Of a stretch of DNA of 64,000 nucleotides, positions 1 to 64,000 are shown piece by piece. A program made the translations under genes and the position numbers. Positions within the stretch are counted from its first letter, which is position 1. The number at the start of each line of letters is the position of its first letter. Below the pieces are notes generated by a model. That model had not been told where the DNA came from. It was given only the letters and a program-made list of their open reading frames with translations, and made no database searches. The stretch is from Bacteroidia bacterium (GTDB taxonomy: Bacteria > Bacteroidota > Bacteroidia > Bacteroidales > VadinHA17). The stretch spans positions 10,694-74,693 of the forward strand of contig JBGOZX010000002.1 in assembly GCA_041480425.1 (NCBI GenBank), written 5' to 3'.

Positions 1-395
1 TCGCCACCGGTCAGGGTTACACCGCCTTCACTCATCCGGTAGAATGGTGTGTCTTTTTCGATTTCCTGAAGTATTTGTAAGACACTTTTCTCCTGGCCGA
101 TTACAATAAGTGCTTTGGAATGACAAATATTACTGAAAACGGAAGCATCTGAAACAAGATCCCTGTTAATAACCAATTTACTATTTTCAAGAATTATCCG
201 GCCATTACCTGCTTTGACACATTCACCGAACTGGTGGCATAATCTTTCATCATACATTATTGATGGAGAGGGTTCCAGACTTTCAGGATTATTGCACCAT
301 ACACAACGCAATGGGCAACCTTTGAAAAAGATATTGGTTCTTACACCATTCCCGTCATTGATTGAATACCTTTGAATATTGAATACAGTAAGCAT
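1..395 (-). CDS. Glycyl-radical enzyme activating protein (radical SAM), N-terminal fragment; the gene runs off the left edge
   Basis: My own translation of the minus strand from the ATG at 393-395 gives MLTVFNIQRYSINDGNGVRTNIFFKGCPLRCVWCNNPESLEPS...CHQFGECVKAG...GGVTLTGG. It carries the CxxxCxxC radical-SAM cluster motif and an extra Cys-rich stretch typical of PflA/YjjW-type activases. It is absent from the ORF track because it is truncated. Confidence 0.7.
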   Translation of the reverse strand, partial: MLTVFNIQRYSINDGNGVRTNIFFKGCPLRCVWCNNPESLEPSPSIMYDERLCHQFGECVKAGNGRIILENSKLVINRDLVSDASVFSNICHSKALIVIGQEKSVLQILQEIEKDTPFYRMSEGGVTLTGG

Positions 396-526
396 CTTCT
401 TAAGTGGTTAATAATTAACCTTTTAGAAAACACACAAATTATTTATTGAATCTAAAGGAGGTTAAATATAACTATAAATTACCCTTCTTCAAAATTGCTT
501 TTATCCAGAGAATGTATATTCCCTGA

Positions 527-1837
527 TCAGGTGTTAAATTCAATTTTATCAAATTCCCCCAGAATACTTTGGCGTTGATGTGTAAGTTCTTTAATCAGAG
601 ATGGAATTACCGTTTTGTTCCATCTGAACCGGAGAGTCCGCAGACGTTCCCAGAAAATTTCCTGATAGAATAATACAAAGTATCCAGCCAGGGGAACCAG
701 TAATCCAAGCAGAATTCCCGGCCATCCTGCAAACATTCCAGCAAGGATAAGCAGAACAGGGAAATAGATAAGGTAAAGGACAGTTCCGGAACTGATATAA
801 ACAGAACTATAAAACCTCAGATCTTTAATAAGTTTATCACATAAGAATTTTGGCACTACAAAGGGTATCAGATTACTGAGATACCCGGCAATGAAGACAG
901 GAAATCCGGCAATTACTGCCAAATACCTTAAAAGTCCCCAGTCCAGTTTCCTGGCAAGGTTTTCATCCCTGAGCCTGCTTTTCGAAAGAAGGTCTAAATA
1001 GGTTTTTACCTTTTGTGAAAGAGATTCCAGGCCCTCCTGCGATGTTTTGCCGAGATGATTAATTCTTTCACTAACTATTTTTTCAAGCTGCAGCCTGTCG
1101 TTATTATCAAATCTCCACCGGAAGAAAGGAAGTACAAAATTATTCCTCTTCATTTTCAGGAGTTGCTCTGCAAGCCAGTCGTTTTCAGGATCTTCGATAA
1201 TAATGACCTCCTTTCGTAAGCTTGCATCTACCTTTTCATTAAATGCGCGCAAACCCTTAGCCTGATTATTATTATAAATTTCTTTCAGTTCTTTAATACT
1301 GAACGATTCGTGGAAATTTATCATTACCTCTTTCCTGAATTTTGCAGGATAGGTGTAATTAATACCAACAGGAACTATGTGAACATCCAACCCATGTTTT
1401 TCTTCTGCTCCAAAAGCCATCCTTGCAGTTCCTTTTCTGAGCTTCTGAAGCCGTTTCTCCTGCACACAGGTGCCTTCAGAAAAGACGATCAGGTTGCCGT
1501 TTTCTTTCAAAATGTTGTAAATACCTGTAAAAGTCTCCAGGTTTTTATGGACATTTTCAAGCCCTTCTTCAATCCGGTAAACCGGAGCCACATTGAACTC
1601 ACGAAGACAAAACCTGGCAAATGGTTTTCGGAACATATCGGCTCTCATTAGGAAATGTATAGGCTGAGGAAGGTATGATCCGACAAGTATCCCGTCCATA
1701 AAGGAATTCTGGTGGTTTCCTACAAAAAGTAAGGGCTTATCCAGAGGCACTTTTTTGAGATTCGAATAAAAAATTCTCCGGAAAAAAACTCTGAATGTAA
1801 AGGGGGGTAAAATATATTTAAAAAATCTGCTGAACAT
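527..1837 (-). CDS. Lysophospholipid (1-acyl-glycerol-3-phosphate type) acyltransferase family protein with a C-terminal membrane domain
   Basis: HX4D acyltransferase motif (NHQNSFMDG) and an FSEGT block, followed by several hydrophobic helices near the C-terminus. I moved the start to the ATG at 1835-1837 (MFSRFFKYILPP). Confidence 0.75.
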   Translation of the reverse strand: MFSRFFKYILPPFTFRVFFRRIFYSNLKKVPLDKPLLFVGNHQNSFMDGILVGSYLPQPIHFLMRADMFRKPFARFCLREFNVAPVYRIEEGLENVHKNLETFTGIYNILKENGNLIVFSEGTCVQEKRLQKLRKGTARMAFGAEEKHGLDVHIVPVGINYTYPAKFRKEVMINFHESFSIKELKEIYNNNQAKGLRAFNEKVDASLRKEVIIIEDPENDWLAEQLLKMKRNNFVLPFFRWRFDNNDRLQLEKIVSERINHLGKTSQEGLESLSQKVKTYLDLLSKSRLRDENLARKLDWGLLRYLAVIAGFPVFIAGYLSNLIPFVVPKFLCDKLIKDLRFYSSVYISSGTVLYLIYFPVLLILAGMFAGWPGILLGLLVPLAGYFVLFYQEIFWERLRTLRFRWNKTVIPSLIKELTHQRQSILGEFDKIEFNT

Positions 1838-2057
1838 TAAACAAAAATTTTTTCTTTTTAAGATGCCGGTGTATGGTTTCGTGCATCTTAAGGCAATCAA
1901 TATACGCTAATTTTTTTTTCCAACCGTATGAATATGTAATTTTTACAGAAATATTTCATTTAAATCAGTTGGTAGTTATAACTACTTATGCCAATTAAGT
2001 ATTAAGGCGTATTCTCTTTCCTGTCAGAGTTTTATTTGCATAATAATCCATTATTGT

Positions 2058-2065
2058 TACTTTTG
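2058..2065 (+). promoter_or_regulatory. Candidate Bacteroidota -7 promoter box TACTTTTG (TAnnTTTG)
   Basis: Exact match to TAnnTTTG, 31 nt upstream of the ATG at 2096. It lies inside the ORF-track N-terminal extension, which argues for the downstream start. Confidence 0.4.
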
Positions 2066-2095
2066 CCTACTGTTAACACTCCTGATCTTTATTGC

Positions 2096-3211
2096 ATGGA
2101 CCTGACACGAAGTATTCGAGATAAAATGATGGAAGAACGCCTTATGTTTGTTTACAGAGGCGAAATAACAGATAAGAATTCTGTATCTCTGCTTACCCTG
2201 CTTGAAAAAGAGATGAAAAGCGCAGAATACAGTTTTGTTGGCAGGAAAAGGCTTTTCATGTTTGCTCTTGAAAACCTGCAAAATGTTACAAGACATGGAG
2301 ACCACTATCATCATGCTGATATGTCGCTTGTTGTTTACTCAAAAACAGATGACGGCTATACGATAACTACCGGAAATACTATTGCTGCACCGCATATTAA
2401 TGATTTGAAAATCAGACTGGATCGAATTAATAAGCTTGACATAAAAGAGATCAAAACCTATTACAGGGAAATCCTGAGCAGCGCCGAATTCAGCAATAAG
2501 GGTGGCGCAGGACTAGGATTGATTGAAATGGCAAATAAGACCGGCAACAAGCTCGATTATGATTTTGTACCTCTCGATAAAGACTACTCATATTTTATCT
2601 TGAGCAAAACAGTCGATTCCGAGGGAATTGGAGTACATTCAGGAGGGAAGGAAAAGCCTTTTAACAGTAAGGCTGTTACTCATCTCGAACATCTTATGGC
2701 GGAAAATAAAGTGTATCTGACCTGGTCGGGACATATCTGCCCGGATGTGGGTGAAGAGGTTTTATCGTTCACGGAAACAAAACTTACTGAAGAAGATATT
2801 GAGGCAAATTTACGGCGACGAGTCTTCAGCATTCTGGTTGAAATTCTTGAGAATGTAGCAAAATACAGTCCGGGACGTGAACCAGAGGAGAAATACGGCA
2901 TGTCTGTTGCAATAATCAGGTTGGAAGATGACGTTTTTGTATTGACAACCGGGAACCTGATTCTTAGTTCCCGGATCAATGACCTTAAGGAAAAACTCGA
3001 TACAATTAACAAGTTTGACGAGGCCGGACTTAAGAAATTGTTCATTAAATCCCTTTCGAAGCAGACTGTCGAAACCGACAGTACAGGAAATATGGGACTC
3101 ATTGATATAGCACGCAAATCGGGCAGTAAACTGAGGTATCAGTTTGAACAGGTAAATGAACTGTATTCATATTATATGCTTACAGTTAAGGTTGAGAAGC
3201 AATCTGATTAA
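2096..3211 (+). CDS. Tandem SiaB/SpoIIAB-like GHKL (histidine-kinase-like ATPase) protein with two homologous modules
   Basis: Module 1 has an N-box-like ENLQNVTRHG and the G2 box GGAGLGLIEMANKTGNKLDYDF. Module 2 has EILENVAKYS and TGNMGLIDIARKSGSKLRYQFE. The internal duplication is obvious: ITTGNTIAAPHINDLKIRLDRINKLD versus LTTGNLILSSRINDLKEKLDTINKFD. Confidence 0.6.
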   Translation: MDLTRSIRDKMMEERLMFVYRGEITDKNSVSLLTLLEKEMKSAEYSFVGRKRLFMFALENLQNVTRHGDHYHHADMSLVVYSKTDDGYTITTGNTIAAPHINDLKIRLDRINKLDIKEIKTYYREILSSAEFSNKGGAGLGLIEMANKTGNKLDYDFVPLDKDYSYFILSKTVDSEGIGVHSGGKEKPFNSKAVTHLEHLMAENKVYLTWSGHICPDVGEEVLSFTETKLTEEDIEANLRRRVFSILVEILENVAKYSPGREPEEKYGMSVAIIRLEDDVFVLTTGNLILSSRINDLKEKLDTINKFDEAGLKKLFIKSLSKQTVETDSTGNMGLIDIARKSGSKLRYQFEQVNELYSYYMLTVKVEKQSD

Positions 3212-3954
3212 TTTAATTGCTTGAAAGTAAGTTCATTGCCATTCCATTCAGCAAAGCTTCCGTTTTTAACCCAGTCGCCCAGGAAAATAATTTCTGAACC
3301 CCCCTGAAGTTTATATGACAAAGCCAGGTGACGATGGCCAAAAATGAAATAGTCTATCTTCTCATTTCCCAGAATCGATTTGGCGTACCTGATCAGGTCT
3401 TCCTTTTCCTCTCCAATAAAATCCAGTTTGATTCCTTTCCCCAGCCTGGAATGTAATGACCATTTGTGACCGATGCCAACACCTATTGATGGATGAAGTG
3501 CTGAATATAAAACACGAAGCGGTTTGTTTTTGAAAATTGAAAGAAGAATTTTATACCCTGGATCTTTTGACCCAAGTCCCTCTCCATGTGCAAGATAGAA
3601 TTTCCTGCCGTCAAAAGTAGTAGTATAAGGTCCGGTGTGAATTGTTACGCCACATTCATCAGAAAGATAATTGCCAATCCACATATCATGGTTCCCAGTG
3701 AAAAAATGGACCGGAATACCTGAATCGGTTATTGCTGATATTGTACCAAGAAATCTTGTATATCCGCGTGGAACGACAAGCTTGTACTCCCACCAGAAAT
3801 CAAAAATGTCACCGAGAAGATATATTTCCCTTGCATCCGGCACAATACCGTTCAACCAACTGACAATCTTTTTCTCTCTTTCAAGAGGATGTGACCCTGT
3901 TGTCAAGCCAAGGTGAAAATCAGAAGCAAAGTATATTTTCCCGGATTCTTTCAA
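3208..3954 (-). CDS. lpxH: UDP-2,3-diacylglucosamine diphosphatase (lipid A biosynthesis)
   Basis: Calcineurin-like metallophosphoesterase motifs in LpxH order: FASDFHLG, GDIFDFWWEYK, GNHD, GHRH. Confidence 0.8.
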   Translation of the reverse strand: MKESGKIYFASDFHLGLTTGSHPLEREKKIVSWLNGIVPDAREIYLLGDIFDFWWEYKLVVPRGYTRFLGTISAITDSGIPVHFFTGNHDMWIGNYLSDECGVTIHTGPYTTTFDGRKFYLAHGEGLGSKDPGYKILLSIFKNKPLRVLYSALHPSIGVGIGHKWSLHSRLGKGIKLDFIGEEKEDLIRYAKSILGNEKIDYFIFGHRHLALSYKLQGGSEIIFLGDWVKNGSFAEWNGNELTFKQLN

Positions 3955-3962
3955 ATGATAAC

Positions 3963-5123
3963 CTAGTTGTTAAACAGCTGATCAAGTTTTATCTGCAGTG
4001 ATTTACCGTGTAAATTTGATGCAATTATTGTACCGTTTCGGTCAAACAGGTAGTTGGTTGGTAGTGTCTTAACATTAAAAAGCATTGCATTTTTAGGATC
4101 AAGAGGATTGTCCTCCCTGGTGCTTATCCAGGGCAATTCATCAAACTTCACCTCTGCTTTCCAGTCAGCTTCATTTTCATCAAGATTGATCTGATAAATT
4201 TCAAATCCCTTCCTATTGTAGATTTTGTAAAACTCCTTAAGCTGAAGATTTTCTGCAATACATTCTTTTGATGAAACTGACCAGAACGTCAGAAGGACGA
4301 TTTTACCTCTGAGTGAGGAGAATGCAACCCTTTTTCCGGTAATATCCTTCAGATCAGGATTAAGTTTTGTTTCAGGAAATGTGCCTGCCATATTCTGGAG
4401 TTGCCTTGAATAGATCTGATCGAGCTCTTTTTTAACATCCTGTACGAGTGCCTGAACATGTTTCGAATTTGGGAAATAGTGGATAAGAGAATCTGAAGCG
4501 ATCTTAAGATACTGGAGATCACGGGGATCATAAAGGACATAGGTCTTTTCATCAATCTTCTGATAGAGTGCTTTTATTGAAGCCATCGAGTTCATATGAG
4601 TAATTATGAATTCAATGTTTTTCTTCCTGAGGTCCTTTATAAGATTATTGAATTCAGCCTCAAGTATTGGACCTCTTTCTTCAAATCCGGGCTCTTTGGA
4701 AGCGTTATTATATACTGTACTTAAAGAATCCAGTTTTCTTTTTGTTTCTGCAAGCCGTAGGTCAAGCATACGGATCTGCTCAGATCCTTTTGATCCGGTT
4801 ACTGTATAGTTCTGGAAAAGGTTCGTACCATTAAATTCAAGGTTTAATTTCTCTCCGGGGTCAGCCAGAATAGTGATAAAATCTGAATTAGAATAACCGA
4901 TTTGATAGAAATCAGGATTATTGGCTTTAACTTTAAACCGGAATCCCCCCTTCTTACTGATTTTGGAAGAATCAATTAAAACCGGAGTGTCTACATTAAC
5001 CCTTTTCAGATAAATATAATTCTTTTTCCCCCCATTTATAACTCCATTAACAGTGAATGTGTTTTTGTTACTGCACCCGGTGATGATCATAAAGAGAAGC
5101 AGAAAAATCAGAAATCTTTTCAT
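3963..5123 (-). CDS. TlpA/ResA-like thioredoxin-fold lipoprotein (DUF4369-type N-domain) with a degenerate SKEC active site
   Basis: Lipobox LLFMIITGCS. The C-terminal thioredoxin fold aligns with the neighbouring paralog, but FWSVSSKEC replaces FWASWCVPC. Confidence 0.75.
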   Translation of the reverse strand: MKRFLIFLLLFMIITGCSNKNTFTVNGVINGGKKNYIYLKRVNVDTPVLIDSSKISKKGGFRFKVKANNPDFYQIGYSNSDFITILADPGEKLNLEFNGTNLFQNYTVTGSKGSEQIRMLDLRLAETKRKLDSLSTVYNNASKEPGFEERGPILEAEFNNLIKDLRKKNIEFIITHMNSMASIKALYQKIDEKTYVLYDPRDLQYLKIASDSLIHYFPNSKHVQALVQDVKKELDQIYSRQLQNMAGTFPETKLNPDLKDITGKRVAFSSLRGKIVLLTFWSVSSKECIAENLQLKEFYKIYNRKGFEIYQINLDENEADWKAEVKFDELPWISTREDNPLDPKNAMLFNVKTLPTNYLFDRNGTIIASNLHGKSLQIKLDQLFNN

Positions 5124-5163
5124 TATAAATTCAGATTACCAGTTTTAATAAATCAGTATCAGT

Positions 5164-6327
5164 TTATTTAAACAATTCGCCGAGCTTTCCCTGTAAAGCC
5201 TCTCCTCTGAGGTTTGTAGCAATTACCCGGCCTTCCTTATCCAGGAGGAAATTATACGGGATTGATTCTATTTTGTACAGAGTAACCACAACCGAATTCC
5301 AGTATTGAACATCGCTTACATGTATCCATTTTTCAAGATGATCATCCTGGATTCCTTTTATCCAGGCTTCTTTTGTTTTATCAAGCGATACCTGGTAAAT
5401 CTGGAAGCCTTTGTTGTGGTACATATTATAGGCTTTCACAAGGTTAGGATTCTCCTGCCTGCATGGAACACACCACGATGCCCAGAAATCAAGCAATACC
5501 ACTGAACCTCTCGTTGAAGAAAGTTTAATTGTTTCACCTTCCGGTGAAGGCAGCGAAATTTCAGGAGCTTCCATCTTTTCGACTGGGTCGGTTGATGCAG
5601 TCGTTTGATCTTTATAACGGACAACTAATTCCTGTACTTGATCATGTAGGGAAATAACAGGCTCATATTCAGGATATTGACTAAACATTGAAGAGTCAAC
5701 CTTTACAAAGTAACTTAAATCCTTACTTGGATCCAGGACATAAACATTTGGAGCAACCTGCTGATATAGAGCTACAAGGCTTACCAATGATTTAATATTG
5801 TCATCAATATATCTTTTCGTATAACTATTTATTTCATTCAGATGACCCTGAGCCAGCTTGTCGAGTGAATCGATCACTACAGGCAAATCCGGACTTCCTA
5901 GATTCTGCGTATAAATATTATTGAGCCCCGTCAGGCTGTTAATGGTTTTTCTCAGGGTTTTGTTGTATTCAGCCATTAACTTTGTCCCATTTGATCCTAA
6001 GACCACTACCGGATAATTCAGTGAATCGTGATGAGATGTGAATTTTATTTTCTCTCCAGGTTCAAGGAGCATCGTAAGAAAGTTATTTTCATTAATTTTG
6101 AGAAGGTAAAAAGAAGGATATTTGACCTCTCTTTTAAAGTCAAAACTTCCATCATCAGAAATTATGGTAGAATCGACAGTAAGAAGCTTATTAGATTTCA
6201 GTTCATCGAGAAAAATGTATTCTCCTGCGACAGGATATTCAAGGATGCCGGATATTTCTACAGAGTTTTTCCTGCATCCGGCGAATACTGTTGCAGCAAA
6301 TAAAAATAAAACAAGTTTATTGTTCAT
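5164..6327 (-). CDS. TlpA family thiol:disulfide oxidoreductase lipoprotein
   Basis: Lipobox FAGC. Canonical [17 protein letters not shown] CxxC motif (5461-5472) and the same architecture as 3963-5123. Confidence 0.8.
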
Positions 6328-6370
6328 TAAGAAAAAAATTAATTATTAAATATTTTTAAATATTGAAATG

Positions 6371-6378
6371 CAAATTTA
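6371..6378 (-). promoter_or_regulatory. Candidate -7 box (TAAATTTG on the minus strand)
   Basis: The plus strand reads CAAATTTA, 44 nt upstream of the TlpA start at 6327. Confidence 0.35.
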
Positions 6379-6555
6379 CTCTTTTTTTAATCTGACGGTG
6401 TCTGTATAAAGTATTATAATATTGCTGACAGCAGCAATATAAACAAAACAGTAAAGAGAGAAACTTTTTTTTATTCTCCATGCAGGTTCTTTTGCAATGT
6501 TCAATAAAAATAATTATCTTAAAAGACTTTTTAGTGTCAGATCAAAGAAAAATTT

Positions 6556-8505
6556 ATGAGTTACATTAAGTTTGAAAAAAGTCAGGTAGTCAATCTTGAA
6601 TACTCACTGTCAAGGGAGATCATCAGGACGAACAGGGCCGGCTCGTACTCTTCAACAACAATTGTAGGATGCAACACCCGCAAGTACCACGGGTTGCTTG
6701 TTTGTCCGGTAGATGAGTTCGGAGGCGAGAGATATGTACTTCTTTCATCTCTCGATGTTACTGTGGTTAATAACGACAGGAGTTTCAATACAGGTATCAG
6801 AAAGTATAAGGGGGATTATTTTAGTCCTAAGGGTCATAAATATATTGAGGATTTTGAGGTTGAAAATATTCCGTTAAGAATATACAGGGTGGGTGAAGTA
6901 ATCTTTAAACAGGAAAGGTTATTGGTACATTATGAAGAGCAATATCTTGTAAGGTTTACAATTCTTGAGGCGTCTGAACCCATGAAGCTTCAGATCCGTC
7001 CATTCCTTGCTTTCAGAAGCATTCATCAACTTACACGCGCTAACCATTTTGCCAATACCAAGGTTGACTTCATTGAAAATGGCATAAAATCCAAATTATA
7101 TGAAGGATTCCCTTCACTGAATATGCAGTTTTCTACCAAAGCAGAATTTGTTCATAATCCCGACTGGTATATTGGGGTCGAATATCCCGAGGAACAGAAA
7201 AGAGGATATGACTATTCAGAGGATCTTTTTTCACCAGGTTTTTTTGAAGTTAATGCTAAAGAAGGAGATGTAATAGTGTTTTCTGCTTCGACCCGAGAGG
7301 AAAAGCCATCTGGACTGAAGACTAAATTTACCAAGACTGTTGGAGGTAAAATACCACGTAACTCTTTTATCAATTGTCTGAGAAATGCAGCTCAGCAGTT
7401 TTTCGAAAAACGTCATGGCATGACACTGGTCATTGCAGGTTATCCCTGGTTTGGTTCCTGGGGAAGAGATACCTTTATTGCCCTTCCCGGGCTTGCCATG
7501 GCAAAGAATAAGTTATCCCTTTACAAGGAAGTGCTTGATACCCAGATAAGTAGGATGAAAGACGGATTATTCCCCAATATGGGTGGTACAGATAACCCGG
7601 CATTTAATTCTGTTGATGCTCCTCTGTGGTTTTTCTGGTCTGTCCAACAATACCTCGAAAACGGAGGTTCCGATGCCTGGGAACGATATGGGGAGGCTTT
7701 AAAATCAGTCCTCGAGGCTTACAGGAATGGGACAGCATTTGGTATCCACATGAGGGAAAACGGACTTATTTATGCCGGTGCCCCCGGGAAATCCCTTACC
7801 TGGATGGATGCTGTTGTTTTCGGGGAACCTGTTACCCAGAGGAAAGGTTATGCAGTTGAAATCAATGCCCTCTGGTATAACGCTGTTTGTTTCTCTCTTG
7901 AGATGGCAAGGCAGGTAAATGATAAGAAGTTTATCAGAGAATATGAAAAATTACCTGAACTGATAAAGGAATCGTTCAATGAGATATTTTGTGATCCAGG
8001 ACGTGGGTATCTGGCTGATTATGTAAATGATGAGGAAGGAAAGAATTATTTTGTAAGGCCCAATATGGTTATTGCTGTATCACTTCCATACTCCATGCTT
8101 GATAAGGAGCAAATGAAAAAAGTTCTGGATGTTGCAGATAAAGAGCTCGTTACGCCAAGGGGATTAAGAACGCTTTCCCCGGGGAACAAGTTTTATAAGG
8201 GTACCTATAAGGGCAACCAGGCGGAGCGCGACAAAGCTTATCATAATGGTACTGTATGGCCTTGGCTTTTAGGCCCGTTCTGCGAAGGCTGGCTAAAAGT
8301 TTATGGTAAACAGGGAGTTAATAAAGTCAAGAAGCTTATTTATGGCCTCGAAGAGGTGATGAGTGAACATGGAGTAAGCACCATATCTGAAATCTATGAC
8401 GGAGATCCGCCACATGCACCTAACGGTGCAATATCTCAGGCATGGAGCGTTGGAGAGGTGCTTAGGATAATTGATCTGCTTGAAAATAAGTATGCTAATC
8501 TATAA
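6556..8505 (+). CDS. Glycogen debranching enzyme family protein (amylo-alpha-1,6-glucosidase type)
   Basis: 649 aa. GDE N-terminal region (NRAGSYSSTTIVGCNTRKYHGLL) and a C-terminal (alpha/alpha)6 block (GYPWFGSWGRDTFIAL ... AYHNGTVWPWLLGPF ... ISEIYDGD). Confidence 0.85.
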   Translation: MSYIKFEKSQVVNLEYSLSREIIRTNRAGSYSSTTIVGCNTRKYHGLLVCPVDEFGGERYVLLSSLDVTVVNNDRSFNTGIRKYKGDYFSPKGHKYIEDFEVENIPLRIYRVGEVIFKQERLLVHYEEQYLVRFTILEASEPMKLQIRPFLAFRSIHQLTRANHFANTKVDFIENGIKSKLYEGFPSLNMQFSTKAEFVHNPDWYIGVEYPEEQKRGYDYSEDLFSPGFFEVNAKEGDVIVFSASTREEKPSGLKTKFTKTVGGKIPRNSFINCLRNAAQQFFEKRHGMTLVIAGYPWFGSWGRDTFIALPGLAMAKNKLSLYKEVLDTQISRMKDGLFPNMGGTDNPAFNSVDAPLWFFWSVQQYLENGGSDAWERYGEALKSVLEAYRNGTAFGIHMRENGLIYAGAPGKSLTWMDAVVFGEPVTQRKGYAVEINALWYNAVCFSLEMARQVNDKKFIREYEKLPELIKESFNEIFCDPGRGYLADYVNDEEGKNYFVRPNMVIAVSLPYSMLDKEQMKKVLDVADKELVTPRGLRTLSPGNKFYKGTYKGNQAERDKAYHNGTVWPWLLGPFCEGWLKVYGKQGVNKVKKLIYGLEEVMSEHGVSTISEIYDGDPPHAPNGAISQAWSVGEVLRIIDLLENKYANL

Positions 8506-8517
8506 TTCAGGTATGAT

Positions 8518-9816
8518 ATGCGTGTGCTAATGTTTGGATGGGAATTTCCGCCCCATATCTCAGGCGGACTAGGAACAGCCAGTTATGGATTGACAAAAGG
8601 TATGTCAACACTGGATGATCTGGAAGTTATTTTCGTTGTGCCAAAGGCCTGGGGAGATGAAGACCAGTCAAAGGTAAGATTGATCGGAGCAAACCAGACA
8701 CCAGTTGCATTCAAACAGGTTTACTACAAAGGATTCCGGCGTCCGCTTGAAAAGATTGAAATTTACTCCAAAATTGTACCATATACCGATCCTGAGGATT
8801 TCTGGTACCGGGTAAATTCAGAGGTCTCAGGATATAATCTTTTTGTACAGACGGATAATAAGGGAATGGTAGAATTTTCAGGGAGATACGACGGTTCACT
8901 GATGGATGAGATTTACAAATACTCAGTTGTTGCTTCTGTTATTGCCGAGGAAAATGAGTTTGACATAATTCATGCGCACGACTGGCTTGCATACCCGGCC
9001 GGTATCGCTGCAATGGAAGTGTCAGGCAAACCGCTTGTAATACATGTCCATGCTACTGATTTTGACCGGAGTGGCGGGAATGTAAATCCGGATGTTTACC
9101 GGATCGAAAAAAACGGAATGGATGCGGCCTCAAAAATTATCACGGTTAGTAACCTCACAAGAGATATTGTAATAAATAAATATCAGATCCATCCTGATAA
9201 AGTTGAAACCGTTTATAATGCAGTTGAACCTGTAAAAATCTCCGTAGAAGCTGAATTGGAAAAAGGTTTTGATGAAAAGGTTGTCACCTTTCTTGGCAGA
9301 ATCACTCTGCAGAAGGGTCCTGAATATTTCATTGAAGCTGCATACAAAGTACTGAAGGTAATGCCCAATGTAAGATTTGTGATGGCCGGCTCGGGCGATA
9401 TGATGGAAAGAATGATGAGAAGAGCCGCCGCACTAAAAATTACCGATCGCTTTCATTTTACCGGATTTCTGAAAGGTAAAGATGTTTTTACTTTGCTGAG
9501 TTTAAGTGATGTGTACATTATGCCCTCAGTCTCAGAGCCATTTGGAATTTCTCCTCTCGAAGCTATGCAATCAAATGTTCCTGTAATTATAAGCAAACAA
9601 TCGGGAGTCTCCGAAATCCTTACTCATGCAGTAAAAACCGACTTCTGGGATATTGATGCAATGGCGGATGCAATTTACGGCATTCTTAATTATCCTGCCC
9701 TGGCACAAATGTTTATAAAGAATGGGAAAGAAGAAGTTGTCAGGCTCAAATGGGACAATTCAGCAAGGCATGTAAGAGATATTTATTACAGAGTGATTTG
9801 GCAACATAAGAACTAA
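8518..9816 (+). CDS. GT4-family glycosyltransferase (glycogen-cluster associated)
   Basis: N-terminal FPPHISGGLGTA and the C-terminal GT-B motif MPSVSEPFGISPLEAM (E-x7-E). It starts 12 bp after the debranching gene. Confidence 0.8.
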   Translation: MRVLMFGWEFPPHISGGLGTASYGLTKGMSTLDDLEVIFVVPKAWGDEDQSKVRLIGANQTPVAFKQVYYKGFRRPLEKIEIYSKIVPYTDPEDFWYRVNSEVSGYNLFVQTDNKGMVEFSGRYDGSLMDEIYKYSVVASVIAEENEFDIIHAHDWLAYPAGIAAMEVSGKPLVIHVHATDFDRSGGNVNPDVYRIEKNGMDAASKIITVSNLTRDIVINKYQIHPDKVETVYNAVEPVKISVEAELEKGFDEKVVTFLGRITLQKGPEYFIEAAYKVLKVMPNVRFVMAGSGDMMERMMRRAAALKITDRFHFTGFLKGKDVFTLLSLSDVYIMPSVSEPFGISPLEAMQSNVPVIISKQSGVSEILTHAVKTDFWDIDAMADAIYGILNYPALAQMFIKNGKEEVVRLKWDNSARHVRDIYYRVIWQHKN

Positions 9817-9819
9817 AAT

Positions 9820-11298
9820 ATGAGTGCAGTAAACAAAAAAGCAATATGCTTTTATTTTCAGGTTCACCAGCCTTTCCGGCTAAAACGATACAGGTTCTTT
9901 GACCTGGGGCATGATCACTATTATTATGATGATTTCACCAACGAATCAATCATGAGAAAGGTGGCAGAGAAATGTTATATACCTGCCAATGATATTATTC
10001 TGGACCTTATTCTGAGAAATAAAGGAAAATTTAAAGTCACTTTTTCTCTTTCAGGGCTGGTAATAAGCCAGTTCCGGCTTTATGCTCCTGAAGTGCTTGA
10101 ATCATTCAGAAAACTTGCAGATACAGGCATGGTGGAATTTCTTGCAGAAACCGGATCACATTCTCTGGCATCTATTAAGAAGAGGAGTGAATTCGAACGC
10201 CAGGTAACTGCCCACAAAGAGATGGTAAAAGAGTTCCTGGGGGTCGAACCTACATCTTTCAGGAACACCGAACTGATCTACTCTGACCAGATAGGTTCAT
10301 GGGTGGCTGAAATGGGATTTAAGTCGATGCTTACTGAGGGAGCCAAACATGTCCTTGGATGGAAAAGTCCTAACTATTTGTACTGTAACTCTTTAAATCC
10401 ACGGCTTAAAATACTTCTGAGGAATTTTGTTCTGAGTGATGATATTGCTTTCAGATTCTCAAACAGGGGCTGGAACGAATGGCCATTAACCTCGGATAAA
10501 TATTCAGCCTGGCTTAATAAACTTGCACCTAAAAGCGAACTTATTAATGTCTTTCTGGATTATGAAACCTTTGGGGAACACAACTGGAAGGAGACAGGAA
10601 TATTTGACTTCCTTTCTCATTTACCAGGATCAATTCTTAAAAAGACCCCTTACAGGTTTATGACTCCTACCGAGATTGCAGACACATTACAGCCTGTTTC
10701 AGCGATTAGCGTCCCTTCTCCCATCTCATGGGCAGATGAAGAACGTGATATAACCGCATGGCATGGAAACGAATTGCAGGTAGCTGCACTTGATAAGCTG
10801 TATGATCTGACAGATAAAGTTGGCAGGTGTGATGACGGCCAGATAAAAAAAGACTGGGAGTATCTTCAATCGAGCGACCATTTTTACTATATGGCAACCA
10901 AGTTCTTTTCGGATGGTGCTGTGCATGCCTATTTTAATCCTTACGAAACACCTTATGATGCATTTATGAATTATATGAACGTTCTAAGCGATTTTGAGAT
11001 CAGACTTAACAGATTCATCCCTGATATCACCGAGTATAATGAGATAAATAAACTTAATTCACTGATAAGAGAGAAAGAACAGATAATTGATCAGCAATCT
11101 GCCGAAATTGAGAAAATGAAGAAAAAAACCGGAAGAGTAAAAACTGTGACAAGATCTGTTCTAAAGAAAGAACGGATACTTGCCGGAAAGACTTTATTGA
11201 AGAGGAAACCGGCCAGATCAGCTGAAATAAAAACAAAGACCGTTAAAAAGGAACCACCTGCAAATCCCTTTTCGACAGGGAAAGGGAGGAGAAAATAA
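9820..11298 (+). CDS. Glycoside hydrolase family 57 protein (alpha-amylase/branching type) with a coiled-coil plus basic C-terminal tail
   Basis: GH57-like N-terminus (ICFYFQVHQPFRLKRY, LDYETFGEH). The last ~90 aa are coiled-coil-like and then K/R-rich. Confidence 0.75.
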   Translation: MSAVNKKAICFYFQVHQPFRLKRYRFFDLGHDHYYYDDFTNESIMRKVAEKCYIPANDIILDLILRNKGKFKVTFSLSGLVISQFRLYAPEVLESFRKLADTGMVEFLAETGSHSLASIKKRSEFERQVTAHKEMVKEFLGVEPTSFRNTELIYSDQIGSWVAEMGFKSMLTEGAKHVLGWKSPNYLYCNSLNPRLKILLRNFVLSDDIAFRFSNRGWNEWPLTSDKYSAWLNKLAPKSELINVFLDYETFGEHNWKETGIFDFLSHLPGSILKKTPYRFMTPTEIADTLQPVSAISVPSPISWADEERDITAWHGNELQVAALDKLYDLTDKVGRCDDGQIKKDWEYLQSSDHFYYMATKFFSDGAVHAYFNPYETPYDAFMNYMNVLSDFEIRLNRFIPDITEYNEINKLNSLIREKEQIIDQQSAEIEKMKKKTGRVKTVTRSVLKKERILAGKTLLKRKPARSAEIKTKTVKKEPPANPFSTGKGRRK

Positions 11299-11331
11299 TA
11301 ATTGATTAATCTGAACCAATAAAAATTACTA

Positions 11332-14300
11332 ATGAATGTTGAACTGATTTTTGAGACCAGTTGGGAGGTTTGTAACAAGGTTGGAGGAATTCACACTGTA
11401 ATCTCGACTAAAGCACTAAATATTGTCAATGAACTCGGAGATAATTATATATTAATAGGACCCGATGTATGGAGGGAGGAGATAACAAATCCGGAATTTA
11501 TTCGTGACGAATCACTTTTCGTTGATTGGAAAACCCTTGCTGCCAAGGATGGATTAAGAGTGAAAACCGGAAGATGGAACATTGCCGGGAAACCAATTGT
11601 AATCCTGATTGATTTTACTCCCTATTTCGGTCAACAGAATGAGATATTCGCCGGATTCTGGGAAACCTACAAGCTCGACAGCATTTCGGGTCAGTGGGAT
11701 TATGTTGAGCCGGCTCTTTTCGGATACGCTGCCGGAAAGATTATTGAAAGTTTTACCTCATTCCACCGCCAACACCATAATATCATAGCTCAATTCCATG
11801 AGTGGATGACAGGGACCGGCATTCTCTATCTTGAAAAATTTGCACCATGGATTGCCACTGCTTTTACAACCCATGCCACTGTTCTTGGCCGGTGTATTGC
11901 AGGCAATAACAGACTATTGTATAGTAAAATGGAGGAATACATTCCGACCCAGGTTGCCCGTGAGTTTAATGTTGTGGCAAAACTATCTCTTGAAAAGATA
12001 TCAGCAGCAGTCGCGGATGTTTTTACAACCGTCAGTGAAATCACTTCCAGGGAATGTTCATTGTTTCTTGGTAAAGATGTTGATATTGTGACACCCAACG
12101 GTTTTGAAGACTCATTTGTGCCTGGTAAAGAGGTATTTGAGGAAAGAAGGATGCTTGCCCGGTCGAAACTTAAAAAAGTAGCGGAAGCGGTGCTTGGTTA
12201 TCCATTGTCAGAAGAGTGTGTTTTTGTAGCAAACAGCGGAAGATATGAATTCAGGAACAAGGGAGTCGATATTTTTATTGACTCTCTTGGGGAGATGAAT
12301 AAGAAGGATCAGATGGCAAAAGAATGTGTCGCCTTTATCCTTATGCCGGCATATAATAAAGGACCCCGCCAGGATCTGGTTGATTTCCTTTATAACAATA
12401 GACCTATCAATGGCATAGACAGGTACCTTACCCATAGTCTGCATTACCCTTTAACCGATCCTGTTTTACAAAGAATAAACGACAATAACCTTACAAATGA
12501 TCCAAAGGCAAAAGTAAAGATCATTTTTGTGCCTTCTTATCTGAATGGCAATGACGGCATTTTCAATATGTCTTACTTCGACCTTCTCATTGGTTTTGAT
12601 CTATCAGTGTTCCCTTCGTATTATGAACCGTGGGGATATACTCCACTGGAAAGTCTGATGTTCTCTATTCCAACAGTGACGACATCACTTTCAGGATTTG
12701 GACTCTGGGTTAAAAACTATTTTAAGGATCCCGGTAACGGTATAGCGATTATTGAGAGAACCGATGATAATGCACAAAAGGTAGTAGCTGATATCCGGGA
12801 TTTCATTAAAAAATTTATCGGACTCACAGGTGATGAGGTGAAAGAAGCAAGAGAAAAAGCTCATGCTGTGTCGAGGATTGCAATGTGGGACAGTCTTGTA
12901 AAATATTATTTTGATGCATACGAAATCGCTCTTACCCATAGCAGTGAAAGGAGGGAAGAGCCCAGGGAGTTTGCAAAGTTTGTAGAGGCACCCGGGTTAC
13001 AGGTCCGTAAACCACACCAGATACCTGTATGGAAAGATATTTATGTTCAGAGCGATGTGCCTGATAAACTGTCATCTTTGAAGGAGCTTTCTAACAACCT
13101 GTGGTGGTCGTGGAATTCGGAAGCCGAATTATTATTCAAAAGTATGGATCCGTCGTTGTGGGAGGAGGTCCGTCATAATCCAAAACTGCTGCTCGAAAAG
13201 ATTGATTATAAAAGACTCCTGGTTCTGGAAGACGATGATGAGTTTGTTGCAGATCTGGAAAGTATTTACACATTTTTCAGAGCACATATCGATCGCCCCG
13301 ATAACAAAGATATACCCTCAATAGCTTATTTCAGTATGGAGTTTGGCATCCACCCTTGCCTGAAACTATATTCCGGGGGTTTGGGCGTTCTGGCTGGTGA
13401 CTATCTGAAAGAAGCCAGCGATTCAAACTTTAAAATTATCGGAGTCGGACTCCTTTACAGATTTGGCTATTTCAGGCAGAAACTGGGACCTAAAGGAGAA
13501 CAACTTACAATTTATGAAGCGGAAGAATTCTCCCATCTCCCGATAAATCCTGTTAAAGATGCTGAAGGAAAGCATCTTACAGTAAGTATCGGTTGGCCGG
13601 GAAGAAGTATAAAGATACGGGTTTGGGAAGCAAAAGTGGGAAAAGTCTCATTGTTGTTGCTTGATACTGATTTTGACGACAATACCCAGGAAGACCGTAC
13701 CGTGACACATTATTTATACGGTGGAGATCATGAAAACAGGCTGAGACAGGAGTTGCTCCTTGGAATAGGCGGAATAAGAGCCTTAGATTCAATGGGGATA
13801 AAACCCGATATCTACCATAATAATGAGGGCCATTCAGCCTTCATAGGCCTTGAACGGCTCAGGACCCTGATGACCAATAACCATCTTACATTTAATGAGG
13901 CGCTTGAGGCTGTCAGATCTTCCACTCTGTTTACAACACATACACCAGTGCCTGCAGGACACGATGCCTTTGAGGAAGACTTGTTGCGTAAATACATTTC
14001 TCATTATCATAGCCGTCTTTCTATAACATGGGATGAGCTAATGGCTTTGGGTCGCTGTGAGGGTGAAGCCGATAAAAAGTTTAATATGAGTTACCTGGCA
14101 ACACGTATGTCGCAGGAATTAAATGGTGTCAGCAAGCTTCACGGTGAGGTTACTCAGAGTATGTTTAATAAGTTATGGCCTGGGTATCTGAAAGAAGAAC
14201 TTTACATCGGGTATGTCACAAACGGGGTTCATCATCCCACCTGGGTTGCACCAGAATGGAAAGAAGTATATAAAGAATTAACAGGAAGCCCCAGTTTTGA

Positions 14301-15555
14301 TCAGACCGACAGAAGCTTGTGGGAAAAGATATATAGGGTCGATGACAAAAAGATTTATGAGATAAAAACCAGTCTTAAAAGGAATCTGTTTACCTATATC
14401 AGAAAGACCCTGCAGTCCGACATGATGGAAAGACATGTCAGTCCGCGTACTCTACTGAACATAAGCAGTCATCTTGATGAGAAAGCTCTTACAATAGGAT
14501 TTGCCCGGAGGTTTGCTACATATAAACGGGCATCTCTGTTATTCAGGGACCTTGACAGGCTGGCAAAAATTGTAAATGATCCGGAAAAACCTGTGCAGTT
14601 CATTTATGCAGGAAAAGCACACCCAAACGACGGAGGTGGCCAGGACCTGATCAAAAGGGTATTTGAAGTATCACAAATGCCCCAGTTTGCAGGTAAAGTT
14701 ATATTCCTTGAGAATTATGATATTGATCTGGCAAAATCCCTTGTGAGAGGAGTTGATATCTGGCTTAATACACCAACTAGGCCCCTTGAAGCATCAGGCA
14801 CGAGCGGAGAAAAAGCTGTAATGAACGGTACAATTCATTTTAGTGTTCTCGACGGCTGGTGGGTTGAGGGATATCACGCATTTGCTGGTTGGGCTTTGCC
14901 GAAAAAAAGAACATTTTCAAATCAGGACCTTCAGGATGATATTGATGCAGAGACAATTTATAATATGCTTGAGTATGAAATAGTTCCGGCATATTATTCA
15001 TTTAATGAACAAGGAGTTCCGGTTGAATGGATAAGTCATGTTAAAAATACCATGGTAAAAATTGCTCCCGAATTCACTACGAAGAGAATGCAAGATGATT
15101 ATTATGAGAAATATTATTCCAGGCTTTGGACCAGAAATAAATATCTCACCGAGAATGGTTTTGAAAAAGCAAAAGAATTGGCTGCGTGGAAGAAAACAAT
15201 AAAAGAGGAATGGGATAATATTGAAGTTCTCAACTACAACTTAGAACAATCCGGTGAAAATGTTTACCATTCAGGCCATGATTACCACGCGGAAATAGCT
15301 CTTAGCGTTAAAAAGATACCAAAGGAGAATGTTGGTGTTGAGTTTATCATTACCCGTTTGAACAAACAGGGGCAATATGAGTTCGTTGACAGCCAGGAAT
15401 TCAAGCTGGTAAGCTGCAAAAGCGGTAAGTGTCTGTACAGAGCTAATCTAATACCGGAAAAAGCAGGTACCTTCTTTTACGGGATCCGTATTTATCCAAA
15501 ACACAAAGATCTTCCTCACAAACAGGATTTCTACCTGCTTCGGTGGATTGATTAA
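11332..15555 (+). CDS. Fusion protein: GT3 (eukaryote-type) glycogen synthase plus GT35 alpha-glucan phosphorylase
   Basis: The N-terminus MNVELIFETSWEVCNKVGGIHTVISTKA is the GT3 glycogen-synthase signature. The WWSWNSEAE block is DUF3417-like. The phosphorylase core contains EASGTSGEKAVMNG, with the PLP-lysine codon at 14812-14814. The reading frame is uninterrupted for 1407 aa. Confidence 0.85.
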   Translation: MNVELIFETSWEVCNKVGGIHTVISTKALNIVNELGDNYILIGPDVWREEITNPEFIRDESLFVDWKTLAAKDGLRVKTGRWNIAGKPIVILIDFTPYFGQQNEIFAGFWETYKLDSISGQWDYVEPALFGYAAGKIIESFTSFHRQHHNIIAQFHEWMTGTGILYLEKFAPWIATAFTTHATVLGRCIAGNNRLLYSKMEEYIPTQVAREFNVVAKLSLEKISAAVADVFTTVSEITSRECSLFLGKDVDIVTPNGFEDSFVPGKEVFEERRMLARSKLKKVAEAVLGYPLSEECVFVANSGRYEFRNKGVDIFIDSLGEMNKKDQMAKECVAFILMPAYNKGPRQDLVDFLYNNRPINGIDRYLTHSLHYPLTDPVLQRINDNNLTNDPKAKVKIIFVPSYLNGNDGIFNMSYFDLLIGFDLSVFPSYYEPWGYTPLESLMFSIPTVTTSLSGFGLWVKNYFKDPGNGIAIIERTDDNAQKVVADIRDFIKKFIGLTGDEVKEAREKAHAVSRIAMWDSLVKYYFDAYEIALTHSSERREEPREFAKFVEAPGLQVRKPHQIPVWKDIYVQSDVPDKLSSLKELSNNLWWSWNSEAELLFKSMDPSLWEEVRHNPKLLLEKIDYKRLLVLEDDDEFVADLESIYTFFRAHIDRPDNKDIPSIAYFSMEFGIHPCLKLYSGGLGVLAGDYLKEASDSNFKIIGVGLLYRFGYFRQKLGPKGEQLTIYEAEEFSHLPINPVKDAEGKHLTVSIGWPGRSIKIRVWEAKVGKVSLLLLDTDFDDNTQEDRTVTHYLYGGDHENRLRQELLLGIGGIRALDSMGIKPDIYHNNEGHSAFIGLERLRTLMTNNHLTFNEALEAVRSSTLFTTHTPVPAGHDAFEEDLLRKYISHYHSRLSITWDELMALGRCEGEADKKFNMSYLATRMSQELNGVSKLHGEVTQSMFNKLWPGYLKEELYIGYVTNGVHHPTWVAPEWKEVYKELTGSPSFDQTDRSLWEKIYRVDDKKIYEIKTSLKRNLFTYIRKTLQSDMMERHVSPRTLLNISSHLDEKALTIGFARRFATYKRASLLFRDLDRLAKIVNDPEKPVQFIYAGKAHPNDGGGQDLIKRVFEVSQMPQFAGKVIFLENYDIDLAKSLVRGVDIWLNTPTRPLEASGTSGEKAVMNGTIHFSVLDGWWVEGYHAFAGWALPKKRTFSNQDLQDDIDAETIYNMLEYEIVPAYYSFNEQGVPVEWISHVKNTMVKIAPEFTTKRMQDDYYEKYYSRLWTRNKYLTENGFEKAKELAAWKKTIKEEWDNIEVLNYNLEQSGENVYHSGHDYHAEIALSVKKIPKENVGVEFIITRLNKQGQYEFVDSQEFKLVSCKSGKCLYRANLIPEKAGTFFYGIRIYPKHKDLPHKQDFYLLRWID

Positions 15556-17579
15556 ATTTCAGTTGCCTTTCTTACAGCTTCCTTCTTAAAAACAAGAGCT
15601 GTTCTCGACGGCAGATAAAGATAGAGGTAGAAAGGTACATTTATAATGTGCCTTTCTGCTTTTTTGATTGACAAATAAGATGGATTTCTATCAATCCTGT
15701 TAAATCCTCCGAAATCCGGATCATCTGTGTCGAGTACTATCCTGAACTTCCCTTTTACAGGAATTCCATAATCAGTAAATGAGGCAGTTGGATGAAAATT
15801 GAAGACGAACAAAAATTCTCCTCTCATGAAGGCAATTACCTTGTCATTGTTATTCTCATAAATCCTGCTCACAAAGAGATCATCGAGCAGACGGAAATTC
15901 TGGTGGAGCTTAGTCATCTTTCTGTCAAATTCTGCCAGGTAATAGTATTTAAGATCCTTATTTTTAGCCAGATGCCATTGCCGGCGTGCATATTTATAGC
16001 TCCAGTTATTTCCTTCACGTGGGAAATCGATCCATTCAGGATGACCAAATTCATTTCCCATAAAATTCAGATAGCCTCCTCCTGAAGTGCTGAACGTGAG
16101 AAGCCTTATCATTTTATGCAAAGCAATTCCACGGTCAATGGTAAAACTATGATAGGCTTTTGTCATTCCAGTATACATTTCAGCATCTATCATTCTGAAT
16201 ATTAATGTTTTATCGCCAACTAGCGCCTGGTCATGCGATTCACAGTATGAGATAATCTTCTCCTCGGGACGATGTTGGGTAAGTTCATGTATCAGATGCC
16301 CCATATCCCAGTTTTCATCAAAAGTCTCTTTTACAAGCTTTATCCAGAAATCAGGTACCCCCATTGAGAGTCTGTAGTCAAAGCCATAGCCATATCTGGC
16401 TGTATCGGCAGCAAGCCCGGGCATACCACTCATCTCCTCAGCGATTGTTAATGCACCAGGTTTAAAGGTGTGTATCATTTTATTGGCAAGAAAGAGATAG
16501 ATCAAAGCATCTTCGTCCTGTCCGCCATCGAAATACTCTTCATAAGATGTAAAATTCTTTTCCAGGCCATGGTTATAATAGATCATGCTTGTTATACCAT
16601 CGAACCTGAAACCGTCAAATTTATACTCTTCAAGCCAGTATCGGCAATTCGACAGCATGAAGTGGATCACCTTATCTTTTCCGTAATCGAAACATAATGA
16701 ATCCCATGCAATATGATTTCTTCTGTTATTTGTGTGAAAATACTGTCCGGGTGTCCCGTCAAACAGACCAAGTCCCTCATTGACATTTTTAACGGAGTGA
16801 GAGTGAATAAGATCCATAATAATCCTTATTCCTGAAGCATGGGCTTTATCTATCAATGCTTTAAGATCTTCAGGTGTACCGAATCTTGAAGATGCTGCAA
16901 AAAAGCTGGATACATGATAGCCGAACGATCCATAGAAAGGATGCTCCTGGATGGCCATCAATTGTATAGTGTTGTATCCTGCTTTGATGATAAGCGGAAG
17001 AACATTTTCAGTGAATTCCCGATAAGTGCCAAGCTTTTCTTCCGCAGTTGCCATCCCTATATGGGCTTCATAAATAACCGGAGCAGTATCCGGTGCCCTG
17101 AAATCCTCTAACTGCCATTTATAATGATCCTCCGGGTACCACACCTGGGTACTGAATATCTTTGTTTTGTCATCCTGGACCACCCGGGTCGCATAAGATG
17201 GGATGCGTTCCCCTTTGCCGCCCTCCCAGTTAATTGAAAGTTTATATAGATCTCCATGATTCAGGGACCCTTTCGGAAGCTTTATTTCCCAGTCCCCATA
17301 AACGTTAATCCTTTGCATCTGGTATTCAGGTTTCTCTTTCCATCCAGTAAATACTCCGATGATAAAAATACTTTTTGCATTTGGTGCCCATTCTCTGAAG
17401 ATCCATCCATCGCTGCTCCGATGAAGGCCATAATAGTGATGCCCCATTGCAAATTCGCAGAGAGTACTTTTCCTTGTGAGATTATGCTCTTTTGCAAGGC
17501 ATTTATTAATACGGTTTTCAATAACACCCTTAAATGGCTCCAGCCATGGATCGGATAAATAGAATCTAACTGGGTTCAT
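15552..17579 (-). CDS. glgB: 1,4-alpha-glucan branching enzyme (GH13, eukaryote-like subfamily)
   Basis: GH13 catalytic blocks DLIHSH, GFRFDGITSM, IAEEMSG, CESHDQ, and an N-terminal CBM48-like region. Confidence 0.85.
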   Translation of the reverse strand: MNPVRFYLSDPWLEPFKGVIENRINKCLAKEHNLTRKSTLCEFAMGHHYYGLHRSSDGWIFREWAPNAKSIFIIGVFTGWKEKPEYQMQRINVYGDWEIKLPKGSLNHGDLYKLSINWEGGKGERIPSYATRVVQDDKTKIFSTQVWYPEDHYKWQLEDFRAPDTAPVIYEAHIGMATAEEKLGTYREFTENVLPLIIKAGYNTIQLMAIQEHPFYGSFGYHVSSFFAASSRFGTPEDLKALIDKAHASGIRIIMDLIHSHSVKNVNEGLGLFDGTPGQYFHTNNRRNHIAWDSLCFDYGKDKVIHFMLSNCRYWLEEYKFDGFRFDGITSMIYYNHGLEKNFTSYEEYFDGGQDEDALIYLFLANKMIHTFKPGALTIAEEMSGMPGLAADTARYGYGFDYRLSMGVPDFWIKLVKETFDENWDMGHLIHELTQHRPEEKIISYCESHDQALVGDKTLIFRMIDAEMYTGMTKAYHSFTIDRGIALHKMIRLLTFSTSGGGYLNFMGNEFGHPEWIDFPREGNNWSYKYARRQWHLAKNKDLKYYYLAEFDRKMTKLHQNFRLLDDLFVSRIYENNNDKVIAFMRGEFLFVFNFHPTASFTDYGIPVKGKFRIVLDTDDPDFGGFNRIDRNPSYLSIKKAERHIINVPFYLYLYLPSRTALVFKKEAVRKATEI

Positions 17580-17657
17580 ATTAATAAGTAAATTGGATAT
17601 CTTTCTATAAAAGTACGAAAACTAAGTAATTATTTTGTTTCATTTTCACGGCTTTGC

Positions 17658-17665
17658 TAATTTTG
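17658..17665 (+). promoter_or_regulatory. Candidate -7 box TAATTTTG
   Basis: Exact TAnnTTTG match, 19 nt upstream of the ribF ATG. Confidence 0.4.
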
Positions 17666-17683
17666 CAGTCTTAATCTGAAGGT

Positions 17684-18613
17684 ATGATCATTCATGAGGG
17701 GTATGAAAATCTTGATCTGATCAATCCTGTTGTTACTCTCGGAATTTTTGACGGGGTACACAAGGGGCACAAGACACTTCTGGATAAACTGGTTTCACGT
17801 GCCAGGGAGACCAAAGGAGAATCTGTTGTTGTGACCTTTGATCCTCATCCAAGGCTGGTACTTTCAGAAAAACATGAAGGGTTCTCCTTCCTGACAACTT
17901 TTGAAGAAAAAACAAAACTCCTTGAAAAAGCTATGATTGACCACCTGATAATCATTGAGTTTAATCAGAGTTTAAGTAATATTGAGGCTTGCGATTTTGT
18001 CCGGAAGGTTCTTGTAGAAAAGATAGGTACAAAGCAACTGATTGTGGGCTATGATCACCACTTTGGGAAACAAAGGGAAGGGAATTACAAAACTATCAGT
18101 CAATGCGCTGAATTGTTTGATTTCAAAGTTGAACAGGTTCGGGAAGTATCTGCCGTTGAGGGAGCTATAAGTTCCTCATCTATCCGTGAAGCATTACTAA
18201 ACGGAAAACTTGATGATGCCAACCGGTGGCTTGGGTATGACTATTCATTGAAGGGAACAATTGTTGAGGGACGAAAACTTGGCCGGTCCATTGGTTTTCC
18301 CACAGCCAATATAAAGCCTGATGATAAGTTCAAGCTGATTCCCGGGAATGGAGTCTATGCTGTTGAAGTTCAGCTTGATGGCAAATTGATGCCAGGGATG
18401 CTGAGTATTGGATCAAATCCTACCGTTAACAAAGGAAATAGCAACAGGTCAATTGAAGTAAACATATTTAACTTTGAAAAGGATATTTACGGTCGGGAAA
18501 TCAGTATAGCGTTCCGATACAGGCTGAGAGATGAGGTAAGATTTGATGATATCAGGCAGCTTGTTGAACAGATGAAACTTGATAAGGAGCATGCACTTAG
18601 GTTGCTGGCCTGA
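17684..18613 (+). CDS. ribF: Bifunctional riboflavin kinase / FAD synthetase
   Basis: [14 protein letters not shown] nucleotidyltransferase motif and a C-terminal riboflavin kinase block ([15 protein letters not shown]). Confidence 0.9.
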
Positions 18614-18634
18614 ACATTAGCAATTATTTTTTGT

Positions 18635-18642
18635 TACCTTTG
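18635..18642 (+). promoter_or_regulatory. Candidate -7 box TACCTTTG
   Basis: Exact TAnnTTTG match lying inside the TTG-initiated ORF-track extension. It supports the ATG at 18676 as the true ahcY start. Confidence 0.4.
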
Positions 18643-18675
18643 CATACTGAAAATCACTATTTAAAACAATTACTA

Positions 18676-20091
18676 ATGAACTATATGGTTGAGACAGAGC
18701 AATACACAGTCAAAGACATTTCCCTCGCAGGTTTTGGCAGGAAGGAAATCGAAATTGCAGAAAAAGAAATGCCCGGTTTACTGGCTATCAGAAAAAAATA
18801 CTCTTCTGAAAAACCGCTTAAAGGGGCAAGGATAACAGGTTCCCTGCACATGACAATTCAGACAGCAGTTTTGATAGAAACCCTTGTTGAGCTTGGTGCT
18901 GAAGTGCGATGGGCAAGTTGCAATATTTTTTCAACTCAGGATCATGCGGCAGCGGCAATAGCTGCAAAGGGGATCCCTGTTTTTGCCTGGAAGGGAGAAA
19001 CTCTTGAAGAGTATTGGTGGTGTACAGCGCAGGCCCTCTCATTCCCGGGAGGGAAAGGACCGAACCTTTTGGTTGATGACGGAGGTGATGCATCGCTAAT
19101 GGTACACCTTGGTTATAAAGCAGAAAATGACCCCAGGATCCTTGATAAAAAACCTTCTTCCAGGGAGGAGGCTATCATTCTGGTCACTCTTAAAGATATC
19201 CTTGCAAAAGAGCCCGGCAAATGGCACAGGGCAGTAAGTGAACTGAAAGGTATATCCGAGGAGACAACCACCGGTGTTCACAGATTATATCAGATGATGG
19301 AAAACGGCGAGCTGCTTGTCCCCGCAATTAACGTTAATGATTCTGTAACAAAATCAAAATTCGATAATCTTTACGGATGCCGCGAATCACTTGCCGATGG
19401 CATTAAAAGGGCAACCGATGTTATGATTGCAGGCAAAGTGGTTGTTGTATGTGGGTATGGTGATGTAGGTAAGGGCTGTGCAAAATCGATGAGAGCCTAT
19501 GGAGCAAGGGTAATTGTCACTGAAATAGATCCTATTTGCGCTTTGCAGGCATCGATGGAAGGTTTTGAAGTAAAACCGGTTGAAGATACCCTTGATGAGG
19601 GCAATATATTTGTTACAGCTACCGGCAACAGGGATATTATCCTTCTGGATCATATGATGAAAATGAAGGATCAGGCCATTGTTTGTAATATCGGCCATTT
19701 CGATAATGAGATCCAGATCGACGACCTTAACAGTATGAAGGGTGTTGAAAAGATCAATATTAAACCGCAGGTAGATAAATATGTTTTCCCCGACGGTCAT
19801 GCAGTATTCATCCTTGCCGAAGGACGGCTCGTGAATCTTGGATGTGCTACCGGACATCCTTCATTTGTTATGAGTAACTCATTCAGCAACCAGACTCTTG
19901 CGCAGATAGATCTTTGGAAAAATAATTATAAGATCGGAGTATACAGGCTACCGAAATATCTTGATGAAGAGGTTGCACGGTTACATCTTGATCAGCTCGG
20001 GGTGAAACTTACCCGACTGACAAAAGAGCAATCCGAATATATTGGTGTTTCTCAAAACGGACCATACAAACCGGAACATTACAGATACTAA
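18676..20091 (+). CDS. ahcY: Adenosylhomocysteinase
   Basis: Near-full-length AhcY pattern: [24 protein letters not shown], the NAD-binding [15 protein letters not shown], and the C-terminal YRY. Confidence 0.9.
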
Positions 20092-20093
20092 AA

Positions 20094-20573
20094 TCAATTA
20101 TTCCTTACCGTAAGGTATCTGCCGTCAAAATATGTTCTGTAATTCTTAAGCGGATATTTTCCAACTCCTGAAACAGGAGTTCCATACGCTGAGAGAGCAT
20201 ATGAGGTGCTGCATTTCGGACATAAAGCCTGTGTAAAATCAATATTTACCTTAATGCTTAATCCGTTCACGGTGTAGTCATATGGGCACGTGCGATCGTA
20301 TGCATTGAATTCATCAGGTAATGATCTGTAGACAATTATTCCATTATTATCATATCCGGCTGCACTGGAACCCCAGTTATTTGTTTTGGAAGTCACAATT
20401 ACATGATTTCCAATCGCGGAAAGGTCAGTAAACTCGCTGTCATAAATAATATCCATAGTGAAATTCACATAGACATCAGGAATTACATCATTCTTCTCAT
20501 TTTTACATGAACTCAAAGCGACAGTAAATGCAACTACAATTAAAAAAATTATTATTTTTGAACCTGACCACAT
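20094..20573 (-). CDS. Hypothetical lipoprotein, possibly a degenerate Rieske-like fold
   Basis: Lipobox ALSSCKN. The C-terminal half has CPY-x20-CPKC spacing reminiscent of a Rieske domain, but the His ligands are missing. Confidence 0.55.
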   Translation of the reverse strand: MWSGSKIIIFLIVVAFTVALSSCKNEKNDVIPDVYVNFTMDIIYDSEFTDLSAIGNHVIVTSKTNNWGSSAAGYDNNGIIVYRSLPDEFNAYDRTCPYDYTVNGLSIKVNIDFTQALCPKCSTSYALSAYGTPVSGVGKYPLKNYRTYFDGRYLTVRNN

Positions 20574-20591
20574 ATTTACAAAATATCAATA

Positions 20592-20599
20592 CAAAATTA
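20592..20599 (-). promoter_or_regulatory. Candidate -7 box (TAATTTTG on the minus strand)
   Basis: The plus strand reads CAAAATTA, 18 nt upstream of the lipoprotein ATG at 20573. Confidence 0.3.
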
Positions 20600-20655
20600 A
20601 TATTCCCATCTTAAAATTAACGGCATTAGAAAATATTTATTGTAATTACAAGAAT

Positions 20656-21048
20656 ATGAATAATTTGTCGATAAAGAGGCTTTTTGTTTTTTTTCTGATC
20701 TTTTCGTTTGTGTGTTCTGTAGGCGAGGCTCAGGATTTTAAAAAAAGTTTTAGAAATCCCGAAAGGGAAGTGTTTGGAAAATCGCTGAATAATAAAAAGG
20801 AGGTAAAGATCAGGGAACCGCGCAGTGTTACCAAAGCAAAAAGGAAACAGGAAGCCAATGATAAAAAGCTGAAAAAAGAATATGCTGCTTTTGTAAGGAA
20901 ATCCAGAAAACACAATATAGAGATTCAAACGCCTGAGGTACAGGCAAGGATGAAAGAAAACAGGAAAGATGCTGATTCCAGATATAAAGCAAAAAAGAAA
21001 AAAACCTCGGAAAGTACAAAAAAAGCAGGCATAAAATACAGGAAATAG
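20656..21048 (+). CDS. Small secreted, lysine-rich basic protein (hypothetical)
   Basis: Signal peptide (LFVFFLIFSFVCSVGEAQ) followed by a highly basic low-complexity body. I prefer it over the overlapping minus-strand ORFs, which lack any motif. Confidence 0.5.
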   Translation: MNNLSIKRLFVFFLIFSFVCSVGEAQDFKKSFRNPEREVFGKSLNNKKEVKIREPRSVTKAKRKQEANDKKLKKEYAAFVRKSRKHNIEIQTPEVQARMKENRKDADSRYKAKKKKTSESTKKAGIKYRK

Positions 21049-21121
21049 TAAATTGCAGAGTATAAATACTTGTATAATACCTGTTCTCAGATTTTTTTTT
21101 GGTAATTATTTAAAGATTTAT

Positions 21122-21129
21122 TATATTTG
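21122..21129 (+). promoter_or_regulatory. Candidate -7 box TATATTTG upstream of greA
   Basis: Exact TAnnTTTG match, 61 nt upstream of the greA ATG. Confidence 0.4.
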
Positions 21130-21140
21130 TTATTGAAGAG

Positions 21141-21172
21141 TTCCGGGAATCCCGGAATTCTTCTTATTTTTT
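21141..21172 (+). terminator. Hairpin (TTCCGGG-aat-CCCGGAA) plus T-rich tract in the greA leader; candidate attenuator or upstream-gene terminator
   Basis: 7-bp perfect stem (21141-21147 with 21151-21157) followed by TTCTTCTTATTTTTT. Confidence 0.45.
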
Positions 21173-21189
21173 AACTGAAGGAGAGGAAA

Positions 21190-21663
21190 ATGTCAGATGT
21201 TATATACATAACAGAGGAGGGTTTACAAAAGCTCAAGGAAGAACTTGATAACCTTAGAAAGGTTGAGAGACCTTTAATATCAAGGCAGATAGCTGATGCC
21301 AGGGATAAGGGCGATCTTTCCGAAAATGCTGAATATGCTGCGGCAAAGGAATCACAGGGAATGCTTGAGATGAAAATTTCACGGCTTGAGGATATTGTTG
21401 CCCGTTCTAGGATAATTGATGAAACAAAGATTGATACTTCAACAGTCAGATTACTTAACAAGGTAAAAATCAGGAATAAGACAAATAACATTGTCATGGA
21501 ATATCAGCTTGTTCCGGAAAGTGAAGCTAATTTTAAATTAGGGAAAATTGCTATAAGTTCACCTATTGCGATGGGTCTGGTTGGAAAGAAAGTGGGAGAT
21601 ACAGTTCAGATTAAAGTTCCCTCAGGTGTTATTCCTTTTGAGATTATCTCTATATCACTGTAG
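21190..21663 (+). CDS. greA: Transcription elongation factor GreA
   Basis: ITEEGLQKLKEELDNL...RQIADARDKGDLSENAEYAAAKE is the GreA coiled-coil signature. Length is 157 aa. Confidence 0.9.
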   Translation: MSDVIYITEEGLQKLKEELDNLRKVERPLISRQIADARDKGDLSENAEYAAAKESQGMLEMKISRLEDIVARSRIIDETKIDTSTVRLLNKVKIRNKTNNIVMEYQLVPESEANFKLGKIAISSPIAMGLVGKKVGDTVQIKVPSGVIPFEIISISL

Positions 21664-21681
21664 CTACTGAATATACAATGC

Positions 21682-22080
21682 ATGGCAACAATTTTCACAA
21701 AGATCATCAACGGTGAGATTCCCTCCTACAAGATCGCTGAGGATGACAGATACTTTGCATTTCTCGACATAAATCCCTTAAAAGCAGGTCATACCCTGGT
21801 TGTGCCGAAAACCGAAACCGATTATATTTTTGACCTGAGTGATGATCAGCTTTCAGGGATTATTCTTTTTTCCAAAAAAGTTGCTAAGGCTATTAAAAGC
21901 GCATTCCCCTGTAACCGCGTAGGTTTTGCCGTAATTGGCCTTGAGGTACCCCATGCACATATACATCTTGTTCCGATGGATACTATGGAGGATATAAACT
22001 TTAAAAACCCGAAACTTAAATTTACACCTGACGAGTTTAACAGTATCTCAAAAAAGATCAGAGAAAAGATAGAACTTTAA
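21682..22080 (+). CDS. HIT family (histidine triad) protein
   Basis: IFTKIINGEIPSYKI N-terminus and the histidine triad HAHIHLVP. Confidence 0.85.
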   Translation: MATIFTKIINGEIPSYKIAEDDRYFAFLDINPLKAGHTLVVPKTETDYIFDLSDDQLSGIILFSKKVAKAIKSAFPCNRVGFAVIGLEVPHAHIHLVPMDTMEDINFKNPKLKFTPDEFNSISKKIREKIEL

Positions 22081-22137
22081 TATTATCTGCAGGATTGTCC
22101 AATACTGTTAATTCCCATTTTAATAGACTTTGTGCGC

Positions 22138-22171
22138 CTTTGTGATCCCGATAGCTATCGGGATCACAAAG
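22138..22171. repeat. Perfect 34-bp palindrome CTTTGTGATCCCGATAG|CTATCGGGATCACAAAG
   Basis: I checked all 17 base pairs by hand and found no mismatch and no spacer. It sits in the HIT-comF intergenic region. Confidence 0.9.
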
Positions 22172-22237
22172 TACCCCAAAGGCTGTTAAATTATAACGAC
22201 ATTTTATATCTTTATAGAAATAATTCTGCATCGCTGC

Positions 22238-22939
22238 GTGAGTTACCTTTATGATTTGTGGGACGATTTTATCAGTCTTCTCTTTCCACGGCTTTGTTAT
22301 GGTTGTGGTAATCATTTGCTTAGAAATGAGACACTTATCTGTACAGAGTGTTATGTTATTATACCCCGGACCAACTATCATCTAACAGCTGATAATCCGG
22401 TGGCACAACTATTTTGGGGAAGATGCATTATTGAAAAAGCTGCTGCATTCTCATTTTATGCCAGGGGAAGCAGGATAAGGAAGCTTATACATCAGCTTAA
22501 ATACAATGGCATAAGAGAAATCGGCTTTGAACTTGGTAAAATTTACGCTTTGTCTCTCAAGTCATCAGGATTTTTGGAAGGAGTAAGTCTTATTGTTCCT
22601 GTGCCTTTACATCCTTCAAAAAAGCGAAAACGCGGCTTTAACCAGAGCGAATGTATCTCAGAAGGCATTTCTAAAGTTACAGGATTCCCCGTTGATGTCA
22701 TCTCACTTTCCAGAATTACTGTTACCGCTACTCAGACTAGGAAGTCACGTTATGAGCGATGGACCAATGTTGAAGGTATTTTTAAAGTTAATAATCCGGA
22801 AAAACTAACAGGCAGACATATCCTGCTTGTAGATGATGTGATAACTACAGGATCGACAATAGAATCATGTGCAAACGAGATACTTAAAATTGAAGGTGCT
22901 AAAGTAAGTGTCGTCGCTCTGGCCTTTGCAGTGATCTGA
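22238..22939 (+). CDS. ComF family protein (phosphoribosyltransferase domain)
   Basis: N-terminal double CxxC (CYGCGN...CTEC) and the PRTase loop ILLVDDVITTGSTI. It has a GTG start, and the exact start is uncertain. Confidence 0.8.
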   Translation: MSYLYDLWDDFISLLFPRLCYGCGNHLLRNETLICTECYVIIPRTNYHLTADNPVAQLFWGRCIIEKAAAFSFYARGSRIRKLIHQLKYNGIREIGFELGKIYALSLKSSGFLEGVSLIVPVPLHPSKKRKRGFNQSECISEGISKVTGFPVDVISLSRITVTATQTRKSRYERWTNVEGIFKVNNPEKLTGRHILLVDDVITTGSTIESCANEILKIEGAKVSVVALAFAVI

Positions 22940-22944
22940 TATTA

Positions 22945-23511
22945 TTAATCCTTTTTAACCCTTTTAGGATTCTTGTTCATGAAATCTTTCCAGCTGTTAT
23001 AGCTTTTCTCCTGCACAGGATTGTTGGTCTGGTAAAAGTGGCATAAGGCTGCAGCCAGACCATCAGTGGCATCCAGTTTTATTTCGAGTTTACTGAATTT
23101 CAGGATGTGCATAAGCATTGAGGCAACCTGTTCTTTTGATGCTGCCCCTCGTCCCGTAATTGACATTTTGATCTTCCTTGGGGCATATTCGAATATGGGA
23201 AGCGAACGTGTTAATGCAGCCGCTATTGCTGCTCCCTGTGCCCGGCCCAGTTTTAACATCGACTGAACGTTTTTCCCATAGAATGGAGCTTCAATAGCCA
23301 GCTCATCGGGATGATATTCATCTATTATTCCGATTGTGCGGTCAAATATATGCTTAAGCTTAAGATAGTGATCACCAAATTTTGAAAGATCAATTGCCCC
23401 GATAGTAATAAGTTCGGGATTTGTACCTACAGTTTTTATTACACCATATCCGGTAATATTGGTACCCGGGTCGATACCCAGGATAATCCGTTCTAAAGGT
23501 TTTTCCTTCAA
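22945..23511 (-). CDS. ruvC: Crossover junction endodeoxyribonuclease RuvC
   Basis: ILGIDPGTNITGYGVI N-terminus and RNase H-like fold motifs. Length is 188 aa. Confidence 0.9.
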   Translation of the reverse strand: MKEKPLERIILGIDPGTNITGYGVIKTVGTNPELITIGAIDLSKFGDHYLKLKHIFDRTIGIIDEYHPDELAIEAPFYGKNVQSMLKLGRAQGAAIAAALTRSLPIFEYAPRKIKMSITGRGAASKEQVASMLMHILKFSKLEIKLDATDGLAAALCHFYQTNNPVQEKSYNSWKDFMNKNPKRVKKD

Positions 23512-23532
23512 TAGACTTTATCTGTTAATAAT

Positions 23533-24828
23533 TTAATTTTTTATTATAAAAGCATTATTCAGCTTTTCAGGCTTTTCAGAAAACCGTGTTGAAGGTTGAA
23601 AAACATACGCCCCTTTTGATGAGACACTTCCATGCTCAAGATAATAAATAGCTTCCTTCAGGCAAGACTCATTTCTGTCATTCCAATCACGGGAAATATC
23701 ATCCGGGACATATTTTTCAGGAACAATTCCCTCATAAAATTCACCCTGATTAGCCGAATTCACTACTGAAAATGTTATTGGCCAGAACATGTAGTTGGTT
23801 TTATATTGAACTAATTCCATCCCAACAGGCTTCCCGTCTGTCGTGTCCCCAATAGATATGACATTAAGATGGGGTTTTAATCCATTGATCAGATCTTCAC
23901 TGGCAGAGGCGGTTGCTCTGGTGTTAATTGTAATTAATTTTGTAAGATTCAGAGGATATGATACCGTATTGAAATTAATTGTTTGATTATTTGCGGTATT
24001 TTTGTCATTATTAATTAATTTAAGAAAAGGCATATTAAATTTTGCTGCTCCTGCAATATAACTTGCCAAATTTGTAAGAACATTAAAAGCACCACCTCCG
24101 TTATATCTTAAATCGACAATAAGATCTTTAATGTTATTCTGCTTAAAAAATGCAAATGCAGTCTCCAATTCCAGGTTTGATGGTGTAATAAACTGATCAA
24201 AAACAAGATGTCCTGTTATTCCCGATTTCAGATGCAAAGTATCATAAAGAATAACTGTATTTAAAAGAAAAGAGGATTTTGTGGATGTAATTGTGGAATC
24301 TCTGCCATCGGGGATCTGAAAAAGAAATATATTGGTTATACCTGCCTGGGCCGGACCAATTAACTGAGTATAAGCAGTATTATCTCTGGCAATAAATATT
24401 GGTGCCAGATCAGTCCCGTTGAGCTTTTTTACAATCCATCCCCTGCGGACTCCTTTAGCGTACATAGGTGAGTTATTAAAAATCTGGGCAATTCTGACGG
24501 TTTTTTTTGTCGAATCAAGACCCATACTGATTCCATGTCCAACAAAACTTCCCTTGGAATAAGCTAAATATTCATCGTAGGTTTGCACAAAACTCCATTT
24601 GTCAAGAGTTTTATATTTCATTGCATCCAAAAGTTCATATGGATCCTTATAATCCTCTTTAACTACAACTGGCATAAGTTTATACCAGAGATAATAGGTA
24701 TTCATGGCACTATACAGATAATCTCTTGCCAGTTCATCCACTGTAGGTGCAACCACAGGGAGATCGTCTTTTTTGCATGAAGAAAAGAATACAAGGAATA
24801 TTATCGGTAAGAATAAAAGCTTTTTCAT
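23533..24828 (-). CDS. S41 family peptidase lipoprotein
   Basis: Lipobox FFSSCKKD. S41 motifs DLRYNGGG, TASASE (catalytic Ser) and GDTTDGKP (catalytic Lys). Confidence 0.8.
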   Translation of the reverse strand: MKKLLFLPIIFLVFFSSCKKDDLPVVAPTVDELARDYLYSAMNTYYLWYKLMPVVVKEDYKDPYELLDAMKYKTLDKWSFVQTYDEYLAYSKGSFVGHGISMGLDSTKKTVRIAQIFNNSPMYAKGVRRGWIVKKLNGTDLAPIFIARDNTAYTQLIGPAQAGITNIFLFQIPDGRDSTITSTKSSFLLNTVILYDTLHLKSGITGHLVFDQFITPSNLELETAFAFFKQNNIKDLIVDLRYNGGGAFNVLTNLASYIAGAAKFNMPFLKLINNDKNTANNQTINFNTVSYPLNLTKLITINTRATASASEDLINGLKPHLNVISIGDTTDGKPVGMELVQYKTNYMFWPITFSVVNSANQGEFYEGIVPEKYVPDDISRDWNDRNESCLKEAIYYLEHGSVSSKGAYVFQPSTRFSEKPEKLNNAFIIKN

Positions 24829-24865
24829 ATTTCAAATAATATCATAATGTTATATAACAATTAAT

Positions 24866-25750
24866 TCATGGTTTTGATCTCTTGTTTTGAATAAAAATTC
24901 CTGAAATTATCAGCAATAATCCTGCCGGAGTTGTAATATAAACGGGTTCGTGAAGAATAAAGTGTACAAAAATGAGAGAAAGAAAGGGGGCTAGATAAAC
25001 AAGATTACTTACCTTGTCGGTAGTTGTCGACAATTGAAGAGCTTTTAACCAGAAAAAGAATGTTATCCCCATCTCAAAAATCCCGACATAGATTGAAGCA
25101 ACAGCCCCTTTTAGGCCTATCATGCCCGGCCATTTTCCCGTAATAATAATAGCAACAATCAGGTAAGCAGAGCCGAACAGAAAATTTAAGAACAGTTTAA
25201 CGGCTTCATCTCTTTTGTCTTTAACATTCAAAATAAAGTAGAATGCCCAGAAAACAGAGCTGCCTGTGGCTAGCAAAACACCTTTAATATTTGAATGTCC
25301 GGGATTAAAAAGCTCTCCCTGTGAAGAGATTACATATACTCCTGCGAAGCTGATGAAGAGGGCCATGAAACTTTTCCCTTCTATTTTCTGTTTTAATATT
25401 GGAACAGAGAGAAAAACAAGTATTATCGGCCATATCATATTGAGAGGCTGGGCAACCTGGGCAGGAAGCAGCTGGTATGCTTTCAGCAGTATAAGATAAT
25501 AAATAAAGGGATTGACAAATCCCAGGATGGCAGAGTTAAGAAAATCCCTGCCTGTGCTTATTCGGATGAGCTCCGTCTTTCCGGTTGAAAGAATAATTAC
25601 AAATAATATAAACGTTGATGTAATTGAAGCTATAGTAAGCATCGGGAGGATTGCCAGTTCACCAAGACTGATTTTAAAAGCTGTGGGAACTGTTGACCAG
25701 AAAAATATTGCCAATAAGGCATAGAGATATGATTGTCGGATCTTTTCCAT
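24866..25750 (-). CDS. EamA/DMT family transporter
   Basis: About 10 hydrophobic helices arranged as two EamA-like halves. Length is 294 aa. Confidence 0.8.
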   Translation of the reverse strand: MEKIRQSYLYALLAIFFWSTVPTAFKISLGELAILPMLTIASITSTFILFVIILSTGKTELIRISTGRDFLNSAILGFVNPFIYYLILLKAYQLLPAQVAQPLNMIWPIILVFLSVPILKQKIEGKSFMALFISFAGVYVISSQGELFNPGHSNIKGVLLATGSSVFWAFYFILNVKDKRDEAVKLFLNFLFGSAYLIVAIIITGKWPGMIGLKGAVASIYVGIFEMGITFFFWLKALQLSTTTDKVSNLVYLAPFLSLIFVHFILHEPVYITTPAGLLLIISGIFIQNKRSKP

Positions 25751-25758
25751 TTTTGTTT

Positions 25759-25793
25759 CGCCCCCATCCCCCCTTCAGGGGGGTTAGGGGGCG
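25759..25793. other. GC-only stem-loop (7 bp + 6 bp stems, TTCA loop) between serS and the EamA gene
   Basis: CGCCCCC-AT-CCCCCC-TTCA-GGGGGG-TTA-GGGGGCG. It has 13 G:C pairs in an otherwise AT-rich spacer. Confidence 0.8.
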
Positions 25794-25803
25794 GTTGATG
25801 GAT

Positions 25804-27078
25804 TTAATCTATCTTATCAAATCCGGTATAAGGACGGAGCACTTTAGGAACGATTATTCCCGAATCAGTCTGATTATTTTCAAGCAATGCTGCAACAATT
25901 CTGGGCAGAGCCAGGGCGCTTCCGTTAAGAGTATGGACAAGACGGGTCTGTTTGTCGCCTTTATCTTTAAATCTGCATTTCAGACGATTAGCCTGGAATG
26001 ATTCGAAATTGGAAACGGAACTCACCTCAAGCCATCTTTTCTGAGCAGCGGACCACACTTCGAAATCATATGTCAGAGCAGAAGTGAATGACATATCACC
26101 CCCGCAAAGCCTCAGGATCTGGTAAGGAAGCTCCAGCATGGAAACAAGATTTTCAACATGACTGACCATTTCCTCGAGTGATTTATAGGAATGATCGGGG
26201 TGAGCAATCCGGACAATTTCAACCTTATCAAACTGATGAAGCCGGTTAAGGCCCCTTACATGAGCTCCCCATGAACCGGCTTCTCTCCTGAAGCAGGGAG
26301 TATAGGCAATATTTTTAACCGGAAGCTGATCTCCATTCAGAATAACATCCCTGTAAATATTGGTTACAGGAACCTCAGCAGTGGGAATCAGGTAAAAATT
26401 ATCGAGGACCACATGATACATTTGTCCCTCTTTATCAGGTAATTGGCCTGTCCCAAAACCAGAATCCTCATTAACCACTATTGGAGGCATCACCTCCATG
26501 TAACCTGCTTTTACTCCTTCATCAAGGAAGAAGCTGATCAGCGCTCTTTCCAGCTTTGCACCTTTTCCTTTATATACCGGGAAACCTGCACCCGTAAGTT
26601 TTATACCAAGATCAAAATCAATTATATCATACTTTTTTATGAGGTCCCAATGAGGCAGAGCAGAATCAGGCAACACGGAAATCTTTCCACCCTCCCTTAC
26701 CTTTACATTGTCATCAGCTCCATGCCCAGGGGTTACTGATTCATGTGGCAGATTAGGCAGGCGTACGATCTCATTTTTTAACTCATTTTCTATTGGTATG
26801 AGCTTGTCGGACAGGGACTTGATTTCTTCTTTAATAGAATATGTTTTTTCCCGTGCAGATTCAGCTTCAACTTTTTTCCCATCCTTCATCAGAGAGCCTA
26901 TTTCTTTGGAAATCCGGTTCATTTCACCCTGCATCATGCCGGTTTTGGATTGAATCTCACGCCAGGATGAATCGAGCGAAAGGATTTTGTTGATAATAGG
27001 TTCTGCTTCAAAGTTTTTTACTTTGAGTCTTTCGATTATAAAATCTTTTTTTTCGCGGATGAGGTTAATTGTAAGCAT
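25804..27078 (-). CDS. serS: Seryl-tRNA synthetase
   Basis: N-terminal coiled-coil arm plus class II motifs (FRREAGS, GSALALPR). Length is 424 aa. Confidence 0.9.
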   Translation of the reverse strand: MLTINLIREKKDFIIERLKVKNFEAEPIINKILSLDSSWREIQSKTGMMQGEMNRISKEIGSLMKDGKKVEAESAREKTYSIKEEIKSLSDKLIPIENELKNEIVRLPNLPHESVTPGHGADDNVKVREGGKISVLPDSALPHWDLIKKYDIIDFDLGIKLTGAGFPVYKGKGAKLERALISFFLDEGVKAGYMEVMPPIVVNEDSGFGTGQLPDKEGQMYHVVLDNFYLIPTAEVPVTNIYRDVILNGDQLPVKNIAYTPCFRREAGSWGAHVRGLNRLHQFDKVEIVRIAHPDHSYKSLEEMVSHVENLVSMLELPYQILRLCGGDMSFTSALTYDFEVWSAAQKRWLEVSSVSNFESFQANRLKCRFKDKGDKQTRLVHTLNGSALALPRIVAALLENNQTDSGIIVPKVLRPYTGFDKID

Positions 27079-27090
27079 ATTCTATTTAGG

Positions 27091-27122
27091 GTTAATAAAA
27101 AAGCAGGCCTAAAAAGCCCGCT
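27091..27122 (-). terminator. Intrinsic-terminator-like hairpin, proximal copy (minus-strand RNA: AGCGGGC-loop-GCCUGCU then UUUUUUAUU)
   Basis: Stem 27102-27108 pairs with 27116-27122. The single non-Watson-Crick position is G:U only in the minus-strand transcript, and a U-run follows on that strand. Confidence 0.5.
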
Positions 27123-27124
27123 GT

Positions 27125-27182
27125 AAAAATATTAAAAAACTCCCGATAATACTTTCCTCATGCAGAAAAGAATTTCGGGAGT
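27125..27182 (-). terminator. Intrinsic-terminator-like hairpin, distal copy, downstream of rpmA
   Basis: 8-bp stem ACTCCCGA/TCGGGAGT (27139-27146 with 27175-27182), partly self-paired in the loop. It is followed on the minus strand by TTTTTTAATATTTTT. Confidence 0.5.
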
Positions 27183-27272
27183 CAGGATGTCTTAAAATAC
27201 CTGGTTATTCGATTACCGGTTTAGGATGTGTAATAATCAACTGAAATATTAATTAGTTATGTACAGGTTAAT

Positions 27273-27530
27273 CTATTTCACAGCCTTAACTGATACGTAT
27301 GTTTTATTATCTTTTTTTCTTTTAAACTCAACTTCTCCGTCGGTGAGTGCAAAAAGTGTATGGTCTCTTCCGATGCCGACATTAAGACCTGCATTATGTT
27401 TGGTTCCTCTCTGACGAACAAGGATGTTGCCTGCTTTGGCTACCTGACCGCCGAAGAGTTTCACTCCCAGCCGTTTGCTTTCAGAATCGCGACCATTACG
27501 TGAACTACCTGCTCCTTTCTTGTGTGCCAT
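27273..27530 (-). CDS. rpmA: 50S ribosomal protein L27
   Basis: [24 protein letters not shown] is the canonical L27 N-terminus. Confidence 0.95.
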
Positions 27531-27565
27531 AATTTTATATTTTAGTCTTCTAACTTATTCTACTA

Positions 27566-28105
27566 TTATTCTTTCCCTTTTGAAGTTTTTCTGGCTGCCG
27601 GTTTCTTTTCAGCTGTTTTTTTTGCGGCCGGTTTTTTAGCGGGTACTTCCTCTTTAACCTCTTTCTTTCCTGCCGGTTTTTTTGCGCCAGCCTTCTTCTG
27701 TGTTGCTTTCTTCTCCACAACAGGTTCTTCTGCAACTTTAGTTTTGGATACCTTCGACTCCTCTTTTTTCGGGGTGGCTTTCCGGGATTCGCCTTTTTCG
27801 CCGATACTTATTATTTCTATTTGAGTAAAGTTTTGACGATGACCATTCTTAATCCGATAACCCTTTTTCCTTTTCTTCTTAAATATTATTACTTTGTCAC
27901 CTCTTACGCGGTCAATTACCTTGCCTTCAACAATGAAATCCTTAATTGTTGGTTCACCGATAATTACTTTATCGTTGTCTTCAATTAAAAGAACCTTATC
28001 AAATACAACTTCACTCCCCTCCTCAGCTTCAAGACGGTGAACAAAAATCTTTTTACCTTCTTCTACTTTAAATTGCTGACCTGCAATTTCAACGATTGCG
28101 TACAT
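27566..28105 (-). CDS. rplU: 50S ribosomal protein L21 with a ~75-aa K/A/P/E-rich C-terminal extension
   Basis: MYAIVEIAGQQFKVEEGKKIFV is the L21 core. A low-complexity basic tail follows the ~104-aa core. Confidence 0.9.
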   Translation of the reverse strand: MYAIVEIAGQQFKVEEGKKIFVHRLEAEEGSEVVFDKVLLIEDNDKVIIGEPTIKDFIVEGKVIDRVRGDKVIIFKKKRKKGYRIKNGHRQNFTQIEIISIGEKGESRKATPKKEESKVSKTKVAEEPVVEKKATQKKAGAKKPAGKKEVKEEVPAKKPAAKKTAEKKPAARKTSKGKE

Positions 28106-28198
28106 TTTATATCTTTATTACATTACTCCATGAGGCGTATATAACCTTTTGACTATATAACTTCCAGTTGCCCGGTGGATTTATTCAAATTCGGACTG

Positions 28199-28206
28199 CA
28201 AAGATA
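28199..28206 (-). promoter_or_regulatory. Candidate -7 box (TATCTTTG on the minus strand) for rplU-rpmA
   Basis: The plus strand reads CAAAGATA. This implies a leader of roughly 85 nt before the rplU ATG. Confidence 0.4.
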
Positions 28207-28385
28207 TACAAATTAGATTATTTGCAAATCAATCAGTCGAATTTTTTACAGAATACTTCGGAGCATTTAAAACAGATGATTCAATTAAACCTGATCTGCA
28301 GAAGATACCTGTGCATATAAGGACTGCAGTTTTAATCTGTTGAAAAAAAGAATCCAGTTAACCTTTGTCTTACTGCTATTATCTT

Positions 28386-28393
28386 TATATTTG
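28386..28393 (+). promoter_or_regulatory. Candidate -7 box TATATTTG
   Basis: Exact TAnnTTTG match, 50 nt upstream of the ATG at 28443. Confidence 0.4.
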
Positions 28394-28442
28394 TCAGATA
28401 CAACTTAAGAGCAGGTATTCATCTGGCGCTTAATAAATTGAA

Positions 28443-29039
28443 ATGAAAAGGGTAAAGCTTAAGGTGTTAGGGATTTCTTACAGTCAGACTCAATCAGGGG
28501 CTTATGCACTGATATTGATTGAGGAGAACGGCGAAAGGAGGGTACCTATTATTATTGGAGGCTTTGAAGCCCAGGCTATTGTTATCAAACTTGAAAATCT
28601 TGATCCACCGAGGCCTTTAACCCACGACTTGTTTAAAAGTTTTTCTGATGAGTTCAATATTTCTGTTATTGAAGTGATGATTTACAAACTTGAAGAGGGG
28701 GTCTTTTATTCAAAACTTGTTTGCAACAATGGGGAAAAAGAGTTGTCGATCGACAGCCGTACCTCAGATGCTGTGGCTCTTGCCTTGAGATTCGGATGCC
28801 CTATTTATATCACGGAGGAAATTCTTGAAAAAGCAGGAATTACAATTACCTCTTCAGACGCCGACTCAATTTCCGGAAATGAGACTGAAAATCTGTTTGA
28901 CCCGGGGAATTCCAGATTTGAAACCTACTCAGATGAGGAGCTTTATAAAATGATCGATGAAGCCGTGAAAACAGAAGACTATGAACGCGCTGCAGCAATA
29001 AGGGACGAGATTGATAAGAGAAAGAAAAGGAAGGATTAG
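28443..29039 (+). CDS. Bifunctional nuclease (BFN/DUF151) with a C-terminal UVR motif
   Basis: BFN core (PIIIGGFEAQAI...RPLTHDL) and a UvrB/C-type helical hairpin (EDYERAAAIRDEIDKRK). Confidence 0.8.
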   Translation: MKRVKLKVLGISYSQTQSGAYALILIEENGERRVPIIIGGFEAQAIVIKLENLDPPRPLTHDLFKSFSDEFNISVIEVMIYKLEEGVFYSKLVCNNGEKELSIDSRTSDAVALALRFGCPIYITEEILEKAGITITSSDADSISGNETENLFDPGNSRFETYSDEELYKMIDEAVKTEDYERAAAIRDEIDKRKKRKD

Positions 29040-29097
29040 TGCTCCTTCCTTCCTGATCATTATTTTCAAAATAGTATTGTAATTATAAAATCATAAG

Positions 29098-29892
29098 ATG
29101 AAGCAATATCTGGAGCTTCTTGATCATGTAATGAAGAATGGTACTGAGAAGCATGACAGAACCGGTACCGGCACAATAAGTGTGTTCGGTTATCAGATGA
29201 GATTTAACCTTGAGGAGGGTTTTCCACTGATGACAACAAAAAAGCTCCATCTTAAGTCTATATTGCATGAGCTGCTATGGTTCATTTCGGGTGATACAAA
29301 TATTAAGTATCTGAATGATAACGGTGTTAAAATATGGAATGAATGGGCTGACAAGGAAGGCAATCTGGGTCCGGTTTATGGTTACCAGTGGCGTTCCTGG
29401 CCGGCTGAAGGGGGCAGGAAAATTGACCAGCTGGCAAATGTCATTAGTGCAATACAAAAATCTCCCGATTCACGCCGGCATATTGTAAGTGCCTGGAATG
29501 TCGGAGAAATTCAAAAAATGGTGCTTCCACCATGTCATATCATGTTCCAGTTTTATGTCGCCGGAGGGAAGTTATCCTGCCAGTTATACCAGCGAAGCTG
29601 CGATATTTTTCTCGGTGTACCGTTCAATATTGCATCATATGCCCTGCTTACACTAATGGTAGCGCGGGCAACGGGACTTAAACCCGGGGATTTCATTCAT
29701 ACTCTTGGAGATGCTCATATTTATCTGAATCATATTGAACAGGTTAAACTGCAGCTTACAAGAGAACCATATAAGCTTCCTGTGATGACTTTAAATCCAT
29801 CTGTCACAGATATTTTTAAATTCAGGTACGAGGATTTCACATTGTCGGATTACATTGCACATCCTCATATAAAAGGAGACATCTCCGTTTAA
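29098..29892 (+). CDS. thyA: Thymidylate synthase
   Basis: [11 protein letters not shown]...DRTGTGT...LPPCH (catalytic Cys) ...[18 protein letters not shown]. Length is 264 aa. Confidence 0.95.
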
Positions 29893-29903
29893 ATAACAGG
29901 TAT

Positions 29904-30395
29904 ATGATTTCAATTATAGTAGCTGTTTCTGATGATTGGGGTATAGGTAAGGATAATGAGCTTTTATGGCATATCCCTGAGGATCTGAAGAGATTTAAAA
30001 AGTTGACCTTAGGGAATGCTGTTATTATGGGGAAAAAGACATGGGAATCATTGCCGAGGAAACCTCTCCCCGGGAGAAAAAATATTGTTCTGACAGATGT
30101 CCCTCACGAATGTATTGATAGCTCCATAACAGCATACTCCGTTGAAGACGCTCTTAGCAAATGTGACAAGGATGAAGAGATATTTGTGATCGGGGGGGGG
30201 AGTGTGTACCGTCAGTTTATGTTATTAGCCGACCGACTTTATATAACCCACGTTCACAAAAAGGCTCCTGCTGATGTTTATTTCCCTGAAATAGATCGCA
30301 GAATGTGGAAAGTGGTTGAAAAGGAGGAGTTCAAAGCAGACTTGAGTAATGGGATTTCCTATACGTATATAATATATGAGAGGATAGAAAGGTAG
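29904..30395 (+). CDS. folA: Dihydrofolate reductase
   Basis: IVAVSDDWGIGKDNELLWHIPEDLKRFKKLT and VIGGGSVY. It sits immediately downstream of thyA. Confidence 0.9.
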   Translation: MISIIVAVSDDWGIGKDNELLWHIPEDLKRFKKLTLGNAVIMGKKTWESLPRKPLPGRKNIVLTDVPHECIDSSITAYSVEDALSKCDKDEEIFVIGGGSVYRQFMLLADRLYITHVHKKAPADVYFPEIDRRMWKVVEKEEFKADLSNGISYTYIIYERIER

Positions 30396-30488
30396 TATTT
30401 TTAAAAAATTTAACTCTGATTAAACCTTTCAGAAAAGATTGCATCTAAGAGTTTGTTGATCGGAATTAATAATTTAAAAATACTACTT

Positions 30489-31349
30489 ATGAAAACTAAG
30501 ATTTTTTTGATGATAACAGCTCTTGCTGTTCTGACATTCTCTTCATGTAAAAAGGATACATCTCCTTTGGAACAAACCACCATCAACCTTGCTGACGATG
30601 ATGCTTTAAGTGAAGCAATATTTGAAGATGTTTTTAATACTGTCGATAATGCAAGCATCATTCTTGATGATTTTGTAAAGAGTGGCGACACAAAATCATT
30701 CCTGGTTAGTGATTCATGTCCGACAATAACTGTGACACATCCATCTGAAGGCATCTGGCCGAAAGTAATAACCATTGATTACGGGACAGGCTGCATGGGA
30801 TTCTATGAAAATACCAGGTCAGGGAAGATCATTATGCAGGTTACCGGACCTCGTCTTACAGAAGGTTCAAAACGAACTGTCACTTTTGACAACTATTATT
30901 TTAACGGCATTAAGGTAGAAGGTACGAAGGTGTTTGAAAATATAGGACTTAACAGCAATCAGAACCTCGTTTTCGCAATAAAACTTACGGATGGTAAACT
31001 GACCCTTCCGGATGGAAAAACAATTGAGCGTTCATTTGAGCACCAGAGAGAATGGATAGCAGGTTTGATGACAAGAAATATCTGGGATGATGAGTGCCTG
31101 ATAACCGGTTCTGCAAATGGTAAAAATATCGAGGGTAAAGCTTATACCAGAACCATTAAGACTGCATTGCATTGGAAACGGGTTTGCCAGTTCATTGTAA
31201 GCGGGGTTGTTATGATTGAGAGGGATGGAGCTGAGCCTTTTGAGCTTGATTATGGTAAAGGCGAATGTGATAATAAAGCGATAGTTAAAAGAGGAAGTGA
31301 AACGAAGGAAATACTTCTCAGGCATCGGCATCGCAATATGATCAATTAA
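30489..31349 (+). CDS. Hypothetical lipoprotein
   Basis: Lipobox LTFSSCKKD after the ATG at 30489. Paired cysteines and no recognisable catalytic motif. Confidence 0.6.
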   Translation: MKTKIFLMITALAVLTFSSCKKDTSPLEQTTINLADDDALSEAIFEDVFNTVDNASIILDDFVKSGDTKSFLVSDSCPTITVTHPSEGIWPKVITIDYGTGCMGFYENTRSGKIIMQVTGPRLTEGSKRTVTFDNYYFNGIKVEGTKVFENIGLNSNQNLVFAIKLTDGKLTLPDGKTIERSFEHQREWIAGLMTRNIWDDECLITGSANGKNIEGKAYTRTIKTALHWKRVCQFIVSGVVMIERDGAEPFELDYGKGECDNKAIVKRGSETKEILLRHRHRNMIN

Positions 31350-31361
31350 GAAGAAACTTAT

Positions 31362-31400
31362 AAAAAAAGTAGGGACGTTGCATGCAACGTCCCTACTTTT
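31362..31400. terminator. Bidirectional intrinsic terminator (perfect 28-bp palindrome flanked by A7 and T4)
   Basis: GTAGGGACGTTGCA|TGCAACGTCCCTAC at 31369-31396, with all 14 pairs checked. It lies between the convergent lipoprotein gene and clpX. Confidence 0.75.
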
Positions 31401-31421
31401 ATTGTCATGCAACGTCTCTAC

Positions 31422-32636
31422 TTATGATGCTTTGAGAATCTTCATATCAATTCTCTCGAGTTTGTGAATTGCATAATCGGTTGTAATGGTCAGTTCGTTT
31501 GTTTCGACAGAGGGCATTTCGAACATTGCATCGAGCATAATAGCTTCGCAGATTGATCTCAGTCCACGGGCACCAAGTTTGAATTCGATAGCTTTATCAA
31601 CAATAAAATCAAGAACCCCCTCACCAAAAGAGAGTTCAATATTGTCCATTTTAAACAGCTTGATATATTGTTTCACCAGTGCATTTTTCGGTTCGGTAAG
31701 TATTGCTCTGAGAGCATCCTTGTCGAGCGGATTAAGATGAGTCAGAACAGGTAACCTTCCTATTATCTCCGGAATCAGTCCGTATGCTCTGAGATCCTGT
31801 GGTGCAATGTACTGAAGCAGGTTATCCTTGTCGATCCTCTCTCTTATTTTATAGGCGCCAAACCCAACAACCTGGGTATTAAGCCTTTGTGCAATTTTCT
31901 TTTCAATACCTTCAAATGCACCTCCACAGATAAAAAGAATATTCTTTGTATCCACAGGGATCATTTTTTGTTCCGGATGTTTGCGTCCACCCTGGGGAGG
32001 AACATTCACAATAGATCCTTCGAGCAGTTTTAATAGTCCCTGTTGTACGCCTTCCCCTGATACATCGCGTGTTATAGAGGGATTATCACCCTTTCTGGCA
32101 ATCTTATCAATTTCATCGATAAAAACAATCCCCTTTTCAGCAGCTTTGACATCATAATCGGCGTTCTGGAGCAGGCGTGTAAGAAGGCTTTCAATATCTT
32201 CTCCAACATAGCCTGCCTCTGTAAGTACCGTTGCATCAACAATTGTAAAGGGGACATGAAGCATCTTTGCCACGGTTCTTGCAAGAAGTGTCTTTCCGGT
32301 ACCTGTTTCACCAACGAGAATAATATTTGATTTTTCTATTTCAATATCCTCGGCATCAGGCTTTTGCATCAGCCTTTTATAGTGATTATACACAGCAACG
32401 GCAATGATCTTTTTCGCCATTTCCTGACCAATAACATATTGGTCGAGAAAATGCTTGATTTCGGCAGGTTTAAGGAGATTTATTGTATCAAAAGCAATAT
32501 TCTTTTTATTCCCCATCTCCTCGTTCATAATGCTGTAGGCCTGTTCAATACAGTGATCACAAATGTGGCCTTCAAGACCAGCAATGAGCATGTTAGCCTC
32601 TTTCTTGGTTCTGCCGCAGAATGAACATTTATCCAT
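31422..32636 (-). CDS. clpX: ATP-dependent Clp protease ATP-binding subunit ClpX
   Basis: N-terminal zinc ribbon CSFCGR...CDHC, Walker A GETGTGKT, Walker [10 protein letters not shown]. Confidence 0.95.
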
Positions 32637-32642
32637 GTATTA

Positions 32643-33320
32643 CTATCGTTGGGTTTTTTGTAGGATCTCATCAATCATCCCATACTCTTTGGCCTCCTGG
32701 GATGTCATCCAATAGTCCCTGTCGGAATCTTTTTCAACTTTTTCAATTGAATTGCCCGAATGCAAAGCAATTATTTCAAACAGTTCATGTTTCAGCTTAA
32801 CGATTTCACGTGCCTGTATCTCAATATCTGAAGCCTGTCCTTCTGTGCCACCCATCGGTTGATGGATCATTATTCTCGAATGTTTAAGAGCCGATCGTTT
32901 TCCTTTCTTGCCAGCGGTAAGAAGTACAGCGCCCATCGAAGCTGCCATTCCGGTACAGATAGTGGCAATATCGGCCGAGATATACTGCATTGTATCGTAA
33001 ATTCCAAGTCCGGCATGAACCGATCCGCCTGGGGTATTGAAATATATCTGTATGTCTTTCCCCGGGTCGGAAGAATCGAGATAAAGCAACTGAGCCTCAA
33101 TGATGTTTGCTACATAATCGTCGATCGGTAAACCAAGAAAAATGATCCTGTCCATCATCAGTCGGGAGAAGACGTCCATTGATGCAACATTTAGTTGCCT
33201 TTCCTCAATTATTGTAGGCGATATATAGCTACTCCAGACAGAGGAATATCGGTGTAAGGTCAGACTGCTGATCCCACGTTTACTCCCTGCATATTTCCCA
33301 AAATCGTTTAAATTACTCAT
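32643..33320 (-). CDS. clpP: ATP-dependent Clp protease proteolytic subunit
   Basis: Catalytic blocks GMAASMG and IMIHQP. I moved the start to the ATG at 33318-33320 because a -7 box lies inside the TTG-initiated extension. Confidence 0.9.
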   Translation of the reverse strand: MSNLNDFGKYAGSKRGISSLTLHRYSSVWSSYISPTIIEERQLNVASMDVFSRLMMDRIIFLGLPIDDYVANIIEAQLLYLDSSDPGKDIQIYFNTPGGSVHAGLGIYDTMQYISADIATICTGMAASMGAVLLTAGKKGKRSALKHSRIMIHQPMGGTEGQASDIEIQAREIVKLKHELFEIIALHSGNSIEKVEKDSDRDYWMTSQEAKEYGMIDEILQKTQR

Positions 33321-33344
33321 GTTGAAATTCTTAAAATTTGAACA

Positions 33345-33352
33345 CAAAGATA
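33345..33352 (-). promoter_or_regulatory. Candidate -7 box (TATCTTTG on the minus strand) for clpP-clpX
   Basis: The plus strand reads CAAAGATA, 25 nt upstream of the clpP ATG. Confidence 0.4.
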
Positions 33353-33388
33353 AGAAAATTAAAGTAAATCATTGCAATGCATTGATTA

Positions 33389-34738
33389 CTATTCAAAAAG
33401 CTTATTGAATTCCTCAATCGTGACTGTTTTATTTTCAATCTTAACAAAATCCTTAAACAGTACGATCACTTTTTCTTCCAGTATTTTATCGGCAATTTTT
33501 TTTGCATCCTCTTCCCGTTTGAGGGTCTCTTTTGCATAGTTTGTTATCTGTTCATCGGTTGCATAGAACAAACCGTATTGCCTGAACTGATGTCTTGTTA
33601 TGTTTTCTGCCTCTTTCTGAAGCTCTTCCTCTGTTATTCTGACTTCATTTTGCTTTGCAATCTTATTCCTGATCAGCTGCCATTTAAGGTCATGCCTGAA
33701 TGAGTCAAATTCTTTCTCGATCTGTTCTTCAGTTGTTTTTTCATTCACTTTCAAAAGCCATTTTTTCAGGAAATCTTCAGGAAGCTGGAAATCAGTTTTT
33801 TCAATAGCAAGATTCTTGATGTCGAGCGACAATTTATAATCACTTTCCTGTCGCAGGTTTGTTGTGATCTCATCCTCAATCTTCTTCAAAAATTCTTCTT
33901 CAGTAGAAACAACTCCTTCTCCGTAAATTCTGTCGAATAATTCCTGCCCTGTTTCTGCCGGATGGAAACGGCTTATCTCATTGATTGTAAACCTGAAGTT
34001 TCCTTTAACACTAATAACCTCATCCTTCTGTTTCTTCAGTAAGCCGGCTATTTCAAAATCGTTTGGAAGTGCCTTTCTCAGGTCGAAATCAATAGTATCA
34101 GCATCCGTTTTCCCAATAAACAGTTTTTTGATCTTCTTATCCTTGATAACATCTATTCCAAGGGTAGTATCATCTGCAAACATACCATCAGGCAGAGGAT
34201 TTCCGCTTTCATCAAGAGCTTCAATTTTACCCTTCAGCATATCTTTCTCCTCGGAAAGGTCAGCTTTACTGAATCGACCATAGCGACGTGTGTAATTCTC
34301 AAGGTAATCGTTTTTCATTTTTTCATCTACCGCTATCTCATAATAGATCACCTTATTTTTTTTGCTGAGTTTAAGTTCAAAGAGAGGAGCCAGCCCGAGT
34401 TCAAAAGAGAAAGTGAATGATTCCTGTTTATCAAAGTCAATTTTATCCTGGTGATCAGATTTAGGAAGAGGATCTCCAAGGATATCAAGTTTTTCGTCAG
34501 TCAGATATTTCTGAATGCCCTCAGTTACAATTTTGTTGATTTCGTCGATCTGTACTGCTTTACCATACATTTTCCTTACCAGACCAATTGGCACCATTCC
34601 CGGGCGGAATCCTTTAACGGTTGCCTTTTTGCGGTAGTCTCTCAGAACTTTTTCAACTTTTTCGTCATAATCAGTCTTCTCAACCTGTACTTTTAAAACA
34701 GCATTCAGATCGTTGATGTTTTCCCTGATGATATTCAT
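33389..34738 (-). CDS. tig: Trigger factor
   Basis: MNIIRENINDLNAVLKVQVEKTDYDEKVEKVL...KGFRPGMVP is a typical trigger-factor N-domain. The ORF-track extension upstream overlaps a tRNA and a terminator, so I use the ATG at 34736-34738. Confidence 0.9.
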   Translation of the reverse strand: MNIIRENINDLNAVLKVQVEKTDYDEKVEKVLRDYRKKATVKGFRPGMVPIGLVRKMYGKAVQIDEINKIVTEGIQKYLTDEKLDILGDPLPKSDHQDKIDFDKQESFTFSFELGLAPLFELKLSKKNKVIYYEIAVDEKMKNDYLENYTRRYGRFSKADLSEEKDMLKGKIEALDESGNPLPDGMFADDTTLGIDVIKDKKIKKLFIGKTDADTIDFDLRKALPNDFEIAGLLKKQKDEVISVKGNFRFTINEISRFHPAETGQELFDRIYGEGVVSTEEEFLKKIEDEITTNLRQESDYKLSLDIKNLAIEKTDFQLPEDFLKKWLLKVNEKTTEEQIEKEFDSFRHDLKWQLIRNKIAKQNEVRITEEELQKEAENITRHQFRQYGLFYATDEQITNYAKETLKREEDAKKIADKILEEKVIVLFKDFVKIENKTVTIEEFNKLFE

Positions 34739-34760
34739 TTTCAAGAAGTTTATTGAATAT

Positions 34761-34807
34761 TTAAAAAACCGCCAAAACGCACACTGAATGATCGTTACAG
34801 GCGGTTT
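34761..34807 (-). terminator. Terminator-like hairpin downstream of tRNA-Leu
   Basis: The minus-strand RNA reads AAACCGCC...(26-nt partly paired loop)...GGCGGTTT followed by TTTAA, giving a 6-U run in total. Confidence 0.5.
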
Positions 34808-34816
34808 GTCTATTTG

Positions 34817-34899
34817 TGCGGATGAAGGGACTCGAACCCCCACGTCATTAAGACACAAGATCCTAAGTCTTGCTCGGCTACCAATTACGACACATCCGC
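34817..34899 (-). tRNA. tRNA-Leu (anticodon TAG), class II with a long variable arm
   Basis: The hand-folded minus-strand sequence is GCGGATG-TG-TCG..CGA-G-CAAGA-CTTAGGA-TCTTG-variable arm GTC/GAC-GGGGG-TTCGAGT-CCCTT-CATCCGC-A. The acceptor stem has 7 perfect pairs, the T-loop is TTCGAGT, and no CCA is encoded. Confidence 0.85.
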
Positions 34900-34911
34900 T
34901 TAAAATTCACG

Positions 34912-34919
34912 CAAAAATA
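34912..34919 (-). promoter_or_regulatory. Candidate -7 box (TATTTTTG on the minus strand) for tRNA-Leu
   Basis: The plus strand reads CAAAAATA, 12 nt upstream of the tRNA 5' end. Confidence 0.4.
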
Positions 34920-34951
34920 TAGAAAAATATTATTAAAACAAACAGAGGCAA

Positions 34952-35677
34952 TTACTTGCGAAGTTCGAAGTTTTTTCCAAGATAGACTTTTCTTACATGC
35001 TCATCTTCAGCAAGTTGCGATGAGGTTCCGGACATCAGGATACGTCCTTCGAAAAGCAGGTAAGCGCGATCGGTAATGGAAAGTGTTTCGTGTACGTTAT
35101 GGTCGGTGATCAGAATTCCAATATTTTTCCCCTTTAGTTTAGAGACTATATCCTGTATATCTTCAACAGCAATAGGATCAACACCTGCAAATGGTTCATC
35201 AAGCAAAATAAACTTCGGTTTAAGGGCAAGTGCCCGGGCTATCTCCGTTCTTCTTCTCTCCCCTCCTGAAAGCTGAATACCTTTGTTTTTCCTGATTTTC
35301 TGAAGTCCGAATTCATTCAGAAGTGTCTCGAGTCTTTCCATCTGTTCTGCTTTCGGGAATCCTGACATTTCAAGAACTGCTCTTATATTATCCTCAACAG
35401 ATAGATTCCTGAACACAGAGGCTTCCTGGGCAAGATATCCGATACCACGCCTTGCACGTTTGTATACAGGTAATGAAGTTATCTCTTCTTCATCAAGAAA
35501 TATCTTACCTTCTCTTGGTCTGATAAGTCCGACGATCATATAAAAGGATGTAGTCTTTCCGGCGCCATTAGGTCCCAGTAAACCTACAATTTCCCCCTGT
35601 TCAACTTCGATTGAAACATGATCGACAACAGTTCTGTTGCGGTACTTTTTTACAAGATTTTCAGTATATAATTTCAT
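34952..35677 (-). CDS. lptB: LPS export ABC transporter ATP-binding protein
   Basis: Walker [10 protein letters not shown], signature LSGGERRR, Walker [12 protein letters not shown], and the LptB-typical C-terminus. The start is placed at [12 protein letters not shown]. Confidence 0.85.
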
Positions 35678-35684
35678 CTCTGAT

Positions 35685-36578
35685 TTAGCTGGTGGCTTCT
35701 TCAGTCTCAGCTGAAGAACCTTCATTCATGAACTCATTCCTTATCTTTTCTTTCTGCTTCATAACCCTTTTTGATATTACGATCCCAACCTCATAAAGCA
35801 CCAATAATGGAATGGCTACAAGCGTCTGTGAAAAAACATCCGGCGGAGTAATTATTGCAGCAATAATAAATATTACAACAATTGCGTGTTTCCTGTATTT
35901 TTTAAGAAATGCTGGTGTAACTATCCCGATCTTGGTAAGGAAAAAAGTAATGATTGGAAGCTCAAAAACAAGTCCGGTAGCCAGACAGATTGATGTGAGA
36001 GTACCGATATATGACCTTATATTTATCTGATTTACTACGTCAGGACTAATCTGGTATGAACTAAGAAAATGGATTGAAAGGGGCGCAAGCATATAATATC
36101 CAAAAACAACACCGGTGAAAAAAAGCAATGACGCAGCAAAAACAGCTCCTCTGGCATGTTGCCTTTCGTTGGTATGAAGTGCTGGTTTGAAAAACTTCCA
36201 GAATTCCCATAATATAACGGGAAATGCAAAAATTACTCCAGTCACCATTGCCACAGTTATATGGGTTGTAAGCTGCCCGGCCATTTTAATGTTTATAAGA
36301 TTTAAAGGTTTTGTATTTATACACAGAATATTCGTTTTCATGAATTTCGCTTTCAGAAATTCACCAAGCTGGCAAAGGATACGGTTAGTAAAGAAGTCAG
36401 GATCTTTTGGTGCCAGAATGACCTTGTCGAAAATGAAGTTTTTAAAAATAAAAGCCACAATCATAAGAATAACAATTGCAAGTATTGAACGGATTATATG
36501 CCACCTCAACTCCTCGAGATGCTCAAGAAATGACATCTCACCCGCTCCGTTCTTACCTTTTTTCCACTTTAATGCCAT
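35685..36578 (-). CDS. tatC: Twin-arginine translocase subunit TatC
   Basis: The [17 protein letters not shown] motif and six TM helices. The start could be the ATG at 36578 or the one at 36536. Confidence 0.85.
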
Positions 36579-36812
36579 CAATGCAAAAGATTAATTTATT
36601 TAAAATTACAGCCTGTAAAGATGATAAATCTTATTCTGCAAAACAATATCATTTTTTAGCCGATAAAAGATTTACCATAGCACAATTTTATTATTTCGTT
36701 TTTGTTAATAAAAAAATAAAATCTGGTATTTGATTAATAAATTATTTAACTTTATATAAACTGTAAAGAATAAAACTTTGCAATCGGGTAAAATAATCAT
36801 TCTGGTAAGAAA

Positions 36813-38993
36813 ATGAAGATTGATTCAACAATACATGATTATTTAAAAAAGTATTTCGGTTTCGACACCTTCAAAGGGAACCAGGAACCTATAATAAGCA
36901 ATGTTTTGGCTGGCCGTGACACATTCGTACTCATGCCGACCGGAGGCGGGAAATCCCTTTGTTACCAGCTACCGGCAGTTATGAAAACCGGAACAGCCAT
37001 TGTAATTTCCCCACTTATAGCACTTATGAAAAACCAGGTGGATGCAATGCGTAACTTCAGCACTGATGACGATGTTGCCCACTTTCTGAATTCTTCTTTG
37101 ACAAAAACTGAGAGTACAAGAGTCAAAAATGATGTTTTATCAGGTAAGGCCAAGCTTCTTTATGTTGCACCGGAATCCCTTACAAAAGAGGAGAATATAG
37201 AATTTCTTAAGAAGATTGATATATCATTTTATGCTATCGACGAAGCACATTGTATTTCAGAGTGGGGCCACGACTTCCGGCCTGAATACCGACGGATTAG
37301 GCCAATAATTGACACTATCGGCCGTTCGCCTATAATTGCCCTTACTGCAACAGCCACCCCGAAAGTCCAGCATGATATTCAGAAAAACCTGGGGATCCTC
37401 GATGCAGATGTTTTCAAATCGTCATTTAACAGGCCTAACCTTTATTACGAGGTAAAGTCGAAACAGGATGTCACAAAAGAGATCATTAAGTATATAAAAA
37501 ATAATTCCGGGAAGTCAGGAATCATTTATTGTCTTAGCCGTAAAAAGGTTGAGGAGATAGCCGAAGTGTTGAAGGTTAATAACATTAAAGCCTTACCATA
37601 CCATGCAGGCATGGATTCAGCCACCCGCACCTCAAACCAGGATAAGTTCCTGATGGAGGAGGCCGATATAATAGTGGCAACCATAGCTTTCGGAATGGGA
37701 ATTGATAAACCCGATGTCAGGTTTGTGATCCATTATGATATTCCAAAGAGCCTTGAGGGATATTACCAGGAGACAGGACGTGCCGGCCGTGACGGCGGGG
37801 AAGGAAACTGTATTGCCTATTACAGTTACAACGATATAATGAAGCTTGAGAAATTTATGCAGGGGAAACCAATTGCGGAACAGGAAATCGGGAAACAACT
37901 TCTTCTTGAAACCGTATCATATGCTGAATCATCGGTTTGTCGCAGGAAACTATTACTTCATTATTTCGGGGAAGAGTATCCGAAGGAAAACTGTGAGGCT
38001 TGTGACAACTGCCTTCATCCCAAATCACAATTTGAAGGCAGTGATGCTGTCGTGAATGTCCTGGAAACTATTCTTGCTGTAAAGGAAAAATTTAAGGCTG
38101 ACCATATTGCAAATATACTTTCGGGAAAGGTTACATCAGCAATAAAATCCTATAAGCACCATAAGATCGAATTTTTCGGAATTGGAGAGGAGAAGGATGA
38201 GAAATTCTGGAATATGGTTATAAGGCAGGCACTGATCGCAAAGTTTCTTGCAAAGGATATCGAGAATTATGGACTTTTGAAGTTGACGCAGAGAGGTATG
38301 GAGTTTCTTGAAAATCCGACTTCATTCATGCTCGCTGAAGATCACGATTATGCTGATACAACTGATGAAGAGAATGCCTTTGGAGCCAGAACGGCTGCAG
38401 TTGATGAGGAACTTTTCAGCATCCTGAAGGATCTGCGTAAGAAAATTTCGAAGCATAAAGATGTCCCTCCTTTTGTCATCTTTCAGGATCCATCCCTGGA
38501 GGATATGGCAATACAATATCCGATAACTCTCGATGAACTTCAGAATATCTCAGGAGTAGGAACAGGGAAAGCACAAAGATACGGTATTGAATTTGTGGAG
38601 ATTATTAAAAAATACGTTGAAGAGAAAGAGATTATTCGACCACTCGACATGGTGGTTAAATCTGTTGTTAATAAATCAGGCATAAAGGTTTATATTATCC
38701 AGAGCATCGATATGAAAAGATCTCTGGAAGATATCGCTGAAGCAAAGGGACTTGAAATGAATGAACTGACTTCCGAAATAGAAGCTATAGTAAATTCCGG
38801 AACCTGGATAAACCTCGATTATTATATTAATATGGTAATTGATGAGGAGCGACAACATGACATATACTCATACTTCAGGGAAGAGGCTGAATCTGACTCC
38901 CTTGAGGATGCCATTAAAGAACTGGGGAATGAGTTCGAAGAAGAGGAGATCAGACTGATGAGGATTAAATTCCTTTCAGAGATGGGGAATTAG
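36813..38993 (+). CDS. recQ: ATP-dependent DNA helicase RecQ
   Basis: Helicase motifs MPTGGGKSLCYQLP, DEAHCISEWGHDFRPEY, AFGMGIDKPDVRFV; a zinc-binding Cys cluster (CRRK..C..CDNC); and a C-terminal HRDC region. Confidence 0.9.
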   Translation: MKIDSTIHDYLKKYFGFDTFKGNQEPIISNVLAGRDTFVLMPTGGGKSLCYQLPAVMKTGTAIVISPLIALMKNQVDAMRNFSTDDDVAHFLNSSLTKTESTRVKNDVLSGKAKLLYVAPESLTKEENIEFLKKIDISFYAIDEAHCISEWGHDFRPEYRRIRPIIDTIGRSPIIALTATATPKVQHDIQKNLGILDADVFKSSFNRPNLYYEVKSKQDVTKEIIKYIKNNSGKSGIIYCLSRKKVEEIAEVLKVNNIKALPYHAGMDSATRTSNQDKFLMEEADIIVATIAFGMGIDKPDVRFVIHYDIPKSLEGYYQETGRAGRDGGEGNCIAYYSYNDIMKLEKFMQGKPIAEQEIGKQLLLETVSYAESSVCRRKLLLHYFGEEYPKENCEACDNCLHPKSQFEGSDAVVNVLETILAVKEKFKADHIANILSGKVTSAIKSYKHHKIEFFGIGEEKDEKFWNMVIRQALIAKFLAKDIENYGLLKLTQRGMEFLENPTSFMLAEDHDYADTTDEENAFGARTAAVDEELFSILKDLRKKISKHKDVPPFVIFQDPSLEDMAIQYPITLDELQNISGVGTGKAQRYGIEFVEIIKKYVEEKEIIRPLDMVVKSVVNKSGIKVYIIQSIDMKRSLEDIAEAKGLEMNELTSEIEAIVNSGTWINLDYYINMVIDEERQHDIYSYFREEAESDSLEDAIKELGNEFEEEEIRLMRIKFLSEMGN

Positions 38994-40078
38994 AAAGATG
39001 ATCTCCGTCCGGTTATCACGGAATAACAAACCACGGCAAGAACATAAAAAGGATAAATTACCTGGGAAGGTAAAAACCATTTCATCAGCCTTCTTTTGTC
39101 ATACCTGGATGTAGTATTAAATAGAATCAGAAAGTCAGGCACTGATTTTAATGCGAAGGCCACAATAAAAATCCATAAAAACTCTGTTACAAGTAAGCCT
39201 GCAATCAATAATAACATCATTACAACAATTGTAACAAATGTTACAATTGCAAGTGCAACAGTAAATTTATCATTGTATGAGTAACCTTTTGAAATCCATC
39301 GCCTTCTCTGATTCAGGAACAACATTACTGTTTTTGCCGGAGATGCAGTGACTATCGATTCGGGCGATTCCAGCCACATTATTTTTGATCTTTTAGCTTT
39401 TTTAAGACTATGCAGAAAAAAAACATCATCGCCTGAGGCTATCTCATAATGAAGATTTTCTGAATGTTCAAGATATACTTCCCTGGTGAAAGCAAGGTTT
39501 GCCCCGTTACACATGGAACTCATTCCCGCAATGGCTGAGCCTGCTGATACTCCCTGCAAACTGAGAAACTCAAGCTCCTGGAACCTTCCGAAAAAACCTG
39601 GTTTGCTTTTGAGGGTTACCGGACAGATAATCATATCAGGTTTATTTTCATTATAGAATGCAACAATGGTGCTGATCCATTTCTCCCCCATAAGGCAGTC
39701 GCAATCGGTCGTTATTATCAGGCTTCCTGATGAAGCTCCTACTCCAGTTCTGATCGCTGTTTTTTTGCCTTTTCCATTGGTTTTTATTACTTTCAGATTC
39801 TCCATCCCCATGAAGCCTGAGGCAATTTCAAACGTTCTGTCGACTGAATTATCGTCAACAATTATTACCTCAAAATAAGCAGCAGGATAATCCTGTTGAG
39901 AGATATTCTGCAAGAACGGTATAATATTTTCATCCTCATTACGGCAGGCTATTATGACCGTTACGAAAAATCCGTTGTTTCTCCTGAAAGAGAAAGGTCT
40001 GATTTTACGCAGATTTCTGTAGATCTTCAGTAGAAGAAAGAAATATGGGAGGATCAGTATTAATGTGAGCCATTGCAT
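38990..40078 (-). CDS. Membrane-anchored GT2 family glycosyltransferase
   Basis: N-terminal TM helix, the GT-A core (VIIACRNEDENI, IIVDDNSVDRT, TDCDC), QRRRW-like NQRRRW, and C-terminal TM helices. Confidence 0.7.
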   Translation of the reverse strand: MQWLTLILILPYFFLLLKIYRNLRKIRPFSFRRNNGFFVTVIIACRNEDENIIPFLQNISQQDYPAAYFEVIIVDDNSVDRTFEIASGFMGMENLKVIKTNGKGKKTAIRTGVGASSGSLIITTDCDCLMGEKWISTIVAFYNENKPDMIICPVTLKSKPGFFGRFQELEFLSLQGVSAGSAIAGMSSMCNGANLAFTREVYLEHSENLHYEIASGDDVFFLHSLKKAKRSKIMWLESPESIVTASPAKTVMLFLNQRRRWISKGYSYNDKFTVALAIVTFVTIVVMMLLLIAGLLVTEFLWIFIVAFALKSVPDFLILFNTTSRYDKRRLMKWFLPSQVIYPFYVLAVVCYSVITGRRSSF

Positions 40079-40531
40079 TTACTGATCCTTAAGCCATTCG
40101 TACATTTTATAATGCTCGCTGCTCATTCCCAGAGCTTCATATGTCTTACGGGCTCGTGTATTATTTGATTCGACATATAGACGGAGCCCTGCAATTCCCT
40201 GTTTATCTGCTTCACTTTTAATGTAAGAGTACATTGATCTGAAAACTCCTCTTCTTCGGTAAGCTGGCAGAACATAAACCGACTGAAACCACCAGACATC
40301 AGTGTTCCGCCAGTCGCTCCATTCATAAGTAATCAGCATGGAGGCGACTACAGTACCTTCATTATCAGCAATATAATACTGCCCGCGAGCCGGATTCTGA
40401 AAAACTGCATCGACACCTTTGGTTATTAATTCAGACTTAAGATTCATCTGTTCTGTTTCCCAGGCCATTTTCTGTTGGAAATCAATTATCGCAGCTGCAT
40501 CGGAGGATGTTGCTTTTCTTATGGTTATCAT
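40079..40531 (-). CDS. GNAT family N-acyltransferase
   Basis: The acetyl-CoA binding block VLPAYRRRGVFRSM in a 150-aa protein. Its stop codon abuts the GT2 ATG. Confidence 0.8.
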   Translation of the reverse strand: MITIRKATSSDAAAIIDFQQKMAWETEQMNLKSELITKGVDAVFQNPARGQYYIADNEGTVVASMLITYEWSDWRNTDVWWFQSVYVLPAYRRRGVFRSMYSYIKSEADKQGIAGLRLYVESNNTRARKTYEALGMSSEHYKMYEWLKDQ

Positions 40532-40584
40532 ATTAGTAATCGATTTAACATGTAAATGGAATTAGGTTTTTCTTCTTTTAAACT

Positions 40585-40613
40585 TCTCCCTTTCTCCCAC
40601 TCTCCCTTTCTCC
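40585..40613. repeat. Tandem direct repeat TCTCCCTTTCTCC-CAC-TCTCCCTTTCTCC
   Basis: Two exact 13-nt copies, purine-rich on the minus (coding) strand, lying between the carB stop and the GNAT start. Confidence 0.85.
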
Positions 40614-40618
40614 AGATC

Positions 40619-43600
40619 TTATTTATACGCGTCCCAGCTCTTTATTGCCAGATCGTCCATATTCATCCTGCAGAAGGCAAGAATAAAAGCACTTGCAAGC
40701 CGTGCATTGGTAAGGAGAGGAACATTATAATCCACTGCGTTCCTTCTTATTGAATAGTCGTTATTCAATTCGGAGGGGCTGAGATCTTTCGGGATATTAA
40801 CGACAAGGTCAACCTCTCGCGATCTTATAAGTTCTATCGTGTTTGGTGATTTATTCTCATCGGGCCAGTATGCCACATGAGCTTCAACACCGGCATTTTT
40901 AAGGAACTGCTGAGTACCCCTGGTTGCATAAAGCTTATGTCCTTTTTCGCAGAGGGCTCTGGCACTGTTCAGAAGTTCTACTTTTGAACGGGCCGGACCT
41001 GTAGAAAGGAGGATACTTTTTTTCGGGATCCTGTAACCAACTGAAAACATAGCCTTTAGGATAGCCTCATAGAATCCTTCACCAATACATCCTACTTCCC
41101 CGGTAGATGACATATCAACTCCGAGTACCGGATCTGCTTTTGCGAGACGTGAAAAGCTGAACTGAGGGGCTTTTACACCTACATAATCTAGATCAAATAC
41201 TGATTTATGAGGTTTTTCGACCGGTATCCCGAGCATTACTTTTGTAGCAAGTTCGATGAGGTTTGTCTTCAGGACTTTTGATACGAAAGGCATGCTGCGG
41301 CTTGCCCGCAGATTACATTCAATTACCTTAATATCATTGTCTTTTGCAAGGAATTGTATATTGAAGGGTCCGGTTATATTCAGCTCCTTCGCAACCAGCC
41401 GTGAAATACGTTTGATGCGTCTGGCGGTTTCAAAATATATCTTCTGGGCCGGAAATACCATTGTGGCATCTCCTGAATGAACTCCTGCAAACTCGACATG
41501 TTCGCTTATTGCATAAGCCATCATTTCTCCTTCCCTCGCTACGGCATCGATCTCAATTTCTTTTGCATTTTCGATGAACTCTGAAACCACAACAGGATAT
41601 TGTTTTGAAACCCGGGCTGCCAGTTCAAGATAATGTGACAATTCATTTTTATTTGATACGACATTCATTGCCGCCCCTGATAATACATAGGAAGGTCTTA
41701 TCAGAACCGGGAATCCGATACGGTCCACAAACTCAAAGATATCCTCGATAGATGAAAGTTCTTTCCATCTGGGCTGGTCAACTTTAAGAGTATCACACAT
41801 ATGCGAAAATTTATGCCTGTTTTCAGCCCTGTCAATCGAAACAGGAGAGGTTCCCAATACCGGAACTTTCTCTTTATAAAGGCGCATTGCCAGGTTATTC
41901 GGGATCTGACCACCTACCGACACAATAACTCCTCCCGGAGTTTCAAGGTCAATAATATCCATAACCCTTTCGAAAGTCAGTTCATCAAAATAAAGCCTGT
42001 CACAAATATCATAGTCGGTACTGACAGTTTCGGGATTGTAGTTTATCATCACCGATCTTAATCCCTCTTTTTTAATAGTATCTATTGCATTTACTGAACA
42101 CCAGTCGAATTCAACACTTGAACCAATCCTGTACGCCCCTGATCCCAGAACAATAATAGATTTTTGATCATTTTCAAATGAAATATCGTGTTCAGAACCG
42201 CTGTATGTCAGATAGAGGTAATTGGTTATTGCGGGGTATTCTGCTGCAAGAGTATCGATCTGTTTCACGTAGGGGACTATTCCCAGTGATTTCCGGTGAT
42301 CTCTGACTTTCATGAGATCATCGTTGATATTGGGAGCTCCCGATTTCAGTACATGTCTTGCGATCTGAAAGTCGCTGAATCCGTTTATCTTGGAATGGGA
42401 AAGCAACTCATCAGGGATCGATTCAAGTGTATTGTATTTGCAGAGATCATTTTTAATATTGATGATGTTTTTTAATTTAAAAAGGAACCATTTATCGATC
42501 TTTGTCAGTTCATATATTCTGTTAATGGGCATTCCCTTTTCAAGAGCTTCAGCTATTGAAAATATCCTCATATCAGTAGGCTCAGAGAGCTCCTTTTCAA
42601 TATCCTTGAAATCAAGATTGCGGTTTCCCGTAAATCCATGCATTCCCTGCCCGATCATTCTTAGACCCTTCTGAATGACCTCTTCAAAGGTTCTTCCGAT
42701 GGCCATTACCTCTCCCACACTCTTCATACTGCTGCCAATCTGATGTGAAACACCTTCGAATTTATTAAGATCCCATCGGGGGATCTTACATACTATATAG
42801 TCCAGGGCTGGCTCAAAAAATGCAGTCGTATTTTTAGTGACCGAATTTTTTAACTCGTGAAGGCCATATCCAATTCCAAGCTTTGCAGCAATGAAAGCAA
42901 GAGGATAACCCGTTGCTTTTGATGCGAGTGCACTTGACCGTGATAGCCTGGCATTAACCTCAATTACTCTGTAATCTTCAGAATCGGGAGACAGGGCGTA
43001 TTGTACATTGCATTCGCCAACTATTCCAATATGCCTGATTATCCTGATCGAAAGTTCCCTGAGCTTATGATATTCACTGTTAGTAAGGGTTTGAGAAGGG
43101 GCAACGACTATACTTTCTCCAGTATGGATACCCAGTGGATCAAAATTTTCCATGTTGCATACTGTTATGCAATTATCGTATTTGTCCCTGACTACCTCAT
43201 ATTCAACCTCTTTCCATCCTTTCAGCGATTCCTCGACAAGTATCTGGCTAGTATAGGAAAAAGCTTTTGATGCAAGTATTCTAAGTTCATCAATCCCTGA
43301 AGCAAAACCACTTCCCTGCCCGCCAAGGGTATATGCAGCCCTGATGATTACAGGAAATCCAAGCTTTCCGGCAGCAGATACTGCTTCTTCAACTCCAGAT
43401 ACTGCAATACTCCGTGGTGTTTTAACATCCATCTCTTCCAGTTTTCTGACAAAAAGTTCACGATCCTCGGTATCTATTATGGCTTTAACAGGAGTGCCTA
43501 ATACCCTTACAACATATTTTTCAAAAACACCTGCCCTGAACAATTCCGTTCCGCAATTGAGTGCTGTTTGTCCGCCAAAAGATAAAAGAATACCATCAGG

Positions 43601-43840
43601 GCGTTCCTTATCTATCACTTTTTCAACAAAATATGAAGTAACAGGAAGAAAATATATCTTGTCGGCAAGATCTTCAGATGTCTGAACAGTTGCAATGTTG
43701 GGATTGATAAGAACAGTTTTGATCCCTTCCTCTTTTAATGCTTTAAGAGCTTGTGACCCGGAGTAATCAAATTCACCTGCTTCCCCGATTTTCAGCGCTC
43801 CCGAGCCAAGGATAATCACCTTTTTAATTTCATCTTTCAT
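40619..43840 (-). CDS. carB: Carbamoyl-phosphate synthase large subunit
   Basis: 1073 aa. The N-terminus reads KKVIILGSGALKIGEAGEFDYSGSQALKALKEEG, and it has duplicated ATP-grasp halves and a C-terminal MGS-like domain. Confidence 0.95.
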   Translation of the reverse strand: MKDEIKKVIILGSGALKIGEAGEFDYSGSQALKALKEEGIKTVLINPNIATVQTSEDLADKIYFLPVTSYFVEKVIDKERPDGILLSFGGQTALNCGTELFRAGVFEKYVVRVLGTPVKAIIDTEDRELFVRKLEEMDVKTPRSIAVSGVEEAVSAAGKLGFPVIIRAAYTLGGQGSGFASGIDELRILASKAFSYTSQILVEESLKGWKEVEYEVVRDKYDNCITVCNMENFDPLGIHTGESIVVAPSQTLTNSEYHKLRELSIRIIRHIGIVGECNVQYALSPDSEDYRVIEVNARLSRSSALASKATGYPLAFIAAKLGIGYGLHELKNSVTKNTTAFFEPALDYIVCKIPRWDLNKFEGVSHQIGSSMKSVGEVMAIGRTFEEVIQKGLRMIGQGMHGFTGNRNLDFKDIEKELSEPTDMRIFSIAEALEKGMPINRIYELTKIDKWFLFKLKNIINIKNDLCKYNTLESIPDELLSHSKINGFSDFQIARHVLKSGAPNINDDLMKVRDHRKSLGIVPYVKQIDTLAAEYPAITNYLYLTYSGSEHDISFENDQKSIIVLGSGAYRIGSSVEFDWCSVNAIDTIKKEGLRSVMINYNPETVSTDYDICDRLYFDELTFERVMDIIDLETPGGVIVSVGGQIPNNLAMRLYKEKVPVLGTSPVSIDRAENRHKFSHMCDTLKVDQPRWKELSSIEDIFEFVDRIGFPVLIRPSYVLSGAAMNVVSNKNELSHYLELAARVSKQYPVVVSEFIENAKEIEIDAVAREGEMMAYAISEHVEFAGVHSGDATMVFPAQKIYFETARRIKRISRLVAKELNITGPFNIQFLAKDNDIKVIECNLRASRSMPFVSKVLKTNLIELATKVMLGIPVEKPHKSVFDLDYVGVKAPQFSFSRLAKADPVLGVDMSSTGEVGCIGEGFYEAILKAMFSVGYRIPKKSILLSTGPARSKVELLNSARALCEKGHKLYATRGTQQFLKNAGVEAHVAYWPDENKSPNTIELIRSREVDLVVNIPKDLSPSELNNDYSIRRNAVDYNVPLLTNARLASAFILAFCRMNMDDLAIKSWDAYK

Positions 43841-43857
43841 CGCAGGAATTTACTTCT

Positions 43858-43865
43858 CAAAAATA
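43858..43865 (-). promoter_or_regulatory. Candidate -7 box (TATTTTTG on the minus strand) for carB
   Basis: The plus strand reads CAAAAATA, 18 nt upstream of the carB ATG. Confidence 0.35.
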
Positions 43866-43880
43866 GAATAAATTTTCAAA
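43863..43880. promoter_or_regulatory. ARG-box-like site 1 (ATAGAATAAATTTTCAAA)
   Basis: By eye, 15 of 18 positions match the general ARG box TNTGAATWWWWATTCANW. It overlaps the candidate carB -7 box. Confidence 0.35.
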
Positions 43881-43907
43881 TATGGTTTGTAATTATTATA
43901 AAGTGTA

Positions 43908-43915
43908 TATATTTG
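43908..43915 (+). promoter_or_regulatory. Candidate -7 box TATATTTG for argR
   Basis: Exact TAnnTTTG match, 19 nt upstream of the argR ATG. Confidence 0.4.
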
Positions 43916-43922
43916 CAAAGTA

Positions 43923-43940
43923 AATGAATAAATATGCAAA
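43923..43940. promoter_or_regulatory. ARG-box-like site 2 (AATGAATAAATATGCAAA)
   Basis: 16 of 18 positions match TNTGAATWWWWATTCANW. The 14-nt core TGAATAAATATGCA has a single mismatch. It spans the predicted transcription start and the argR start codon. Confidence 0.45.
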
Positions 43941-44413
43941 AAACAAAAAGGCTTCTGGCAATTGAAAAATTAATTGCCGAGGAAATTATTACATCGCAGG
44001 ATGGGTTACTTAAAAAACTGAAAGGGAAAGGGATAATCTGTACACAGGCTACGTTATCCCGCAATTTAAGGCAATTAGGGGTTAGCAGGGTTCCGGACGG
44101 GACCGGCGGTTACCGGTATTCTCTCACCGAAAATAAAAGACTTTCACCGGATTCAGGAATAAAATTAAATATAGTACCTGTGATACGGGAGATAGTTGAG
44201 GCAAAAGGGCTTATGGTAATCAGGACAATTCCCGGAAATGCAAATGCTACGGCATATTATATCGATAACGCCGGCCGCTACGAAATAGCAGGCACTATCG
44301 CAGGTGATGATACAATACTGGTTATACCGCGGGATGACATAACACTTCAGCAGGTTCATACCTGTCTCGAATTGGTTCTTCCCGGTTTGCACAAACAGAT
44401 AAAAAAGAAATAA
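43934..44413 (+). CDS. argR: Arginine repressor
   Basis: Winged-helix N-domain (SQDGLLKKLKGKGIICTQATLSRNLRQLG) and a C-terminal oligomerisation/arginine-binding domain (GTIAGDDTILVI). Confidence 0.85.
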   Translation: MQKTKRLLAIEKLIAEEIITSQDGLLKKLKGKGIICTQATLSRNLRQLGVSRVPDGTGGYRYSLTENKRLSPDSGIKLNIVPVIREIVEAKGLMVIRTIPGNANATAYYIDNAGRYEIAGTIAGDDTILVIPRDDITLQQVHTCLELVLPGLHKQIKKK

Positions 44414-44480
44414 AAAAGACTTTTGATTAATAAAGGCAGATTATATACTAAAAATTTTATTGCATAAAAAATAATTAATA

Positions 44481-45719
44481 ATGGAAGAAAAAGTTGTTCT
44501 CGCATATAGTGGTGGATTAGATACCTCAGTGATACTTAAATGGTTAATTGAAAAAAATTATGATGTAATCGCTTTTGTTGCAGATGTTGGTCAGGCAGAC
44601 GATTTTGAAGAATGCAGAAAAAAGGCATTACTTCTCGGAGCTTCAAAAGTGATAATCTCTGACCTTAAGAAGGAATTTATTGATAATTATGTTCTTAAGG
44701 CAATAATGGCAAATGCAATATATGAGGACAGGTACCTGCTCGGCACCGCTCTTGCCAGACCTCTGATAGCTATGAAGCAGATTGAGGTTGCCATTAAGGA
44801 GCAAGCTACTGCTGTTGCTCATGGTGCAACAGGGAAAGGCAACGACCAGGTAAGGTTTGAACTTTGCTACTACGCCTTAAAACCGGATATTAAAGTCATT
44901 TCTCCATGGAAAGACAAGGAGTTTCTTGAAACTTTCAAAGGAAGGACAGATCTATTGAAATATGCTTCAGAGAAAAAGATACCTGTTAAGGCCAGCATCG
45001 ACAAACCTTATAGTGAGGATGATAACCTTATGCACATAAGCCATGAAGCAGGGATTCTTGAGGATCCCATGTTCTCAATGCAGAAAAACATGCTTCAGAA
45101 GATGGTGATGCCTCAGGATGCACCCGACAAAGAAACCAGAATTGTAATTCATTTCAAGAACGGAATACCGGTAAAGGTAGTTAATAAAGATGACGGAACC
45201 GTAAAAGAAGAATCTTATGAAATGTTCACCTATCTCAATGAACTTGCAGGGAAGAATGGTATCGGTTTGCTCGATATGGTGGAGAACAGATTCGTTGGGA
45301 TCAAGTCGAGGGGTGTTTATGAAACGCCGGCAGCCACTGTGTTGCATATTGCGCATAAAGATATTGAGGGGATAGCAATGGACCGGGAAGTAATGAGGCT
45401 CGTAAATATGCTTACTCCCAAGTTTGCTGAACTGATTTACAATGGTTTCTGGTTTAGTCCTGAAATGGACTTCCTCATGGCAGCTATTGAAAAGAGTCAG
45501 GAACTTATAGATGGAAGTGTTCATCTCTGTCTTTACAAGGGTAATGTGATGATTGAAGGTCGTGAATCTCCTTCTTCTTTATATGATAAGAATCTTTCAA
45601 GTATGGATATTGAGGGAGGCTTTGATCAGACTGACAGCAGGGGATTCATAAGAATAAATGCAATCAGACTTATGGCTCACAGGGCTATTGTTGAAGCAAG
45701 TAAGAAAAAAGAGAAGTGA
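44481..45719 (+). CDS. argG: Argininosuccinate synthase
   Basis: [14 protein letters not shown]-loop, [13 protein letters not shown], and [12 protein letters not shown]. Confidence 0.95.
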
Positions 45720-45761
45720 TAAGGATTGAAGGTTCATTAAACATAATTAAAATCAAAAAAT

Positions 45762-47099
45762 ATGAAACTCTGGGAGAAAGGGGTAACCCCCGAACCTTCA
45801 ATTATTGAATTTACGTCAGGCAAAGACCGTAAAACTGATCTGTCACTTACAAAATGGGATATTGTAGGTTCAATGGCTCATGTCATAATGCTGGAAAATG
45901 TTGGATTAATTCCGGATAATGAGAAAAGGGAGCTATTAAAAACCCTGGATTCTCTTTTTGTCAGGGAAAAGGAGGGTCATTTTGTAATCGAAAATGATAT
46001 TGAGGATATCCATTCTCAGATCGAAAAGGAAATGACTTCAATTCTGGGCCCTGCCGGGAAAAAAATACACACAGGAAGATCAAGAAATGACCAGGTGCTT
46101 GTTGATATCAGGCTTTATACAAGGGAGGAGATTGATAATCTGGCAATATTGGTCCGGAAACTTTTTATTAAGCTTCAGTCACTAAGTGAACAGTACAGGG
46201 AAATTCTCCTGCCTGGCTATACTCACTGGCAACCGGCCATGGTATCGTCATTTGGTTTGTGGTTCGGATCTTACTCCGAATGTCTGGCTGATGATATTCT
46301 TCTGCTTTCAGGTGCACGGGCTCTCAATAACAGGAATCCCCTGGGATCAGCAGCAGGATATGGCACTACCCTGCCATTGAACAGGAAGTTGACTACAGAG
46401 CTTCTCGAATTCGATGACTTGTTATATAACTCTGCATATGCAAGTCTGAGCAGGGGTAAGGTTGAACTTGCAGTAGCATCAGCAATGGCATCACTTGCCC
46501 AGACATTGTCTCGTTTCTCAATGGAGGTTTGTCTTTATATGAGTTCCGAATTCAGGTTCATCGATTTCCCGGATGAATTTGTAACAGGTTCAAGTATAAT
46601 GCCTCAGAAAAGAAATCCTGATGTATTTGAGCTGGTGAGAGGCCGGATGAATTTAGTTCAGGCTTTACCAAACCAGATATCCATACTCACCAGTAATCTA
46701 CCATCCGGGTATCACAGGGACCTTCAATTGCTAAAAGAACTTATTTTCAATGCTTTCGTGGAATTGACAGCTTGTATTGAGGTTTGCCTGCTGATGCTTG
46801 ATAATATTAAGATACGTAGGGATATTACTGAAAATCCCATATATAATAATATCTTCAGTACTGAAGAAGTAAACCGCCTGGTTAAGGAAGGCATTCCTTT
46901 CAGGGATGCATATAAGACTGTTTCTGAGATGGTTAAAAACGGATCATTTGCAAGAACATCTTTATCGGAATATACGCATGAAGGCAGCATAGGAAACCTT
47001 TGCAATAAGGAGATATCAGAAATTTTTGGGAACAGGATGAAATGTTTTAATAGTAAATCTGCAACAGAAATGGCAGAAAAGATGATGCGGGGGATTTAG
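45762..47099 (+). CDS. argH: Argininosuccinate lyase
   Basis: Fumarate-lyase signature GSSIMPQKRNPD, TGRSRNDQV, and LPGYTHWQPA. Confidence 0.9.
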   Translation: MKLWEKGVTPEPSIIEFTSGKDRKTDLSLTKWDIVGSMAHVIMLENVGLIPDNEKRELLKTLDSLFVREKEGHFVIENDIEDIHSQIEKEMTSILGPAGKKIHTGRSRNDQVLVDIRLYTREEIDNLAILVRKLFIKLQSLSEQYREILLPGYTHWQPAMVSSFGLWFGSYSECLADDILLLSGARALNNRNPLGSAAGYGTTLPLNRKLTTELLEFDDLLYNSAYASLSRGKVELAVASAMASLAQTLSRFSMEVCLYMSSEFRFIDFPDEFVTGSSIMPQKRNPDVFELVRGRMNLVQALPNQISILTSNLPSGYHRDLQLLKELIFNAFVELTACIEVCLLMLDNIKIRRDITENPIYNNIFSTEEVNRLVKEGIPFRDAYKTVSEMVKNGSFARTSLSEYTHEGSIGNLCNKEISEIFGNRMKCFNSKSATEMAEKMMRGI

Positions 47100-48178
47100 G
47101 GGTTGACTTTTTTAATATTATCGATAAAAATATCAAACAGATAATCTGTATCAGTGGGACCACCTGAAGCTTCAGGATGAAACTGGGTTGAAAAGAATGG
47201 CTTGGTTTTATGTATCATCCCCTCATTTGTATTGTCATTAAGATTAATGAAAAGCGGTTCCCAGTCGTTATCCAGAGTTTTGTTATCAACTGCAAATCCA
47301 TGGTTCTGCGAAGTAATATATGCCTTTTCGGTTCCAAACTGAATAACAGGCTGATTATGACTCCGGTGACCATATTTAAGCTTGTAAGTGTCTGCTCCCG
47401 AGGCAAGTGCCATCAGCTGGTTCCCCAGGCATATCCCAAAAACCGGTTTACTACCGGTGAATGATTTTTTTATATTTTCAATTGTTATGTCGCACATCTT
47501 GGGATCACCTGGCCCATTGGAAAGGAACAATCCGTCATATTCTTCTTTATGATAATCATAGTCCCAGGGAACTCTGATTATAGTCGTATCCCGTTTCAGG
47601 AGATTTCTTATAATGTTGTACTTTACACCACAATCTACAAGAAGTATCCTGTATTTTCCTGTACCATATATTTTTTTCTCATGTGTGCTGACCTCGGCGA
47701 CAAGGTTTACTTTGTTGGGATCATAAAAACCGGTCTCAGTTCCTTCCGGTTCAACCTTTCCGAGCATTGCCCCTTTTTCCCTGATCCTTTTTGTTAAGGC
47801 ACGTGTATCAATTCCGTACATCCCCGGTACATTATTCCTTTTAAGCCATTCATCGAGGCTTTCGGTTGCGTTCCAGTGACTGTATTCAAATGAATAATCA
47901 GAAACTATAAGTCCCGAGATATGAATGGAAGATGATTCATAAAAACGGTAAAGATCATTTTCTTCACTTTTTCCGGGGGCGCCGTAGTTACCCACCAGTG
48001 GATAGGTCAGACAAAGGATCTGGCCACGATAAGAAGGATCTGTCAGACTCTCGGGATAACCTGTCATCGCAGTGTTGAAAACCACCTCTCCGGCTGAGGC
48101 CAGCTGAGCTCCGAACGACCGGCCATAATATACTGTGCCATCTTCAAGAGTTAACCGTACCTGTATTCTGTTTTCCAT
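47096..48178 (-). CDS. carA: Carbamoyl-phosphate synthase small (glutaminase) subunit
   Basis: Class I amidotransferase triad context (GICLGNQ, FSTQFHPE) and a CarA N-domain (LTDPSYRGQIL). Confidence 0.9.
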   Translation of the reverse strand: MENRIQVRLTLEDGTVYYGRSFGAQLASAGEVVFNTAMTGYPESLTDPSYRGQILCLTYPLVGNYGAPGKSEENDLYRFYESSSIHISGLIVSDYSFEYSHWNATESLDEWLKRNNVPGMYGIDTRALTKRIREKGAMLGKVEPEGTETGFYDPNKVNLVAEVSTHEKKIYGTGKYRILLVDCGVKYNIIRNLLKRDTTIIRVPWDYDYHKEEYDGLFLSNGPGDPKMCDITIENIKKSFTGSKPVFGICLGNQLMALASGADTYKLKYGHRSHNQPVIQFGTEKAYITSQNHGFAVDNKTLDNDWEPLFINLNDNTNEGMIHKTKPFFSTQFHPEASGGPTDTDYLFDIFIDNIKKVNP

Positions 48179-48197
48179 TTATTACGGATATTTCTGC

Positions 48198-49376
48198 TTA
48201 TCTGATCGTTGAAACAGCTTTTTCGATCTGTTCCATTGCTTTAATCACTGTCTGATGTGTAGCTGCAAGATTCATTCTCATAAATCCCTCACCTCCGGGT
48301 CCAAAGCCGGAACCCTCATTCATCCCTACTCCTGCCGAAGTAATAAAGAAGTACTGAAGCTCTTTTCCGGCCATTCCCAATTTACGGCAGTCGAGCCAGA
48401 TCATGTAAGTAGCTTCAGGCTGGACAGGAATTATCTCTGGGATCATCTTCCTGCAATATTCAACAACGTAGTCAACATTACTATCGATATAAGTAAGGAG
48501 TTCCTCAAGCCAGCCATGACCATAAGAATAAGCAGCAATTGATGCTGTGGTCCCGAAGATGTTACCATTACCGATGTGCAGGTTATCAACTATTCTGGTA
48601 AAGGTTTTTCTTAAATCAGGATTGGATATAATAACAGAAGATGTTGAAAGCCCTGCCAGATTGAAGGTTTTACTGGGAGATATAAAGGTGATTGTAATGT
48701 CAGCAATTTTTTCAGAAAGAGCTGCCACAGATGTGTGTTTAAATCCTGGAAGAACCAGATCACAATGTATTTCATCGGAAAGAATCAGTATTTTATTCTT
48801 AAGACATATATCAGCAAGTTCATTAAGTTCCCCGGGGATCCATGCTCTTCCGACAGGATTATGAGGATTTGAAATAATAATCATTTTTGTTTTTTCGTCG
48901 ATGCTGCTGATCAGGGAATCAAAATCCATTTTCCAATTTCCGTCGGATTCTGCCAGTTGATTATATATCAGTTTACGCCCATGCGTTTCAACTGCCGAGA
49001 AAAAAGGGAAATATACCGGGGGCTGAACTATTATTTTATCGCCAGGCAGGGTAAAAGCCAAAGTGCATAAATTCAAAGCAGGAACAATCCCCGGGCAAAA
49101 ACAGATCCACTCTTTTTCAATTTTCCAGTTATGTCTCTCAAATTGCCAGGCAGTTATTGAATTGAAGTACTCAGGCGGACGGAATGAATAACCAAATATC
49201 TCATGATTAAGGCGGCCTTGAAGCTCCTTTACAATAAAATCAGGGGTTTTGAAATCCATATCGGCAACCCACATAGGAATGACATCCCTGATGCCAAATG
49301 TATCTTTTCTCCGATCGTACTTTACGCAGCTGGTTCCCTCCCTTGAAATAGTTTCATCAAAATTCCACTTCATCAA
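48198..49376 (-). CDS. PatB/MalY-type PLP-dependent aminotransferase / C-S lyase
   Basis: Class I/II aminotransferase fold with NPHNPVGR and the PLP-lysine motif SPSKTFNLAG. Confidence 0.8.
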   Translation of the reverse strand: MMKWNFDETISREGTSCVKYDRRKDTFGIRDVIPMWVADMDFKTPDFIVKELQGRLNHEIFGYSFRPPEYFNSITAWQFERHNWKIEKEWICFCPGIVPALNLCTLAFTLPGDKIIVQPPVYFPFFSAVETHGRKLIYNQLAESDGNWKMDFDSLISSIDEKTKMIIISNPHNPVGRAWIPGELNELADICLKNKILILSDEIHCDLVLPGFKHTSVAALSEKIADITITFISPSKTFNLAGLSTSSVIISNPDLRKTFTRIVDNLHIGNGNIFGTTASIAAYSYGHGWLEELLTYIDSNVDYVVEYCRKMIPEIIPVQPEATYMIWLDCRKLGMAGKELQYFFITSAGVGMNEGSGFGPGGEGFMRMNLAATHQTVIKAMEQIEKAVSTIR

Positions 49377-49607
49377 AAATGGTATTATTTCAGGGGCTTA
49401 AAGATAAATAAAAATTGATGACAGTGCAGGTAGGTTTCTGAAGAATGCAAGACATTGCATTTTGAACATATACCCGGGATTTTACGTTATTAAAATGACA
49501 AAGTCTCCTGAAATATTCAAAATAGATGAAGACGAAGAAGCTATTTTAATATTATTTATTATTTTTATAGGCGTTTTTGACTGATATTTAATTTAAACTA
49601 ACTTACA

Positions 49608-50429
49608 ATGAAAAAGGCTATAGCAGTTGTTATTATTCCAATGTTGATCTTAGGTCTTACAGGGTGTAATTCCTGTAAAAACAGAACTGCCAATAAGGAA
49701 CAGAAAAAAGTTGAACTGGAACAGGTTAAGACAATTGAAACCGAGATTGGAAAAAATGTTTATCCCTTACCTACATCAGCCCAAGTTATTAAAATGCTTT
49801 CAGAGCTTGAAGTTGGTTACATTATAGGGATTTCAAATCCTGTGGAGAACTCAAAAAAATATTTCAGCAGTACCAAACGTGCTGTCAATATTGGAGTATT
49901 TGGTGCTGATCTGAGTTATGCAACTCTTTATAATATTCAACAGGAAGTGATTAACTATCTGAGTGCTATAAGGTCTCTTGCAAATGAACTTAACATGGCG
50001 AAGATTTATGATGAAACCTTATATGATCAGATTAAGAAGAATTTTGATAACAGGGATGAGCTTGTAAAGATACTTACGGATGCTTTCAACAATACGTACG
50101 GGTATCTGAGCGAGAATGATCAGCAGTCTTTAGCTCTTCTCGTTGTAGGCGGCGCCTGGGTTGAAGGAATGTATCTTACCACACATGTTTCAGAAGCAGC
50201 ATACCAGGTTGCAGGTATAGCAAGGGTATTACTGGAACAGAAGAAATCATTCGAACTATTTCTCGAGATAACAAAACCTTACAAAGATGATCCAAGTGTT
50301 AGTGATTTCGTCAAAAAACTTGATCCTATCAAAAAAGTGTACGAGGGACTAGAAACAAGTCTGACCACAAGGAACATTATGGACATAACAAAAGCAATTG
50401 AAGGTATAAGAACCCAAATTGTTTTATAA
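49608..50429 (+). CDS. Hypothetical helical lipoprotein
   Basis: Lipobox LGLTGCNS. No catalytic motif recognised. Confidence 0.6.
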   Translation: MKKAIAVVIIPMLILGLTGCNSCKNRTANKEQKKVELEQVKTIETEIGKNVYPLPTSAQVIKMLSELEVGYIIGISNPVENSKKYFSSTKRAVNIGVFGADLSYATLYNIQQEVINYLSAIRSLANELNMAKIYDETLYDQIKKNFDNRDELVKILTDAFNNTYGYLSENDQQSLALLVVGGAWVEGMYLTTHVSEAAYQVAGIARVLLEQKKSFELFLEITKPYKDDPSVSDFVKKLDPIKKVYEGLETSLTTRNIMDITKAIEGIRTQIVL

Positions 50430-50446
50430 TTTTTTCATGAATGCCT

Positions 50447-50480
50447 GACCGCAAAGCAATAATCTTTGCGGTCTTTTTTT
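50447..50480 (+). terminator. Rho-independent terminator
   Basis: 10-bp perfect stem GACCGCAAAG/CTTTGCGGTC with a 7-nt loop, followed by T7. Confidence 0.8.
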
Positions 50481-50492
50481 ATTAATGTCTTT

Positions 50493-53400
50493 ATGAGGGA
50501 ATCTGTATTACTTGCTCTGATTCATATTTTTGCCATTGTTTCCACGATTAATCCCGGGGGTATTACATCAAGAGGTAAAAAGATTCTTCGCAGTTACCTC
50601 CGAAGATATCTTAACAGGGAACTTGAAGAAGAGTATTATGCACTTTTCGAAAACAATCTGGAATTCTATTCCAATGAACTCAAGAGTGTCGACAAGGCAG
50701 AACTTGCCGATGAAGATTCTCTCATAACATTCCAAATTACCAATATTTGTCGTCAGATTAAAAAAGGGCTGTTTCTGGAGGAGCGGATGATCGTTTTTCT
50801 TCAGCTCCTGGAATTTGCATTTGAAGACGGCCTGGTTTCCGAGCAGGAAAAGACAATTATTGATATAGTTGCTAGGACTTTCAGTATTTCGAAGAAGGAA
50901 TACGATAATGCCTGCGCTTTCATGATCGGTAGATCCTATAATGATGTTTCTCCTGATTGCATTCTTGTTATCGAAAGTGATAATCCGAAACTATGGGCAG
51001 CTAATGATTACACTAATTATGAAAATTGGCGTCATATCAGGATAAAAGGTTTTAAAGGGCACCTGTTTGTACTGCATATTGAAAGTACCGGATCTCTCAT
51101 CCTTACTTATGACGGAACCCTTACACTCTATTTCAAGGGACGCGACATTATTGCCTGCAGACCCTATCTGCTTGATCGGGGAGTAAATATCAAGGGACAG
51201 GGTATTGAAACGATTTATTTTTCAAGAATTTACAAAAAGTTTGTCTCCAGGAAGTTTCCGGAAAAGATATTTTTTGAAGGACATGATATTGAATTCCTTT
51301 TCAAGAATTCGGATAATGGTGTCAGGGAAATGAGTTTCAGGATTGAATCCGGTAACCTTATTGGTTTAATGGGGGGTAGTGGAGTAGGTAAAACCACACT
51401 GCTTAATCTGCTTAACGGTAAAATAAAGCCGGCTAAGGGAAACCTCTATATAAACGGTTATGATATCCATTCTGATTCAGAAGAGCTGACAGGTCTTATA
51501 GGATTTGTTCCACAGGACGACATGCTGATTGAAGAGCTCACAGTTTATCAGAACCTCTATTTCAATGCCCGATTATGTTTTGGTGATTATGTTGAGGAAC
51601 AACTGAAGGCGACAGTTGACAAAGTTCTTCTTGATCTTGACCTTTATGAAATCAAGGACCTTCAGGTTGGAGATCCGATGAACAAAAAAGTCAGTGGTGG
51701 ACAACGGAAGAGGTTAAATATTGGCCTTGAACTGATGCGTGAACCTGTTGTACTGTTTGTTGATGAGCCAACATCAGGTTTATCCTCTTTCGACTCCGAA
51801 AAAGTAATGATTTTGCTTAAAAACCAGGCTTTAAGCGGGAAGCTTGTTTTTGCTATTATCCACCAGCCATCATCAGCTGTATTAAAAATGTTCGACAGGT
51901 TATGGCTGCTTGACAAAGGTGGTTATATGATATACGATGGAGATCCTGTTGAAGCACTGGTTTATTTTAAAACAGAGACATCCCAGGCAAATGCTGCCGA
52001 AAGTGAGTGCCCTAATTGCGGAAATATCGAAACAGATAACATACTTCATATTGTTGAGGTTAAGGTTATTGATAATGCAGGTTTCGCAGGGAAGGAGAGA
52101 CAAATAAGTCCTAAGGAATGGTACGAAAAGTACAGGAAAAAGATGATGCCGGTTCTTGATGATAGATCTCCCAAATCAGCAATCCCCCCTAGCAACTTCA
52201 GGGTTCCCAAAAAGACAGCCCAGATCAAGACTTTTATTAAACGTAATGTAATCCGTAAGCTTGCCGACAGGCAATATATGACAATAAATCTGCTGGAAGT
52301 TCCCCTTCTGGCATTGATTCTTGGTTATCTGTCAAAATACAGTGAAGACAGTATCTATATTTTTGCAAATAATAAGAATTATCCTGTTTTTCTTTTTATG
52401 TCAATTATTGTTGCCCTTTTTGTCGGTCTGACCGTAAGTGCAGAAGAGATTTTCAGGGACAGGAAAATACTTGAAAGGGAGAAGTTTTTAAATTTAAGCA
52501 GAACAAGTTACCTGTTATCCAAGATCAATTTTCTGTTTGTTTTATCTGCAATACAATCGCTGTCATTTGTTCTTGTTGCAAACACCCTTCTCGAAGTTAG
52601 AGGGATGCTGTTTCAACAATGGCTGATCCTTTTTTCTACAGCTTGTTTCGGAAACCTCCTTGGTTTGAATATATCGGCAGGGATGAGAACAGCTGTGAGC
52701 ATTTATATACTTATACCACTGCTGCTTGTACCAATGCTGCTGCTGGGAGGAGCAATGATAAAATTTGATGACCTGCACAAATCGATCAGCAATAAAATAT
52801 ATGTGCCGGTGATAGGAGACATTATGGTAACACGCTGGGCATATGAAGCAATGATGGTAGAGGAGTTTAAGAGTAATAAATTCGAAAAGCCGTTTTTCAA
52901 GTATGATATGGAAATAAGTCAGAATGACTGGTACGCTTCATTTCTGCTCCCTACTTTGAAAGTTACAGTTAACAGGTGCCTGGCTGCAGGAAAAGACCCT
53001 GATTACCGGGAATCCACTGAAGAGAACTTTAAAAAAATCAATTATCATATAAATGAACTTTCGGCCATTACAGGGATTAAACCCGGAAATTGGATGGACA
53101 AAATGAACTATGCAGGATTCACAGATTTTATTGCTGATGAAGGAAAATTATTTCTTGATAGCCTAAGTACCTCCTTCAGAATAAAAAGCCGGCGGATCTC
53201 ATATACACATGATTCATTATATAAAGTTATTGCAGGCAAGATGGGAGAGGAGGAGTTCATTAAGATGAGGGGGAAAGATTATAATGAGAATCTTGAAGAC
53301 ATTCTACTTAACAATCTAACTCCCAGTAAAATATATGATGCCGGAGATAAGTTTATTCAAAAAGCTGATCCTGTTTTCATGAAACCCGGTTCAAAATTCG

Positions 53401-53606
53401 GACGTGCACATTTTTATGCTCCATACAAACAGGTAGGGAACCTGAAGATCGGGACTCTCTTTTTTAATATAATCGCAATCTGGATCATGACCATTGTTCT
53501 TTTTATCACCTTATATTATAATCTGCTGAAACGCTTTATTGTCTTTCTCGAAACTCTTAAGATCCCGATCTGGAGGAAGTTCGGAAGGGAATTCCTGCAG
53601 GCTTAA
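50493..53606 (+). CDS. ABCG-like half transporter (NBD then ABC-2 TMD) with a TerB-like N-terminal domain and other unassigned domains
   Basis: Walker A GGSGVGKT (51372-51395), signature VSGGQRKR, Walker B LFVDEPTSGL, then about 6 TM helices, a ~170-aa soluble region and a final TM helix. The N-terminal ~140 aa resemble the TerB/DjlA-N pattern (EDGLVSEQEKTIIDIVARTFSISKKEY). The start is moved past the terminator to the ATG at 50493. Confidence 0.75.
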   Translation: MRESVLLALIHIFAIVSTINPGGITSRGKKILRSYLRRYLNRELEEEYYALFENNLEFYSNELKSVDKAELADEDSLITFQITNICRQIKKGLFLEERMIVFLQLLEFAFEDGLVSEQEKTIIDIVARTFSISKKEYDNACAFMIGRSYNDVSPDCILVIESDNPKLWAANDYTNYENWRHIRIKGFKGHLFVLHIESTGSLILTYDGTLTLYFKGRDIIACRPYLLDRGVNIKGQGIETIYFSRIYKKFVSRKFPEKIFFEGHDIEFLFKNSDNGVREMSFRIESGNLIGLMGGSGVGKTTLLNLLNGKIKPAKGNLYINGYDIHSDSEELTGLIGFVPQDDMLIEELTVYQNLYFNARLCFGDYVEEQLKATVDKVLLDLDLYEIKDLQVGDPMNKKVSGGQRKRLNIGLELMREPVVLFVDEPTSGLSSFDSEKVMILLKNQALSGKLVFAIIHQPSSAVLKMFDRLWLLDKGGYMIYDGDPVEALVYFKTETSQANAAESECPNCGNIETDNILHIVEVKVIDNAGFAGKERQISPKEWYEKYRKKMMPVLDDRSPKSAIPPSNFRVPKKTAQIKTFIKRNVIRKLADRQYMTINLLEVPLLALILGYLSKYSEDSIYIFANNKNYPVFLFMSIIVALFVGLTVSAEEIFRDRKILEREKFLNLSRTSYLLSKINFLFVLSAIQSLSFVLVANTLLEVRGMLFQQWLILFSTACFGNLLGLNISAGMRTAVSIYILIPLLLVPMLLLGGAMIKFDDLHKSISNKIYVPVIGDIMVTRWAYEAMMVEEFKSNKFEKPFFKYDMEISQNDWYASFLLPTLKVTVNRCLAAGKDPDYRESTEENFKKINYHINELSAITGIKPGNWMDKMNYAGFTDFIADEGKLFLDSLSTSFRIKSRRISYTHDSLYKVIAGKMGEEEFIKMRGKDYNENLEDILLNNLTPSKIYDAGDKFIQKADPVFMKPGSKFGRAHFYAPYKQVGNLKIGTLFFNIIAIWIMTIVLFITLYYNLLKRFIVFLETLKIPIWRKFGREFLQA

Positions 53607-53634
53607 GGATTGACCAGAGAAAAATAGCAATTGA

Positions 53635-54417
53635 ATGAGTAAGGTACAACCAAAAAAGAGGCTCGGGCAACACTTTCTGAAAGACAAAAAAATTGCCGGA
53701 AAGATAGCCTCTGCACTTACTGGTAATGGTTACAAATCTGTCCTGGAAATTGGTCCGGGTATGGGAATCCTCACGGTTTGTCTGATGGATAGAGGTTTTT
53801 CTGATTTCCGGGTAATCGAAATTGACGATGAATCGATAAATTATCTGAAAATAAATATACCTGAACTTAAAAATATTATCGGTGGTGATTTTCTGGCTCT
53901 GGACATTAATAAATGTTTCGATGACAAACTGGCCATTATCGGGAATTTCCCATACAATATTTCGACACAGATATTTTTTAAAGTACTGAATCACCGTGAT
54001 AAAGTTGTTGAAGTTTGCGGGATGTTACAGAAAGAGGTTGCTGAAAGAATCTGTGCACCATCAGGATCAAAGACATATGGCATTTTGAGCGTTCTGCTTC
54101 AGGCTTTTTATTCAACAGAATATCTATTTACTGTATCAGAAAAAGTCTTTTCACCACCACCAAAAGTCAAATCAGGAGTAATCAGGCTTAAAAGAAATGA
54201 GGTTAAAAATCTGGATTGCGATGAATCTTTGTTTTTCAGAGTGGTCAAAGCCTGTTTTAATCAGCGCCGGAAGACATTAAGAAATTCTGTCAAAGCGGTT
54301 TTTGATCTTAAAACCGATAATTATCATGAATTTCATCTGCGCCCCGAACAATTATCTGTTGATCAGTTTGTTCAACTGACCAGGTGGATTGAAGAGAACA
54401 GGAAAGTTTCAGAATGA
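53635..54417 (+). CDS. rsmA: 16S rRNA (adenine1518/1519-N6)-dimethyltransferase
   Basis: KKRLGQHFLKD N-terminus, the SAM motif VLEIGPGMG, and GNFPYNIS. Confidence 0.9.
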   Translation: MSKVQPKKRLGQHFLKDKKIAGKIASALTGNGYKSVLEIGPGMGILTVCLMDRGFSDFRVIEIDDESINYLKINIPELKNIIGGDFLALDINKCFDDKLAIIGNFPYNISTQIFFKVLNHRDKVVEVCGMLQKEVAERICAPSGSKTYGILSVLLQAFYSTEYLFTVSEKVFSPPPKVKSGVIRLKRNEVKNLDCDESLFFRVVKACFNQRRKTLRNSVKAVFDLKTDNYHEFHLRPEQLSVDQFVQLTRWIEENRKVSE

Positions 54418-55656
54418 GAATCCCATAGCATCCACGGGATTCATTTTAGCTGCAGCGTATGCCGGGGCATAACCAGCCACCACACCTATTATTCCTGAGA
54501 TGAATATGGCAAGAAGTATATTTGCAAGGGTAAGATACATATTCAGTTCGTAGAGGTAGTTTATTATAATGGTTGCAATAAATATCATAATAACTCCGAG
54601 TATTCCACCGATAACCGAAAGGAGGACAGACTCTACCAGGAACTGCTGAAGAATAAAAAACCGCTTAGCTCCGAGAGCTTTTTGAATACCAATAATATTT
54701 GTTCTTTCTCTTACAGACACGAACATTATATTAGCTATTCCGAAACCACCGACAAGTATGGCAAATCCGCCGATCAGCCACCCCCCGATATTAATTCCTG
54801 CAAAAACACCGTCAAAACTCTGCGAAATAAGACTTGCCCTGTTTACTGAAAAATTATTTATCTCATTAGGTTGAAGTCTTCTTGCAGCCCTTAAAATCAT
54901 TATTGTCTCATCACTTAGTTCCTGCACCGGATCGCCCTCTTTTGCCTTTATCATAAGGGTAGCATCAAGGAAATTATTCCTCATATTTATGAAGGTTTTG
55001 GCAAAATTCATTGGAACAAGAGTTAGCTCATCCATCCCGGAATCACTTATTCCTCCTTTACCTTCCTTTTTAAATACTCCGATAACATTTGTTTTTTTAC
55101 CTGCAATTGTGATCTGTTTACCAACAGGATCGGCCTTATCAAATAATCTCTCCGCAATTACAGCCCCGACTATGGCAACATTTTTTCCTGAGGCCGATTC
55201 TTCAGGTGAGAAATAGCGGCCATTCTCGATTTCAAAGGATCTTATATTCTCAAATTCGTGTGTAACTGCCTCTATCCTAGCATCATTTGCGAGATTCTTT
55301 TTGTATTTTATCTGTTTTGACTGCATGACGGAAAAACAGGCGGTTGCTGTTTTTGTAGATCTGTTCAGAACAGCCTGATAATCATCTTTCGAAACTACCG
55401 GCCATTTGATGATATCCCACCATTTAAGATTGAGGTCGAGACCCCATGGCCATTTATTTACATAAATCACATTATCTCCCATAGAGGAAATGGAGTCACG
55501 GATCGATTTTTCCATCCAGTCGAGTACGGTGAAGACCGATATTATGGAAAAAATGCCGATAGTAATTCCGAAAAGGGAAAGAAAAGTTCTTAACTTATTA
55601 ACGATAACAGAGTTAAAAGCGAAAATGAAACCTTCTTTAAGAAGTCTGAAAAACAT
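54409..55656 (-). CDS. MacB/LolE-like ABC transporter permease (FtsX family)
   Basis: N-terminal TM helix, a large periplasmic domain, and a C-terminal FtsX-type 3-TM bundle. The start is moved to MFFRLLKEG because a -7 box lies in the TTG-initiated extension. Confidence 0.8.
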   Translation of the reverse strand: MFFRLLKEGFIFAFNSVIVNKLRTFLSLFGITIGIFSIISVFTVLDWMEKSIRDSISSMGDNVIYVNKWPWGLDLNLKWWDIIKWPVVSKDDYQAVLNRSTKTATACFSVMQSKQIKYKKNLANDARIEAVTHEFENIRSFEIENGRYFSPEESASGKNVAIVGAVIAERLFDKADPVGKQITIAGKKTNVIGVFKKEGKGGISDSGMDELTLVPMNFAKTFINMRNNFLDATLMIKAKEGDPVQELSDETIMILRAARRLQPNEINNFSVNRASLISQSFDGVFAGINIGGWLIGGFAILVGGFGIANIMFVSVRERTNIIGIQKALGAKRFFILQQFLVESVLLSVIGGILGVIMIFIATIIINYLYELNMYLTLANILLAIFISGIIGVVAGYAPAYAAAKMNPVDAMGFSF

Positions 55657-55689
55657 CTGACTGCTTTTTATTAAAAATAATTCGAATGT

Positions 55690-55697
55690 CAAAGATA
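55690..55697 (-). promoter_or_regulatory. Candidate -7 box (TATCTTTG on the minus strand) for the permease gene
   Basis: The plus strand reads CAAAGATA, 34 nt upstream of the ATG at 55656. Confidence 0.4.
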
Positions 55698-55808
55698 AGA
55701 AAATCCTAAAATGATAATCATAAATATTATATATTGAGGTTATTAAAAAAATATCTATTTTTACACGCCTGCAAGAGAAGGGAGAGGGGCAATCATAAAC
55801 ATCAGATA

Positions 55809-57332
55809 ATGAGCGACAAAAGAATTCAAAGTGCGTTAATATCAGTTTTTTACAAAGATGGATTGGACGAAATAGTCAGAACTCTTCATGAATTAAAGGT
55901 AAAGATTTACTCTACAGGAGGCACCTTCAATTTTATTAAAGAGATGGGTATACCTGCTGAAACAGTAGAAAGTCTGACAGCCTACCCTTCAATTCTTGGC
56001 GGAAGGGTTAAAACTCTTCATCCTTCTGTTTTCGGAGGAATACTGGCACGCAGGAATAATCCTGAAGATATTGAACAGATTGCAAAATACAAAATACCGG
56101 AAATAGACCTTGTCATCGTTGACCTTTACCCTTTTGAGAAAACAGTCCAATCTGTTAATAATGAGGAAGAGATAATTGAAAAAATAGATATTGGCGGGAT
56201 CTCCCTGATAAGAGCTGCAGCCAAAAACTATAATGATGTTCTGATAGTGTCCGGGAGAGATCAGTATCCTGGTCTGCTGAACCTTCTTCATGAAAAGGAA
56301 GGAAAAACATCTCTTGCAGACAGAAGGATTTATGCCGCAGAAGCTTTTAAGACATCATCACACTATGATACTGCGATATTCAGATATTTCAACAGGGATG
56401 CAGGAATTGAGGCTTTCAGGGAAAGCATAAACTCATCATATCACCTGCGTTATGGAGAAAATCCTCATCAGAAAGGTATTTATTACGGAGATCCGGAACA
56501 GCTTTTCGATAAGCTTCACGGGAAGGAGATCTCATATAATAATCTGCTCGATCTTGATGCAGCACTGTCTCTTATCGATGAGTTTACCGGGATAACCTAT
56601 GTGATTATTAAACACAACAATGCCTGTGGTGTTGCTTCCCGGGAAAATCCGGCTGATGCATGGAAAGATGCCCTTGCCTGCGATCCGGTATCAGCTTTTG
56701 GAGGAGTCATAGTTACTAATGCTGCTGTCGATGAGTTTTCAGCAACAGAGATTGATAAGATCTTTTTTGAAATAATTATTGCTCCGGCTTTTACAGATAA
56801 TGCTCTGGAAATTCTGAAGCAGAAGAAAAACAGGATAATCCTGCGCAGAAAAGAGAAGATAACAAATCAATATTATTTCAGGTCGTTACTTAATGGTGTG
56901 CTTTGGCAGGAGAGAGACAACAGTACAGAATCAGCCCTCGATATGAGACCTGTTACAATAAGGATCCCTGGGCCTGAAGAGGCTGAAGACCTGGTGTTTG
57001 CAAACAAAATTGTGAAACACAGCAAATCAAATGCTATAGTTCTTGCAAAAAATAGGCAACTTTGTGCCAGTGGTATTGGCCAGACTTCGAGGGTGGATGC
57101 CTTGAAACAGGCAATTGAAAAAGCCCGATCTTTTGGATTTGACCTGGAAGGAGCTGTTCTGGCCTCTGATGCTTTTTTCCCGTTTGCAGACAGTGTTGAG
57201 ATAGCTCATAAAGCAGGTATTACTGCCATTGTGCAACCGGGAGGATCGGTTCGTGATCAGGATTCGATTGACTATTGTACCTCACATGGATTGGCTATGG
57301 TATTTACAGGAGTAAGACATTTCAGACATTAA
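55809..57332 (+). CDS. purH: Bifunctional AICAR transformylase / IMP cyclohydrolase
   Basis: ALISVFYKDGL...STGGT...GRVKTLHP...GGISLIRAAAKN and the C-terminal IVQPGGSVRD. The start is placed at MSDKRIQSALISV. Confidence 0.9.
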   Translation: MSDKRIQSALISVFYKDGLDEIVRTLHELKVKIYSTGGTFNFIKEMGIPAETVESLTAYPSILGGRVKTLHPSVFGGILARRNNPEDIEQIAKYKIPEIDLVIVDLYPFEKTVQSVNNEEEIIEKIDIGGISLIRAAAKNYNDVLIVSGRDQYPGLLNLLHEKEGKTSLADRRIYAAEAFKTSSHYDTAIFRYFNRDAGIEAFRESINSSYHLRYGENPHQKGIYYGDPEQLFDKLHGKEISYNNLLDLDAALSLIDEFTGITYVIIKHNNACGVASRENPADAWKDALACDPVSAFGGVIVTNAAVDEFSATEIDKIFFEIIIAPAFTDNALEILKQKKNRIILRRKEKITNQYYFRSLLNGVLWQERDNSTESALDMRPVTIRIPGPEEAEDLVFANKIVKHSKSNAIVLAKNRQLCASGIGQTSRVDALKQAIEKARSFGFDLEGAVLASDAFFPFADSVEIAHKAGITAIVQPGGSVRDQDSIDYCTSHGLAMVFTGVRHFRH

Positions 57333-57359
57333 CATAAAATATATTAACTATCTCATTCA

Positions 57360-58382
57360 ATGGGACTATTTTCATTCTTAACACAGGAGATTGCTATTGA
57401 TCTAGGAACAGCAAACACCATCATTATTCATAACGACAAAATTGTTGTTGATGAACCATCTATAGTTGCAATTGACAAAAACACCGGAAAGCTGATCGCA
57501 ATAGGTGAAACTGCACGGCAGATGCATGGTAAGACACATGAAAATATTAAGACTATCAGGCCTTTACGCGACGGGGTGATAGCTGATTTTAATGCTGCAG
57601 AATTAATGATAAGGGGAATGATCAAGCTGATCAACAAGGGGCCCCGCTTTTTTTCACCCTCTCTTAAAATGGTTGTCTGTATCCCTTCCGGAAGCACTGA
57701 AGTGGAAATCCGTGCAGTACGCGACTCCTCAGAACATGCCGGAGGACGTGATGTATATATGATTTATGAACCAATGGCTGCGGCAATAGGTATTGGTCTT
57801 GATGTGGAAGCTCCCGAAGGATGTATGGTTGTGGATATCGGAGGAGGTACGACAGAAATAGCAGTTATTGCACTTAGCGGTATAGTCTGCAATAAATCAA
57901 TAAGGATCGCCGGGGATGGTTTTACAGCAGATATTCAATCGTATATGAGGCATCAGCATAATATTAAAATTGGTGAAAGAACTGCCGAAGATATTAAGAT
58001 CGGAGTCGGTGCCGCATTACCCGATATTGATGATCCCCCTGCAGATTTTGTTGTGAGAGGACCAAATATTATGACATCTCTTCCGATTGAAATACCAATT
58101 TCTTACCAGGAGATAGCCTATTGTCTTGATAAATCCCTGACAAAAGTTGAAGCAGCCCTTCTTAATGTTCTTGAGCAAACCCCTCCTGAACTATATGCTG
58201 ATATTGTGAACAAAGGTATTTATCTTGTTGGAGGAGGAGCACTCCTCAGAGGTCTCGATAAAAGATTATCCGATAAGATCAATATTAATTTCAATGTGGT
58301 AGAAGATCCGTTACATGCCGTCGCCAGAGGTACGGGCGTTGCATTGAAAAATGTGGATAAATTTCCTTTCCTGATGAGATAA
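57360..58382 (+). CDS. mreB: Rod shape-determining protein MreB
   Basis: IAIDLGTANT, the actin-fold phosphate loops, and DIGGGTTEIAV. Confidence 0.95.
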   Translation: MGLFSFLTQEIAIDLGTANTIIIHNDKIVVDEPSIVAIDKNTGKLIAIGETARQMHGKTHENIKTIRPLRDGVIADFNAAELMIRGMIKLINKGPRFFSPSLKMVVCIPSGSTEVEIRAVRDSSEHAGGRDVYMIYEPMAAAIGIGLDVEAPEGCMVVDIGGGTTEIAVIALSGIVCNKSIRIAGDGFTADIQSYMRHQHNIKIGERTAEDIKIGVGAALPDIDDPPADFVVRGPNIMTSLPIEIPISYQEIAYCLDKSLTKVEAALLNVLEQTPPELYADIVNKGIYLVGGGALLRGLDKRLSDKININFNVVEDPLHAVARGTGVALKNVDKFPFLMR

Positions 58383-58395
58383 TCTCCCAATTTGA

Positions 58396-59217
58396 ATGAG
58401 AAATCTGCTGAACTTTCTAGTGAAATACAATAACCTGATTGTCTTTCTTATTCTGGAAGGTGTAGCCTTATCTTTACTCACAACTGGTAATGGTTATCAT
58501 AATGCCCGCATTGTAAAGGGTCTATTGGGATTGACACGGGGTATTGAGGAGAAAATAAACAATAGCAGGAACTATCTTAATCTCCGTGAAATCAACTCAA
58601 ATCTTGCTTCAGAAAATACGTCACTGAAAAACAGCATTGAGCGGTTAGCTAAAAAGGAGAATCTGCATTTTTTTTCAGTCACCGACTCCCTGTTTAACCA
58701 ACAATATCAGTATACAACAGCTGAGGTCATAAATAACTCAGTAAATAAACAGAAGAATTTTTTTACACTGAATAAAGGTAAACTGCAAGGTATTCAGGTT
58801 AATATGGCAGTTACAAACACCAGCGGTGTTGCCGGAGTAGTTGTTGGTTGTTCCGAAAACTTTTCCGTGGCCATATCACTTCTCAACCTTGATTTCAAAT
58901 TAAGTGCAAGAATAAAATCAAACGGATATTTTGGGTCACTTGGTTGGGATGGCAGAGATTACAGGCATGTGATTCTCAATGAAATACCCCAACATGTAAC
59001 TGTAAATAAAGGGGATACCGTTGAAACAACAGGTTATTCAGCTATTTTCCCTGAAGGGATCATGATAGGCACAGTGAGTGATTTTAAAAAAAGCGGTAGT
59101 GATTTTTACAAGATTACAGTGAAACTCCTGAGCGATTTTAAAAAGCTTCATTTTGTCGAGGTTATTGGAAATATGAAAAAAACGGAGCAACACGAACTTG
59201 AAAAACTATTTCAATGA
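58396..59217 (+). CDS. mreC: Rod shape-determining protein MreC
   Basis: N-terminal TM helix, a coiled coil (NSNLASENTSLKNSIERL) and beta-rich C-terminal domains. Its position after mreB supports the call. Confidence 0.85.
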   Translation: MRNLLNFLVKYNNLIVFLILEGVALSLLTTGNGYHNARIVKGLLGLTRGIEEKINNSRNYLNLREINSNLASENTSLKNSIERLAKKENLHFFSVTDSLFNQQYQYTTAEVINNSVNKQKNFFTLNKGKLQGIQVNMAVTNTSGVAGVVVGCSENFSVAISLLNLDFKLSARIKSNGYFGSLGWDGRDYRHVILNEIPQHVTVNKGDTVETTGYSAIFPEGIMIGTVSDFKKSGSDFYKITVKLLSDFKKLHFVEVIGNMKKTEQHELEKLFQ

Positions 59218-59720
59218 TTAACTCGATTTTAAGGTTCGGTTTAATATTCATCTTTTTGATCTTACTACAGGTATTGCTGTTCAACAACATTCAGTTCAGC
59301 GGATATGTAAATCCCTACGTTTATATAATGCTGGTACTTCTTTTACCTGCTGAAATACCGGCATGGCTGTTACTTATTATTTCATTTCTGACAGGACTGA
59401 CCATTGACTTCTTTTCGGGTTCACCTGGCATGCATGCTTCGGCAACGCTTCTTGCAGGGTTTTCACGCCCATATATTCTAAGGTTTATCTCCCCCCGCGA
59501 TGGTTACGAATCGGGCTCGGAATTATCAATGGTAAACTACGGATTCAGATGGTTTTTCATCTATACCTTAATTATAGTTCTAATTCATCATACAACACTT
59601 TTTTACCTTGAAGTATTCAGGTTTGCAGATTTCTTCAGAACCCTGCTGAGAGTATTGTTAAGTTCATTGTTTACTATTGCTTTTATTCTTCTTGCAGAGG
59701 TTTACAGAAAAAAACGGTAA
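59214..59720 (+). CDS. mreD: Rod shape-determining protein MreD
   Basis: Small polytopic membrane protein. It overlaps mreC by 4 bp in the canonical mreBCD order. Confidence 0.75.
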   Translation: MINSILRFGLIFIFLILLQVLLFNNIQFSGYVNPYVYIMLVLLLPAEIPAWLLLIISFLTGLTIDFFSGSPGMHASATLLAGFSRPYILRFISPRDGYESGSELSMVNYGFRWFFIYTLIIVLIHHTTLFYLEVFRFADFFRTLLRVLLSSLFTIAFILLAEVYRKKR

Positions 59721-59730
59721 CAGATCCGGT

Positions 59731-61545
59731 ATGAAAGATGCATTCATTAACAGGAAATACATAATAATGGCGCTTATAGTGCTTGCATCTTTAATACTCC
59801 TGATCAGGTTGTTTATTATCCAGGTAGTTAAGGATACATACAGGTTATCGGCTGATAATAATGTTCTCAGGTATATTACACAATATCCGGCAAGAGGATT
59901 GATCTACGACAGAAACGGCAAGCTTATCGTGTTTAATCAGGCAGCCTATGATCTTATGGTGGTTCCGACACAGACCACCAGAATTGATACTGTTGAATTC
60001 TGTGATCTCCTTGGAATATCCGGAGACTCTTTCCGTGAGAGGATGAAGGTCGCCTTAACCTATTCCCGCCGTGCCCCTTCAGTATTCCTGAAACAGATTT
60101 CAGCAGAAAATTATGCGAGGTTTCAGGAAAAGATGTATTTATATCCTGGATTTTATGTTCAGCCCAGGACATTACGGAAATATTCAAAACCTGTAGCGTC
60201 ACATCTCCTGGGATATGTCAGTGAAGTAGATGAGGCTGTTATCAGAAAAGAACCTTATTACAAACCGGGAGATTATATAGGTAAGCTTGGAATCGAAGAA
60301 GCATATGAAAAAGAGCTTAGAGGTAAACGAGGTGTAAAGATATACCTTGTAGATGTGTACAGCCGTATAAAGGGATCTTATGCTGATGGGCGTTTAGATA
60401 CAATTGCAGTTCAGGGTGAAGACATCATTTCCGGAATTGATATGGATCTTCAGGAGTATGGTGAGCATTTAATGCAGAATAAAACAGGAAGTATTGTTGC
60501 AATTGAACCACAAACAGGTGAAGTACTGGCTCTTGTTTCATCACCGAATTATGACCCGGGTCTGCTGGTAGGTAGAGTACGGTCAGAAAATTTCGCAAAA
60601 CTTAATGCTGATACAATATGGCGGCCTTTGTTTAACAGGGCACTACAGGCCTCATATCCGCCGGGTTCTACTTTTAAACCTATAAACGGACTTATCGGAT
60701 TACAGGAAAAGGTAATTACCCCTTCCACATTGTTTGGATGTAACAATGGATATTTGTTTATAGCCTGCCATTCACATAGTTCTCCTTTGAGTCTTGAAAA
60801 AGCTATTTCAAATTCGTGCAATTCATATTTTTGCCAGACCTACAGAAGAATATTAGAGAATCCTCAATATAGTACAGTTTCCGAGGCATATGAAAGGTGG
60901 AAAGGATACCTGAATGAATTTGGATTTGGGAAAAAATTAGGTATTGAATTTACGAATGAACTTCCAGGGTTCCTTCCTTCTTCAGGTTATTTTGACAGGT
61001 ATTATGGGAAAAACAGGTGGAAAGCACTAACGGTCATTTCGATGGCGATAGGACAGGGAGAGATCGGGACTACTCCTCTGCAGATGGCAAATATGACAGC
61101 AGCTATTGCAAACAGGGGATACTATTATGTTCCACATATTGTCAAATCAATAGGTGTTAATAAGACTATTGATCAGCGTTTTTTGACAAAACATGTAATT
61201 AATATTGATACAACCAATTTTGAGGAAATTGTTCTTGGTATGGAAGATGCAGTAAACGGCGCTGCAGGTGCCACTGCAAGAGTAGCTGCGCTGAAAGATA
61301 TTATCGTTTGCGGAAAAACCGGAACCGCCCAGAATCCACAAGGCAAAGACCATTCTGTGTTTATAGCTTTTGCTCCCAAGGATTATCCGAAAATTGCGAT
61401 TGCTGTTTATGTCGAAAATGCTGGTTTTGGAGCAACCTATGCTGCCCCTGTAGCAAGCCTGATGATTGAGAAATATCTTAAAGGAGAGATTACAAACAAG
61501 TACCAGGAGCAGAGAATGCTTGATCTTAATCTGATGAACAAGTGA
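59731..61545 (+). CDS. mrdA: Penicillin-binding protein 2 (elongasome transpeptidase)
   Basis: N-terminal TM helix and transpeptidase motifs STFKP, SNS-type SCNSYF, and KTGTAQ. Confidence 0.9.
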   Translation: MKDAFINRKYIIMALIVLASLILLIRLFIIQVVKDTYRLSADNNVLRYITQYPARGLIYDRNGKLIVFNQAAYDLMVVPTQTTRIDTVEFCDLLGISGDSFRERMKVALTYSRRAPSVFLKQISAENYARFQEKMYLYPGFYVQPRTLRKYSKPVASHLLGYVSEVDEAVIRKEPYYKPGDYIGKLGIEEAYEKELRGKRGVKIYLVDVYSRIKGSYADGRLDTIAVQGEDIISGIDMDLQEYGEHLMQNKTGSIVAIEPQTGEVLALVSSPNYDPGLLVGRVRSENFAKLNADTIWRPLFNRALQASYPPGSTFKPINGLIGLQEKVITPSTLFGCNNGYLFIACHSHSSPLSLEKAISNSCNSYFCQTYRRILENPQYSTVSEAYERWKGYLNEFGFGKKLGIEFTNELPGFLPSSGYFDRYYGKNRWKALTVISMAIGQGEIGTTPLQMANMTAAIANRGYYYVPHIVKSIGVNKTIDQRFLTKHVINIDTTNFEEIVLGMEDAVNGAAGATARVAALKDIIVCGKTGTAQNPQGKDHSVFIAFAPKDYPKIAIAVYVENAGFGATYAAPVASLMIEKYLKGEITNKYQEQRMLDLNLMNK

Positions 61546-62966
61546 ACCGGAGCATCAACATATGGAACAGACTGGATAAAATCACGATTATGATCTTTTT
61601 GCTGATGGTCATAATCGGTTGGTTCAATATTTATGCGGCCGTTTTTAACGAAGAACACATAGGAATACTTGACCTTTCGCAACGTTACGGGAAGCAATTT
61701 GTCTGGATTCTTGCTACACTTGTTCTTGCTGTATTTATTGTTATTGTCGACAACCGATTTTATTTCTTTTTTGCCTATTTCATTTATGGTGGTATTCTGC
61801 TTCTATTGATAATGGTTTTGATCCTTGGTAAGGAGATTAATGGAGCCAGATCGTGGTTTGAAATCGGAGCACTAACTTTACAGCCCTCCGAATTTGCCAA
61901 GTTTGGAGCAGCTCTGGCCCTTGCTGCATACCTGAGTTCAAGAAAACACGATCTCAAAAAACCTCGCGTGTTTTTTCCTTCGTCTGGTATAATTCTTTTC
62001 CCCGCCCTTCTGATAGCTATGCAGCCAGATTTGGGTTCCGCTGTTGTCTTTTTAGCTTTGTTCATTGTGCTCTTCAGGGAAGGGATGAGTTCATATATTT
62101 TTGTTTCAGGTTCACTTATGGTAATTCTGTTCTTTTTTACCCTTCTTTTCAATAACCTTTATCTCACCATCAGCCTGATCGCTATTGCATTTATCCTGGT
62201 ATGGTTTGCAACAAGAAAGTGGAAATTATCCGTGACAGGACTGGGAATTTTTATATTAATAACTGCTATACTGTATTTACTTGATCAATTTGTGATTAAA
62301 GCCCTTGGTGACGAACTGGTTATTTTTATTTCTGTTATCCTTTCGGGCTTGGCTTATGCATTTTATTTTTATAATAAAAAAGCAATAACGGTACTTATAA
62401 TTTACCTTTTTCTGTTTGGAAGTATTACCTTTATAAATTCTGTTGATTTTGCCTTTAATAATCTACTTAAGCCTCATCAGAAAGAGAGGGTGGAAATTAT
62501 GCTCGGATTTAAATCCGATCCTCACGGAACAGGTTACAATGTTAACCAGTCGATAATTTCAATAGGTTCAGGGGGTTTTACCGGCAAAGGATACCTGCAG
62601 GGTACACAAACCAAATTCAAATTTGTTCCTGCTCAGAGCACCGACTTTATTTTCTGTACAGTCGGGGAAGAATGGGGATTTGCGGGATCATTTTTAGTAA
62701 TAGGGTTGTATGTATTCCTTTTACTTCGGCTCGTGATCCTGGCAGAGCGGCAAAGGTCGATCTTTTCCAGGATTTACGGATATGGGGTTGTTTCGATAAT
62801 TTTTATCCATGTTTTCATTAATATCGGAATGACAATAGGCTTGGTGCCGGTAATAGGGATACCACTACCATTCTTCAGTTATGGGGGTAGCTCATTATGG
62901 GGATTTACGATCCTCTTGTTTGTTTTTCTGAGGCTGGACGCCAGCAGAACAGAATATCTTGTTTGA
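61542..62966 (+). CDS. rodA: Rod shape-determining protein RodA (SEDS family)
   Basis: SEDS motifs (LQPSEFAK, PDLGSA, TDFIF, GLVPVIGIPLPFFSYGGSS). The GTG start overlaps the mrdA stop (GTGA). Confidence 0.9.
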   Translation: MNRSINIWNRLDKITIMIFLLMVIIGWFNIYAAVFNEEHIGILDLSQRYGKQFVWILATLVLAVFIVIVDNRFYFFFAYFIYGGILLLLIMVLILGKEINGARSWFEIGALTLQPSEFAKFGAALALAAYLSSRKHDLKKPRVFFPSSGIILFPALLIAMQPDLGSAVVFLALFIVLFREGMSSYIFVSGSLMVILFFFTLLFNNLYLTISLIAIAFILVWFATRKWKLSVTGLGIFILITAILYLLDQFVIKALGDELVIFISVILSGLAYAFYFYNKKAITVLIIYLFLFGSITFINSVDFAFNNLLKPHQKERVEIMLGFKSDPHGTGYNVNQSIISIGSGGFTGKGYLQGTQTKFKFVPAQSTDFIFCTVGEEWGFAGSFLVIGLYVFLLLRLVILAERQRSIFSRIYGYGVVSIIFIHVFINIGMTIGLVPVIGIPLPFFSYGGSSLWGFTILLFVFLRLDASRTEYLV

Positions 62967-63578
62967 TCAGAATGGGATTGTAATTCCGTGGGAAATTTCT
63001 ATCCCAAAATCCTTTTCAACATAATCAATCAGTTGAGGGAAGAACTCCATAAAATCATCCTGCAATGAATAATAGTTTTTCTTCAGGGCTCTCATTGCAA
63101 ATCTTGTTTCATTTGGAAGAGTAGAGCGCTTGCTTAATGTATTCAATACATGACGGATACCGTTTTTTGTCTGATAGGATTCAATCCAGTTATTGATTAT
63201 AAAGAAAGGCATCATCTCCCTTACAATATCAGGAAGGATTTCATAATTATTTACAAGAGCCCTGTAAAAATTATAGGTTACGCTTTCAAGTGGTCTTCTT
63301 GAAAAGAAATTCCATTCCTTGGTCAGAAAATGATCATAAAGGATATCGGTTATCACCCCGGAATATTTATGATATTTTCTTGTAAAAAATATTTTACTGC
63401 GGTGGACCACAGGATGACGGTCGGTAAATCCATCAATATGACGATGTAGAATTATTCCTTTTCTGATTGGTTCAGGATATTTTAGATAATCACGCCCTTT
63501 TACATAATCTCCTATGTAATTGCCGATGATTATTTTATCTGAATCACCCGAAAGATATATGTGGGCTAAAACATTCAT
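62967..63578 (-). CDS. acpH: Acyl carrier protein phosphodiesterase
   Basis: The N-terminus MNVLAHIYLSGDSDKIIIGNYIGDYVKG and HRHIDGFTDRHP match the AcpH pattern. Confidence 0.7.
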   Translation of the reverse strand: MNVLAHIYLSGDSDKIIIGNYIGDYVKGRDYLKYPEPIRKGIILHRHIDGFTDRHPVVHRSKIFFTRKYHKYSGVITDILYDHFLTKEWNFFSRRPLESVTYNFYRALVNNYEILPDIVREMMPFFIINNWIESYQTKNGIRHVLNTLSKRSTLPNETRFAMRALKKNYYSLQDDFMEFFPQLIDYVEKDFGIEISHGITIPF

Positions 63579-63759
63579 ATTATGGCATAATAGTACAAAG
63601 AATTTGCCATATCCTTAATTATATGGAAAACATTTTCTTTAACATGTTTTCAGGGGCAAATGGAAACCATCTTAATATATTATTATTCAGGAGATTAAAG
63701 CAGAAAAACTACATATTAAAAAATCCCCGGAAATGTTCGGAATTTCAGTATGCAAATTA

Positions 63760-63767
63760 TAAATTTG
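63760..63767 (+). promoter_or_regulatory. Candidate -7 box TAAATTTG
   Basis: Exact TAnnTTTG match, 66 nt upstream of the ATG at 63833. Confidence 0.35.
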
Positions 63768-63832
63768 TTGTTTCATTTTATAAAGAAACGTCTGTAACAT
63801 CAAATAAATTGTAAACAAAACAAAGAGGAATT

Positions 63833-64000
63833 ATGACCAGGAAAAATGTGATTATAATCGGAGCTGCAGGCAGGGATTTTCATAATTTCAATACCTGCTA
63901 CAGGGACAATGAAAATTATAATGTTGTTGCATTTACGGCAGCTCAAATACCCGATATTGACGGAAGAAAATATCCAAAAGAGCTGGCAGGCAAATTGTAC
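63833..64000 (+). CDS. N-terminal fragment of a P-loop-like protein of the cyclic 2,3-diphosphoglycerate synthetase-like / GTPase family; it runs off the right edge
   Basis: My own translation gives MTRKNVIIIGAAGRDFHNFNTCYRDNENYNVVAFTAAQIPDIDGRKYPKELAGKLY. The family assignment is from memory of similar N-termini and is not verified. Confidence 0.45.
   Translation, partial: MTRKNVIIIGAAGRDFHNFNTCYRDNENYNVVAFTAAQIPDIDGRKYPKELAGKLY

Follow-up and report, generated by a model that had tools for sequence, protein, structure and literature searches.

Glycogen synthesis and phosphorolysis are textbook opposing reactions that are normally under separate control. In one gene of the 64,000-nucleotide stretch of a Bacteroidia bacterium contig analysed here (JBGOZX010000002.1; hereafter the window), and in hundreds of other bacterial species, the two are welded into one protein, and its synthase carries none of the eukaryotic control elements. 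Both sites running at once would make a UTP-consuming cycle, which raises the question of whether such a futile cycle is avoided, or used deliberately. Energy spilling is on record for Fibrobacter succinogenes from the rumen, together with glycogen cycling, and for Prevotella bryantii, and the cryo-EM study of the stand-alone Segatella copri phosphorylase ScGP (PMC12912991) supplies a structural frame for the question.

The whole fused gene occupies positions 11332..15555 (+ strand) and, according to the ORF listing and its translation, consists of 1407 codons plus stop, with an ATG start and zero internal stops. A GT3 glycogen synthase forms the N-terminal and a GT35 alpha-glucan phosphorylase the C-terminal part of the polypeptide, in one frame. 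The original prediction had read these two families, their order and the single frame from the DNA letters, and all of this is borne out by HMM matches (Pfam Glycogen_syn 1.2e-99, DUF3417 2.2e-31, Phosphorylase 2.1e-31) and by alignments to human GYS1 and to PDB 9L6I_A, while translation placed the motifs at the positions it had quoted. The stoichiometric co-expression that it deduced follows as well, because both halves share the single frame; the segment joining them contains no Met, and the next one, M604, already lies within the DUF3417 domain. The dN/dS ratio is about 0.03-0.07 in the GT3 half, the phosphorylase core and the tether, with dS near saturation and the C-terminal domain not estimable, so that these three parts appear to be under purifying selection.

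The synthase module (residues 1 to ~541, 11332..12954, +) matches PF05693 with 335.1 bits (cut-off 27) in two stretches that correspond to the N- and C-terminal Rossmann halves, and it is modelled by AlphaFold at a pLDDT of ~90. Residues 28-372 and 443-616 of human GYS1 align to it (E 2.7e-77), and eukaryotic GT3 enzymes (human GYS1, PDB 7Q0B/8CVX; yeast Gsy2, 3NAZ) belong to the same fold family at E ~1e-77, sharing the motifs KVGG, FHEW, TTHAT, GRYEFxNKG and E-X7-E. Residue-by-residue alignment to GYS1 found the catalytic and nucleotide-sugar motifs KxGG, GRYEFxNKG and E-X7-E all present. The first of these (K16-G19, 11377..11388, +, aligned to human NKVGGI) lies within ETSWEVCNKVGGIHTV, residues 8-23 of the fused protein, and the E-X7-E motif (E432...E440, YYEPWGYTPLE, 12625..12651, +) is part of a block identical in human GYS1. 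Across 30 fused proteins of 34-86% identity, H156, K310 and E440 never vary, 29 of the proteins keep R304 and E432, and N15, V17, G18 and G19 show at least 90% conservation. K16 is Lys in 19 and Met in 7 of the 30; with 11 of them carrying a substitute, most often Met, this lysine is not a universal requirement.

What distinguishes this synthase from its eukaryotic relatives in the GYS1 alignment is the loss of regulatory parts. The arginine cluster through which glucose-6-phosphate and phosphorylation exert control is absent (positions R579, 580, 582, 586, 588 and 591 read G, D, V, R, K and A, with R586 alone kept), as are the phosphorylatable N- and C-terminal tails: the fused protein begins 4 residues before the synthase core, and the tether replaces the C-terminal tail. 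The segment between GYS1 residues 372 and 443, which we take to be the eukaryotic tetramer arm, is reduced to 22 aa from 70. The glucose donor is most probably UDP-glucose, judging by family membership and by analogy to the Bacteroidales bacterium P. bryantii B14, which, as related in the papers that cite Lou et al. 1997 (PMC7935935, PMC4432691), has no glgC and relies on a eukaryote-type synthase that draws on UDP-glucose for its glycogen, control being reported at UDP-glucose pyrophosphorylase. The activities in these accounts are those of cell extracts, and the P. bryantii lineage appears to have split genes, unlike the locus described here. The window ORFs that were scanned include neither glgC nor galU.

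Residues ~565-1407 make up a complete "clade 2" GT35 alpha-glucan phosphorylase, as seen from the TIGR02094 match and the alignment to 9L6I_A (E 5.5e-277). It opens with the helical DUF3417 domain (residues 576-677, 13057..13362, +; PF11897 over the full profile 1-109, aligned to ScGP), which holds the NNLWWSWN block at residues 587-594, and continues into the phosphorylase core (residues 664-1263, 13321..15120, +; TIGR02094 with 839.4 bits, cut-off 191.7, over profile positions 1-599 of 600). The equivalog model of the Thermococcales maltodextrin phosphorylase, NF041129, was also matched (744 bits), below its cut-off of 1500, which makes the protein a relative and not a member of that family. 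The pyridoxal-phosphate lysine, K1161 (codon verified at 14812..14814, +, inside EASGTSGEKAVMNG at 14788-14829), is invariant in all 30 fused proteins and aligns to K609 of ScGP, which carries PLP in the cryo-EM structure (PMC12912991). Together with E832, H870, R1059, R1060, Y1064 and K1065 it belongs to a set of invariant or nearly invariant residues that match the ScGP active site; H870, R1059, R1060 and K1065, the counterparts of ScGP H316, R507, R508 and K513, are all at least 90% conserved. In the PLP motif this protein has GEK, as do 6 of the 30 fused proteins; 21 have GMK.

The likeness to ScGP (clade 2 GT35; PDB 9L6I, 9MA8, 9U3A, 9UTG) runs from end to end of residues 565-1406, with the N-terminal loop, helical domain, phosphorylase core and C-terminal beta-sheet domain all shared, and all active-site and proximal AMP-site residues cited for ScGP match, including the GEK motif. 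One exception concerns the distal AMP site, where R583, needed for decamer formation in ScGP (PMC12912991), corresponds to K1135, a conservative change (14 of the 30 fused proteins have R at this position and 13 have K). ScGP is a stand-alone enzyme of 852 aa, whereas here the N-terminal loop runs upstream into the tether and the 541-aa synthase. The last ~110 aa, left unassigned by the original prediction, turn out to be a known domain: a long helix (residues 1250-1296) precedes a C-terminal beta-sandwich, GlgP_C (residues 1298-1407, 15223..15552, +), identified from AlphaFold (pLDDT 92), from Foldseek, with 9L6I_A as best match (TM 0.82, E 1.7e-11), and from PF28476, precomputed for close relatives of the fused protein. 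This part aligns to the end of ScGP (residues 725-851), whose clade-2 C-terminal beta-sheet domain is described in PMC12912991.

Between the two modules lies a tether (residues 543-572, 12958..13047, +), the sole internal segment with pLDDT <50 in an AlphaFold model of residues 1-1200. The model (pTM 0.58) gives no fixed contact of one half with the other; being a 1200-residue truncation, it could miss an interface formed only in the full-length oligomer. The distance from W519 to W592 is 68-85 residues in the 30 fused proteins (median 74), and the tether is nearly gap-free across 69 orthologues, with a sequence that is not conserved between distant clades. Model and alignments thus describe what appears to be a flexible tether of ~30 residues, constrained in length and free in sequence, and the constrained length hints at some geometric requirement.

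Could the single frame have arisen from a sequencing frameshift or from an assembly join of adjacent genes? This is possible in principle for a metagenome assembly, and in Chitinophaga pollutisoli the halves are indeed called as separate, overlapping, out-of-frame genes; the debranching gene is split there too, however, which points to frameshift errors at that locus. Of 80 species genomes assembled independently of one another, 78 contain a single ORF of ~1410 aa (52-84% identity), and because of this an artefact can be excluded without reads, leaving it a negligible chance. The frame is broken in the other two loci (L029 and L072), but inside the GT3 domain, away from the junction. The fused architecture further recurs in at least 29 full-length clusters (50% identity), the lack of a Met in the tether also speaks against two adjacent genes, and the junction DNA (12900-13100) holds no long homopolymer run. 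The GT3/GT35 bimodular entries that the original prediction mentioned in Bacteroidota do exist, but this range was too narrow: the named fused members include, besides Chitinophaga, Planctomycetota and Acidobacteriota.

All fused representatives are colinear with identical domain order, and protein distances measured in one half correlate with those in the other (r = 0.65, with 0 of 2000 permutations as high): the halves co-evolve and go back to one old fusion. Stand-alone proteins of Bacteroidales nest within the fused clade, with bootstrap values of 100/100 and 95/100 for GT35 and 92/100 for GT3, and the stand-alone enzymes that gut and oral Bacteroidales carry therefore look like fission products of the fused form.

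The fusion is part of a conserved glycogen cluster. Upstream on the same strand lie an archaeal-type amylo-alpha-1,6-glucosidase (GDE_N + GDE_C, 6556..8505, +; Pfam 1e-108 and 1.6e-71, TIGR01561 359.9 bits, slightly under the cut-off of 364), a GT4 glycosyltransferase (8518..9816, +; Glycos_transf_1 5e-35, top PDB match GlgM, 6TVP, E 1e-20) and, 33 nt before the fusion, a GH57 enzyme (9820..11298, +; PF03065 1.4e-73). A GH13 branching enzyme GlgB (CBM48 + alpha-amylase by Pfam, 15552..17579, −; 288 bits with the NCBIfam GlgB models, under the equivalog cut-offs) is convergent. The debranching gene is syntenic in most orthologous loci, and the other three are syntenic as well.

From the domain identities, intact active sites, tether and evolutionary history of the fused protein, we consider it likely that it is a bifunctional glycogen-turnover enzyme, in which two autonomous catalytic modules on a flexible tether operate on the glycogen particle. 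The GT3 module would extend alpha-1,4 chains with glucose at their non-reducing ends, and the PLP-dependent clade-2 phosphorylase module would remove it from the same ends as glucose-1-phosphate. The fusion would fix a 1:1 ratio of both activities and may keep on the particle a bacterial synthase that would be devoid of the eukaryotic targeting and control devices, with the phosphorylase module presumably binding the particle via its oligomer and surface glucan sites. The net direction would be set by metabolites (candidates being UDP-glucose supply, Pi/glucose-1-phosphate and AMP) and not by a rigid domain contact. The reciprocal regulation within the polypeptide that the original prediction thought probable is at best conjectural, given the missing arginine cluster and a model in which the halves do not touch in a fixed way. 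Each module can presumably work alone, given that ScGP is active as a stand-alone enzyme and that stand-alone GT3 and GT35 proteins are nested in the fused clade.

Alternatively, the phosphorylase module might serve synthesis, giving or holding malto-oligosaccharide primers and editing outer chain length by reverse action or trimming. This would suit the primer requirement of eukaryotic GT3 synthases (PMC11046441) in a cluster where no glycogenin gene was seen, and the grouping of the gene with branching and GT4 genes; the debranching enzyme in the same cluster fits degradation instead. Cellular Pi is normally far above glucose-1-phosphate, so that general biochemistry favours phosphorolysis. 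As ScGP also has a low kcat in the synthetic direction, and the stand-alone descendants behave as ordinary phosphorylases (PMC12912991), we regard a role confined to synthesis as unlikely. Still more doubtful is a protein with one non-catalytic half, in which the phosphorylase is reduced to a glycogen anchor for the synthase, or the synthase to a UDP-glucose sensor. Pseudo-enzyme domains are common in fusions, and both the variable KxGG lysine and the minority GEK motif could be read in this sense, but the remaining catalytic residues of either half show little or no variation among fused proteins that share as little as 34% identity, dN/dS is equally low in both, and ScGP with the same GEK motif is active with PLP bound (PMC12912991).

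The turnover enzyme could also be pictured at the level of its assembly. ScGP passes from pentamer to decamer upon AMP binding (PMC12912991), and a similar pentamer ring, formed via the phosphorylase half, might hold five tethered synthases round one glycogen particle, with AMP-driven ring stacking and UDP-glucose supply switching between net synthesis, breakdown and deliberate cycling, and with the stand-alone enzymes of gut Bacteroidales as split remnants; we offer this only tentatively, as a rather improbable elaboration. Other fusions of two enzymes from one glucan pathway, TreS-Mak/Pep2 and MalQ-GlgB, likewise occur in split and fused forms depending on lineage (PMC11046441). They link successive steps that run the same way, whereas this fusion joins opposing reactions at the same chain end.

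The architecture itself is already catalogued, as KEGG K16153 ('glycogen phosphorylase/synthase' [EC 2.4.1.1 2.4.1.11], quoted in PMC8307300) and under the IMG name "glycogen phosphorylase/synthase". The gene described here shows the same two domains in the same order, GT3 then GT35 in one polypeptide, with no structural difference; its assignment to K16153 is based on this architecture and on the IMG name of a 100% identical JGI protein (P0001, 'phosphorylase/glycogen(starch) synthase'), and names of this type are also borne by dozens of proteins at 80-85% identity. The original prediction knew of no biochemical characterisation, and in the literature we likewise found no purification, assay or other biochemical study of any fused protein. 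The NCBI name of the same proteins is 'alpha-glucan family phosphorylase' only, which hides the synthase half. Because these product names give the phosphorylase only, name-based pathway reconstruction can miss the sole glycogen synthase of these genomes.

The gene at 11332..15555 (+) is an uninterrupted ORF with an ATG start encoding 1407 aa, as ORF listing and translation both gave, which upholds the original prediction of a single-frame fusion between a GT3 glycogen synthase and a GT35 alpha-glucan phosphorylase. The three motifs quoted there were all found in place, and the codon of the PLP-lysine indeed lies at 14812-14814. All three domains expected in a Pfam scan are matched: Glycogen_syn (GT3) in the N-terminal part (E 1.2e-99), DUF3417 at residues 576-677, and Phosphorylase at residues 829-1179. 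The NCBIfam model TIGR02094, "alpha-glucan family phosphorylase", is matched over its whole length at residues 664-1263 (839 bits, for a cut-off of 191.7). Among solved structures, the N-terminal half matches the human, yeast, and worm glycogen synthases (∼1e-76), and the stand-alone glycogen phosphorylase of Segatella copri (ScGP, 852 aa, PDB 9L6I; PMC12912991) aligns end to end with residues 564-1406 (E about 1e-276). Pfam, NCBIfam, and solved structures thus all support the structural interpretation, the nearest characterised relatives being the eukaryotic synthases GYS1 (human) and Gsy2 (yeast) for the N-terminal third, and ScGP for the C-terminal two thirds.

The C-terminus had been left as unassigned, but it corresponds to the Pfam domain GlgP_C (PF28476). 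For residues 1244-1407, AlphaFold predicts a long helix leading into a beta-sandwich (pLDDT 92), and this model superposes on 9L6I with a TM of 0.82. Beyond ScGP, a fold search with this domain returned only weak, generic beta-sandwich matches (TM 0.3-0.4; CBM21, Wzt CBD, and the GlgE N-domain). A second AlphaFold model, which used 30 aligned sequences and spans residues 1-1200, and so bears neither on contacts of the last 207 residues nor on oligomers, is confident for both modules (mean pLDDT 88) and falls below a pLDDT of 50 at residues 543-572 only; with a pTM of 0.58, it predicts no orientation of the modules relative to each other. The tether between them is flanked by two tryptophans that are invariant in all 30 fused proteins aligned, 68-85 residues apart (median 74). 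Its sequence is not conserved between clades and has a high content of R, P, A, S, and E, and one stretch of it matches the ScGP "N-terminal loop".

Fused proteins of this kind are widespread. When residues 1-1190 were searched against a library of 50% identity clusters, the 150 top matches comprised at least 29 full-length fused proteins (1394-1448 aa, one colinear match each) with identities as low as 36%, and 31 junction-spanning fragments, the remainder being stand-alone phosphorylases of ∼850 aa and synthases of ∼560 aa. Fused members with a named source are found in the cultured Chitinophaga filiformis (WP_247814908.1), in Planctomycetota metagenome-assembled genomes, and in the acidobacterium Sulfidibacter corallicola. 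Since the pairwise distances of the two halves correlate across the 30 fused proteins (r = 0.65, a value reached by none of 2000 permutations), the data fit a single ancient fusion after which both halves descended together. In neighbour-joining distance trees of representatives, the Porphyromonas-type stand-alone phosphorylases form a group with our protein that leaves out other fused proteins (100/100 bootstraps), and all five stand-alone synthases, one of them from Bacteroidaceae, fall within the same subclade (92/100). Based on this placement, gut and oral Bacteroidales appear to owe their stand-alone enzymes to fission of the fusion. The 855-aa phosphorylase of Chitinophaga pollutisoli was also considered as a clean natural fission within a genus, but its locus (CP149822.1; 4400-8568 and 9066-11038) speaks against this: the ORFs for GT3 and GT35 are out of frame with an overlap of 97 nt, and the debranching gene is split as well, its GDE_N and GDE_C parts being called as two overlapping genes. 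The sequence makes a frameshift error or decay more likely than a natural split in this complete genome.

That the single frame might itself be an artefact is a question that the comparative evidence across genomes settles. When one genome was scanned for each species, at least 591 genomes had a relative. The 80 best loci all come from metagenome-assembled Bacteroidales or Bacteroidia (52-84% identity), and in 78 of them a single ORF of ∼1410 aa holds both modules. The only two without an intact fused ORF, L029 (7974-12224) and L072 (8761-12222), have their frame interrupted within the synthase domain, away from the junction, probably by indel errors, both coming from MFD-labelled assemblies that we take to be long-read. 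The junction DNA of the fusion is also devoid of any long homopolymer run, and the tether contains no methionine, hence no start for a separate phosphorylase. An artefact therefore has a negligible probability.

As for what the protein does, we favour with good confidence a pair of autonomous catalytic modules held together by a flexible tether and working on the same non-reducing chain ends: the synthase module would add glucose to these ends from a nucleotide sugar, and the phosphorylase module would free glucose from them as glucose-1-phosphate. It seems rather unlikely that the protein is a machine for synthesis only, whose phosphorylase would supply or edit primers, and less likely still that one of the halves is non-catalytic. 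Across the 30 fused proteins (34-86% identity), synthase residues H156, R304, K310, E432, and E440, as well as phosphorylase residues E832, H870, R1059, R1060, Y1064, K1065, and K1161, are invariant or altered in at most three; in ScGP, the latter residues make the contacts with PLP, phosphate, glucan, and the proximal AMP (PMC12912991). Synonymous sites are saturated with respect to most orthologues, so that only part of the dN/dS ratios is usable; these are ∼0.03-0.07 for all three regions with an estimate, namely the synthase half, phosphorylase core, and tether.

For the favoured two-module enzyme, the donor is probably UDP-glucose, judging from the family and the likeness to Prevotella bryantii. 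Fusion would likely bring a fixed 1:1 ratio of activities, and co-localise the synthase on the glycogen particle bound by the phosphorylase module. The direction would probably be set by metabolite levels, candidate signals being UDP-glucose supply, the Pi/glucose-1-phosphate ratio, and AMP; UDP-glucose pyrophosphorylase is described as the activated step in P. bryantii in passages citing Lou et al., 1997 (PMC7935935; PMC4432691). Both activities running at once would hydrolyse one UTP per turn. The cell may tolerate such a cycle, or even exploit it, given that the rumen bacterium Fibrobacter succinogenes is known to cycle its glycogen and P. bryantii to spill energy.

On the alignment evidence, the control apparatus of eukaryotic glycogen synthases is missing from the fusion. 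The fusion retains only one of the six arginines by which human GYS1 senses glucose-6-phosphate and phosphorylation and lacks the phosphorylated tails, and the 70 residues at GYS1 positions 373-442 are reduced to 22. In the phosphorylase module, the distal AMP-site R583 of ScGP, required for AMP-induced decamer formation (PMC12912991), is replaced by a lysine, and R or K is found in 27 of the 30 fused proteins. The PLP motif reads GEK (14809-14814, E1160-K1161) in the fusion, in ScGP, and in 6/30 fused proteins, versus GMK in 21/30, a lineage-specific change beside the cofactor lysine. In the synthase module, the KxGG lysine K16 (11377-11379) gives way to Met, Q, L, H, or F in 11/30 fused proteins, with the flanking N, V, G, and G conserved; this variation may reflect a different handling of nucleotide sugars in some clades.

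The GT3-GT35 architecture is already catalogued, and the fusion is real, conserved, and of a known kind. KEGG K16153 is defined as "glycogen phosphorylase/synthase [EC 2.4.1.1 2.4.1.11]" (PMC8307300), and the IMG product names of the identical protein and its relatives correspond to it; the NCBI name for fused proteins is "alpha-glucan family phosphorylase" only. Full-text literature searches retrieved no study purifying, assaying, or imaging a fused member, and the available portion of a 2024 Chem Rev review of prokaryotic alpha-glucan enzymes (PMC11046441) covers other fusions with no mention of GT3-GT35. The ScGP structures now offer a frame against which the biochemistry of such a covalent synthase-phosphorylase pair can be tested.

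The fusion is the last gene of a co-directional set, preceded by an archaeal-type debranching enzyme (6556-8505, +), a GT4 glycosyltransferase (8518-9816, +), and a GH57 gene (9820..11298, +), with gaps of 12, 3, and 33 nt. Bacteroidota promoters deviate from the sigma-70 consensus. A GH13 branching enzyme gene, glgB (15552..17579, -), converges on the 3' end of the fusion, and the two ORFs overlap by 4 nt at their stop codons (15552-15555, gattaaat), leaving no space for a terminator between them. This gene order is kept in orthologous loci, 41 of which have the full arrangement. The debranching enzyme scores just below the cut-off of TIGR01561 (359.9 bits versus 364), and its archaeal type fits the suggestion, made in the same review, that Bacteroidota took GT3-based glycogen genes from archaea (PMC11046441). 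The GT4 gene, which most orthologous loci also place between those of the debranching enzyme and the GH57 enzyme, has as best solved relative the maltose-1-phosphate synthase GlgM (6TVP, E 1e-20), and its top NCBIfam model is glgA_Coryne (133 bits, under the cut-off of 302). It could encode a primer maker, or a GlgM-like enzyme consuming the glucose-1-phosphate released next door. No GlgE was in view, nor was a nucleotide-sugar pyrophosphorylase detected among the window ORFs scanned. The remaining genes of the window are ordinary chromosomal housekeeping genes. Upstream of the glycogen cluster lie two tandem paralogues with DUF4369 and a thioredoxin-like (AhpC/TSA) domain (3963-5123 and 5164-6327, both -), a pair syntenic with the cluster in more than 40 orthologous loci, and a 391-aa protein with two DUF6272 stretches is encoded at 2036-3211 (+) (E 1.3e-63).
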